Positions 1 to 64,000 of a stretch of DNA of 64,000 nt are shown piece after piece (positions within the stretch are counted from its first letter, which is position 1; each line of letters begins with the position of its first letter). The position numbers and the translations under genes are program-made. The notes under the pieces are model-generated. The model ran no database searches. It had not been told where the DNA came from and saw nothing but the letters and a program-made list of their open reading frames with translations. The stretch is from Octopus vulgaris (taxonomy: Eukaryota). Where the stretch lies: the NCBI GenBank assembly GCA_951406725.2, contig OX597825.1, forward strand, positions 26,164,001 through 26,228,000. The letters are read 5' to 3'.

Positions 1-190
1 AACAAGGACAGACATAGGTATTAAGTCGATTACATCGACCCAGTGCGTAACTGGTACTTAGTTTATCGACCCCGAAAGGATAAAAGGCAAAGTTGACCTC
101 GGCGGAATTTGAACTCGCAACGTAACGGCAGACGAAATACCGCTGAGCATTTCGCCTGGCGCACTAACGTTTCTGCCAGCTCGCCGCCTT
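1..190 (-). mobile_element. tRNA-derived SINE (type E; Meta-like central domain), possibly truncated by the window edge
   Basis: Minus strand reads GGCGGCGAGCTGGCAGAAACGTTAG (A-box-like) ... GAGTTCAAATTCC (B-box), then GCCTTTTATCCTTTCGGGGTCGATAAACTAAGTACCAG, which resembles the conserved Meta/Sauria-type SINE central domain. Confidence 0.75.
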
Positions 191-1131
191 ACTAAAGAAA
201 TACCTAGTAGAAGTCACATGTCTCTTACAGCACAATCACAATTTTGTAAGGGGACTTACTAGGTTTTTAGCTTACATTCGCTAGTGGTGGTCAATACTGG
301 TTGGTGAGGCATAGAATACTTTTAAATTGTGTTCAACAATCTTAGACTTATATTCGTGGGACATATGTATATTAGTTTACGGTAATTTATCCTTGGGGTA
401 TTTGAAGTTACTTTGAAATATACTAAACTAAGGGAAGGCGGTAAACTTGCAATGCATTACATATTTGTTTCTTTCTAAATAGTTGCTCTAGCGTATGTGA
501 GGCATCCATGTATTTTGTATTGTATTCCAGGACAGTGGGATGGATGGAGGTGCAGTTCGCTTTGGACAGTGTATAAATTGACTTCCACAGGAATGCCATG
601 CCCAGAAAGATTATTATTTCGGCGACGTTCTACGAAGAGTCACTTAATGTGGTGTTTAGCTTTTGTTTCGTGAGTGACTAATAACGTGAGTAGAGAGTGA
701 AGAAGGGAACAGCGATTCACAAACGAATGAGTTGATGGCATATGTATAGTCTGTATCATATCGAAGAGTGATGTCCTTTCTAGGGACGATAGAACAAGTA
801 GAGAGAGAGAGATAGAGAGAGAGAGAGATGGGGGATGAGAAAATAACTTAGAGATAAAAGAGAAAGAAACAATGAAAATAAAACTATTTGTTTCTTGGCC
901 GTTTACAGGATAAGAAACAACGGAATCGGGTTTTCTGATTGTTGGATGCAAAACATATCTTCTTGAATTTCAGATGATGATGACAATGTTGTTTTTTTCC
1001 AAAAGTTTGCTAATAATTAATGGCAATGTCATCAGTATTTTTTTCTATTAATAACAACGTCACAAATTATTTTGTGGTATATTCAATTATATACATACAT
1101 ATATGTGGGTGGGTGTATACATACATAATAC

Positions 1132-1171
<40 letters not shown>

Positions 1172-1535
1172 AAAATAGGAGAAAGTAGAAAATGCTAAAA
1201 TAATATTATCATAAAGATTAAATTTTATCGTAAAAATTTTATGAAATGTTTTTTAACAATATTTCCATAGTTTTCAGATATGTGGGACATTTCCCTTTTT
1301 TCTGTCTCTGTCTCTCTCTCTTTAACTTTTGTGAAGACTCGGTTGGTAGGTAGTAACATATCTGAAGAAATATTTAATATGAGGGATGTATGTACTGGAT
1401 TTTGCTAGTTTAAGCAGCAGTAGCCGAGGAAGGAGACGCCGAAGAAGAAGAAGAAGGAGAAGAAGAAGGGGAAGAAAAAGAAAAGCAGGGAGTATGAACA
1501 GAAGAGAAAGAAGAAAATGACGTGAGTGGCATGAC

Positions 1536-1859
1536 AGATGAAATCTTCGCTTCTGAATTTTGCAAACCATCTTCTGCGAGTTATTTCATTCAAGAATTCT
1601 TTCCCATAAACGGCTGCAGAGTTTCCTTTTTTATACTCATAAAGCATTATTTGCCTCAAATGCTCTTTGGATACTTCCGTGTTAGAAAAAGTTTTAATCA
1701 AAGAAATTTTAATTCTATTATTCTGTAAATTAATATTTAATTAGTTTAAATGCAAACATAAAAATATTTTTTAATTCCATTAGACATTCTAAAATACTAC
1801 TAAATTTCATTCAATTTTAAAAACGGTAAAATCGGACAGAACTTATGGGATGAACTGAC
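1536..1859 (-). mobile_element. Mariner transposon 5' remnant (TIR plus N-terminal HTH of the transposase)
   Basis: ORF 1405..1701 begins EVSKEHLRQIMLYEYKKGNSAA..VYGKEFLNEITRRRWFAKFRSEDF, a Mos1-type HTH with an internal deletion. TIR-like CAGTTCATCCCATAAGTTCTGTCCGATTTT lies next to a (TA)n tract. Confidence 0.85.
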
Positions 1860-1861
1860 AC

Positions 1862-1926
<65 letters not shown>

Positions 1927-1979
1927 CCTATATATATATATACATATATATACATATACATATATATACATATATATAT

Positions 1980-2023
<44 letters not shown>

Positions 2024-2110
2024 TACATACATACATACATATATATATATACATATATATATATGTACATATATATATATATATATATACATACATACAT
2101 ACATATATAC
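1860..2110. repeat. (TA)n/(TACA)n compound microsatellite
   Basis: Directly visible. Confidence 0.95.
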
Positions 2111-2216
2111 TGTCATCTTGAGAAAGGAGGAGCTGGAACTGATAAGAATTGAACTGTAGACTAAATACTATGTTTCACATACTCCGACCAATTATGCATT
2201 CTGCTATGCACTTTGT

Positions 2217-2436
<220 letters not shown>

Positions 2437-4461
2437 ACTATCTACCATTTTGCTATTGATGACAATGATATTGTTAATACTGCGAGCGATAAGATAGTTG
2501 TTGATAATGCCATCGGTGAATATGTTACTGATAATACTGCTATTGGTTATGCGGCGATTGATGCTATCACTCTTGAAAATATTGATGCTGTAGAGTTTGA
2601 GAATAACACTGAGCAGCAACAATTACAAGATGAAACAGCATATAATATATATATGAATTGTTTTTCAGAGATAAAAGATTGATTGCGATATAAATAATTA
2701 TTATTTCAATATATATTTATGAAAATTTTTAAAAAATGGCCTAATCGGAGAAAAGAAAGATGAAAAGATAACAAAACAAAATGTGTTTCTACAGAAAATA
2801 TATTTATAACATATAATGATAGGAATATAGTAATTCTCACTCTAGATCGTTGGAGAAATGATGAGAAATAAAGAAAGAGAGAAAACACAGAGTGAGGGTA
2901 TAAAATGTATGAAAGTGAGGAAAAAGACGAGGAGATAAAGGATAGCATACTATTTGATGCGGAGATGAAAGAAAGATCAAGTATGAAAGTATGAGATTAA
3001 CGAACGTGGAGATAATTATATCAGACATTGGTATGTCTGAATCGATAATTTCAATGGCTGAAGAATATATTCATTCTCCAGCTTATAAACAATTGTTTTC
3101 TACAATTTATACGATGGTTAATTTTAAATCAACGTATATGCATATACTAAATTGATAGTAACATTCATGAATTTATGTTCCATTTTATTATGGCCATACC
3201 TGAATGCTGCTTACAGCCAGCAACATATATCCACAACCATTTTAACATTAGCATACAAGAAATAATGAGATTGATATTGACACAAAAATATATCACAGTA
3301 ATTTTAATGTACATAAATGTAAAACATTTATGAGCATATATGAAGGCATCAGAGTGCTAGCACAATGCACCTGTCTACCACTGTCTTGTCAGTAGAGCTA
3401 CAGAACACGTCCGTGAGTGTCTATGGTAACACCAAACAAACATTAACAAGCTGTAACGTATCACGTTGTTATCATTATATATAGATATGTTCGGAAAGTG
3501 ATATGAATAAACACGATGTGACACAACTACCATAAAATGAATCATATTTTGATCCATATTCTATACATCACGCCTACCGATTGACATATTGAAACATATT
3601 GAATAATTATTGATGCCCCACATTGCCAGAGCATTATAGGTAACCAACACCAGTTATATTGACATGAATGCCCATATTAAAAGCACATGGGGGGTCTCTG
3701 CATCATATTTTATTTACTAGGCTTATGGTTTCATATCTAAAATCCTCTTACGACACGAAGAGGTAAAAATGGAGAAATTCTTTGTCCTACCATTTTTATT
3801 ATCGAAAAGAAAACAAAATTGTACTGGCATATCTCAGTTTTTTTCAGTTTTTGCTTATGGTATTGGAGAGGTTTTAACTTTATTAGATTTCGCAATTTCC
3901 TCGCACCCTTTTCCCGCAAGCAACGACCTCTGATGAAAAGTATATATCTAGAACATCAAGAACTAATCTCTTTAATATGGTGTTAACATTCACTTGTGTA
4001 GATTCCCCCAAAATTACTTCTTACTTCCTGCTTCTCCCCTGTCCCACCTTGTAGTTTTGCTGCCAAATTTAGCAATACATACAGTTTACTAATCGTTAAC
4101 ACTAAACAAAGAAAGTGTGAACCGAATCGTTACGTTGAACGAATTTTTAAACATAAAAAAATTGACCTCAAGGATTACAACACACTGCTGCCCACGGAAT
4201 TCAAATGTGAATCAAATGATTATTTTAAACGTTGGAGTATATCATTGTCTCTATTCACATAACAATATATATATATATATACAGTTCCATTTGACAATTC
4301 CACCAGAATGGACGAACGCGCTAATATATGATATATGATATAAGTTATATGATGTATAAAAACATGTAATATACAAATAAATATCTGTAAATTTAAAACC
4401 ATCCGAAATTCTGAGAACCTCATTTCTTCTAATATAAAATACCTGTACATCATCTTCAAAC

Positions 4462-4508
<47 letters not shown>

Positions 4509-5842
4509 TAAATATGCATGTTTCTATTTATGTATGTGCATTTTCTTTGAGTAAATATTTTTCACTACAAGGAAATGATCGGCAACTGTTCTGTGTATAT
4601 TAATTAGGAATATGCGATTACTGTTATCCTTCACAAGAAGCGCTTCATTAAGGTTTAAATATTGAGTTACGTTTAATGCTGAAATACCGGAAGCGATAAT
4701 GTGTAGTTGTTTGTGAGTTTACTCGCACTGCCTGGGGAGTTGTAGACTGGCTACATTTGAAATTGGACTAATTAAATAGCTGGTTATAGAAATGAACTAC
4801 GTCATGTGGTGTAATATTTCATGTGTTTACTGAAAATATTTCTTATGGATATTTACATCAGTTTAGACCGTAAGGTATGGATATATACATGTAAACAAAT
4901 ATGTATACGGATTAAAATATAGATATTATCACACGATGTATAACTAGTAAAGGTATCCTTAGCTACTTCACATTGAAAGCCATTCATATCTTAATGTAGA
5001 GGTGAATATTTTTATTTTTAGTTTCATAGTGTCAATTTTCTTTCGAGTTCGTTCCTTATATAATATGTAAAAGAAGACAGCCTCGTTAAAAGCGAATTCC
5101 TTTCGTGTTGAAGTCCTCTCTCGATAAAATGATCCAAACTTCCTTAATTTTTAGAAAAACAAATGATAAGGAAGCAATTTATCAAAACAAGCTAATTACC
5201 TATTACAATCTTCATAGAAGCACGCATTCTTCCTTTTTAGCATATGAAGCATACGATACTGTTACTTATGTGCTTCAGAATATAATTTAAAAACCAGTTC
5301 TGATTTAAAAGAATGGGATAAATGGTGAAACGGTAACCATAAGAGGTTTAAAATGTTAGTCAAAGTAAATCACTCCCCACGCAATGTTCATGACACCGAT
5401 GCCGTTATTGTTTAATATGAACGCCTGAGGATCCATGTAGAGTATATGTAATTAAGTTAGTGAGAAAACTAAAAGGGATTGCATTTTCTAGATGACATCT
5501 ACCCAAACATGCTAAGGGTTGCAGTAACACAGCCTGCAATAGATATTGTCCTTGGTCAACACACTCGTCTTCAAACCTTTGCAGTCTCCGAACTATGTAT
5601 AGAAACATTGATATACGTGACAATTCCCATAGTAAGCAGTAGGATAAATGTTAAATGAAAGGTTGCTTTTTTTTGTCTTAATTCTAACATTATATCAACT
5701 AATGTATGATAAGATGCCAAGTGAGTATGGAGTGCTAGCAATAAATTTCATGATCTAAATATTCATTGCAAAATTCTCTTTACGTTTTGAAGTTACGAAT
5801 AAAAACGCTAAAAAATCATCTACGCTAACTATCTAGAGGTAT

Positions 5843-6349
5843 GTGACCTCCTTCGGTCAAGAATGACCATGGAATTGCACCTAGAAAGTTACCTTCCGAG
5901 GTACAAGTCTGGGCAAGGTTTTTTCATGGAAGACCAGCAGTAGCCAATGCATACCAGTCTCCCCTCTCCACACCACCAATGTTTTCCAAGGGAAAGGCAG
6001 AGGCCGATACAGCTTGGCACCAGTGACATCACAGCTGATTTATTAACGTGCAAGTAGCTGAGAACACCGGAGACACGTGTACCCTTAAGGTAGTTCTCGA
6101 GGAGATTCAGCGTGACACGGAGTGTGACAAGACTGGCCCTTTGAAATACAGGTACAACAGAAACAGGAAGAAAGAGTGAGAAAGTTGTGGTGAAAGAGTA
6201 CAGCAGGGTTCACCACCACCCCCGCCGTAGGCTCGTGGAGCTTTAGGTGTTTTCGCTCAATAAACACTCACAATGCCCGGTCTGGGAATGGAAACCGCGA
6301 TCCCACGACCGCGAGTCCGCTGCCCTAACCACTGGGCCATTGCGCGTCC
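5843..6349 (-). mobile_element. Chimeric SINE (type-B head and body plus type-C tail) with 12-bp TSD
   Basis: 6349->6043 matches the SINE at 19417-19796. 6042->5843 matches the tail of the SINE at 23330-23625. ATCTAGAGGTAT flanks both sides (5831-5842 and 6350-6361). Confidence 0.85.
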
Positions 6350-7511
6350 ATCTAGAGGTATAGTTAGCAATTATCGTGCTTGTCTCATAAGAGAAAATAA
6401 ATATAATTTTCTAAGGCGTTCATGATGTCGTGTGCAAATACGTAGATGACAACTGCCATTATTATGAAACTCTTACCGATGATGGTTTTTCATTTTTTTC
6501 TTCTAGGCTTGTAAAACTAACTATTGCTAATTACATATATTTCATATAACTCTGTGATAAGTAATTTTCATTCAACACCTTAATTTTGCTGGCTTGTCAT
6601 TGCCTTCAAAAGAAAAAAATCTGAATGAATAGCCAGCATGTAACTAGTTCCAACCTAGTGTTTGTGTGTAGAGTAGTATCTGAAGGGTTTAGGAGTAGAC
6701 GATTTCTTTCTTACTCAACGGCCAGAGAATATGGCGTACAGTTTTTGTAACACTTGTTTAACCTCTATGGCTGTATATAGTTTCTGCTCACATCCTATAG
6801 TAATGCTAAACTGATACTATTTTTTGAGTTTGTTATGAATAAAGCAAAGGGAACTCGTGTTAATGTATTTGTCACGAAAATCTCATAGAAATATTATGTT
6901 AAGTAACACCAATATAACCCACATCCGATGTCCGGCAGTAAGATAGGAAATGTGTCCTCGATCGACATACTAGAAACGGTGTCTAAGCTTCACTCGAATC
7001 ACACCTTAGTGTCTTAAAGTGCTGAAGGCCGTGCTCCAACCTTCTAACTGACGATTATTTGGAGTGGTCAAGCTTAAAAGTCTTTGCTCTTAAGGTCTAT
7101 CCTTTATAGTAAACATGGCAGTAGACAACAATAAACTATTTCTCTAAATCTTTAAGTTATAACATGATTGATGTAATATATTGCGAAGGACTACACTGCA
7201 TTCGATATCTCATTATCTTGAAGTTCTGAAACGGTAAGCAGATGTGCAAAAAGACATTATACCTCTCTGGAAGGAATAAGTAACTAACAGACATAATATC
7301 TAGCATAGCTGAAATGTATTGCGTTCACGATAATTATACGGTAAGTTCGTAACTTCCGTTACTTTCGTCACATTCATTTTGATGAAAAGAGTTGGTCGTA
7401 TTTCATCGCGTTAAACCCTACAAAGTCTAAGTGAGTGTTAATACTTTAATACTTTTTTAGTTGCTTGCTTTGTAGTGGGCAGACATATCGTTCTTCAACT
7501 TCCATCTCCAA

Positions 7512-7887
7512 TACTCTTTTACTTGCTTCAGTCATTTGACTGCGGCCATGCTGGAACACCCATACTTATTCTTTGCAAGCCCAGTACTTAATCTATCGGT
7601 CTATTTTGCCGAACCGCTAAGTGACGGGGACGTAAACACACCAGCATCAGTTGTCAAGCAATGCTAGGGGGACAAACACAGGCCCACAAACACACAGACA
7701 TACATATATATACATATATACGACAGGCTTCTTTCAGTTTCCGTCTACCAAATCCACTCACAAGACATTGGTCGGCCCGGGGCTATAGCAGAAGACACTT
7801 GCCCAAGGTGCCACGCAGTGGGACTGAACCCGGAACCATGTGGTTGGTTAGCAAGCTACTTACCACACAGCCACTCCTGCGCCTATA
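7512..7887 (-). mobile_element. tRNA-derived SINE type A (internal microsatellite), small internal deletion
   Basis: High identity to the copies at 29295, 36328, 39967, 52515 and 60481. Head GGAGTGGCTGTGTGGTAAG (A box) ... GGTTCAGTCCC (B box). Confidence 0.9.
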
Positions 7888-8029
7888 AAATAATTTTATA
7901 TATTTCCATGTTGAAATAGGTATATTCTCATCAGAAGAACTGATATTTTCGGTAAAATTCAGAAAACTGATATTTCATTACAATTACACGGAAGGATTTT
8001 GTAAAAGGACAAAGTATATGATTATATGA

Positions 8030-8231
8030 TGCAGCACGGAATTTTTTCAGTGAACAGGTCGCGGTCTCAAAGCGACGAACATATTTTGGCAAATTAAATT
8101 TAAATGTTGAAGTGAATCTAACGGTTTTTGTGTTTCTTAAATGGCTTATAAAGACCTTCCACACCGCAATTGTTTTCGTTCCAGCACACGATCTTAGATT
8201 AGGTCACTTGCTATGCAAGTACATCTCCGTA
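8030..8231 (+). mobile_element. Short non-coding repeat with a degenerate hammerhead-like motif, 3' end abutting (TA)n; probable Penelope-type pLTR remnant
   Basis: GTGAACA-G-GTCGC..GCGAC-GAAC-ATAT-TT at 8050-8086. A diverged reverse-orientation homolog of 8130-8230 lies at about 60170-60270. Confidence 0.5.
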
Positions 8232-8862
8232 ATATATATATATATACATACATACATACATAGATACACTCGTACACGTACACACAGATACAAACACGCA
8301 CACACACACACACACATATGCGTGTATTTTTGCGTGTCTGTGTGCGTGTGCGTATGGTGTGGTGTGTGTTTGTGTGTGTGTGTGAATAGGGATGTGGAAA
8401 TTATTATACGGAAAGGTAACTTTCCGGAACAGTAATATTTTTCTTTTAAATTAGTAATATTTTTCGTAATAAAAAATCGGAACCCATAAATTCCTCCAGT
8501 TAATATTCAGTAGATTCCCGAAGGGATAATCATTATAAAACTGCATTGAATATTTTATTATACGTCTTAATCATTAAATCTTTCTGATGTTTCATTTTAT
8601 TATTATTTCTATGAATTATTTGACTGAGAAAAATATGTCTCGTAATATTAGCTGAGAGCAAAAGCCAACAAAAAAGCAAATTTGTAATATTGTATTTTGG
8701 CAGCATGTAATGTGACACAAGTTAATTTTCTGTGATGCTGCAGACTTGCATAGAAACAAATTGAGAACAAATGAGTATTAATGATAATAATAATAATAAT
8801 TGTCTTACTATTGGCACAAGTTAAGAAATTAAAAAGAAATATCGTTTGTTAGATCACATACA

Positions 8863-8909
<47 letters not shown>

Positions 8910-9765
8910 ACACAGACACAGACACACACACATATACATACCGAAGGCTTAGAAAAACTACCGAACGAGGACTGATGTAAACAATGTATTTACATTGCAG
9001 CCTATTTATTGAAATATTCAGTTGGTAATTAATGAATGTTTAGTCAGAAAGCATCCAATGATAAAATAAATAAAATAAAATATAAACAAAGCGGAAAAGA
9101 AAAAGGTCGCATGCTTAATTGGTTGTAATATATTCTAGAGGAAACTTCCCTCTATCAGAAGCTCAAACATCAACTCATGCCCTGTAATAGTTATGGAAAC
9201 ATATCATACTCTCTCATCTCACTCACAACTACAATCGTTTGTATATTACACGCTTTACCATCATTATATATTTGGTGGTGATTAGGGAAACGCGATTGAC
9301 TTTACTAGTGCTAATCTGCTTGCTGGTTATGTCGAAGGTAATTCCAGTACCTCCTTCATTGAATTCCCTCGGAGATACAAAGTTGATATATCAATATAAG
9401 TTTTGTTATTGCTTCCCTACTCCATAACGGTGTAACACTTTCATCTACATCTTGAACACGTTTTACTCTACATTAATTGTCTTTTTTCCGCTTATTCTTC
9501 TGACAATTTTAACATCTTTGGAACTAAGCGATTTTTGTACATTGTTCTTCCAAAAACCCCACTAAGTTAACTCCTATCTTCATTTCACCTCATCCTATCC
9601 ATTTATACAGAGCACGCAATCAACCACTCACAATCCTTCCGTTTGCATCGCCCTTGCAACGATGAATATAACTTCAAAAGACATTTGCGTAGAATGCTTC
9701 GTTATTACACTCGACGTGGTTACTCACAGCCATTACGTAACACTGCTAGCTATCGTGTATATTGT

Positions 9766-10062
9766 GGAGGCACATGTCCTAGTGGGTAGAGCAACAGACT
9801 CTCGGTCGAGGGATTGCGAGTTCGAATCTCAGATCTGGTGATGTGTGTGTTTATGACCGAAAACACCTAAACTCCACGCGGCTCCGGCAGACGGTAATAG
9901 CGAACTTCTGCTGACCCTTTCGCCACAACTTCCTATCACTTTTTCCTACTGCATCTTGCAGCTCACCTGTGACGGACAGGTGGAGAACCTATACGCCAAG
10001 AAACCGGGAAACTGGCCCTTATTAGCCAGGCATGGCTCGAGAAGTAACAAACAAACAAACAA
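9766..10062 (+). mobile_element. tRNA-derived SINE type D with (CAAA)n tail and 14-bp TSD
   Basis: A/B-box head (GAGTTCGAATCTC). TSD ATCGTGTATATTGT at 9752-9765 and 10063-10076. Homolog at 34346-34626. Confidence 0.9.
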
Positions 10063-11069
10063 ATCGTGTATATTGTCGTAGCTATCATTCTGCAACTCCT
10101 ACTCAACGAAAACAGATTTTGCTCTTTCTCGACCTTAATAAAGCACACCATCGTAGCATGACAACACACTATCCTACAATTCCTTAATCTTACCATGCTG
10201 TTTCGTACATCTTTCCTGACCTGCTAATTTCTTTCCTTGAAACATTAATGTCATGTCCGTGATATTCTGGACCGCAAATATCCTACAGAAGCCGGACAGA
10301 TAATTTCATCCCGCATACTGCAACCTTCATATCAGTGATCGTTACTCTTCTTACCTCTAGTGTCACTGATAGATTTAACATATACTGCCAGCACATATTC
10401 ATCGTATATATCTCTTGTTTTCATGAAACCTGTTTAATATTGACCGGTTAGATACCGGATGGTTTCGAACTGTAATTCCTACTCTCAAATGTAATGGACG
10501 TTCTCACGTCTATTGCATCGCTTACTGAGGCAGTTTACACAATGGGAAAACAAACTGAATTTGTGTACAAAATTTGTGTCGTTTAATAACATAATAATTG
10601 TATAAACCGTGGCCAACAGCCCGAATAAATAACTGATTTCCCTTAATTTAGTAAAACATTTCTGAATTCTCTTTCCTTGACAGACAACTAACCTAATAAC
10701 CATAAACAATAAATAAAAAATGGTATATGTTAGATATTTCCTTCTGTTATAATGTGGAATCTGCTTTACCAAAAAAAAAAAATGTGAAGATCTCTTGTAG
10801 TGCGAGGAAGCCAAACAATGAGATAAATAAATATAGGAAATTTACTCACAATGAGGATGAATCATAAACACAGAAGAGGAATTGACGGAGGTGGAGGCAA
10901 AGGGACAGAGGAAAAATAGAAGTAGGAGAAGGAGGATGAGAAGGAGAGACATAATTAAAGACATAATTATTGGACGAGTTCAAATTTTGCTGAGATTGGT
11001 TTTCGACGGAATGAATTGTGATTATGTTTAATAAAATTTAGAATAACTATCACATGCATTTATTATGCA

Positions 11070-12120
11070 GACTGAGACAGTGATCTTCACAGGAAACACG
11101 TCACTGCAATTTGCATGTTAGTGGAATATTACTGAGACAAGTGGGGAATTTTAAATATGTCGGGACCGCATTCACACGTTATGCGAAGCAGGAGGCTGAA
11201 ATGTTTGTTAGAGTTGTAAGTGCTGGTCCAGTAATGCGTCAGCTCCAGAATTTCATCTTCAAACGAGGACGGATAGTAAAAAAAAAATGCCAAAGGCATT
11301 AACTTCATTTCGGTTTTCCTATCTATCCCAGCGTATAATTCAACAATAACTTGTTTTAGTCACGGGTTTGTGGTCATGCTGGAGCATCGCTTTGACCAGA
11401 TTTACTCGAATGACTCGAGACCGGTACTTATTTCTCTTAAAGCCTGGTCCTTATTCTAAAGGTCTTCTAGTGAATTGTTAATTTACTGGGACGTAAACAC
11501 ACCCACACCGATTGTCTAGCTGTGGTGACGAACAGAGACACACAGATAAAATTTGAGGGGATTCTTTCTGTTTCGTCTAGCAAATCTATTCAAAAGGCGT
11601 TACTCAACGGGCTGGATACTATAGTAGGAGATACTTGCGCAAGGTGCCAGACAGTGGGATTGAACCCGGAACCATGTTGTTGGGAAGCAAACTTCTTACC
11701 ACAGAGTCACGTCTGAACCTATAATCATAAATGTTGGGTAACGACGGGAGAAGCGCAACCTCGAATGCAAACGGCCGAAAAGGGATTCCTATGCAGAGTC
11801 TGTGGAGTAACTTTACTCGACATGTTGTGCAGCTTGGGGATGAAGGAATATCTCCAGGTCGAATCGCAACTTAACTGCATTGAGAGATCACTACTAGGGT
11901 ACGACAGCCATGTGACTAGAATATCACAGGAAGGAATGGCAAGACACCATGCGCAACCGAATCTAAGCGGCATTCGAAGTACACCAAGAACGACATGGCG
12001 GAATATATATATGCGTACTTTCAGTTGGGCATACATGGGAATACAGCCGGGAAATCTAATGAGGTTTGCTTCTGTAGGACCTTTTTGACTGGTGTCTCTA
12101 CCCTCATGACTCACCCATGA
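11070..12120 (+). pseudogene. RTE-clade LINE reverse transcriptase C-terminal remnant, interrupted by a SINE
   Basis: LRQVGNFKYVGTAFT (ORF 11111) and QTAEKGFLCRVCGVTLLD...IERSLLGYDSHVTRI..RSTPRTTW (ORF 11765) match the RTE thumb and C-terminal motifs. Confidence 0.85.
11348..11722 (-). mobile_element. SINE type A, older diverged copy nested in the RTE remnant
   Basis: Colinear similarity to the other type-A copies; lacks the internal microsatellite. Confidence 0.8.
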
Positions 12121-14094
12121 ATAGTAGAAAAGATGAGTGGGGTGGCATAAGACATTCCATTTATTTAATTTTGAATATTGAAATATACTCCGTCATTTTG
12201 TATAAGGGCCACTGAGAAATTTGATAAACGTTAATTCATAATTATTGCATCTAGGCTATATTTCTTGATATTACCCAAAGTGGGAATTGCATTCCTCCAT
12301 AGTCATCCGTCACATGACGGATAACTCTCTAGTGGTCGCAACAGCCATCATTTAGAAAAAAAATAAATTATACAGTTTCCTTTAGACTGCAAATACGTAA
12401 ATGGGAACTCTTTCAGAAAATTACGCAAATTTCTGATTACAGTGCCTTGTTTGTATGTGATATAAATGGGAATAGAATTAATTCGAATAATGAAATAATA
12501 TTTCTATGAGTCGTTATTCAGATGCACTAAGAAAGACGGAAGAGGAAAGGAAACCTAACTAGAAATATTGGAAGCGAATGAGACTGAGCTTTGGAGAGAT
12601 AAATGTTGAGAACAAGTTGATAAAATGTGTGAGAGAAAGAATGAGAGAATAGTGTAGGGAGGTTAGATTCAAAGAGAGAGGCTGAAGGTGATATAAAAGG
12701 CGGAACAATGAGAGAAAAGGACAAAGGAAATAGAAAGGGCTGCTCTTTTACTATAGTGAGATAACGAAATATTTTGATTTCCATAATGCTAAATGTTATT
12801 AGGTTATCTAATTGCAAGTTGAAAGCTGGAGTTAAAATTCCCCATTCACAAAAGATGTAAATGAGTGTGAAAGCCTCTATAGGTTGATAAAGTTCTGTAA
12901 CGCAGAGAACTTGCAAATGCAGATAACCAAATAAATGAATAACTAAAATGTAAATACAACTAATAATCTGTGACATTAGTAGCGTTATTTCATATTTCAA
13001 ATTGATTAACCTTATTGACAGCATCATCAACTTCAAACTTGGTTATATCAGGAAATGTGTGAGCACGAAGCGTTTGGATGACGTGTTTAGTCGCTCATCA
13101 TTATTCTCTCCACACACAGAACTCTAATTAAGATATAGATATGATTTAATATGTACTAAAGCGGTCCACATATATACTATAAGGAATCAAAACTGATAAT
13201 ATTTTCATTTTGAACGCGTATTTTTGAAACATAATATGACAATGAAACCACTGAAGGTCTTAATGCCGACTTATGTTTTATGCATAACAATTGTAGTGTA
13301 GTGTCTATATACATTGGTAGACCGGTGCAAATTATGAAAATTCTAGTCTATTCTTGTGGACTTAAGGATATTTAGTATCCGTGTGAATAGAAAATATATC
13401 GTATATATTAGAATAAAATTGATATGAGAATACGTACGTATAGCACGCGTCCCGCTTCCAATTCATCTTGTATATGAATTCAATTTTAGTATATACTTAG
13501 AGATATTGACCAAAGGAAGAATATCACCACTTCACCTTCTCTACTTTCTGACATAGGAAGGAGCTCGTTTTATTGGTGCAGTGTAACGTTTCCGAATGAG
13601 GCGTTTGGGTTATCAAACACTGAGAAATATTTTTTGTAGTTTCACAAATTGAATAGGATAGGAGGAATAATAATCTTTCTAAATGTCTACGGCTGTTCCA
13701 AAGTAGACATAAAATAGCTCTCAACATTTACTTAATGTTTGTTTTTGACGGTATTTCTTTATATTCTCTTGCTCTTCTGCATTTCGGTCATGTAATAAAT
13801 AAACTGTATGAAAGCATAAGTATTTACTTGATTAGGGACCTAGCAGAATCTTTAGACTCTTATAGACACATGTAAAAGAAAACGTCGCTGTACGGATATG
13901 AATACGGAATATAATAAGATACCTCAGAGTCGTTAGAAGTTAAACCGAACATAACGTATATACACACATATTTTAAAAGAGAATACTTCAAGAGTTTAAG
14001 ATATCATAAAACTAATATGGTCGTGATCTCAATAAAGTTTTCAAACCAGAATCAATCAGGTTTCATCGAGCACTCAGCTACATGCCCTCTTTCC

Positions 14095-14432
14095 AATATC
14101 TCACACAATGACTAAGAAGTTGGCTTAGCAACTCTGGTGTCTCTGATCCACTTACATTGCGTGGCGGTTTGGAGAAAGTGTCTATTAAAACAGACTTAGG
14201 TCGACAGAGTCCTTGTTAATGAAGTTATTTTGTCTGATACAACGTGAATGGATTTGCTGTAATTGTAAGGCCAAGCCCCACATACATTATGTCACGCTGA
14301 TTCATCCTGAGAATTGATATAAAGGTTATGTGCCTGAGGAATACTCAATATCCTTCAATGATATTTATTCGAAATGTGTATTCACTTGGTAGAACGATTC
14401 AGTAGTCGTCGTCGAAATCGACGGAGGATTCC
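14095..14432 (+). mobile_element. Highly decayed SINE (type-A-like head, type-B-like tail)
   Basis: Weak matches such as TGTCACGCTGATTCATCCTGAGAA and GTCGTCGTCGAAATCGACGGAG to the tail of the 19417 SINE. Confidence 0.45.
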
Positions 14433-14961
14433 TTGGTTTCATGCATTTGAAAGAAGGAAAATACAAGTCACAAATTAGGCAAGAGGTAGATTAAATCTTC
14501 AAGGAATGTACTAATTATTACATGGTTATTACAGAAAAAAATGGATCTTACGAAAAGGGCGCACCTAAGTACACTTCTGAAATAATTTCCCCAAAAGTGG
14601 AAAATGTTGCTATAAGTGCAAAGGGTCCTTTGGGAAATCAAGGCACAAATAATGTTTACAAATATTCAAAACACGTGCGAACACTCTATAACATAATTAA
14701 TCATGAAAATGGTACGATATTTAAGTTTCTTTGCGATGAAGCAGAAACGAATTTTCTTTCAGAGAAACAAACGGATGAAAAAAAAATAATTAAGATATAC
14801 ATTTAATCACTAATCAAACGTGTTGTAAGGATTGATAGAAATTAGCGGGAAAAATCTAACGCTAATTATCTTCTTAAAGCACCTGCGAACATCCCAATCT
14901 CACACACATGGACATGCAGACACACACACACGCACATACGCCCACGCGCAACCTTATATAA

Positions 14962-15085
<124 letters not shown>

Positions 15086-17788
15086 ATGTATAGTGCTAAG
15101 CGTCTTAGCAGTATAGTTTAATAACATTGCAAACAGCAGCTCCAATATCGAGGAAAATTAAATACTTATAAATCAAATTATACCAGCGGCTTGTTATTTC
15201 GAAATTTCCAGGTAATATTTTCTTAACCTCTGAAGCATCATGATGAATGAGGTATATTTAAATGTCGTAGGATAATTTATTTTATATGATATTAATAAAA
15301 TATTTCAAACATTAAGGTAATACAATTATATAATAATAACAAAACTTTAAATATTACTTTGTATGTAAAGACCAACATATCAATCATCTTTTTTCTTAGC
15401 AAACTTCGCCAAGGATTTAGTTTTTAATTTGAAGCAGACTTAATGGAAAAACGAATTTGTTGAGTTATTAATAGAGTATTTTGTTATAATGAATTTTTTT
15501 TTCACCATATAATAAAAGAAATATCGAGGATTCTTAAATATAGAAATAACAAAAGCATCACCTGAAACTACTATAGAAACCCGTAAAAGAAAGAAGAGTT
15601 AATTATCCACTCTCAAACAATTCCGAATGAATAATATAAAGAAAGTCTTGTATTAGCTGCTGAAACAAATAAAACATAGATAAGATTTACTTTTTATAAT
15701 TTTCAGGAGGTTAACAGTGTACTTCGACTAGACACCAGAACATAAAAGATGAAATCTTTATGATGTGATTATTAAAATTCTGCCGGCGCCCCCAAAAGCT
15801 AAACTAACCACTTATTTATTGAAGTGTGCAGCGTCTAATCTATCCTTTTCATTACGAATATTGATCCTGGAGCTTGTCGAAATATATTAGAGTTGTAGTT
15901 CGCAATATAATACTGTGTTGGTCGATTTTACGTCTGATTCGTTGTGTATTCTGACTATTTCATGTTACCCAGTACGCAGCTCGTATTTTTGCAGTGCAAT
16001 ATTACTAAATAAAATGATTTAATAACCACAGTGCAATATATCCATGAGGTAGAATTAATACTTAAATTTCTCGCTAAATTTACATAATGCTACCTTAGGT
16101 GTTTCTCCAGAAATACAATAAAAGCTCACGTAATTCTCTCGGTACATACGCACAGTAGAGTTTAAGAACACGGCTTAATATCTTAATGGTTATTTATGTG
16201 TGACTTTGCCATTGACGTTTATTCATCATTTAATAACCCTTGGATAATAGTATGGAACAGTTACGGTGGCAGCGAACAACGTAAATATTTTAACAGTATT
16301 TAGTTGAACACACAGTCCACATTCCAATTCAATTCCTGCAAGGTTTAACGTTCTCTTTCTGCCCTTCACACTTGATAAAAATATTGCTAACTAACACATG
16401 TAAGGTAGCGAAGCCTCCTGAGTCGGGCTTCCTTTCTTATCTCACATCCCTTAAAATTCTGCTTTCAGTTCAACAGCATTCGGGACTTGTTTGCATCTAT
16501 TTCTTTTAAAATTTGTGCTTATCGAAACACCTCAGCACATTCTGTTTCATCAAATATTGATCTATTTGTTAGCTCCTAATGTGCAACTATCGAAGGCGGA
16601 ACAGCAATAGAAGGCGGCGCAACTATGCAGTCATGAATTGAATCATGGCCGGTACCATTACCAGCCGTTCTATATATATATATATATATATGTCAGTTGA
16701 AGAGCAAGTAAAGTATGGGATTGCGGATATTTCATATTCGTTGACACGCATCCTACTCATCCACAGCTAAGATAATGACTATTTTTAAATGAATACACCA
16801 CATGTATATTGGAACAAAATATATCTTAACACTGAAAATTGATAAATGCTTTGCGGGCGATGCATATCCTAGTATTGTTATCTCCTTCGGGAATGTGATA
16901 GATCCAATTAAAAATGTGCCATAAGACAACTGGATCTGTCGCCATCAACCACTGAAATCCAGTACGTCTCAGATCATTTAAAAGCTGAAGTTTATAGCTT
17001 GAACATCCAGTAGCATGTTTCCTTAGCCTTTATGTTATGGCCTCCGCGAAAACAGATCTGTAAGTACGAGTAGGAAAAATCTACCGCAGCTGAAAAGATA
17101 GTAAGATTAAAAATAAGGAACAAATACAAGGAAGATGCATAAACATTAATCGAGCAAACGGAGAAGGTGACGTACATTCGGTGAGTGGAAGATAAATAGA
17201 TAGATAGAGATAGAAAGAGAGAAGAGAGAGGTGGTGTTTGCGTTAGAGAGAAGAACAGAGAGCACGGGGAAGATAATGCGACCTATGAGATGGGGTGGAA
17301 ACGAAATGATATTTAATCAACTGACATTTCGTCATAGCAAGATAAAGAAATCTAGAAAATAAATTAAGTTACTATAAAGTTCACCAGTGCAAGGTTTTCT
17401 CATGCAGAGGTATGTAACCTCACATATTCTAGGTCCATTGCAGCCATACATATGTTCAAATATACATACACACAAAAACACAGAGTAGAAGATAAGGGGA
17501 TATATGAAATAAATCAACAGAAATCAACAGTGAAGCACACCACAATTTTTGGTAAGTCATAATACTCGAAAAACTCAAGTAAACAAATATTTAGTTTAGT
17601 TTAGCAGTTACTTGCGTAATCTTATATAACCATGCCTGTTATTGCATGCACGAATTTTATGATGCAACGTTTCAATAATATATTTGTTACTGAATCTCGT
17701 AGAGAAATATTCGTGTTATCCATTATTGTCGATCTTACTATGTTTTATCGCAGATACAAACTTTATACGTGCGATATGTGTGTGTGTG

Positions 17789-17835
<47 letters not shown>

Positions 17836-17837
<2 letters not shown>

Positions 17838-18105
17838 TTTATTTAAAGCAGCAGAAAATTCAACAAAATCTGTTACTCTGAGTTTCTCGTTGCCGTTCAT
17901 CAGACAGTTGTTGCTAGAATGGAACCGATATATCAATTCAATCTAGACTCTTACAAACGCTACACCATTAAAAAAAATGGACTTGTTTGATTGGCCCTTT
18001 AGAAATAACGGTCAATCTTCGAGCGATAAACAAAAAAAGCTCAAAAATATATGTATATATATATAAAAAATTATAAAAATTATAAAAATTATAAAATTCG
18101 AGGAA
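17836..18105 (-). mobile_element. Penelope/Naiad-type pLTR remnant carrying a hammerhead ribozyme, abutting (TA)n
   Basis: HHR at 17861-17913. (TATAAAAAT)n repeat at about 18062-18097 resembles the A-rich repeat at 56400-56456 in the Naiad element. Shares the ACTCAGAGT stem III. Confidence 0.65.
17861..17913 (-). ncRNA. Type I hammerhead ribozyme (minimal)
   Basis: Minus strand: CAACAA-CTGT CTGATGA ACG-GCAA-CGA GAA A-CTCAGAG-T A ACAG-ATT-TTGTTG. The core is canonical, stem I is CTGT/ACAG plus CAACAA/TTGTTG, stem II is closed by a GNRA loop with an A.A mismatch at its base, and the cleavage triplet is GUA. Confidence 0.8.
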
Positions 18106-18794
18106 AAAACCTTACATTGAATAAAATACATATTGACGTTAATGAAGAACATATAATTAATGCATAGAAATTAAAACTTATTATAAATATTACACTGCAA
18201 TACATATTCATATTAAAGTGTACATATATATATCAACATACACAGAAGGATGCGTGCAAACGCCATACATATACAGACGTATAACTATAAATCTAAAATA
18301 TACACACAAATGCATGCATACATATATGTACGCAATCTATCTCGCACGCAAGTTAAAATCATCGATGTAGCGTTTCTCATTTACTGAGTAAAGCTTAAGT
18401 AAGGGGGACGTAAAGTTGTATCAGTATCAGTTAGAGAAAAAAACGAAAGAAAGGAAGAGAGAGAAAAAGGAACGAAGAAGGGGGAAGGAAAAAAGAAAAA
18501 GGAGGGGTGGGGAAAAAACGAAATAAGAAAAATTATGTAACAAGCTGTGTAACCGCGTTATTGACATATATGGGGACAAGTATACAAATACACAAGTTCG
18601 AATGGATACATACACATACAGTCGTGTATGTGTGTGCTTAAGCACAAACATACGCTCACTTACACATACACAGATACGCATGCTTACAAATTCATATCCA
18701 TGGCTATACACATACTTATATCAAAATTCTAATTTTTGACAACATTGCTTTTTAAAAAGAGGTGAGTGCAATAATGAAAAAAAAAATATATATT

Positions 18795-19172
18795 CTTTTT
18801 CTTGTTTCATTCGTTTGACTGCGGCCATCCTGGAGCAACACCTTTAGTCATCAACCATTGACCCCAGGACTTATTCTTTGTAAGCCTAATACTAATTCTA
18901 TCGGTCTCTTTTGTCGAACCGATAAGTTACGGGGACGTAAACACACCAGCATCGTTTGACAAGTGATGTTGGGGGGACAAACACAGACACACAAGTACTC
19001 ACACATATATATATATACATATACACATATACAACGGGCTTCTTCGAGTTTCCGTCCACCTAATCTACTCACAAAGCTTTGGTCGGCCCGAGGCGATAGT
19101 AGAAGACACTAGCCCAAGGTGCCACGCAGTGGACTGAACCCGGAACCATGTGGTTAGGAAGCAAGTTACTTA
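18795..19172 (-). mobile_element. SINE type A
   Basis: Colinear with the other type-A copies. Confidence 0.9.
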
Positions 19173-19416
19173 TATTTAATTTTTTTTTTTTTTCTGAAAC
19201 AGTTGTGTAAAAAGTTTATGTTTAAAAGATTTTGACTCGATTTTATTTGATTTTATTTGGGTTGAGCTATGATGTTGGTGTTAGTCCCTAACATTTCTGA
19301 TATTTAAACGACTCAAACATTTCATATATAACTGAAAATAGCAAACGTATATTCTTGAATTTATGTATGGATTCAGGTGGATCAATACTGAAATATGGCT
19401 GTAGTATATTCAGTAG

Positions 19417-19796
19417 AATGGAGGCTCAATGGCCCAGTGATTAAGGCAGCGGACATGCGGTCGTAGGATCGCAGTTTCGATTTCCAGCTCGGGCGTCGTG
19501 CGTGTTTCTTGAAGGGAAGACACATAAAGCAACACGAGGCTCCAGCAGGGGGTGGTGGCGAGCTCTGCTGTACTCTTTCACCGCAACTTTCTTTCACACT
19601 TTCTGTTTCTGTTGTACCTGCATTTCAAAGGGCCATCCTTGTCACACTCTTTGTCACGCTGAATCTCCCCGAGAACTACGTTAAGGGTACAAGTATCTGT
19701 GCAGTGCTCACCCATTTGCATGTTAATTTCCTGAGCAGGCTATTTCGTTGATTGGATCAACTGGAAGCCTCGTCCTCACAACCGACGGAGTGCCAC
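19417..19796 (+). mobile_element. tRNA-derived SINE type B, near full length
   Basis: Head TGGCCCAGTGATTAAGGCAGCGGAC...GTTTCGATTTCC; body homologous to 6043-6349. Confidence 0.9.
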
Positions 19797-20039
19797 GATA
19801 TTCCTTAGATTTCGGATAAAAAGAAAAGACGATGATGGTGCTGTTGATGATGATGAGAATTTTGGTTACACGTTAGATGTGATTGTTAGATCCGTCTTTT
19901 ATAGGCTCAAAAATGTTTAGGACAGCGATTTCCAATGTGATTTCTATATACTGTTCGTTCTGACGCTATTCATGGTCCACCAACATTCTTACATGATGTA
20001 GAATGTAGGGGCATACTCTATTATCTTTATATAGGATCA

Positions 20040-20370
20040 CTTTCTAATCACTTTCTTTCGATGTCTTGCAAACAACTTGCGCATGCAAGTGCTACCAGTT
20101 AAAAGCTCCGTATACTGGAAGCTAGCAAGTGTATGGGGTCATCATGAGAGAATGCGCGCCGTTTCGGGGCCTACCTCTCGACGGCATCAATACACACCGG
20201 CCCCACTCACTGATATCAGGCCCCGTTTGCTAGATCAGCTGGTTATGAAGAACTCAATATACTTCTAGCCATCGTTCATCGTCTCTTTTTAACCACATCC
20301 AGTGGCTAGCCTTCTCCACTGTAGATTGGATGTCAATGAATTTTGTTTCGCGTGGGTCTTCACGGCCCAA
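20040..20370 (-). mobile_element. 3' end of a HERO-like (restriction-like endonuclease) non-LTR retrotransposon
   Basis: Minus-strand frame DIQSTVEKASHWMWLKRDDERWLEVY* (about 20335->20254) resembles the AE(R/K)AS.WLW.KR C-terminus of HERO-clade ORFs. A GC-rich structured 3' UTR follows. Confidence 0.7.
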
Positions 20371-20794
20371 ATTTAATTAATTCGTAATGATGACTGTTGA
20401 CTAATGATAATGTGGCGAATGCCAATGCTGGCCGTCATCAGGATGTTAAAATAGCAGACAACAGTGATGATTTTTACTATTAATAAATTATTAATTATGT
20501 AAAATGATATTTAATTATTATGCTATGTTTTGAAAGAAACAGTGAAATATGAGATTGTTCCATACCTCCTTCTTTGGTGAAGGAAATTTGCTGTATTATT
20601 AAATAATCTGTCCTTCTTTATTCACAGATCATTTGAAACACGGTAGAGCCTCATAAGTTCACAAGCAGGAACCTGAATCTTCAGATACTAAATTCAATCA
20701 AGTGGGCGCGCAGTTCATTCTTTGTATGTCGCGAATATTGAATCCTAGTCATAATGCAATAATGACAATATTGTTACTGATATTGTGAGTTGGT

Positions 20795-20847
20795 GTGATC
20801 ATGATATTGATGCTGCTGCTGCTGTTGATGATGATGATGATGACGAT

Positions 20848-20879
<32 letters not shown>

Positions 20880-20907
20880 CGACTATGACGATGACAACCA
20901 CGATGAC

Positions 20908-20962
<55 letters not shown>

Positions 20963-20965
20963 GCG
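20795..20965. repeat. (GAT)n/(GAC)n compound microsatellite
   Basis: Directly visible; source of the poly-D, poly-M and poly-H ORFs. Confidence 0.95.
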
Positions 20966-21840
20966 GTGGTATTGCATCCGTCGTTGATTTTGCTGTCTTC
21001 CAATTTCCTGTTTCAGGAAATATCTGCTCAAATATTTCATGGATTTTTTTTTTTTTTTTTATCAAATACCATTTATCTAGGATCGTACGTCAAATTTTGA
21101 CCTGTTCATATATCCCGAATGTTTTATCAGATACAATTTATCTAAGACCATATATCAAATACTGAACTACTGTTCGAATAGTGAACAGTGCAAAGTATTT
21201 TCGAAATCCTTTACGTAGATATTTCCCCGGGTTTTGGAGATGCTGCGTTTATATAGATCATATATATGATGGTAACTATTGGTAGTGTCCCGATATCCTT
21301 AACAATTATTATAAACAAAGGGAGGCAGAGTGACAAAGATAAGGAAGTATATCCTAAATTATTAAAGTAATATGTAAATTTACTTATACATATTGTATTC
21401 AAATCTTGCCAGAACCACTTTTGCGTTATTGATATATTATGCCCAACTATATTAAAATGGCCGATGTAACTGAACGCAATCTCCAACAAAATCTATTGAT
21501 TTCGTGCCGATGATCTAAATGAAAGCTTTGTTTGTCTCCTTTCTTTTACGCTCTTATTTTATGACCCGGAGAGCAGGGTAGGTATTCTCATCGATTTGGG
21601 ATCAATGATTTACTAGGAATGATTCTGAATTTGTTCCCCCGAAATCTATCTCTCCCATTCGATTAATATATCCGTCAACCTATTTCTCTCGTGTTTGACT
21701 GCACAGCATATATCTTGCCCGGTGATTCTACTTGAGAATTACGTTAAGTTACAGGTATCTGTAGATAACTCATTCATTAACACGTCAATTTACGGCCAAG
21801 AATTCAATTGGTTACACAAGAAAATGCACAGACTTGAAAC

Positions 21841-21916
21841 CTGCATAGCACAGAAGAGCGAGCGAGCTTGGAGTATATGTATACTCCAAGCTCGCTCGCT
21901 CTTCTGTGCTATGCAG
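21841..21916. repeat. Perfect palindrome, 37-bp arms with 2-nt spacer
   Basis: CTGCATAGCACAGAAGAGCGAGCGAGCTTGGAGTATA-TG-TATACTCCAAGCTCGCTCGCTCTTCTGTGCTATGCAG. Confidence 0.97.
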
Positions 21917-22807
21917 ATATTCAACTAGGATGGTTAAAGACTTTTCTAATCATATACAGGAGCTAATATATACCTCATTAGGAGGTAGAAACCATTACTA
22001 AACACAGAAAAATGATACTCCAACTCCCAAGCAAAAAAATGGGATCCTCTCCTATATATATATCCAAATAGAAGTGGATGACACCCACACCGTCAATCGT
22101 TCGATCGTTGAAAAGAAGAACAACCTTCAGAGATAAACTACAATTTCAGTAACCCCTCTCCCCACAATGAACGTATGAACTTAAATACTTGAGAAGTGCA
22201 GTTACGTATACATATGTATGAGTGCGTATGTGTGCGTACGTATGTAAGTATGTACTTATACGGGTGTGATACATACACATGCACTTGTTTGTATACATGT
22301 GTGTTGATAGATGTGTGTAAATATGTATATACACACACGTGTATTTTCTGTGGCTCATATGTGCCCATAGATTTGCGCATGATTCATTAATATCATCATC
22401 GTCGTTGTTTAGCGTGCACATGAAAAACGGAGATTCGACGACGATGATGATGGTGGTGGGTGCATGATCGTAGGTGTGAGGGGCATGAGGGCTGGGGGGA
22501 TATTTATGTGCGGCTGTATGTGTGTATATACGTGTGTATATGTGTATATACATGTTTACAAACTAAGGTTTTGTCCTTTCAACATAATTATGTTGAAAGA
22601 ACAGAATCGTATTTTGTGTAAAATTGTATACTTTTATTATCATAGCTCGAATATACTCTTAAATCCATTAAAACAAATATTTTTTTACTATTATTTCTCT
22701 ATATCTCTATATATCGACTGCGTGTGTTTCCCCAGTAAAATATTTTGTACGTTGTATATATATATATATATATATATAAATTATATATTATATATAAAGA
22801 TAAGATT

Positions 22808-22876
<69 letters not shown>

Positions 22877-23178
22877 ATACGATCAAATCAAGTGACAGTA
22901 TGAGAAGAAAAACCTTATAAATTATAATTATCATAATTATGAATAATTGTATGTAATAGATACCATCATGCTCCAAATAGCAGTGAAAATCTGCCTGGAA
23001 AAACTACATCTTGTATTGAACACTTGATGTGGTTCTTAGAGTCATGTTTTGGCTGCTATTTCAAGCATGGTGGTACCTCTTAGATACTTAGATAGCTTTA
23101 TATGAAATATATATATATATAATAGGCATGCATACACAAACACACACACACACATATATTATATATATATATAGGTAT

Positions 23179-23264
<86 letters not shown>

Positions 23265-23329
23265 CGATATGTATGTAGGTGTCTGTGTGTATATATATGT
23301 GCACGTGTATGGGTGCGCATTTATATATA

Positions 23330-23625
23330 TCGTGAGCTTGTGGGTTCGATTCCCGCAACGGGCAGCATGTTGTGTCCGTGAGCATGACCCTTTATGTCAT
23401 GTTGCTCCAGTTCACTCAGCTGTTGAAATGAGCTGCAACATCACTGGTGCCAAGCTGTATCGGCCTTTGCTTTCCCCTTGGATAACAACAGTGGCCTGAA
23501 GAGGTTAGTCTGGTATGCGTTGGCGACTGCTGGTCTTCCAGAAACAACTTTACCCGGACTTGTGCTTCGGATGGTTACTTTCTAGATGCAATGCCATGAT
23601 CATTCATGAACGAATGGGGTCTCCT
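23330..23625 (+). mobile_element. tRNA-derived SINE type C (5' end clipped)
   Basis: B box GGTTCGATTCCC and central TTGCTCCAGTTCACTCAGCTG; tail homologous to 5843-6042. Confidence 0.8.
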
Positions 23626-23793
23626 CCACATACATACATACATACATACATACATACATACATACATACATACATACATACATACATACATACATACATA
23701 CATACATGCATACACACACATACACACACACAAACACACACATACACATATATACATACATACATGCTGACACATACACACATATATATATCG

Positions 23794-23955
23794 TTTACTT
23801 TTACCTTTTTACTTGTTTCAGCCATGCTGGATCACCGCCTTTAGTCGAACAAATCAACACCAGAACTTATTGCTTTTTAAGCCTAGTACTTATTCTATTG
23901 GCCTCTTTTGCCGAACCGCTATGTTACATACAACGTGCTTCTTTCAGTTTCCGAC
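23794..23955 (-). mobile_element. SINE type A, truncated and internally deleted
   Basis: 3' part matches the type-A consensus in the window. Confidence 0.8.
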
Positions 23956-26859
23956 ATGTACCAGTTGGGTGCTGGAGTCCATGTAATAAACTAGCCTTCT
24001 TTCACGGCATTTATGAGGCCCTGTGCCTATCTTATAAATAAAATATTTACTACAATATCCCTTGATAAATGCATGAATACGACACCAACACTATGATAAC
24101 GAAACAATCCACTTCCCACAGTGGTAGTACCATCATCTTCGCCTTCTTCTTCAACTTAAACCTCTCCCTGTCATTATGATCAGTAAACTTTCAATCGCAT
24201 CTAAACTGAATGCCATATTTCTATTATTCTGATTTCCGTTCTTTGACGTTGCGCAAATTATGATGACAGAAATGAATTATACATTTTTTCCCCCTTTTAC
24301 TACCGCAGTGTAGAAAATATTATGAAAAAAATAAATAATCGAATTTCTGTCCAAAATAGACCGTCCAAATGTAATTAATGGGCTATTGCAATACCCTTTA
24401 TTTCCCATCCACAATACCACTCTTGACGTTTTGCTCTGCCCTCATGTAAACGACAAAATAACAATTTTTTTTTTTTTAATTCTATGGATTGTTACTGTTA
24501 GTTACATTTTCCTCTCATATTGTCATTTGTGTGCACGAGATTGTTCGTAGCAAAATAGTCTCTTGGATATTTATAGTTTCGTTTTTAACAACATAATTGA
24601 TTTAATTATGATGGCAGAAACCATTGAAAATTTGAGGTTAGCTGAAAGGAAGACCGTTTTTTAAGACTATCCGTTTCCTGAAAACCGCTCTGTCATGAAT
24701 TTGTGAAACAACTGCTTTAACAAATGTAATGGAAGAAATAAAGAAAACCAGAAAGGAATCAATTATTTTTAGTTGGATCGGTTTTGAAGAAGAATGATTT
24801 ATAATCGATGTTTCTCTGAGATAACTAATAACACAAATAGAAAGGCAACGACACACACTGATGCTAAAATACATCACGCACTTCAACTAAGCCAAAAGGA
24901 TATGGTATTGTTTGCGGCCTATATTAGTTGACATACACAGTGAAGAACGAAATACATAGCGTGTTCCACTAAATCGCCACCAATGTATTAATGATACTGT
25001 AGGCAAAATTAAAAGAGATATTACTTACATTATCACAATGTCACCTGCTTGAAGTAGAAAAAATGTATTAGAATCACATATAGCTTGTCTCTGATTACTC
25101 AGCATCATTAGCTTAATTGCAATGATGTGTCTATATTAGATGTATTAAGCGCAATGTCTTGCCTAACTTTAAACATATATGGAAAGTAGCTCACATAAAC
25201 AAAAATGACTAACTTTTTATGTTTGATGATAGGACAAAATCTTTCCATAGCACATGATTTTGGTTGGACCAGAAAAAAGAAACATTTTAAACTTCTTTTC
25301 TGTTTTCCAAAACCCGCATAGTGTAATTAGTGACGGCAATCTTTTATAATATGAAGTATTATGCTGTCTTCAGAGAATTTGTACTACGTGTCACAATTTT
25401 TCTTTGATTCATGTACGTTTGCGACTAAGGCACAACCAGGAAAAATAGAAAGTATAAAATGAAAATATAACAGATACATTCGGTGTGTAACATGAATGTT
25501 AAGGCCGGTTACGTGACAACATAGATTCTACTCTACCCTTGCAAGTTACATATAAGTTTAATTGAGGTCTATGCTTTTTATACTTCCTACGATACACAGG
25601 GCAGTAACAGTACATTAGATCATTATATTTGAAACTATTTGATTGAAATTCTCGAAATAACAAAGAAAAGTATTGTTTTATCCACATTATACTCATTTAT
25701 AAGTTAATCGAATGTGATTAAACGATTATAATTGCTTTTGTCCTAAAATATGGTCTTGCAGTTATAGATAAACAAGTATATTGTAACTCCATTCAGTCAA
25801 TCAGTATAGAAGGATTTCAGTATATAGTATTCATAAACCCTTCAACATACATGCACAACATAGTAATAAAAAGACGTTTTATAATGTGAACAAAGCCCCA
25901 GACCGCCGTAATTCATAGGTCCCTTGTCATTTTAATGGTTAGTTTACTGTGAACATGATCCCAACATGTAAAGACATAGTTGAGTTCCTCTTCGGTTACA
26001 AATGAACTTTCTGATGTCAGTGACATACTCTCCACTGTATAGTCGAGTTTTGTTTGAAGAAATACTTTACGGACTTACACAATGAACTCCTGGACGTACA
26101 CATTGAAAATTGGCCATCAAGATATCCTTGAAACGTACATGATTTCGAACTCTGAAATCAAGGCAGAATGGCAGAGTTTTGACGGAGGCCCTACCGCCAG
26201 AAGAGTTTAATTAGCCTACGCCACAATTACCGTTCGTGTGCATTATCCATTGTGGTAACAATAGAACAGATTCAATGTTGATCATTATGTGAAATATTGT
26301 ACTGAAGAATAAACGTGGGAATGTGGTTTCTTTAAAGAAAATAAAAATGATGGTATATCGTATGTATTTCGAAAACATTCTTATATGCGCAATAGAATTT
26401 GCTTCATCCTCCACAGGATAAAGGGGAAAAGACCCTTATTTTTAACAATGACGAATATGATGAGCAAGAAACAACACTTTATTGAAATGTTTGGAATGTA
26501 GAGAAATGCTTGGAGAATGCTAACAGAAGAAAATACAACTGAATTGAATTACACATTTTTAAATTAAAGAACTTTGTTGTTTTTTCATTGCGGTTTAGCT
26601 GCAAGGAGGCTTAGATCATATAGATCTTTGATTAGAAGTATTGCATTCATGGACGTGGAATGTTTTGTACAAACACACACACACACACACACACATACAC
26701 GCATGCCTACACACACACACACGCACACGCACACGCACCCACGCACACGTACGCACAAACACACACACACAGAGCTTCCAAACAATATGTACACAACTTG
26801 GTGAGAACTAAATTAATTTACATTCCTCTTTAGGTTTAACACTTTAAATATATTTAAGG

Positions 26860-27060
26860 TAGTCGGTCTAAATTTTGAGCAATAGGAATTTAGTCTAAAG
26901 GCAGTCGAAGTCCAAAGAAATTTTAGGAGTAGGTTTCAAACATTTTCACTAACTCGATTAAAAATAATTTTGAAGATGCATTCAGAATTCCAGAAAGACA
27001 TCCCGGAAGACCATGGGCGTTAGTGAGTTGCTCGAAAGAGCACAACAAACATATTGTCAG
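26860..27060 (+). mobile_element. Decayed Tc1/mariner-superfamily transposase N-terminus
   Basis: Translation AVEVQRNFRSRFQTFSLTRLKI...(S)GRP resembles the HTH of DD37D/mariner-like transposases. Confidence 0.45.
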
Positions 27061-27535
27061 AGTTCAAGATGATCTGTGCCGCAAGAGATTCTGCCCAACA
27101 CCACAGATTTGCTTGTCAGTTGCTCCAACTCAACCAGTTGTGTATGTCCCTTGGTGGCAACGATATGTGCAAAAGTAGTGGGGTTATCATAGCCATGTAT
27201 TGAGAGGAATTGTTTGGGGTTTGAATAATTCACCTCTGGAAACATGAGTGATTCGTTCAGCATCCTTAAATAACCCTTATTATGAAAATATTTTGATTGG
27301 TGGGGGCTACTGGACCTGAAATAAATGCTAACTGGGCCCCCATCTGCAAGGATATATCCTGTTTATTTTGATATGATCTCACCATATCGCGCACCTGTAT
27401 ATACTGCAATCAGATGAGTAGTCATGATGGGTATATTAGGCTTCAAATATTTGTACACCAGTGCCACTTTGATGGAATGCATTGCTCTCTCACTCATTAA
27501 TAATAATAATAATAATGATAATAATAATAATAATC
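27060..27535 (-). mobile_element. Interspersed repeat attached to a (TAA)n tract (unclassified)
   Basis: Higher-GC block beginning directly at the (TAA)n run 27498-27533; no ORF recognised. Confidence 0.35.
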
Positions 27536-27598
27536 GTTCCCGTTGATTTTGATGTACGAGATTTTGAAGGAAATAATTTAAAGTTAAAGATAGTAATA

Positions 27599-27637
<39 letters not shown>

Positions 27638-27638
<1 letters not shown>

Positions 27639-27792
27639 GTTAATCCAAACAAGAAAGCACAAAAAAAAACACAACAACGCGAGGACGTGGAACAAATATA
27701 GTATTATTGGACGCTCAGGAAAGAAGGAAAGAAGCAAAGAAGGAGGGCTTAACGTTTCGAGCGGAGCTCTTCGTCGGAAACATAGGAGAAGG

Positions 27793-27795
<3 letters not shown>
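27638..27795 (-). mobile_element. Short Penelope-type pLTR fragment inserted in (TA)n with a minimal hammerhead variant
   Basis: Flanked by (TA)n on both sides. Minus strand reads GTTT CCGACGA A GAGC-TCC-GCTC GAA ACGT T AAGC at 27781->27747. Confidence 0.65.
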
Positions 27796-27832
<37 letters not shown>

Positions 27833-27929
27833 GAGGGAAAAGAGGAAACACCTTTCGAAAAAAAAAGAAAACAAAACTATGAAGCTGCAACAATTTGCGA
27901 TGGAATAAATAGTAATAATAATAATTTTA

Positions 27930-28450
27930 AGGAGAGACCAAGCTACAGAACATAGGAAGAGGAACTACGAATCTGCTCATAGAGCTCACCCTGTATGAAA
28001 TATCGACAGGCTTTATCTACCATGAAAGAAAGGAAGCAGTGGATTGTTAAACGCAGAAGACAACATTAATGTTTAAATAATGTTGCTGGAAGAACGATGT
28101 TGTACAGAGGGAAGAGTGAATACAAATAGTAGCGAGAAATGTCCAAACATTGCTGAAACAGTTGAAGAATTCGAGAGCAGAAGGAACCAGTAACTGGAAA
28201 GAGATTGAATTACATGGCTTATCATTGCAACGAACCGAGGATGTAAAGAACGCTAGTTGCGGCTGATAGACGGAAACCGGAAACGAGAAAGTGATGCGCT
28301 ACTTATAACCGTTCGGGAACTGGCCATTGAGTAGAATTTGATAACGCTAAGATCGATGAAGCTGATACAAAAAATGCAGCATCTATACGTCAGTAGACAA
28401 ATGTTTATTAACCATCTCTTGAGTGAATTCAGTAAGCTAGGAAATAAAAA
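27930..28450 (+). pseudogene. R4/Dong-clade non-LTR retrotransposon remnant
   Basis: Broken frames give AHPV*NIDRLYLP*KKGSSGLLNAED, WKEIELHG and GNRKRESDALLITVRELA, matching the R4-clade motifs HP..D.DRLYLPR..GGRGL, W..K.LHG and G.LK.ETE..I.AAQEQAL. Confidence 0.7.
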
Positions 28451-28884
28451 AAACAACAACAAAAAAAGAATATAATCACAGACAATGAATGTGAATGTAA
28501 AAGAGTGCAATGCGATATTAGCCGAGTATATGGATTCGTAGGAAGAGAAAAGCGTGTCATTTCTTAGTTTGTGCACTGATTTGTTTTTCATTAGACATTT
28601 TACGTATGAAGTTATATATTCGTGAATTACCTGGAACATTTGAAGATATGCTTAGCTCTTATGACCTCATCATCTACGCACAGACTTCACAATATGTACT
28701 AAAGTACGAATGGAATAATCATCTGAGTAAAATAGTTGGCTAGAATTGTTTATTCTTATAGTCCGTCTGTGGTAAAGACGACTGTTAGTTTAAATTAATT
28801 AAAGACGGTGTTTAGTTTAAATTAATCTTGACACTGTCGTAATCATTTTTTGTGAAGGTTGTGAATCTGAGTAGGAGATACTTA

Positions 28885-29258
28885 ATTTACAAAAAAATTC
28901 CGACTGTGTCATGGGAAGTTTGAATATGTGAGACGATTGGCAAGCTCCTCATACAATAGCCCATGGTGAAGCAACGCATTAAACGTTGATCTGGTAGACG
29001 AAAACTGTTTTTGCGCCCTCGTGTAAACATATCCAAAAATATACACACACATATGTGTGTTGTGTGTGTGTGAGTATATATATATATATGTGTGCATCTC
29101 TTTGTAATTGTCCTGCACCACCTCTTGGCATCAGGTGTTGGTTTGTTTACGTCCCCATAGTTTAGCATTTCAGGAAAATATCTCAATAAAATAAGTGTTG
29201 AATCCGACTCGATTTATTTGACCCTGAAGTCAAGAGAGTACTCCAGCAAGAACGCTGT

Positions 29259-29260
<2 letters not shown>
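28885..29260 (+). mobile_element. SINE type A, old diverged copy
   Basis: TGGTAGACGAAAACTG, GTTTACGTCCCC and ACTCCAGCA blocks are colinear with type A. Confidence 0.65.
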
Positions 29261-29294
<34 letters not shown>

Positions 29295-29295
<1 letters not shown>

Positions 29296-29701
29296 TTTAC
29301 TCTTTTACTTCTTTCAGTCATTTGACTGTGGTCATGATGGTGCCCCGCCTTTAATCGAGCAACTCGACCCCGGGACTTATTCTATCGGTCACTTTTGCCG
29401 AACCGCTAAGTAACGGGGACATAAACACACCAGCATCGGTTGTCAAGCAATGCTAGGGACACACACACAGACACACAAAGACACACACATACATACACAC
29501 ACACACACACATATATATATACATATACATATATACGACGGGCTTCTTTCAGTTTCCGTCTAACAAATCGACTCACAAGGCTTTGGTCGGCCCGAGGATA
29601 TAGTAGAAGACACTTGGCCAAGGTGCCACGCAGTGGGACTGAACCCGGAACCATGTGGCTGGTAAACAAGCTACTTACCACACAGCCACTCCTACGCCTA
29701 T
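29295..29701 (-). mobile_element. SINE type A
   Basis: Near full length, high identity to the other copies. Confidence 0.92.
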
Positions 29702-31447
29702 GTAAAAAGAAATTCTGCTCGGCTGGATTTCAAACTATTGTTTCTTTTTTTTTTATATAGTTCTGAAATACCTCGGCCTCTGTGAACTACAGTAATTCCT
29801 CGACTATCGCGAGTATTACTTTTCAAACCCCTCCGCAATAGGTGAAAATGTACGAAGCAGAAATAATACTGCACTGTATACTTTTTTCTATTATTTTTAT
29901 AATGTGTATATATTTATTTTATTATAAATCAAAACAACACCGCAGAGGAATCGACGTAAACGTAAATAATAAACCGTGATATGTGAACAGTGATAATGAT
30001 ATTATTTCTCATACGGCAAAAAAAAAAGAAAGAAAAAGGAAAACATTTTCGGGATTCTGGGATTTTGTTTACGGAAGTAGAAAAACGAATGTTAGCATAA
30101 TTTTCACATAAGTTCTGACAGAAGTCGCGACGAGAACACCTGTGCTCTGACTCCTAGCGTAATTAAATAAAACGAAAAGACTATCGCGTACTTAGGTTTC
30201 CGTTTGGCACGTGCTCAGCATGACATTTTCAGTGGATATTATTCCTTCATTTCACTATATTCCTTAACTCACTCCTTATTCTCCGTTTTACAGCTAATCT
30301 AATCTCTCGTTCTTTCAAGTCAGTCAATTTACTATATTTTTTTCTTCTTGTATGAAGCCAAACGTAACTGCAATGCTACACATATTCTGGTTTCGACACA
30401 TCGCTCAACCACATTGCACTACTAGCGCGTCTGGCAGCTGTAATCTAATCTGTTCTGTAGTAGTCAACACAATCTATAAGCCAATAACCCCACCCTTAAG
30501 TCCTTCCGTGGCTGTCAATCGTCGAGGAACTCTGCAAGCGATTCTATATATGACTTTCTCCATTATTAGAAATCTCAAAGTAGAGAAGAAAATAGTAAGG
30601 GAAAAAAATAAACCAAGGCAGAAAGAAATAGAGAGGTTTTGTGAGTTAGGGAGGAGTAGTGGAGGAGAGATAAGAATAAAAGAAAGGAAATATCCTCTTT
30701 GGTGTCCGTAGAATACAAGATTCATCAATACCATGAAAATAAGAATGCAATTGACATGATTATATGATCAGAGAATTAAGGATATAAGCAAATGTAATTT
30801 AATTTTACTACTGTAGACAGCAGGAAGAGATGTGATAGAGAAGAATAATTGCTATGAGTGATATTTCACGAGGTTATATATTTTTTTCTTTTCTTTTCTT
30901 TTACCTTCTTATTTATATATTTTTCTTTTGCTATGAGAACGTCGATAGTCTATTTAATACGGTATGGTGTTTAATACAGGACTATGGTACTAGACTTCTG
31001 GTCTTCAACTTAGATGAATAACTTGCTAGCAGTACAAGTTTTGACTTCTCGGAGACGTATTGTCTCACCTTTATCAGACCACAAATAATTATATAAAAGC
31101 ATTGCAAGGTTTATTCATTTATTCTGCTAGTTATTTTATTTCACGATATGTGTACGTGTTCCATGAACTAAATGATACCTTATATGTGTATAGGTCTATA
31201 TGTATATATGAAATTCGTGTGTCTGTGCTTTTTTGAGGGTATGGAGATAGATGTTTGATGTCGTATTAAATGTTACTTTCTCCTTCTAGTTCTCTCCTAA
31301 TGGTTGCTGAAGTCGTTCGTTTATCTCATAGTAGTTCACATGATTTATCGTTTATTCCATTCGTATTGTATCTGAAATCTCATGAGATATTCATATCGTT
31401 TGAAATGTTGCAGAAATAAACACACTTACCAAAAGGAGTTTTCAAAG

Positions 31448-31491
<44 letters not shown>

Positions 31492-31516
31492 TTATATTAT
31501 ATTGTATTATATCATA

Positions 31517-31579
<63 letters not shown>

Positions 31580-32900
31580 TCTCCCTTCAATCAGTGAGTC
31601 TCAGAGTAGTCGAGAAGAAAAATATATGTTCCGAAAATACACTTTAAGTTGCAACATTCAAAACATCGTTTTGTAGATAATGCTTTAGAAAAAGACTTTC
31701 AAGCATGAGAAATAAAAAAAGAAATATCGCTACACCATTTCATTTATGATTTTACTACGTTAGATATTTGTGTGTTGTACGTTATATATTATAATTTTGA
31801 GCATATTTTCTCTTTTAAGAAAGTAATCTTTATTTAATCAGGCGAATATATATAGAGTCATACTAAATGTATTATGATACTAAGACACGTTATTTTTACA
31901 ATCTTAGCATTGAAAAAATATGGGTCGATAAAACTAGCTCCAACGTTGTATTGAAATATGATCATAGGGTACAAATATTGAACAAGAATTGTACGACTGT
32001 TTTATCAATTTTAACCAAATAATCCACAGTTTAATTTTGGTATTTATTTAATTGCTTCATATTATAAACCAGTGGCCGAATTCCCAGAGTGTAAGACATT
32101 GCCTGACAAAAGCATAAACAAAACTTAATTTTCAGATACTTAAGCTATCTGTACAATAGAGATATACAATTAAGGTAGTTATGCTACATTTCAAGTCAGT
32201 ATGTGAATGTATAGTATTAGATATTGTGAAGTCTTTTCCCCAGCGCGTTACATATTTTTGCATATACATTCCTTACAAATAGCTTCATAGTATAATTTTT
32301 CGTAGCAAATAATGGTGTTTGTGGATATACGTTCCCTAACACACTATGAATATTTTGACTATTCATTATAGAATAAAATCGCAAATTACACACATAACAT
32401 AAGTTTATGCATTAAATTGTTTATAGCGATATTTTGTGATAGTGGATCTCCGTTGACTGACGAGGAGGATTCAACTGTTGAACTGAGTGAATAAATTGCT
32501 GGTGAATTAATGCGTTAGTAGTTGAGTATTACCCGGACTTAATTTAAAGGCGGAATTAGCCTTAAACGCTGTGGGTGACAAGGCTGTGATTTTGGAATTA
32601 GATGGATATTCGTGTGACGATGAATTTTAATGCAATTTCCAGGCACACCAACGTATTAGCCGATCTGGGACTCTGGATAACGATAGTTCGTCAGGATGTC
32701 ATGCGATTCGATTGGACACGGACACTTCTTTTTAAGAGGAGTGCAATTTAAAGAGCCGCTCTGCGTCTATATGTATCACCATGTCTACAAATGCACACCA
32801 TATTTAAATTTAAGTTACCTTTATTTATTTAGTTATTCATTCTTCTCTCCTTGCTGCTACGTTTGCCTGTCCGCATCTCTTTATAGGTATATAAGCATAT

Positions 32901-32935
<35 letters not shown>

Positions 32936-32968
32936 CATACGTACATACAGATACATGCATATATAAAT

Positions 32969-33358
32969 ATAGAAAACGCCCCCTGTCCAATGGACAGTGC
33001 TGAGTTGTCAAACATTTAAAGCAAATTTTTTTCAAAACAACTTGTCCAACCGTCCCATAGGCTTCCCCTCTGAGAGACACTTATTTAACCTAAATTTGAG
33101 ACACCGGGCATTTTTCTCGCGTACACGAAGTATCGATCGCAACGGCCGATGTACTTGCACATACAAATGCAAGTTCCCACGGCTTTATCAATCGCATTCT
33201 CACCTGGAATCGATTTTTGTAATTTTTACATGATTTATACACACCCTGATACCGTCGGTATCTACATATCAAATTTGAGTGCAATCAGATGGAGGATGCC
33301 CGAGATCCTAGAGGACACACACACGGACAGACAGACAAAACGGAATTTATATAATAGA
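32969..33358 (-). mobile_element. Non-autonomous Helitron-like element
   Basis: Minus strand begins A|TCTATTATATAAA followed by a short (CTGT)n repeat. It ends with the GC-rich hairpin CTGTCC-ATT-GGACAG about 10 nt before a CTAT terminus (CTRR-like). No TSD seen. Confidence 0.65.
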
Positions 33359-34345
33359 TAAGCATGTCTATATATATATATGTAATCATATATGAGTGCA
33401 TATATATGCATATATATGAACATATATATACATATAAATATATATGCATATATAAATATATATATATATATGCATGTGTGTGCGCGCGTTTGTGTATGTG
33501 TGTACATGTATATGTATGTGCCTTTGTGTGTTTGTGTATTATGTTAAGGGAAAACCATATGTAGAAACCATATGATAAATTAAAGAAGACAAAAATCAAA
33601 TTAAGAAATCCAATAAAGCAGTAATCTTTTGAGACTTACCTGGAAAGCTTTACCAAACAGAGAAGACAATATACAAGTAGCTATTCAACAATAACATTCG
33701 GTAAACCTACATACAGGCGCCATCATATATGATAAGGAATGAAAATCCATATAAAAACCGAAAAGAAAATAGGAGACTCAACGTCTGAGCTTAGCTGCAA
33801 TAGTTTGTAATGATTGAGGACCGTAACAAGTCTTTGCATATAAACCTGAATGCAGGTTAATTAATCCAGTTAAATCTGAGACAAGATTAATTAGTAGTAA
33901 AGAGATTGCAATGAATATTAAGAATAACATTAGGAAATCCACATTTTTTGTCAGCTAATGATCCGATTACCGAGGATAATGTTATTGAAATTAAACGCAC
34001 GTACATATTATAGACACATTGATATTGCAGAAATTGTAACCTCTATAACCAGAACTGCAATATGCAATGTTTAATATTTAATAAAGTCTGCAATAAAAGG
34101 GATAATAACAACTTAATTATAATAAGGTATACGAGATTAATAACTGCAGTCAGATAAACACTGTAGTGTCAAATAAGCTAACTCAAGAAATTACTTGGAC
34201 GTTTGTAAGTTGCCATATTAGGATTTGGCAGCACCAAAAGCTTAAGGATTATACATCTAAAATTTAATCGCAAATAATCCAAATACAATGGAATTTAGAC
34301 AATTGTAGGATACGCACACGGCAAGGGTTATATATTAAAAACAAT

Positions 34346-34626
34346 TTTTCTTTTTAATCCTTTTTGCCCGTTGTGGAGATAGTGTCGGTTTCCCGGTTTC
34401 CTTGGCGTGTAGTTTCCCCACCTGGACGGGACGCCGGTCCGTCGCAGGTGAGCTGCTTGATGCAGGAGGAAAGGGCGAAATAAAGTTGTGGCGAAAGAGT
34501 CAGCAGAAGTTCACCATTACCTTCTGCCGGAGCCGCTTGGAGCTTAGGTGTTTAGCTCATAAACACACACATCACCCGGTCTGAGATTCGAACACGTGCT
34601 CTAAACACGAGGCCATGTGCCTTCAC
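34346..34626 (-). mobile_element. SINE type D with 12-bp TSD
   Basis: Homologous to 9766-10062. TSD ATTAAAAACAAT at 34334-34345 and 34627-34638. Confidence 0.88.
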
Positions 34627-35309
34627 ATTAAAAACAATAGTATTCTCAATTTACAGATACTAATATAGGACATACTGTTATCATTTCCTTCTATAAAATT
34701 ACTATCAACTGTTACTACCATTAACATGTTTACGCAAGATATAAAAATAAACTGAGACAAACTACTTAAAAATCTCCATGAAAAATCTCTTGCATTGCTT
34801 TAAGGATTTGAAAACAGTCATCTACACACCTTGTCAGATTATTAATTTTCCCCTAAAATAAAGGCATTTGGTGTTACGATTACTACATCAACGTATTATT
34901 AATCTGTCGACTAAGGAACTGCTTATAGCTGTTGGTATCATGAATATCCCTTAACCTTAAAACATCGGTTTTCTCTCGCTTTTTCTACGAAACTTCTTAC
35001 TTATTTTTATTTAATTTTCCTTTTAAACTTCTGTCAGCAAAGATGCAATGACCTACATATACTTTAAAAGAATTATCACCTTAAATGAAGAGAGTAAAAT
35101 TTATAAATATTTTCATTCAAATGATACCTTTTTTTAAAAAATAATATTAACACTTAGAAATATAATGCAGAAGCAAGGCACATTTGGTCTCCCTCATAAT
35201 TTTCAACGAAATTGATTTATGAATACATTATTTTTCATGTTTGTATCATGTGCCACAATTTTATATTTGATACTTATCAAATTAAAAAAGAAGACACATA
35301 CACATATGC

Positions 35310-35404
<95 letters not shown>

Positions 35405-36327
35405 CACATATATATATACACACATATATTTATACATTATGGAGAATAATCTCCCTGTGAAAATATATACCTTTCGTTGAAAATATGGGCATGCGTACGT
35501 AGAACTTTACATAATTCATGGCTAGTCTATTACGTTTTAAAACAAAGCATTTCCGATATATATCGCTGTTTAAACTATTTTGCAGCCTTATCTTTTGGAT
35601 GAAATATTTTATTGTTCCCTTCATTCTCATTTTTATTGTTCGAATGAATCATGTGAACGCTTGTGATTTTCTTTGATTCGTTATCAGCAAACATTAAACG
35701 TTCCGGCTGGTAATGTCAGGTTTCTTTCAGAAAATCAGTAAAATGTTTAACCATCGTGCCCGTTATTAGTTTTGGTGCTGGGTGCAAACTCAAGTTAGTT
35801 ATATTTGGCTATGAACATACTTTTCATAAGCTATTTTCAAGTCTATTCGTGATTTCAAATAATAACTGTATTATCAGTCGACGCTATATATTCTGTCAAT
35901 TCATACATATACGTATGCATAAATATATACGTTGACATAAATATACTCAGTAATAAACATGCACACAACGTCTTACACACACACGCACAAAATCACGCAC
36001 ACGTATATGTATAAACAATCTAATGCAAGTATTACAGATGCAACTTTCCGTTGCCTATCTCTTGCGTTACCTTCTCTCCAATATTCCAAATTAGTGCATT
36101 ACCCTTTCGGCAAATCAGGTGTAAACTGGGATGACTAGTACAGTACAGAGATAAGAATTATACCGTCGATGGATTTTTCAACTGTGGTAAGTTAAATTTG
36201 AAAATTATGTTTAAGAAAAGGAAAGATAAGTTTCAGAAAAATTGTAACATTATTCCTGTATATAAGAAAGTCAGATGCGAGAAATAATTACACTACAGAT
36301 ATTGGTGAAAATTTTACTTGAATATTA

Positions 36328-36851
<524 letters not shown>

Positions 36852-37514
36852 GTAGATATTTATTTATGTAGATATTTATTTCCTACATTAACAGTATAAA
36901 ACATTTATACACACACTATCAACACATTTACTGGACTATGCTGACGCCTTTATATTATCTGATTTCTTGTTCTTTTCAAGGAAGCGTTTGTTTAAAAGCG
37001 TCTTCTGGTTAACGTTGAAGCCGAAGGAAATAATTTTAGAACCTGAGACACCAGAGAAATTTCTCCTTGAAAATTTGCCAGAATAGTGATCATGTTATAC
37101 TGAATTATAAATTCAAGGATGTTATGCTAATATGTTCTAATTATGAATTTGCTATTACTTTTTACTGTGCTGCAACGTTAATTATGCATTAAATTTTCTC
37201 TGTAATTATTCATATATAATACTTATCAAGGTTGCATATCATCAATGGCGGGATATACAATTTTATATCAGCCATAGCTGTTTTTAGTTCATCACATTTA
37301 CTGATTATAATAAGTTTCAGAAGAATGCATAATACATGTATTTTTGTTTATTATCTCTGATATTTATCATTCAATTTATTTATATATTAGTAGACATAAC
37401 ATATTTGACTGCTTTGAAATATATACATGCATCCATACTTATATACATGTATACATACACATACATACATTTTGGCAGATATGCATGTATATCTATATAT
37501 TTGCAAATAAATAA

Positions 37515-37547
<33 letters not shown>

Positions 37548-37581
37548 AACATATACTTATATATAAATATATAAGTATATA

Positions 37582-37631
<50 letters not shown>

Positions 37632-37727
37632 GATACCTGGCCCTCTCGAAGGAATAGCCAAAATCCCAACCACTATTAGGAATACATTTCGAAGGGAATG
37701 AAAAAATGGAAAAGGAAAACATTTACC

Positions 37728-37785
<58 letters not shown>

Positions 37786-38062
37786 GTGTGTGTGTGTGTT
37801 GTCTAATTAAAGAAATTAAGTGAGAAACAAAGGGTAGGTCATTCAGCAAATTCCCAGACGCAGGATTTTAAACATAGGTTTAAAAATTCACATGCATTAA
37901 TACAATATAATACAGATTAATAAATCTAGACTTTGATCTACATTTATATAGTCTTTAATTATCGTTTGTCTCGGATATATTCCGAGGTCTTCTCAGTTAC
38001 AGCCCATATATTTCTAAAGAGATCTTTAACAGTATATGTGTATATAGATACCTATACATATA

Positions 38063-38145
<83 letters not shown>

Positions 38146-38666
38146 TGGGTGTGTGTATGTGTATGTGTGTGAGAGAGTTTGTGTGTATGTGTGTGTACGG
38201 CGATTTAAAATTTCCACCCGCCCACTAAAACCACTTACAATGCCTTGGCCTGCCGGAATCTATATCACAAGACATTAAATCCAAGGCGACGTGAATTTGA
38301 ACTGAATCTTGATACGCGTAGTTAGAAAATAATTTTCTTTTGCCCTTTGGATGTTCTATATATTGAAATTGATGCAAAGGACTATTTGAATATTTCTGCA
38401 GCTCCAAATTTCTTTGCTCCAAACCCTTCCTCCCCAATGCTATCAGGATGACAATACACCCATCCTACCGTAATGATATTTAAAATTGCTATAATGAACA
38501 CATAGGTGAGGTAGACTACATGGATTGCAACAAACAGTAATCACTGGATTTCAACATAATATTTATCCTCACGTCTTACGGCTACAAATTCTGCCAAAGA
38601 CAGATAGACCACGTATCAAATAATAAAACTTCCATTAACAGTCTGTCTGCATTATTTTGTACATGT

Positions 38667-38842
<176 letters not shown>

Positions 38843-39111
38843 TTATGTACATATTTTTATATCATCATTAATAAATTTCAGGGTAGCCAAAAATTATTTA
38901 GAAATGTTTTGCTAACAGTGGTATAGCGTGAAGAAAAAAATCTAGTCAATAGACTATATATTATTCATATAAATACAGTGTACAGTTAAACGCATAATAG
39001 ATGGCCTTAAGAGGACATCTAACCCGCTAGAACTAGTAGTTAAAATTCAAACCACTATTAGGGGTAAGTGCGAAAGGGACAGAAAAATAAAAATGTTTAA
39101 ATGTACACATT

Positions 39112-39148
<37 letters not shown>

Positions 39149-39966
39149 CTAGATAACACATACATACATATATACATACATACACACGTACATACATGTA
39201 TGCTTTTCTGTTTGTACGATAGATAACACACGTTGCTATTAGCATCTTTGTACCAGCTATATTTGCGGGGTAGATGCGTTTCTGAACTAAGTACTATGCA
39301 TATTGCTTGATTTGCATGTGGAAATGTCTCTCTAGCAAGGCTCTGTTGTTGAGCTACATTAGTACATCTGCAGTACCCTAACATAATTGCCCTGATATTT
39401 GGATTGGTAGAAGTGGTAATCACCATAGGTCTATTGCTGTCGTTGTCTTGTGTGTAGCTATTTAGGGCTTCATCACACTTTCCTTTCTAAACTAGTCAGC
39501 TGCTGCAGCATCATTTGTACCGGCCATAAAATGTTGGTTAATTGGTTGCTGCTTTTCACACTGCATCTGAGAATTGTCTTTGCTAAGTTAAAATGCCTTC
39601 AACTCTCTTTTCTTCGGGTGTCCTCGCTTTAAAGATAGTGTTCAATGCGCAATGGCCGTGTTGTGTTCTTCGTCCGTAGCTGTTTGACAAGTGCGTAGTA
39701 ATTTAAGAAGACATTTAGTAATGAATTGACCGGGTACTTAACCAGCAATCATCACGACAGAGACATCTTATACAAAAACCAAAGTCGATTTTAGTTTTAT
39801 GTTTTCTCGGTTGTCCTTCTTTTTGACCAAAGCATGTTTATTTTTATATAGTATATGCATTACTAATTTTACACAGAGACGCGCACACACACAAATACAC
39901 AGACACACACACAAGCACGCACACATACACGCACACATACACACACATACACATATATTATATATA

Positions 39967-40126
39967 TGGAGTGGATGTGTGGTAAGCAGCTTGCTTACCA
40001 ACCACATGGTTCTGGGTTCAGTCCCACTGCGTGGCATCTTGGGCAAGTGTCTTCTGTTATAGCCCCGGGCCGACCAATGCCTTGTGAGTGGATTTGGTAG
40101 ACGGAAGCTGAAAGGAGCCTGTCGTA

Positions 40127-40187
<61 letters not shown>

Positions 40188-40411
40188 CTATGTGTATATG
40201 TTTGTGTGTCTGTGCTTGTCCCCCTAGCATTGCTTGACAACCGATACTGGTATCTTTACGTCCCCGTCACTTAGCGGTTCGGCAAAAGAGACCGATAGAA
40301 TAAGTACTGGGCTTACAAAGAATAAGTCCCGGGGTCGATTTGCTCGACTAAAGGCGGTGCTCCAGCATGGGTACAGTCAAATGACTGAAACAAGTAAAGG
40401 AGTCAAAGAGT
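39967..40411 (+). mobile_element. SINE type A
   Basis: Full-length, plus orientation; ends GGCGGTGCTCCAGCATGG..CAGTCAAATGACTGAAACAAGTAAAGGAG. Confidence 0.92.
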
Positions 40412-40429
40412 ATATGTATGTATATGTAC

Positions 40430-40466
<37 letters not shown>

Positions 40467-40539
40467 TATACACATCCAGTTTACTAATTCCTCCACATTG
40501 ATCCTTGGATCGTATCTTTAGATATTGTATGTATGTATG

Positions 40540-40569
<30 letters not shown>

Positions 40570-40570
<1 letters not shown>

Positions 40571-43119
40571 GATTTTGATTTGATTTTGATTTTTTCCAGT
40601 TTCAGCTCATGAGGTGTGGCCATGCTGGGGCACCGCCATTTGGTTTGCTACATGATTTTACCTCACGAATGCTTTTTAGCAACTGCCATTTGGTGCATGA
40701 GAGAGTTCGATGCAGCTGCCCTCATCTGCACCTCCTGCCGTGAAGTTGGTTCATCCGGGACACCTGACAGGAAGAGATCCAGTCCTACTTTAAAGACATC
40801 CGCATCTACACCATGCAGGTCCCTCAGGTTCTTCGGGAGGATATTGAAGAGCTGTGGGCCTCTGAAGCCCAGGCTATCACAGTATCTTGTCCTACATCTT
40901 GATGGCAAATTTGGAGTCCTTGGTACCACGCAGTGGCGCCCGGTTCTGGCATTTGTGTGACTCTCGATGCCAAAGTTTGGGACAAGTCCTTCCAGGATCT
41001 TCCAGATATATATTATGGCATATCTTTCTCGCCTACGCTCCAAGGAATAGAGTTTTAATCTCTTGAGTCTTTCCCAGTAGCTTATATGCTGCACAGAGGC
41101 TATCTTCTTCGTGTAGCTTCGTTGGATCCCCTCAAGTTCTGTGATCAACTTGACACTGGTTGGTGACCATAGCTGAGAGCAATAGTCAAAGTGGCTTAAG
41201 ACAAGTGTCTTCCAGAGGACCATTATGGTTTCTTGTTCTCTTGTTCTAAAGGTTCTAAGAATCCATCCGGCCAGCCGTCTACATTTCATTGCCAGTTTAG
41301 CAACATGTACATGAAAGGTTGCGTCACCACTCATGTGAATACCCAGGTCACGCACTGATTATGCCTCTGGGATTGCAATCCCTCCGGGTCCAGTGTATTC
41401 ATTGGGTATTGCATTCAGTTTTGCATGCTGATAGCATAAAGCTTGAAACTTTTCAGCATTGAACTGCATGCTCTTCTTTTCAGCCCACTTGTATATTTTG
41501 TCCAGCTCACATTGCAGGTGCTTAGTGTCTTCAGGGTTCTGTATTGCCTGTGAAACTTTTGTATCATCTGCATAACTTGTGATCGTGGCTCTCTGCGTGG
41601 CTGAGGGCATGTCTGAGAGGGCCATTATGAACAGTAGTGGTCCCAAAACAGCGCCCTGCGGAACACCGCTCACTATTTGCGTGTTAATGGAAGTGGCCCC
41701 ATTGGCTACTGCCACTTGACTTCTATCCTTCAGAAAGTCATGAAGCCATTCTCCCAATTTTCCAACTATGCCAAGATCACGCAGTTTGTGACATATCATT
41801 CCATGATCGACTTTATCAAAGGCCTTTGCAAAGTCGAGATATATCACCTCCACATTTGTGTGGTTGAGCAGTCGTTTCAGCACCCAGTCATAGTGTTGTA
41901 GGAGCTGAGTTGAGCAGTTTCTTCCTGGTCGGAAACCATGTTGGGTGTCAGGCAGCAAGTCATTTTCTTCAAGGAAGGTGATTAGTTTCCTTCTGACTAT
42001 TCGTTCCATGACCTTGCTTATGTGTGAGGTCAGAGAGATAGGACTGTAGTTCTTGGCCTCCGCCCTGCTACCTCCTTTATGAATAGGGCATATTTTACCT
42101 TCCTTCAGTTTTCTTGGAAGTTTGCCAGTTGCAAGGAAGCTCTGAAAGAGAGACTGCAGTGGTCTTGCTAGGACTCTCTTACATACTTTTAGAAGGATTG
42201 CCGGGAATCCATCGGGGCCAGTAGCTGAGTTTGTTTTCATCTCATCTATAGCCTTTATTACATCATCTTCCTTTATATTGATGTAATCAATCATCGCCGC
42301 CTCTGATCCATATCTGCAGTGGTGAAGAAGTCAGTTGGATTGCTGATTTGGAAATGGCCAAGGGGTGGGGTGAAAGCACTCTTGAATTGCTCATTTAGTA
42401 TTTCACTTACCCTCATTGGATTTCCTGTGAGTGTGCCATCCCTTTCAAGGAGTGGCCCTATCCTACAGTGCACCGTAGCTGTTTCTTTGGCATACCTGTA
42501 GAAAGCTCTGGGGTTAGATTTTATGTTGTCTATAGCCCAGGCTTCTTTGTCTGCTCTTTCCTTTTCATGGGAGAGTTGCAGACATTTTTCAATTTCCAAC
42601 AGTTTCATTTTCAGGCGGGACTTTTCACTGCTTTCAATTTGTTTGTTTAGGTGATTTGAGATTTTTATATGCCGTCTCATTAGAATTTTCCTCTCTCTGG
42701 GGATTTTGTTCTTGTGTACAGTGGCCTTTCTCTCTGGGACACATTTGTAGCATATGGCTTGCATTACAGACATGAATTGTTGAAGTTTCATGTCGATGTC
42801 TGGCGAGGATAGACATTCAGGCCAGTTTTGTTTGAGGATCTCTTTCTCAATTTGTTTCCAGTTTGCCTTATTGAAGTTCAAGCTAGAAAGATTCTGAGAG
42901 TTTCTTGTAGGCTGCATGTCCATGCTTTCCTTTGGCCCGTACATGGTCAGCTCTACCATGTCGTGATCCGAGAGTAGTGTCGGTGTCACTTTCACATTAT
43001 GGATGAGATCCATATTATTTGTGAAGCAGAGATCCAGTGTGTTACCTGCCCTGGTTGGTTGGAGTATTACTTGCTCCATGTACAGAGTGTTGATGTGGTT
43101 CAGGAGGGACCTCGCCTGT

Positions 43120-43121
<2 letters not shown>
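40570..43121 (-). mobile_element. CR1-group LINE, 5'-truncated, young copy inserted in (TA)n
   Basis: Carries the APE C-terminus (PTRAGNTLDLCFTN..SDH), the RT domain (GPDG, PISLTS, QHGFR, YLDFAKAFDKV, GVPQGAVLGPLLF, YADD), a short 3' UTR and an (AAATC)n tail. Both ends abut (TA)n. Confidence 0.95.
40663..43121 (-). pseudogene. LINE ORF2 (endonuclease-reverse transcriptase), disrupted
   Basis: Three ORF pieces: one frameshift near 42295 (43208 vs 42294 frames) and one in-frame TAA at 41359-41361 (42294 and 41355 share a frame). The N-terminus of ORF 42291..43208 is only flanking microsatellite. Confidence 0.92.
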
Positions 43122-43152
<31 letters not shown>

Positions 43153-43748
43153 GGTCTCTGTGTGTGTATAATACTGAGAGACCTACGTAGATGAAAACAT
43201 ATAGACACACCTTACATTAATCAAGGCGAGTACTTGCATCATGGGAAATGCAGGAGAGGTTGTGGCATTCATTCGTCATAATCGTTGTAGCTGGGCTGAT
43301 TTCTTTAATGTCTTTTTCCGACATGTGTCAGACTAGTCACAGTATGTGTACCTAGATAATGAATTCAGCCTTGCTACCTGTGGGGCACTGTGACCCAACA
43401 AAGACTGGTGCATTTAGTTCGTGATTGCTTATTATTCATCACCTCACATTACATTACTCGATGCTGACCTTTATAAGTGTTTACGTGCAAATACACACCA
43501 TACTTGAACGCGCCCTATTGCAGAAAATTGAATAAATACGCGCGTAAAATACAAAACTGCACGTATTAAATTGAACTTAAATACCCCACCTATTTATGTG
43601 AATGCGTTTACATAGGAACGGAAGCACACAAACGCAACACGACAAACACACACGCAAACACATACATACACACACACACACACTAATATCCATGTATGTA
43701 TTCTCATGTCAGTATGTCATTTTGTCTCTAAATCTGCCTCTGAATTTC

Positions 43749-43785
<37 letters not shown>

Positions 43786-43809
43786 TTCTCTGTATATACA
43801 TATATATAC

Positions 43810-43859
<50 letters not shown>

Positions 43860-44034
43860 GTGCGTGCGTGTGTGCGTTTATGTGTGTGTGTGCGTTTATG
43901 TGTGTGTGTGTGTGTGTGTGTTTGTGTGGGGGTATGTGTGTGTGTATTGAAATAAAGATAGATTCACTGACTTATACGCACTCAATTTATGATACCGTGC
44001 ATCCAACACTGGCACCTACACACATATACGCACA

Positions 44035-44086
<52 letters not shown>

Positions 44087-44404
44087 TTATTAAGATGGCT
44101 ATTCGCAATATAAAGGCGATAGGCAAAATGTAGAGCCGTCACTAAATTGACGGGGGGTCAAACTATATAACACCCACACACACTCTCTCTCACACACACA
44201 CACACAAACACGCACACACACACATATGTATTTTGATATAGATACATGAATGTATGCGTGCGCACGGACGAGTATGTGGGACTCGTCAGTATATAGATAA
44301 TATTCAATGGTTAAAGTAATATATATGTATATAGTTAAAGTAAAATATATAAAACTTTAAGTCAGGGAATTTAATAAGAACATATACGTATATTCACGCA
44401 CAAA

Positions 44405-44509
<105 letters not shown>

Positions 44510-44589
44510 TATATATATATATATATATATTATATATAGTTTGGAGGTATATATATATGCGTTGGTGCGGATATATATATTGGTGATAT

Positions 44590-44620
<31 letters not shown>

Positions 44621-44625
<5 letters not shown>

Positions 44626-45508
44626 TGGAAAAACAAAAACAGAACAGAGGCGGAGCAAAACAAATCGAACTATGCTCCTAAGAGCCCATGGCGAAACTGT
44701 TTATCAGTGTATGTTGAGAACCGGTGGCCCGGGTTGGTCATTCGTAGGTTCTTTGTTAACTAACTATTTAAGGAATATTGGATGTTTTATAAGGGCGAGA
44801 AAAAATCTACGTAGTAAATTTAAGATATCTTAAAGGCTATTTCTTTGTTACAATACATTATTTATAAACGCTATTTAAAAGCCAGATAAGTGTAACGTGG
44901 GGGCATCGAAAAGCCGACTGTAATTTACCATCCGGCCTCTATATGGAAGAGTTCGGAACACAAAGGTTGCACTGCCTTCTGCCCCTATCAAATGGGAGGG
45001 CCACCGACAAAATTGACCATTCCAGAAAGTTCGTATCCTCAGTCGCCATATTAGCTTATTCCCGTGGTCTGGCGCTTGTTCATGTCCCGAAAAGTTGCGT
45101 AATGGTTGGAGACACGCAAAGACAATCTTCCTGTGAGACATCTGAGTCCGTGTAAACCTTGCATTGGTAGACGGCGTTTCTTGGAGTTCGCCGACGTGAA
45201 TCTAATTCTGCTAGGATTAGTTTCTGAAATTAGAACTGCGTTCCTGTCACTATATTCGTTCCGAGACCTGCAGCCGCTTACTCTCTATTTTCCACTACGT
45301 CACTATTAACTATAGGAATAACCCTGATTCTCCACTGTTTTTGTTTTTCCAACGGATTTCCTATTTTCTTCCTGAAGAGAAAGACACAATATGGTCCCAT
45401 TATTCCATCGGATTTTGAATTTGTGCCTTTCGAAACACGTGTAGAATGAAATAAAACGATTTCTGTTCAATCTGCGTTCAGCTCCATTTCTTCAATTCAC
45501 CAATAATG
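44621..45508 (+). mobile_element. Non-autonomous Penelope-like element in (TA)n with an inverted repeat and a hammerhead ribozyme
   Basis: 22-bp inverted repeat TCCGTTGGAAAAACAAAAACAG (44621-44642 / 45335-45356) immediately upstream of a canonical HHR; (TA)n on both sides; no recognisable ORF. Confidence 0.7.
45362..45453 (+). ncRNA. Type I hammerhead ribozyme with canonical core
   Basis: TTTCTTC CTGAAGA(45372-78) GAAAG-A-CACAA..TTGTG-C-CTTTC GAA A-CACGTG-T A GAA-T-GAAA. Stem II has 10 of 11 pairs, stem III is the palindrome ACACGTGT, and cleavage is predicted after A45443 (GUA). Confidence 0.88.
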
Positions 45509-45509
45509 T

Positions 45510-45540
<31 letters not shown>

Positions 45541-45614
45541 GGTCCCGGGTTGATTCGGGGTTAACCACAGTAAATAAGGTACTCAATACATAGCAGAGTA
45601 AAATTAATTTATTA

Positions 45615-45716
45615 TATAGAAGGAGTTTACAGATAGAACTGTCATTCAAGAGAAATCTTCCTGAGCTTCCTGAAGATTTCTCTTGAATGACAGTTCTAGT
45701 CCTGTAGAAGCTCCTT

Positions 45717-45721
<5 letters not shown>
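45615..45721. repeat. Fold-back inverted repeat inside a (TA)n-flanked insert
   Basis: Perfect 27-bp arms at 45634-45660 and 45672-45698, plus outer TATAGAAGGAG/CTCCTTCTATA. Confidence 0.9.
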
Positions 45722-45757
<36 letters not shown>

Positions 45758-45761
<4 letters not shown>

Positions 45762-46340
45762 GAACGTCGGTTGAAAAGTTGAGAGCAAATGAGGTCCGTT
45801 ATCAGCATTATCTCCCTTGCAATCTACACACTTCTTCATCGGTGTTGAAATGCATGGGTCCAATTGGAGAAGACGCATTTATCCTGTTGTTGAAAAATCT
45901 CAGCAACAGCAGATCTAATTTCATCATTACTGTGACACTGGTTCCAATCTAAGTGTTTCTGGTTTTCCATTTGGGCAACGCGTTTTCCAGTTGGGCAACG
46001 CGTAGTAGCCATTCAAAACCATTGATATGCGTGCTGGAGCATTGTCCTGATGAAAAAAGTTTCCTATTGTCAGTTTTTTCTGGGTGTTAGTTCACGGTGG
46101 TCTTTCGTAACTCCTTCGGCAAATTGGCATACTAGTTTCCATTCATCGTATGGCGCTCTTGAACAAAGATCATAAACACAATGTCTTTTGCATACCCACA
46201 AACACAAAAAAAAAATTGTCGGCGGCCATAGCATTCCCTGCATGTGAAACGAACTAGGCCTTTGGAGCTGATAGGGAGACCTGTTTTCACAGCCTGGATT
46301 ACTCCATGCTTTTGAAAAGGAAGTGAATATATAAAGTAGC
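45758..46340 (-). mobile_element. Mariner transposase catalytic-domain remnant with 3' TIR
   Basis: Minus-strand frames give FFHQDNAPA (about 46035-46060) and QQDKCVFSNWTHAFQHR*/KKCVDCKGD (C-terminus). TIR-like ..GTCGGTTGAAAAGTT lies next to (TA)n. Confidence 0.8.
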
Positions 46341-47036
46341 ACGGTTATAGAAACACATGATGCAAACCAGATATGTAGATGACATAGTTACAGCATTCCA
46401 TTGTAAATTTCATTTATTATATTCATCATTCAAGAGAGTACAAATACAATTCGTATCAATAAATTAAATGCATTCTGCAGCGATATTTAGACTGAAAATA
46501 AAGGACGCATCATGCTTGTTAATTCATAAATAAATTCATATGTGGAGCAGAAAATGCCCAACCAGATAATATCAAATCGTAATTCGATTATCATTTCGAC
46601 TCTTCACCGCAAAAGAGATGCTAAATAAAGCAGTCCATCACAAACAACAAAAATAGAGCGAATATATAGCGAATATTTTAGCAAATTAAGAGACAAACCG
46701 TAGACCAATAACATGCATATGTAGGGGATATAACTGAAAATGAATAGAAACAGGTGTTTGTGTGAGTAATACAGAGGTAAAACATATAAAATAAAAATTT
46801 TATTTTTCTATGGATGACAATAATTATGCAAATATATGACATAATATAGGGGCAAAATGTTTCAAATACACAAATATGGACGCTGTAGTACCAACTAAAA
46901 CACCAATCTAAACAAATTAGTAAAACTAACGAATATCGTGCATTTGGTATATACATAAGACGAAGAATTCTTTCGCGGTGTTTCAAAAACTACATTTAAT
47001 TCAACTGACTTTATTCAATTTATACATAGATAATAT

Positions 47037-47227
47037 CAGTTCAAATATACTTGGGGCTTATCCGAACCCATAAGCACGCCATTCGATGTATTGTCAAGAA
47101 GAAAATTTAACGTCGTGCACAGATAGGTGTAAATACGCCAAAATCAACTCCTCCAATACAAAACGCAGTGACTGGCAGCGATTGCTTGTCTTACGGATTC
47201 GAATATGTCCCAAGTATATTTGAGCTG
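47037..47227. mobile_element. MITE-like element with 38-bp imperfect TIRs
   Basis: CAGTTCAAATATACTTGGGGCTTATCCGAACCCATAAG matches the reverse complement of the right end at 32 of 38 positions. Confidence 0.65.
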
Positions 47228-47419
47228 GAAATCACCTTGCATTTATACACAACACTGCTTAGCGTTACCACTCCGTCATTTATTTTCATATATCAGTGAA
47301 TTAAAATAAACGCTTACCATTCATAATTAATATAGATTGCACACTATCTGTCTCAGGAACCTAACAGCAAATGAGATTTTCCTTCGTTAGTTGGCTAGCT
47401 ATCTGTCTGTATGTATAAT

Positions 47420-47655
47420 TTCTTTGTGTGAGTTTCTCATTAGACTTATGGAAAGGTTCATACGAGTAGTTTAAATCTAGGAAAACATCTAAATAAGCAA
47501 CTATACAGAAATTAGTAAATGTGATTTCAAGTCCTAATTGATTCAAGGTTCAAATTAGTTCTTTCCTAAATCTATTAATGGTGTCACCATTACACCCATG
47601 GGAAATACCTAAGCTGTCGTCACGGTATAGGCCAATGTCATGAGCTGGGTACCAG
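47420..47655 (-). pseudogene. Penelope-like (Naiad-type) RT fragment, older family
   Basis: HDIGLYRDDSLGI..NGDTINRFRKELI* then LGLEIT..VAYLDVFLDLN..YEPFHKSNEKL; homologous to the middle of ORF 56576..57541. Confidence 0.85.
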
Positions 47656-50600
47656 TACATTATATATGTGTATGTGCGTGTGTGTATGACTAATGCGAGA
47701 GACGGAAGATGGAAGGTGCGAAAATGTTTATTGATCAGTGCAATTGTTTTGACCAATCAAGCACCTATTCCACACAGGTGGGAAACTGAACGTACAGTTT
47801 AGATTTATAAGTTGGTGTAGGTGTGTGACCTCAGGTGATTAGATATATCACGTTAAAGATTCTCGTATCTTCCATCTTCCGCCTCTCTCATTAATCAAAT
47901 ATCGGACGAATACTGAGTAAAGGAACATGCGTTACCGGTAAACTATTTATATATTGTGTGTGTGTATTGATATGCATATATAATATGACAAAGACAATAA
48001 TTACATTATATTTGGAATGATATAAGCAACGTATTAATTTATTCGCCAAGTCCATATATTCGTACGAATGGAATTTGAAATGAATAAGGCAAGTCATTGA
48101 ACAATTCCCCAGAAACATAAATCCGCTAATTTTGCAGGATGAATTCTTTGAAATTGTAGACTGTATGTAAATGTATGCGAATCAAGGTATTAAATGAATT
48201 AAATCTGTTGAGCATGAAAACGTTGCACATAAATGAGAATTAATGTATATTAATAATTATTATGGAATTAAGTGTCCATTAATATAATCAGCCATTCATA
48301 CTCCTTGTTAGATTAATATAGAAATAATAATTCGCCAATATAGCGGTCATTCACACTTTTCATTTCTGCAGATTCAATAAAGCATCTGGAGAGATTAAAC
48401 ATAATCTGTTCACTAGATTAAATATTGCCGTGTTACCAAGCCATATTTTTCGTTTCTGTTCTTATGAGACCGATATCAAATATATTACGATCGTTATATC
48501 TTGCTAATGATTCTACCGATATATCTTACATTTTAAGGCAAGATAGGACATTATGCCTACATCTTTCGAATATCTTATTTCGTAAACATTACTTAGCTTT
48601 AGTTTTATTAATGAGGCCCACCTTCTCTTAAGTTCTACAATATAAATATAATAACAGCCCAGAAGATTTAAGACATCCCTTTTGGACGGCGTGCTATCTA
48701 TTTTCAGTGAATCCTTCGTCTCGCATTTCGAACATATTTTCAGCTTTGTCAAGCGGATCATTAGAGTGTTAGATGCCCTGGGTGTATACAGCAGTACTAA
48801 TATTTTTTGACCAACCAAATGTGTAGGAGATATTTTATTATGTTATGATGACCATTAACTGTTACCGAAATACGGATCAAGACTTCACCGGGTGTCAACA
48901 ATCTGCAAACGCAAGCTAATGGCCAGGTTTGGCAATCATGTTAAGTTGTACTATTCAAATAAAAGTCAGTACCTTAAGCATATGTCAAATATAGTGTATT
49001 GAAACTGCATCAATATACATCTGGAAAAGTTAACGGAGATTAAACGCAAGTAGGTGCATGGCGTGTACGATACATGTGGTGATTCACAGAACAACGAAAA
49101 ACAATGATACACTTCCAGTAGAGGGATCTTTAAAGCAGGTTCAATTCCAAATATATTTTCCGGCTCTCCACTGTTATTTCACCCTTTGGGAGAAAGGGCA
49201 ATTTTCTGAAGGAACTATTGCATTGAAAGTTCGAAACAGATTGGTTTGTGTAATATTTTTCATGAAATTTGGTCTGGATCAAGAAAGTAAATGATGTCAA
49301 ACATGTAATGCGGTTTTTCTGTTACATCTAAAGAGAAGTGTGTAGCCGTAGAATAGCTTAAATCATCTAAGTACATTGAAGTATGGTATAGAAGATTCGC
49401 TGATAGAGAATTATGAACTGCTTTTCTGTCTTAAAAGCATGTACTGACTGTAAGAAAGAATGTTTCGTCGCGGAATTCGATATTTCAAATCCCAAATGAG
49501 AGAATGTAAATCTTTATCCTCAAAGTGGACATGAGTCCGAAATCCGTGCATCAGACTGGATAGCACAAACGAGAACTAAGTGTCAGGAGGTGATATAGGA
49601 TTGCGTCTACGAGAGGAAGAGAACGTGTCACACAGCCTCCTTTTAGCAGTAACATTTGATTCAGGAGGGTTTAATTGATACAACGTTATGGCAGTCAAGA
49701 GTGATGACATTGCTACTTTCTACAATGAAGACCAAAAAGACATTAATATGAAGCGACCGTCTCACTAACACAACTATTTCAGTGTCAAACAAATTGCATG
49801 GAGATGAATGTTTAGGGGGAAGGATATAAAAGTCTGGTTATATTTCACTGGAATTTGAAAATTACAGGATTCAGTTCTAGTTGAGAGATATTTCGCGTCG
49901 TGTATTCAGTGACTATTTACATATGAGGAATCTTAAATTCTTCACGTGCTTAAAATGTATTTATTTTTTTGTTTAAGCTTTCTCGCAGTACATAACTTTG
50001 CGCTACATAATCTCCGTAAAACGCCACTCGGTAAGTTACTGAATTACCGCTACTGCAACTAACAAATAACAGACCTCGTAAAACTAATTATACCGGCACA
50101 AGACACACTACATAATCCTGTCAGGCGAGGTACATCTCTTATTCTTATATTGTCCTCTTCCTAAAAGAGAAAAAACAACAACAGAAGACAAAGTTTTTAA
50201 TTCTAAAGATATAGTAATTTAACTATTGAAGTAGTTGCCAACGAAGCGCAAATTGTTTTGATTTGAATATTTCCATAGTAACGGGAGTTAATAAAAGAGA
50301 GTTACTGAGTCACAGGTAAAGTCGCAATCAATAAGGATTTTATCCTCGTTTTCTGTGCTCGAAGTTATGCTTTATATTAGACAACCACCCAACGTTTACA
50401 AATTAGTGTTTGGCGCTTAATCGAAGCGAAAATGGAAGTTGTTTTCTAACGTCGTTTCATTGATTTAATTTTGTTTTAATGCGCTTGTGGTAAATTCTAA
50501 ACCCCTGCATCTGTTAAATATTGTGTTATACACATCATCATGGCAAATAAATGAATTAAAGTAAGTATCTAAATTTTTATATATCACATAAATTATCACA

Positions 50601-51978
50601 CTGTTTAAATTTCTATGTGCGCACTAACGTACGTCACACTCGCAAGCTTTCACAAGCAAATACACATATATGTGCGTGTATGTGTGTATGTGTGAATGCC
50701 TGAGAGCATGTGGAATATGAGCCTCATAATTAGAATTTATGTTACTATTTTATATCAGATGCAAATTGATGTTATGAATACTGTTATTTTATATTGTAAT
50801 ATTAATTTCTCTATCGAAGATATTTACTCTCTTATACGTCTAAACATCTTACACAGATTAAACCCAGATGAATGAAGCAACCTAGAATAGCAGGAAATTC
50901 GTATATCAATTATTTAAAGAAAAATGAAAGCTAAGCTACTACCACTTACTATTTTATTTATAAAGTACTAAAGCCACACAAGGTTTCTAAAATTGAATGA
51001 AAATAAAATAAAGGTAACATTCAGACAAATTCAGACATAATATATATACGCACTCAGTAACTAGCATTTCTATAGCAGTGCACTGAGAAGAATTATTTTC
51101 AATTAAGAGTATATATTTATGCACTTTCACACACACACAAACACACACAGACATACACACATGCACACACACACACATATATACATATATCTGCGTATGT
51201 CTGCGTGTATATGTAACATTTGTCTCATGAATTAGATATATTTCAAATACCAGTCAGCACTAGTTCAGGCTCTGGTTTCGTAAAACGTGTGAAGGAACCA
51301 CATGCAGATTCTTGCTTGAGATATATATGCATATCAGTCCTGATAATTTCATATTTATATTTTGATATGTATAGAGATCTTCCAATTGAGTACATCGAAA
51401 TGTTTTACGTATGCGATATTAATGCCAGTACTCAAGAAAAAATCACCACTTCTTTAATTCAGTGTAGACACTTAAAAGCTGTCTGGAGAACTGAATTTGC
51501 TCACATGCTTGATTTTCCTGTAGTGAGATATTTCTGTCTAAATCAGGTAATTTCCGTAGCTCACACTATAGAGAGTTAGTATTAGAGCTAAAAAAAAAGT
51601 ATGTGCTGTGAATATGCCCCAAATTTAGATATTCTTATATGATTCAACATGGTGGAGTTGCACTCTATTCAAAAACATATTATACGCCTTGGAGAAAATG
51701 GTTACCAATGCAGCACTCAACTGGAAATGGAAGCAAGTAGAAATAGTTCAATTACAGCCACTGCATCGTTATATATTGTTGAGTGAATGAGCTACTGAAC
51801 ACGTCAGAATTGAGAACTCTTCGACATGAATCACTAATTGGATATTATATACAAAGCTAAGTGACCTAGACCATGTCGTTTCGTCGTTTCATTTTGTTCA
51901 ATGGCAGATATGTTGTTGCAGCTACTGATACCATTTAACACACACACACACACACACACACATACACACACACATACA

Positions 51979-52016
<38 letters not shown>

Positions 52017-52514
52017 TATATATATATACCAAAATAGAAAATCGGAAACACATTGTTATTATTTATTCATCATTACACATGTTTCATTTCCTACTAGAAT
52101 TTACAATATTGTACATGTAAGAGGGGCATGTAATATATATCTCCTATTGGAAATTCTTGATAGACAGAATCAACTAATTTCCAATAAGACATATCTTACA
52201 CGTTTCTCCTATTGTAACTATTATTAACAAATAGACCACGAGTAATGGTGTGAACAAACAATACCAAAAACTTCCCCAATCTCTTCTTGTCATATGTTAT
52301 GTATTTCAAAAATATCTTTTGCAGTATTATTCAAACCTGTAGGAATGACACACGCAAATATATCTACATTCACACACACGCACGCATAAATGCACGTAGA
52401 CATGCATACACACATATATACATATATCTGTGTATGTCTGTGTGTATACGTATACATGTATGTATATACTTACATTGTAACATTTACATATATATCTATA
52501 CATACATACATATT

Positions 52515-52912
52515 TTCTCTCTTTTACTTCTTTCAGTTATTTGACTGCGGCCATGCTGGAGCACCGCCTTTAGTCGAGCAAATCGACCCCGGGACTTATT
52601 CTTTGTAAGCCCAGTACTTATTCTATCGGACTCTTTTGCCGAACCGCTAAGTGACGGGGACGTAAACACAACAGCATCGGTTGTCAAGCAATGCTAGGGG
52701 GACAAACACAGACACACAAACATATACACACACACTTATATATATATATACATATATAAGACAGGCTTCTTTCAGTTTCCGTCTACCAAATCCACTCACA
52801 AGGCATTGTTCGGCCCGGGGCTATAGCAGAAGGCACTTGCCCAAGATGCCATGCAGTGGGACTGAACCCGGAACCATGTGGTTGGTTAGCAAACTACTTA
52901 CCATACAGCCAT
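52515..52912 (-). mobile_element. SINE type A
   Basis: Near full length, high identity. Confidence 0.92.
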
Positions 52913-53664
52913 ATGCATGAAAATATTTATTTACCTCACAATATATTATAACAGAGAGAGAAATAGAAATAGATAGATAGATAAAGACAGAGATAGATAG
53001 ATAGACAAAGAGAGACGGAGAGAGAGAAAGAGAGATAGAGAGTAGGGAAACAGTAGTCTTATGGAAATAATGATTTTCTCTTCAGTAAATGTTTGCAAAC
53101 ATTTAAATAGTTACATATGAATTTGATTATTGATCGAAATATCGTCGGAATTAAACGGAAAATTAGTGACCGTGGCTACTGGTACTGTTACTAATTTTTA
53201 CTTAATATAATAACGGATATATTGCGGAAACAAATAAAGCTGATGTTGGTCTGAATCAGATTGAAAATATAACCCTTGGTTTAGTCATGAGAACTAAATG
53301 TGGCAAGTTCAACATTGCTGTGATATATATGCAAGCGTATAAATATTTTCTTTGCCACGACCAATTCTTGGCATTTGACTAGCAAATATATCATATTCAC
53401 TATTCTGTATGGAAAGCTCCATTTGCAAAGCACAAAATGAAACAGCAGAAATAGCACTACATTATATACTGTCATTTCTATTTCATATATATATATTATT
53501 CCAAACTAAATAAAGATGAATGAGTTTAAAATGTCCTCCCATGCAAATTTGACTTATCCACCTTAAGCGCTTCTTAAAACTAAATCCATCAATTACGTGT
53601 GATTCACTATATTTGTACTTATGAAACAAATTTTCGCCATACTGCTTAAATACCGTTTCCATAA

Positions 53665-53850
53665 TAATCATGATAATGATGGTAGTAGTTGTATTATGTT
53701 TGTTGTTGATGATGATGATGATGATGACGACGGCGATAATGGTGGTGGTGATGATGATGATGATGATGATGATGATGACTATGGTGATGAAGATGAAACA
53801 TTAATACCTGAAATGATGAGCACGATATCGGCAATCACAACGATGACGAA

Positions 53851-53906
<56 letters not shown>

Positions 53907-54297
53907 CGACGACGACAACGATGATAATGATGATGATCTTGATGATGATCATGAATGAATATGGTGGTGGTGACGGCGGTGTCAGCGGTGATAGTTTCCA
54001 TTATTGTTGTTGTTGTTTTTGCTGGTGGCGGTGATTATTATGAAAATGCTGATGATGACTGTTGTTTTATGATATTTACGATGATGACGTCACTGTCATC
54101 TTTAGCAGTAGTACTAATAACGCTATTACAGCCAAACGTACCACGTATTCATACCACCAGCATCATCTCAGGCGCATCTCTACTACGACCAACACGAACA
54201 CTACCACCGCAAGCATCATGATGTTGATCATCATCATCATCACCATCATCATAATCATCATCATTATCATCATCATCATCATCATCATAATCATTAT

Positions 54298-54337
<40 letters not shown>

Positions 54338-54370
54338 GGCGTGCGCATCGTCGTCAAAATCATCGCCATC
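53665..54370. repeat. (GAT)n-rich tract followed by a (CAT)n-rich tract
   Basis: (GAT)n at about 53705-53950 and (CAT)n at about 54215-54340. Confidence 0.9.
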
Positions 54371-55194
54371 AATATAATCACTATCCTCCTTCCCCACCTC
54401 TTCCCCACATTTAGTATCCCCATTTTGTCTACCTCTTCTTTTTCTTTCATTAATATCTTCCTATCAGAATATTAACAGTCAACACTTTTTTTTCCTCAGA
54501 ATAGAAATAGGTATTAATTTTGGAGCTTTTCTCTACACTGCCATACTGCTGACAGTTACATCATGGCAGAGTATGGAATTGAGACGAGAGAATTAAGTTA
54601 CATCATTTATAGAAGGAGCTAATCTCAACGTCTGTTCCAATAAGAATTTCTTTAGTTTGGGAGAAACAAAAAAAATAAAATATTCCCATTTCTACATTAT
54701 TTCGTATTTCAGTCTTGCATTAAACTGTAGGCCCTAAACTTGATTTCATGATCTTTTTAAAATGTACAGATTTATTTATGTTATGACAAACCGATTCTAC
54801 TAAATATCAAGAGAAAGTCCCTTTATTTAATGTAAAATTATCTTAACATGAGAATCCCAACTAAAAGGAAGGAAGCAACTTCAAAAATTATTGAAAGCAA
54901 ATTGTTGTGTTATCTACAAATGGTATTAGGAGTTGCTTATGTATGTGTCTCGGTCATCTTACTTAAAATGAGAGTGATGCGGTATTATAAACAATGCAAA
55001 ACTTAAATATTCATTTCTTATAATTGGATTCATTACTTGATGTTTAGGGGTTTTCTTTTAAACTCGCTTATAACGAAAAGTCCTTAACAATTTTCACGTC
55101 TCTCATGATTGATGGTAAGAAAGGAGAAAGATTATCGCTTGATAAAATAAATCCAAGCGATACTGCGCAACGCGATAAACATATCCACAGGCAA

Positions 55195-55350
55195 CTGACT
55201 AAGTATTCTATAGAAACAAGTACAATGATACTTATGGCAGGCTTCCGCTCAGTTTTCGCCCACCAAATTCCAGATACACACATTTGTTGGAAGTCAAGTA
55301 GTTACATAGATAATTGATCCTTATGCCGCGCATTGTGTTCGAACGTAAAA
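55195..55350 (-). mobile_element. Highly decayed SINE type A head
   Basis: CAGGCTTCCGCTCAGTTTTCGCCCACCAAATTCCA resembles type-A GGCTTCTTTCAGTTTCCGTCTACCAAATCCA. Confidence 0.45.
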
Positions 55351-56154
55351 GCATAATAACGAAGCGACACTCTCAATATCCCCTCAATTCTTAGGAATGC
55401 ATTAAACAACTTTATGTTTCAACCAAATATAAAGAATTTCCATAAAGTAATATTCTATGAATAAGGTTAAAAAGCAAATATAAAATTAATATGTATTTCA
55501 ACGCGGCAAAAGATAACAGTCATTTGATGTATGGAAAAACAAAATGGATTCACTCTATTAAAATAGATTTTCCGTAGGATTTTACAATATGGGTCATTCC
55601 ATGATTTACTTCGCTGTTTTATGTATCTTTGCTGTGACAGATTTTATTAATTGGGTTCTTTTTCCATTTGATTTTGATCGATAGTGTTGTTGGATAGTGA
55701 GTGCCCCATGGGATATTGTCCGTTTAAGGCCTGTTATTAAATTTGTAAGTGTGGTTGGAGAAGGAGTATATCCAGGCTCTGTTAATTTTATCCGATAAAT
55801 CGTTGTACCGAATGTTATCTCGTAGCGATAGACATTCATATCACACACATGCACACACAAACACAAGAAGAGAAACTCGCAAACACTTTCCAGCACTGCC
55901 AATAAAACATTTGCTCAAGAAGAGAGAAAATATGGCTGAGAGGAGATAAATGGACGAGGAGAATGAAGCCCCTGTATTGCATTGTAGCTTATTTACCGAA
56001 ACAATGAAAGGCTAATTATGACGCATGCCATATACGTTCGTAGGCCACTGGAGGTGGAGCTGTTTAATGCAGAGTCGTCTTGTATGAGGCTGTTCAGTGC
56101 AGATCATCACGTCTCAGATACTTCCAAATTTTTCTAATGGGACGACGCGAATTA

Positions 56155-56208
<54 letters not shown>

Positions 56209-56224
56209 ATGTTACATTACTCGG

Positions 56225-56298
56225 TAGTCAAGATAAAACTCTGAGTTTCAGATGCCGAAGTGGAAATCCACAACAGCATCTCTTCGGTTATCTGGCTA
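56225..56298 (-). ncRNA. Hammerhead ribozyme variant in the Penelope pLTR (left copy)
   Basis: AGATAA CCGAAGA GATGCTG..GTGG-ATTT-CCAC..CGGCATC T GAA A-CTCAGAG-T T TTATCT. Carries U4->C and one extra U before GAAA. Confidence 0.72.
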
Positions 56299-56575
56299 TT
56301 TGAAAACGTTATGAAAAAATACCGTTAAAAATGAAGGGAAATTACTCTGTTATAACTCTGCTTTGCCTGCGTACTTATACATCGCTCGCATTTTTCGTCA
56401 TAAAAATTATATAAAAATACATAAAAATATATAAAAATATATAAAAATATATAAAATCTTCTTGGGACATAACACAGAAAGCATGTTCTATCCGTTTTCT
56501 TTAGGGGACCAAAAACGTAACAGAAAGGGCTTACATCTGGCCAAAATTTTATGTTATAATCGACACCTTTATCTC

Positions 56576-57760
56576 TTAAAGACCAAATTGATTGGATAAT
56601 TGTGTCGCTTTTCTTTTGTTCCAGTGCCTAAAGCTCAAAGTGTGGTTATTGAACCTGGCCTTGAAATTACCCTCTGTCAGGCCCACGTATTTCTTCGTCG
56701 AAACGGTGTCTTTAGTGGTTATAGAGTTTACGGTAGCTTCATATATGATGGTCTTGGACATGCAAGCTCCATTTAGCGGGCACAATTCTTTATTCCTGCA
56801 TGAACAGCTGTTTTCTTCTTGTGTTTTTTGTATGTTATGATTGATTATGTTTTTAAAATTGGTAGTTGAACTAAAACTAATTTTTAAATTGTGTCTATTG
56901 AAGAGTTTCCTATAAGCATGGTTAACTGGAAAATGTCTATCTATCAGTGCTAGGAAATATTTACCTATATTGAAGGCCACCTCGGGTGAGTAAGGGGGCG
57001 TAAACCAGATGACCTTCCTATTTCTATTATTCCTTTTCCTTATTGTTGGGCTGGTGATAGGTGTATATTTTATTTTTTCGCTAAAACCACTATCTTTTAA
57101 AGCTTTATTATAAACTGGGGCAACGCTATTGAAGATGTCCTCATTAGATGAGAGGCTAGAAATCCTCTTACTAATATTTTTAACTAAATTTTTGAATACT
57201 ATAGGGGGATGACATGAACCTACATTAATATAACTTAGTCTATCATTGGGCTTCCTATAAGGCTTATAAATATTATTATTAAGATCTAAGGAAACGTCTA
57301 AGAAATTGACAACCGTCAGGTTAGTGTCTATAGTTATACTAAGTCCGAAGTGTTTCATTAACTGGATAATATCCTTCCTAAAACGATCTTGTGCTGGTCC
57401 ATTTGTATTAGCTGTTAATGCGAGGGCATCATCTTTGTAGATGGCGAAATGTACGTTAGTGAATGTCTTACTGAAGGTATCTAGGAGAAAGAGTCCAATT
57501 AGATCACAGATGCCTGCCCCATCATATGAACCCATGCTCACATCGAAAGCGCCCTCCGTGTCGGTGTTTTTTACCCACTTTGCATTCTCACTGAAAAGTA
57601 ATGTCTTTCTAGCATGGAAGATTATATCCTTATCATTGGTACTAATTTCTATGAAGTCACTAGCGAAGATTAGGGCTTTATCTAGCAGTTCTTTAGAGAT
57701 AGAGGCATAAAAATCAACAATATCGAATTGTGTAAACCTCGCTTTTTTTCTTATTCTTAA
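56576..57760 (-). pseudogene. Penelope-like reverse transcriptase-GIY-YIG endonuclease (5'-truncated, 3'-frameshifted)
   Basis: FTQFDIVDFYAS (motif A, upstream of the listed start), MGSYDGAGICDLIG, IYKDD, VNFLDVSLDL, SCHPP, CSC..CPLNGAC zinc motif, IIYEA..YVGLTEGNFKARFNNH (GIY-YIG). Confidence 0.93.
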
Positions 57761-57927
57761 TAGCTTTAAACCAGTCTACGACTTCTATACTATTGGACCA
57801 TTGCATTGGAGCCTAGTAATAAAGGCCTCTTTTTGGGGGAGGGTTTCTATTTTTTTATCTAATTTAAGTTTAGCGGCGATGACGCGAAAAAAGCGAGGTT
57901 TACACAATTCGATATTCGACACAATTC

Positions 57928-58186
57928 GACACAATTATCCAATCATATTTGGTCTTTAAGAGATAAAGGTGTCGATTATAACATACAATGGAAGATTTTG
58001 GCCAGATGTAAGCCCTATACTAACGGCAGCGGAAGGTGCGGTTTATGCGACATGGAGAGATGGCTTATCTGGAAAAGCAGCTTAGACCCTACCACATGTC
58101 TAAATACAAGGACAGAGCTTTTCGGATCATGCCCACATGTGACTAAATTTCTGTTACGTTTTTGGTCCCCTAAAGAAAACGGATAG
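57928..58186 (+). pseudogene. Intact GIY-YIG C-terminus within the inverted pLTR
   Basis: TQLSNHIWSLRDKGVDYNIQWKILARCKPYTNGSGRCGLCDMERWLI..LNTRTELFGSCPH..*, the CxLC / LN.R.E / C.H pattern of Naiad-type endonucleases. Confidence 0.88.
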
Positions 58187-58375
58187 AACATGCTTTCTGT
58201 GTTATGTCCCAAGAAGATTTTATATATTTTTATATATTTTTATATATTTTTATGTATTTTTATATAATTTTTATGACGAAAAATGCGAGCGATGTATAAG
58301 TACGCAGGCAAAGCAGAGTTATAACAGAGTAATTTCCCTTCATTTTTAACGGTATTTTTTCATAACGTTTTCAAA

Positions 58376-58449
58376 TAGCCAGATAACCGAAGAGATGGTG
58401 TTGTGGATTTCCACTTCGGCATCTGAAACTCAGAGTTTTATCTTGACTA
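58376..58449 (+). ncRNA. Hammerhead ribozyme variant in the Penelope pLTR (right copy)
   Basis: Same as the left copy except GATGGTG in stem II. Core at 58387-58393, GAAA at 58425-58428, predicted cleavage after 58437. Confidence 0.7.
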
Positions 58450-58539
58450 CCGAGTAATGTAACATATTGTATAGATAAATTTCCTCTATTTACATAATAT
58501 TGAGGTCTCTTTCTTTCTTTTGTTATCTTACCGTTTTAT

Positions 58540-58644
<105 letters not shown>

Positions 58645-58725
58645 CCAATACTTGTTCGAGTGGTAAACACTAGCTACCATCTATGCTGGACGGTACCAAG
58701 CTGTTGACACTACCACATAAGCAAC

Positions 58726-58767
<42 letters not shown>

Positions 58768-58828
58768 CATACACATAAGCAATAATAAATCTCAGAGCAA
58801 GTTATAAAGAGTAGCTACAACACATCGA

Positions 58829-59046
58829 GACGTACATTTGCCATTTAAATAAGGTTAACCCCTAAAGGTAGATGCTACTGTAGTTTGTAGCCCCAGGAGG
58901 ACACCACTTCCAGCTGGCTATAGACACACTGATAGGCCACAGAAAGTGTGTCTATAGGCAGCTGGAGGAGGTGTCCTCCTGGGGCTACAAACTACAGTAG
59001 CATCCACACTTAGGGGTTTGCCATATTTAAATGGCAAATGCACGTC
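58829..59046. repeat. Long fold-back (about 100-bp arms, 14-nt loop), MITE-like
   Basis: For example GATGCTACTGTAGTTTGTAGCCCCAGGAGGACACC pairs with GGTGTCCTCCTGGGGCTACAAACTACAGTAGCATC; loop at 58931-58944. Confidence 0.92.
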
Positions 59047-59067
59047 ACTATATACACACACACACAT

Positions 59068-59107
<40 letters not shown>

Positions 59108-59375
59108 CGAAAAATACGTATACCAAAAATTACATCTTTATTATTGATATCGGCTTATAAATCCGACAATTGTTTCTATTGCATTTACATACACATACAC
59201 GCACACAAACACACATACACTCGCGCACTCACCCACGCGCATACACACAAAAATATGATTACACTTAATATTAATATTTCCGAAAATATATGTTAACACA
59301 ACGTTGTCAAGATGATCCCGAATTGGTGATATTCAAATTGAACATTTAAAATAAATGCCTAAACATACACACACA

Positions 59376-59432
<57 letters not shown>

Positions 59433-60480
59433 CGTATGTGTATGTGTATATATACACACACAAATACATCTGTACACACCTATTTCAAGTACATACACAG
59501 CGGGCAGCTGTATCCTTTGTGTCTCCCAAATTTAACAGTAATCAAACAGTGCTCGAGTTATGCTGCCTCACACACTGCAACATGTTGTGAAGTGTTGGCG
59601 AACACTAAACTGCTTTGAGTGCGAAGAGAAGCGCATGTATAGTCAACAACTTTGCGGTCCATTTTGTCGTTTCACTGTATATTTCTGTCAATTTAGAATA
59701 ACAATCACTGAAAGAGCATCTACAATTATTATCTTTATGCATTCCGTTTTCTTGGTTTTGGGTATCTAAGTGTCTTAGTGCTTTAATAGATTGGATCTGG
59801 TAAAATGGCTATAAAGCAACAATCGCAATATATATTCAAGGAAGATAACTGACGTATTTCCTATTGCAATATACATTTTTTAAAATTATTATTCAAGACC
59901 AAACTGTGTTGTACGTATTGAAACTTGTGCTAGATTGATGTGTTATAATGCATCTTATGTCACTGAATGGTAATTTTTTCAGCAAATGTAAGCAAATAAC
60001 GACATGTACACTATTTGTCGTAGCAGAACATATGATTTACAGGAACACCTAATGCGGAAACGTACCCAGTATTATTTTCAACGAAATATTGTCCCGCATG
60101 GCAAAAAATATTTTTTAATAAAAATATATACATAGCAATTCTTCGTGTATTGTAATATATTGAACGTAATATTTCGGAGATATACTTACTTAGCAAGTGA
60201 TTTATCTGAGATGGGGTATGAACACTGAAACAATGGCATCGTAGAAGAGTCTGAATAACCATTTACGAAGGGACAACAATCTAGTATGTAATTTGGGGCA
60301 TTTCTGAATATAACTATCGTCTAAGAACTACCGATACTTCTCAACGCTTTTCAACAGTTACAATGTTACTGTAACTTAAAATATTGCAATTACTTATTTA
60401 CAATAGATTCATACTGTATTACCTATAATTAGTACGTCTAAAATAATGTAGCGTAATGTTACATAACCTAACGTATTTTA

Positions 60481-60695
60481 TACTCTTTTATTTGTTTCAG
60501 TTATTTGACTGCGGCTATGCTGGAGCACCGCCTTTAGTCGAGCAAGTAAACCCCAGGACTTATTCTTTTTAAGCCTAGTACTTATTCTATTGGTGTCTTT
60601 TGCCAAACCGCTAAGTTACGAGGACGTTAAAAAAACAGCATCAGTTGTCAAGCGATGTGGGATGAGTGCGGGGGCGGTCGCACACACACACACAT

Positions 60696-60728
<33 letters not shown>

Positions 60729-60895
60729 CATATATACGACGGGCTTCTTTCAGTTTCCGTCTACCAAATCCACTCACAAGGCTTTAGTCGGCTCTAGGTT
60801 ATAGTAGAAGACACTTGCCGAAGGTGCCATGCGATGGGATTGGACCTGGAACCATGTGGTTGGTAAGCAAGGTACTTACCACACAGCCACTCCTG
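60481..60895 (-). mobile_element. SINE type A
   Basis: Colinear with the other copies. Confidence 0.9.
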
Positions 60896-60914
60896 AACAT
60901 TTAACTAAGTTACT

Positions 60915-61040
60915 GCAATATGTGGTTCCATTTCAGTCCCAGAAAGTGGTACCCTGGGCGAGCGTCTTCTAGTATATCCTAGACCGACAAGTGACTGTGC
61001 ACAAATTAATATACAGGAGCTGTGCGGAAGCCTGAGAAGC

Positions 61041-61118
<78 letters not shown>

Positions 61119-61295
61119 CTCCCTGCCATCTCGTTACAACTTGTGTTAGTCTATTTATGTCTCCTTAACTAAACGGATCAGCAAATGAACAAGATAGCAT
61201 TACCAAGTGCTGTGGTCGATTTATTATTACTAAAATCATTCAAGATGTTGCCCCAGCATGGCGGCAGTTCAATGACTGAAATAGTTAAAACATGA
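60915..61295 (+). mobile_element. SINE type A, older copy with internal (GT)n
   Basis: Head GGTTCCATTTCAGTCCCAG and tail GCCCCAGCATGGCGGCAGTTCAATGACTGAAA. Confidence 0.8.
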
Positions 61296-62295
61296 AAGAT
61301 ACCAATACTGGTGAAACAGAAGAATGTCTAGAACGTTGTACATATTGGCTTTGCGATATTTAGTTACTTCATTCGACTTCCTGCTATCGAATCCTAACGT
61401 GGCTCATATTTGCTTATAATCTTTTCGACGTTCAGAAAATACATATTCACTGTATACTGCTTTCGTTTGAATCCACTACACACATCTAGTAACAATGAAG
61501 CATTGTAGCCATGTTAGAAATCCATATGAATTGAACAAATGCCTCAGGGTAATTAAACACAAAAGATTATTCTAATTTGTTTCCGATTATTGAAAATTTG
61601 TACTGAAATTATGCAATGTCTAGACATGAATTAAATGATTAGAAATAAAGGAATATCGTATTAACATGTTGATATATATTAAAAGAAATTTACATTATTC
61701 ATTATTTAAAGGATATTTAACTATAATCTAAACATATTTAGAAGCATTTTGCAATTTAAACAATTTGTAAAGTTCGTATCATACATATATGGTCGAAAGG
61801 TCACATCAAATCAAATCTCTTTCAAAGACTAACGAAACATATTTAAATAACCCCATATTTATTCAGTTACATATATATTTATAAGACGTGCATTATTTAT
61901 CGAAACGTATGTATCGCTATTTACGCGTGACCTCTACCTACTTTGAAATTTAAATAGTATCAATATGCTGAAGAATAATTAAATGTTTGCTATGAATTAA
62001 ATGATATCTATTAGCGAAATAGAAACACCAGAAAAAAAAAAAACATTGCAGACGTGATGTAATGAATTTACATTAGAGCTTTCTAATAAAATATAACTTC
62101 GGATCAATTAAACATATGAAAAACACAAGACCACAAGAGAAAAATATGAACAGAGAAAAATTGAGTGATGAATATATTAAAACCCGTTGTAATGTACAGA
62201 ATAAAATCAGTATCGGGTACTTTAAGAATCAATTAAACAATAAAGACGCTTCATAACTATACATAGATACATAAGACGTGTGAAAACTAACATTT

Positions 62296-62780
62296 TCCGA
62301 GCTGAGATTCGAAACTGAATCTAAGGATTATTTTGTCCCTGTTCGGCCAGTTGGGATCAGGCGAGCATGACTACTTAGCTTCAGTTTCGAATCTCAGCTC
62401 GGACGGGCATCACAGATACAGGCCCTGACAGAGTAGATACCAGCTCTATCGTTTGGTATCCCCAGTCGAAGTAACAGCCGATCGCATCAATTTGGTAGCC
62501 GGTCACGGAGCCCCTCTGCCTCCCGTAATTCACAGGAAACTTTTGGGTACCACCGTAAATTTGGAACACAGGCCCAGAAATGCATGACTCCGTGCTCCTT
62601 CTCAGCATCCCGTTCGGAAAACGACACAGCAAAGAATTGAAGGTGACGGAAGTTCCTGGCTCTCATTCACAGAGTCGCCTGTTTTTCGTCTGGTTGTTAC
62701 CGGCGCGGAAATCAGCATAATCCCTGTTTCCCGCACTTCAGGCAACAGAAAAGACCCACTTTGAGTAGCACTGGACCAGA
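62296..62780 (+). pseudogene. Ty3/Gypsy LTR-retrotransposon gag-protease remnant
   Basis: A plus frame reads SRSNSRSHQFGSRSRSPS..FGYHRKFGTQAQKCMTPCSF..ENDTAKN* (gag C-terminal CWYH..FG..A.KC..PC motif), then SRLFFVW and VTGAEISIIP (decayed DTGA protease site). Confidence 0.85.
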
Positions 62781-64000
62781 ATATATATCAGTCTATTGTT
62801 AGAGGCTATATTTCATAGTAACACTTGTACGAATTACATGCAAAATGACGTAAACATTGTCATTGTAAATAATGTCAATCTACTGTTAGATCTCTGTACG
62901 TATTTATATGTGCAAGCTGTGCTCAGTAATTGTTAAATAATTTTGCAGTGTTATATCCATTACAATGAAGTTATCATGAAATTTGCTGTTTTACACAGTT
63001 ACTAAAATGATACATCTTTTATAAGGAAATCTTCTATGTCAGTTGGACGGTCATACGTATAAAACGGCATTTACTTTCAGTGGGAATTTGAGTTGCTAGC
63101 AGACCAGCTTTGTTTTGTCAAAATATCATTTAGAAGATCTAATCCAGGACATTGTGATACAATCTTTTGATTAGATGTAAAGAATTTTTTGCAGTATAGT
63201 AAGAATTTAAAAAAATGCTCTTTTACATATATATATGTTAGTGATCTCCACATATTGTTGATTATTACGTTAAATGTTTATCGTGGCCAATGTCTGATAT
63301 CTTATCTTTTACATTCATAAAGTATTTAATATACGTATGTATTAGACTCGTAAGAACAAATATTTTGTTGGTGCTTTGAAAATATCATCGCCGAACGTTA
63401 TCTTTCTACGTCAATCACATGACAATAGCGTATAATCTGAAGGATATTTGTAGTATTTCGATCGACAACGCTGAAGTTTCCTTACTCTTTATTTACATAT
63501 CTATATTCAATTCAGCACTGCGGGCATTTTGCTCTGTCGCTGCAGATATTCTGAAACTTTGTTCTGCAGATGTCATCCAGTTTTGAGAAGGAAGCGTTTA
63601 CTATTGTGCTGATAGCTACTATGCTGTCATAGAAATTGAATATAGCAATGTCAAGTAATGTACAATTGCCATAGTGATATACAGGAAGCTTGTCTTTGAT
63701 AATATGTTTTGAGATAACCAACAAATTAGGTATTACGTCGCACGTGAATAGATTCTCGTTTTCTTTAATGGTTTCCACAATTTTTCCTTGGCAATTTCCT
63801 TTAGAAAGTGCCATACTTATATTTATGATAGTGCCATATACTGTTCTAGAAAAAACTAAACGATTTTATTGAAACGCAAAATTTCGCAACATCCATTCAA
63901 AGACTAATGTTCATTGCTTTAAGGAATATAATATTTGTGGACAACTTGATTTTCATTGTTACAATTATACTTATTTTGATTCTTTTCTTTGTATAAATCC

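Follow-up and report, generated by a model that had tools for sequence, protein, structure and literature searches.

A hammerhead-like ribozyme with an interrupted catalytic block near the 3′ end of a HERO-like LINE in Octopus vulgaris, and a possible circular RNA template

Introduction

In the cited portions of Eckert et al. 2023 (PMC10085705), the hammerhead is divided into blocks S, G and C, and the arrangement called type SGC is shown to cleave. Type SGC has a short linker between stems I and II and a helix that ties these two stems together, and block C, that is CUGANGA with its flanking strands, was assumed to be uninterruptible. According to these portions, the SGC RNAs came from metatranscriptomes, none of them from the genome of a known organism, and they are slow, with rates of 0.007–0.19 per min (Table 1 of that paper).

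Retrotransposition through a circular template has been argued so far for Penelope elements and retrozymes. For the former it was proposed that the transcript is cut twice, ligated and copied as a circle (Cervera and de la Pena 2014, PMC4209133), and for the latter the cut-ligate-circle cycle was shown in part (Cervera and de la Pena 2020, PMC7229834). Penelope-like elements, as the cited parts of PMC4209133 describe them, are autonomous, form head-to-tail copies longer than one unit and have had a cut-ligate-circle model proposed for them, all of which applies to the LINE that we describe here; the trait of head-to-tail copies with a hammerhead in each repeat is present in it. However, their endonuclease is of the GIY-YIG kind and their hammerheads belong to type I and often depend on dimers, whereas our LINE has the restriction-like endonuclease of the R2 group, a ribozyme of another fold and, in addition, a genomic footprint of the predicted cut. 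Non-LTR retrozymes (cited parts of PMC7229834) cleave themselves to monomers that are circularised, most likely by RtcB, and the circles are proposed to be templates for reverse transcriptase (RT). The same scheme is proposed below for the LINE, but retrozymes are 170–400 nt long and non-coding with a type I hammerhead, while the LINE is 3.7 kb long and encodes its own protein.

R2, likewise a LINE with a restriction-like endonuclease (RLE), is freed from a longer transcript by its own ribozyme, which according to the portions cited (PMC13708176, PMC13580325) is HDV-like and lies at the 5′ end of a linear template with a fixed 28S target; in contrast, the ribozyme of our LINE is a near-3′ hammerhead that the copies read through. 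HERO LINEs share with it the single ORF with a restriction-like endonuclease, the mostly absent fixed target and relatives in fish and molluscs, and their descriptions mention, in the parts cited, neither a ribozyme nor wrap-around copies, both of which the present LINE has (PMC4640811, PMC9004415, PMC10294476). The literature search, which left Repbase Reports outside, returned no hammerhead or other ribozyme for HERO and no circular LINE template, and an earlier notice of tandem HERO copies is possible.

Results

A hammerhead-like motif in the window

The DNA analysed is a stretch of 64,000 nt of Octopus vulgaris (contig OX597825.1, positions 26,164,001 to 26,228,000), which we call the window. 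A 5′-truncated LINE 3′ end of 273 bp, inserted on the minus strand at 20063–20335, contains a hammerhead-like motif (Table 1), and this copy matches 39 other genomic places with 95–96% identity (query 116–390). A sequence-only reading of the window had pointed to a scrambled hammerhead here. All the strings that it named are present at their minus-strand positions, with GUC and the predicted cut between 20180 and 20179, GAAA at 20165–20162 and (A)UGAUGA at 20145–20139, and its four helices were confirmed in the window copy. Beyond these four there are hairpin Y (20220–20205), broken in the window copy, and a pseudoknot helix, PK, in which 20198–20192 pairs with 20157–20151. The motif does sit in the 3′ UTR, as the upstream frame ends in VEKASHWMWLKRDDERWLEVY and a stop, which is the C-terminus of the family ORF.

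Compared with a natural full copy, the window copy carries changes at C3 (20145), at two places each in hairpin Y and PK and at one in helix X. The A in place of C3, already seen in the sequence-only reading, is private to this copy, the 29 other top copies all having CUGAUGA. From its sequence, the window copy is likely to be a dead ribozyme. Single-strand folding of it was no better than that of shuffles (z = −0.11; 88 of 200 shuffles were equally good), and the case for a motif beyond chance therefore comes from the family evidence below. With the Rfam hammerhead, no match was obtained in the window at E ≤ 10 and none in 10 loci at the gathering score. Elsewhere in the window, a long near-perfect inverted repeat at 21840–21917 gave only a weak match to a microRNA model, and 23350–23900 and 19640–19800 hold fragments that we take to resemble short interspersed repeats.

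Table 1. Parts of the LINE insertion and its hammerhead-like motif, in window coordinates
Feature	Position	Strand	Evidence
5′-truncated 3′ end of HERO-like RLE LINE, whole insertion, without poly(A) tail	20063..20335	-	genomic matches, copy boundaries
Single ORF: final codons and stop	20254..20335	-	frame compared with family ORF
Closing helix X, 5′ strand (outer 8 bp and inner GGGG); G20226A in the window copy	20221..20233	-	
Hairpin Y, the second of the two helices inserted at the four-way junction; changes at 20217 and 20205 disrupt it in the window copy	20205..20220	-	
Stem II 5′ strand GGGGCC, source of G10.1	20199..20204	-	first pair G-C in 23/24 non-redundant families
PK 5′ strand, linking stem I with stem II; G-U pairs persist despite two C-to-T changes	20192..20198	-	
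Stem III strand, U16.1, C17 (20180), predicted cut 20180/20179	20179..20185	-	5′ end of 13 insertions at the base equivalent to 20179
Stem I strand GAGAGG and short linker	20172..20179	-	
Stem II 3′ strand GGCCCC, G12-A13-A14, stem III strand ACGGC	20158..20171	-	GAAAC invariant in 24/24 aligned families
PK 3′ strand and stem I strand UCUCUC	20146..20157	-	
Core CUGAUGA, with A at C3 (20145) in the window copy	20139..20145	-	C in 29/29 other copies compared
Helix X 3′ strand, immediately after A9	20122..20138	-	
Constant 3′ terminus of inserted copies, followed by ATC, with which the unit also starts; reverse transcription likely begins here	20060..20066	-	

The host element

The unit, taken from a natural copy (L175), is 3738 nt long with one frame of 1175 codons. 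Its length is divisible by three, yet a circle would hold no endless frame because of the stops in between. In Pfam searches the ORF matched RVT_1, and its matches to zf-C2H2 were weak and below the cut-off. CCHC and PD..ELTVP motifs were found by eye, the latter presumably belonging to a restriction-like endonuclease. No Pfam match to GIY-YIG was obtained in the element, which has a long RT ORF instead. The copy number is high, with 2349 first-look candidates in the 2.8-Gb genome and 489 and 788 genomic places hit by exact probes. In a protein search of the element's own genome the 14 best matches contained no stop, suggesting that the family is young.

Copies have no poly(A) tail; their 3′ terminus is constant, and a short stretch matching ATCTAAG comes next. 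Their insertion sites are diverse with AT-rich flanks and no fixed target gene, which agrees with the HERO trait of mostly lacking a fixed target. Among the 120 homologues listed, the named ones come from fish and bivalves and no named HERO reference is included, and the RT domain matched R2 and L1 structures only weakly. We regard the element as HERO-like, an assignment made by our own reading of its sequence. A quick tree on 123 columns was poorly resolved, and for this reason no order of events is drawn.

Several observations were made in passing. At G000:C29:18.63–18.65 Mb (L031, L032), fragments of the element are amplified in a segmental tandem array together with a 278-bp satellite. Four fish gene models (P0031, P0114, P0118 and P0119) appear to run into the 3′ UTR and translate the ribozyme region. 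In many families (L077, L084, L126, L132, L134) a GCAG..CTGTAT hairpin was seen by eye near the apparent 3′ end, downstream of the ribozyme; it is a candidate priming signal.

The fold is kept across related elements

Relatives were collected from metagenome loci, the best 80 of 180 confirmed, 69 of them with 200 nt or more of sequence beyond the ORF. The GAAA..CUGANGA core was found in 54 of these 69 related 3′ UTRs, and 45 of the 69, from other organisms, parse into a six-helix fold with different stem sequences. The elements come in the order X 5′ strand, hairpin Y, II 5′, PK 5′, III, cut, I, linker, II 3′, GAAA, III, PK 3′, I, CUGANGA and X 3′. Most of the 24 unparsed loci have this layout with a single core or stem base damaged, or lie beyond the stretch searched, and several are without the motif. 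In 41 of 47 parses the four-way junction is free of gaps, no spare base separating A9, helix X, hairpin Y and G10.1. A canonical direct stem II was ruled out, as the strand after A9 and the strand before G12 form 0 bp in 42 of 47 parses.

The descriptor itself imposes stems of at least 3 bp, as well as the U-A pair and a non-G at position 17, and it is therefore the controls, shuffles and chimeras, that carry the case. Real scores were 26–35 in 24 non-redundant families (<75% identity to one another). The lowest of them, 26, was reached by 0 of 1440 core-fixed shuffles and by 8 of 552 cross-family chimeras. Across the 24 families, the only invariant columns are GAAAC and CUGA-GA, and as many as six pair types occur at a stem position: four at most positions of stem I, and 4–5 at positions 3–5 of stem III. 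The CUGANGA core is the same in all 24 with N7 free, and GAAA, the A15.1-U16.1 pair, a non-G at 17 and stem III also occur in 24/24, the U-A pair and the non-G being imposed by the descriptor. At position 17, 9 families have C, 8 have U and 7 have A. The first pair of stem II, made with the upstream strand, is G-C in 23 of 24; the distance from the cut to G12 is 12–18 nt, and the PK helix is found in the parses. Because MAFFT aligned the stems wrongly, its alignment was not used for counting pairs. When an intact copy was folded free of pseudoknots, X and III were recovered, and II, PK and I had zero ensemble probability.

A second family in the same genome (L165, L166, L169 and L171; ~63% DNA identity) shows by eye the same layout with different stems, ~400 nt after the stop; its copies are degenerate, and the two tried did not pass the descriptor. 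Viral contigs gave no match. Conservation in homologous 3′ UTRs was the point on which the sequence-only reading depended, and in the 24 families the GAAA and UGANGA blocks are kept and the helices covary, as seen from pair types, shuffles and chimeras, with CUGANGA as the consensus in 24/24 families and 29/29 copies of the own genome. Clade-wide conservation and covariation thus support its proposal that the 3′ UTR of this RLE-type LINE holds a hammerhead of unusual topology, whose stem II is split. The reading had allowed for either a cis or a dimeric form; the cis form closes, and since every helix closes within one copy, the dimer is superfluous.

Comparison with published hammerheads

The same reading held that the order GUC-GAAA-CUGAUGA belongs to none of types I, II and III. 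The order has already been published as type SGC (PMC10085705). Going by the cited parts of that paper, the LINE ribozyme shares with type SGC (HRIMA-1) the order of cut site, GAAA and CUGANGA, the short I-II linker, the extra helix joining stems I and II and the pseudoknotted core. It differs in that its stem II strand is located 5′ of the cut, X and Y stand between A9 and G10.1, and it resides in animal LINEs, whereas the SGC RNAs are metatranscriptomic. An uninterrupted block C is absent: the four-way junction lies inside this block in 41 of 47 parses, and a stem II strand directly after A9, as in all six published permutations, was found solely in a distant relative, L140. Because block C is interrupted, we consider that the LINE ribozyme works like SGC and do not file it as SGC. 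Behind the distantly related ORF of L140 (945–1130) comes a type-SGC hammerhead without interruption, with a stem III of 8 bp and a stem II of 6 bp, so both wirings occur in the same position behind related ORFs. In L141 (1319–1500), the sequence behind the related ORF diverges after CUGAUGA. The novelty lies in the four-way junction that splits the CUGANGA block, in the location within a genomic LINE and in the copies that exceed one unit.

Insertions that begin at the predicted cut

Run-off of RT from a cleaved RNA would be expected to leave insertions whose first base is the one that follows C17. The genome was searched with a pattern that required two non-matching bases before the predicted cut, the 19-mer after the cut being present in 788 copies. 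There were 12 matches, and 9 of them were true 5′ ends exactly at the cut; with the same design at other offsets, true ends were 4/6 at +1, 2/8 at +2, 0/1 at +4 and 0/2 at −6. A second pattern, with T at −2, gave 4 true ends in 13 matches, bringing the exact-site starts to 13. Against a Poisson background of 0.0022 per nt, taken from 58 loci and our own capture estimate, 9 were observed where 0.98 were expected (P = 1e-6), and 13 against 1.8 (P = 5e-8); AT microhomology makes the local rates uneven, with three 5′ ends at −7 to −12. We also asked whether the exact-site starts are truncations at −1 with later CpG decay. This was rejected, because in 60 further copies, from the first 100 of the 788 places, C17 was T in 2 and none started at −1 to −8. 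Four sequencing runs were presumed to be RNA; their contigs included host flank as well and yielded no RNA ends.

The pile-up suggests that the ribozyme is likely to cleave itself 3′ of position 17. A T precedes the first element base in 11 of the 13 exact-site junctions. In addition, one copy (L259) switches at the cut to sequence of the ORF, and another (L347) has a duplication that ends exactly at GUC. In L253, L254 and L257, GCT replaces GTC right before the cut site. Small deletions cluster at hairpin Y and the G run (L303, L317, L330, L337, L338, L345, L346 and L349), which might come from slippage of RT at the hairpin.

Copies longer than one unit

The 5′ UTR matched 30 loci, 26 of which reach the start of the unit. 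All 26 are preceded there by the unit's own end (25 of them by at least 26 nt); 19 run through the cut and none stops at it. The wrap extents are scattered up to 1972 nt, the longest copy measuring 1.53 units, and the 5′ ends spread smoothly across the unit start. Among the loci mapped in the own genome, no copy of two full units was seen. Of 75 copies that span the junction, 70 have it exact and the other five differ by substitutions or an upstream deletion, and the host 5′ flanks of the wrap copies are unshared except in one duplicated pair. In the target duplications of L008 and L167, the bases ATC at the 3′ junction are absent from the 5′ copy, indicating that the template extends past the apparent end. 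Contigs that run from the 3′ UTR into the 5′ UTR were found in other organisms as well (L070, L088, L093, L100 and L118), to which assembly collapse can contribute.

Discussion

From these genomic patterns, we think it probable that the ribozyme cuts transcripts longer than one unit, that the ends are rejoined and that RT copies round the circular template. In copies that exceed one unit the ribozyme is present twice. Each would cut after GUC, 117 nt before the 3′ end of the element, to release a monomer of 3738 nt, as the pile-up of 5′ ends suggests. About 30 bp in helices X, II, PK and III would then clamp head to tail; four helices span the cut, with 29, 32 and 33 bp in L074, L075 and L065, and the split wiring may serve to hold the cut ends together. 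The nick would be sealed by the ribozyme itself or by a host ligase of the RtcB type, and the RT-endonuclease would prime at a fixed internal site near ATCTAA and copy round the circle. Random fall-off of RT could give short, near-full and 1.0–1.5-unit copies, all of which occur, and templates still nicked could account for the small fraction, a few percent, whose 5′ end falls exactly at the cut. With slightly more reserve, we favour the wider view that a clade of R2-group LINEs retrotransposes via circular RNA, using a seventh hammerhead topology whose junction in the core zips the ends together for ligation.

The main rival, which we consider unlikely, is that the ribozyme cuts and the monomer stays a nicked, base-paired ring, on which RT starts 117 nt from the 5′ end, runs off there and jumps precisely to the 3′ end. 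Insertions do begin at the cut, the jumps from and to the cut ends in L259 and L347 show that RT can jump there, and the T before the element is what untemplated addition upon run-off might give. However, every insertion longer than 117 nt would need such a jump, whereas ~98% of copies pass the cut site (13 starts were found among 788) with the junction exact in 70 of 75, and the 19 wrap copies of 26 that run through the cut would need a second exact jump.

Even less probable is that the ribozyme is slow or blocked and the templates are uncut read-through transcripts of 1.x-unit donors, cutting merely trimming or limiting them. The low rates published for SGC hammerheads (0.007–0.19 per min; PMC10085705, Table 1, in the part cited) would fit, as would the lack of a 2-unit copy among the loci mapped, but upstream repeats could then only shrink over the generations, unlinked copies have no host 5′ flank in common, 0/26 wrap copies end at the upstream cut, and the core is strictly conserved across families. 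Least credible is a non-catalytic, hammerhead-like RT-binding structure, a thought raised also in the sequence-only reading, combined with tandems that arise when the element targets its own start: the motif does adjoin the priming site and its catalysis is predicted, yet the invariant columns are the catalytic ones, the 5′ ends peak at the predicted scissile bond, and most insertions lie at unrelated AT-rich host sites while 0/26 copies have a free start.

The chemistry and the life cycle proposed here are known; the topology and the class of host element are new. The junction inside block C breaks a stated rule of hammerhead architecture, and ribozymes that are not circularly permuted are now placed in animal genomes. 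As the system is young, intact and built on a single ORF, the circular-template model can be tested with one point mutant. The finding is also relevant to the mining of RLE retrotransposons for gene insertion, because the design of the template would differ from that of R2. Finally, the annotation of HERO-like elements would change, in that the active copy would be longer than one unit.
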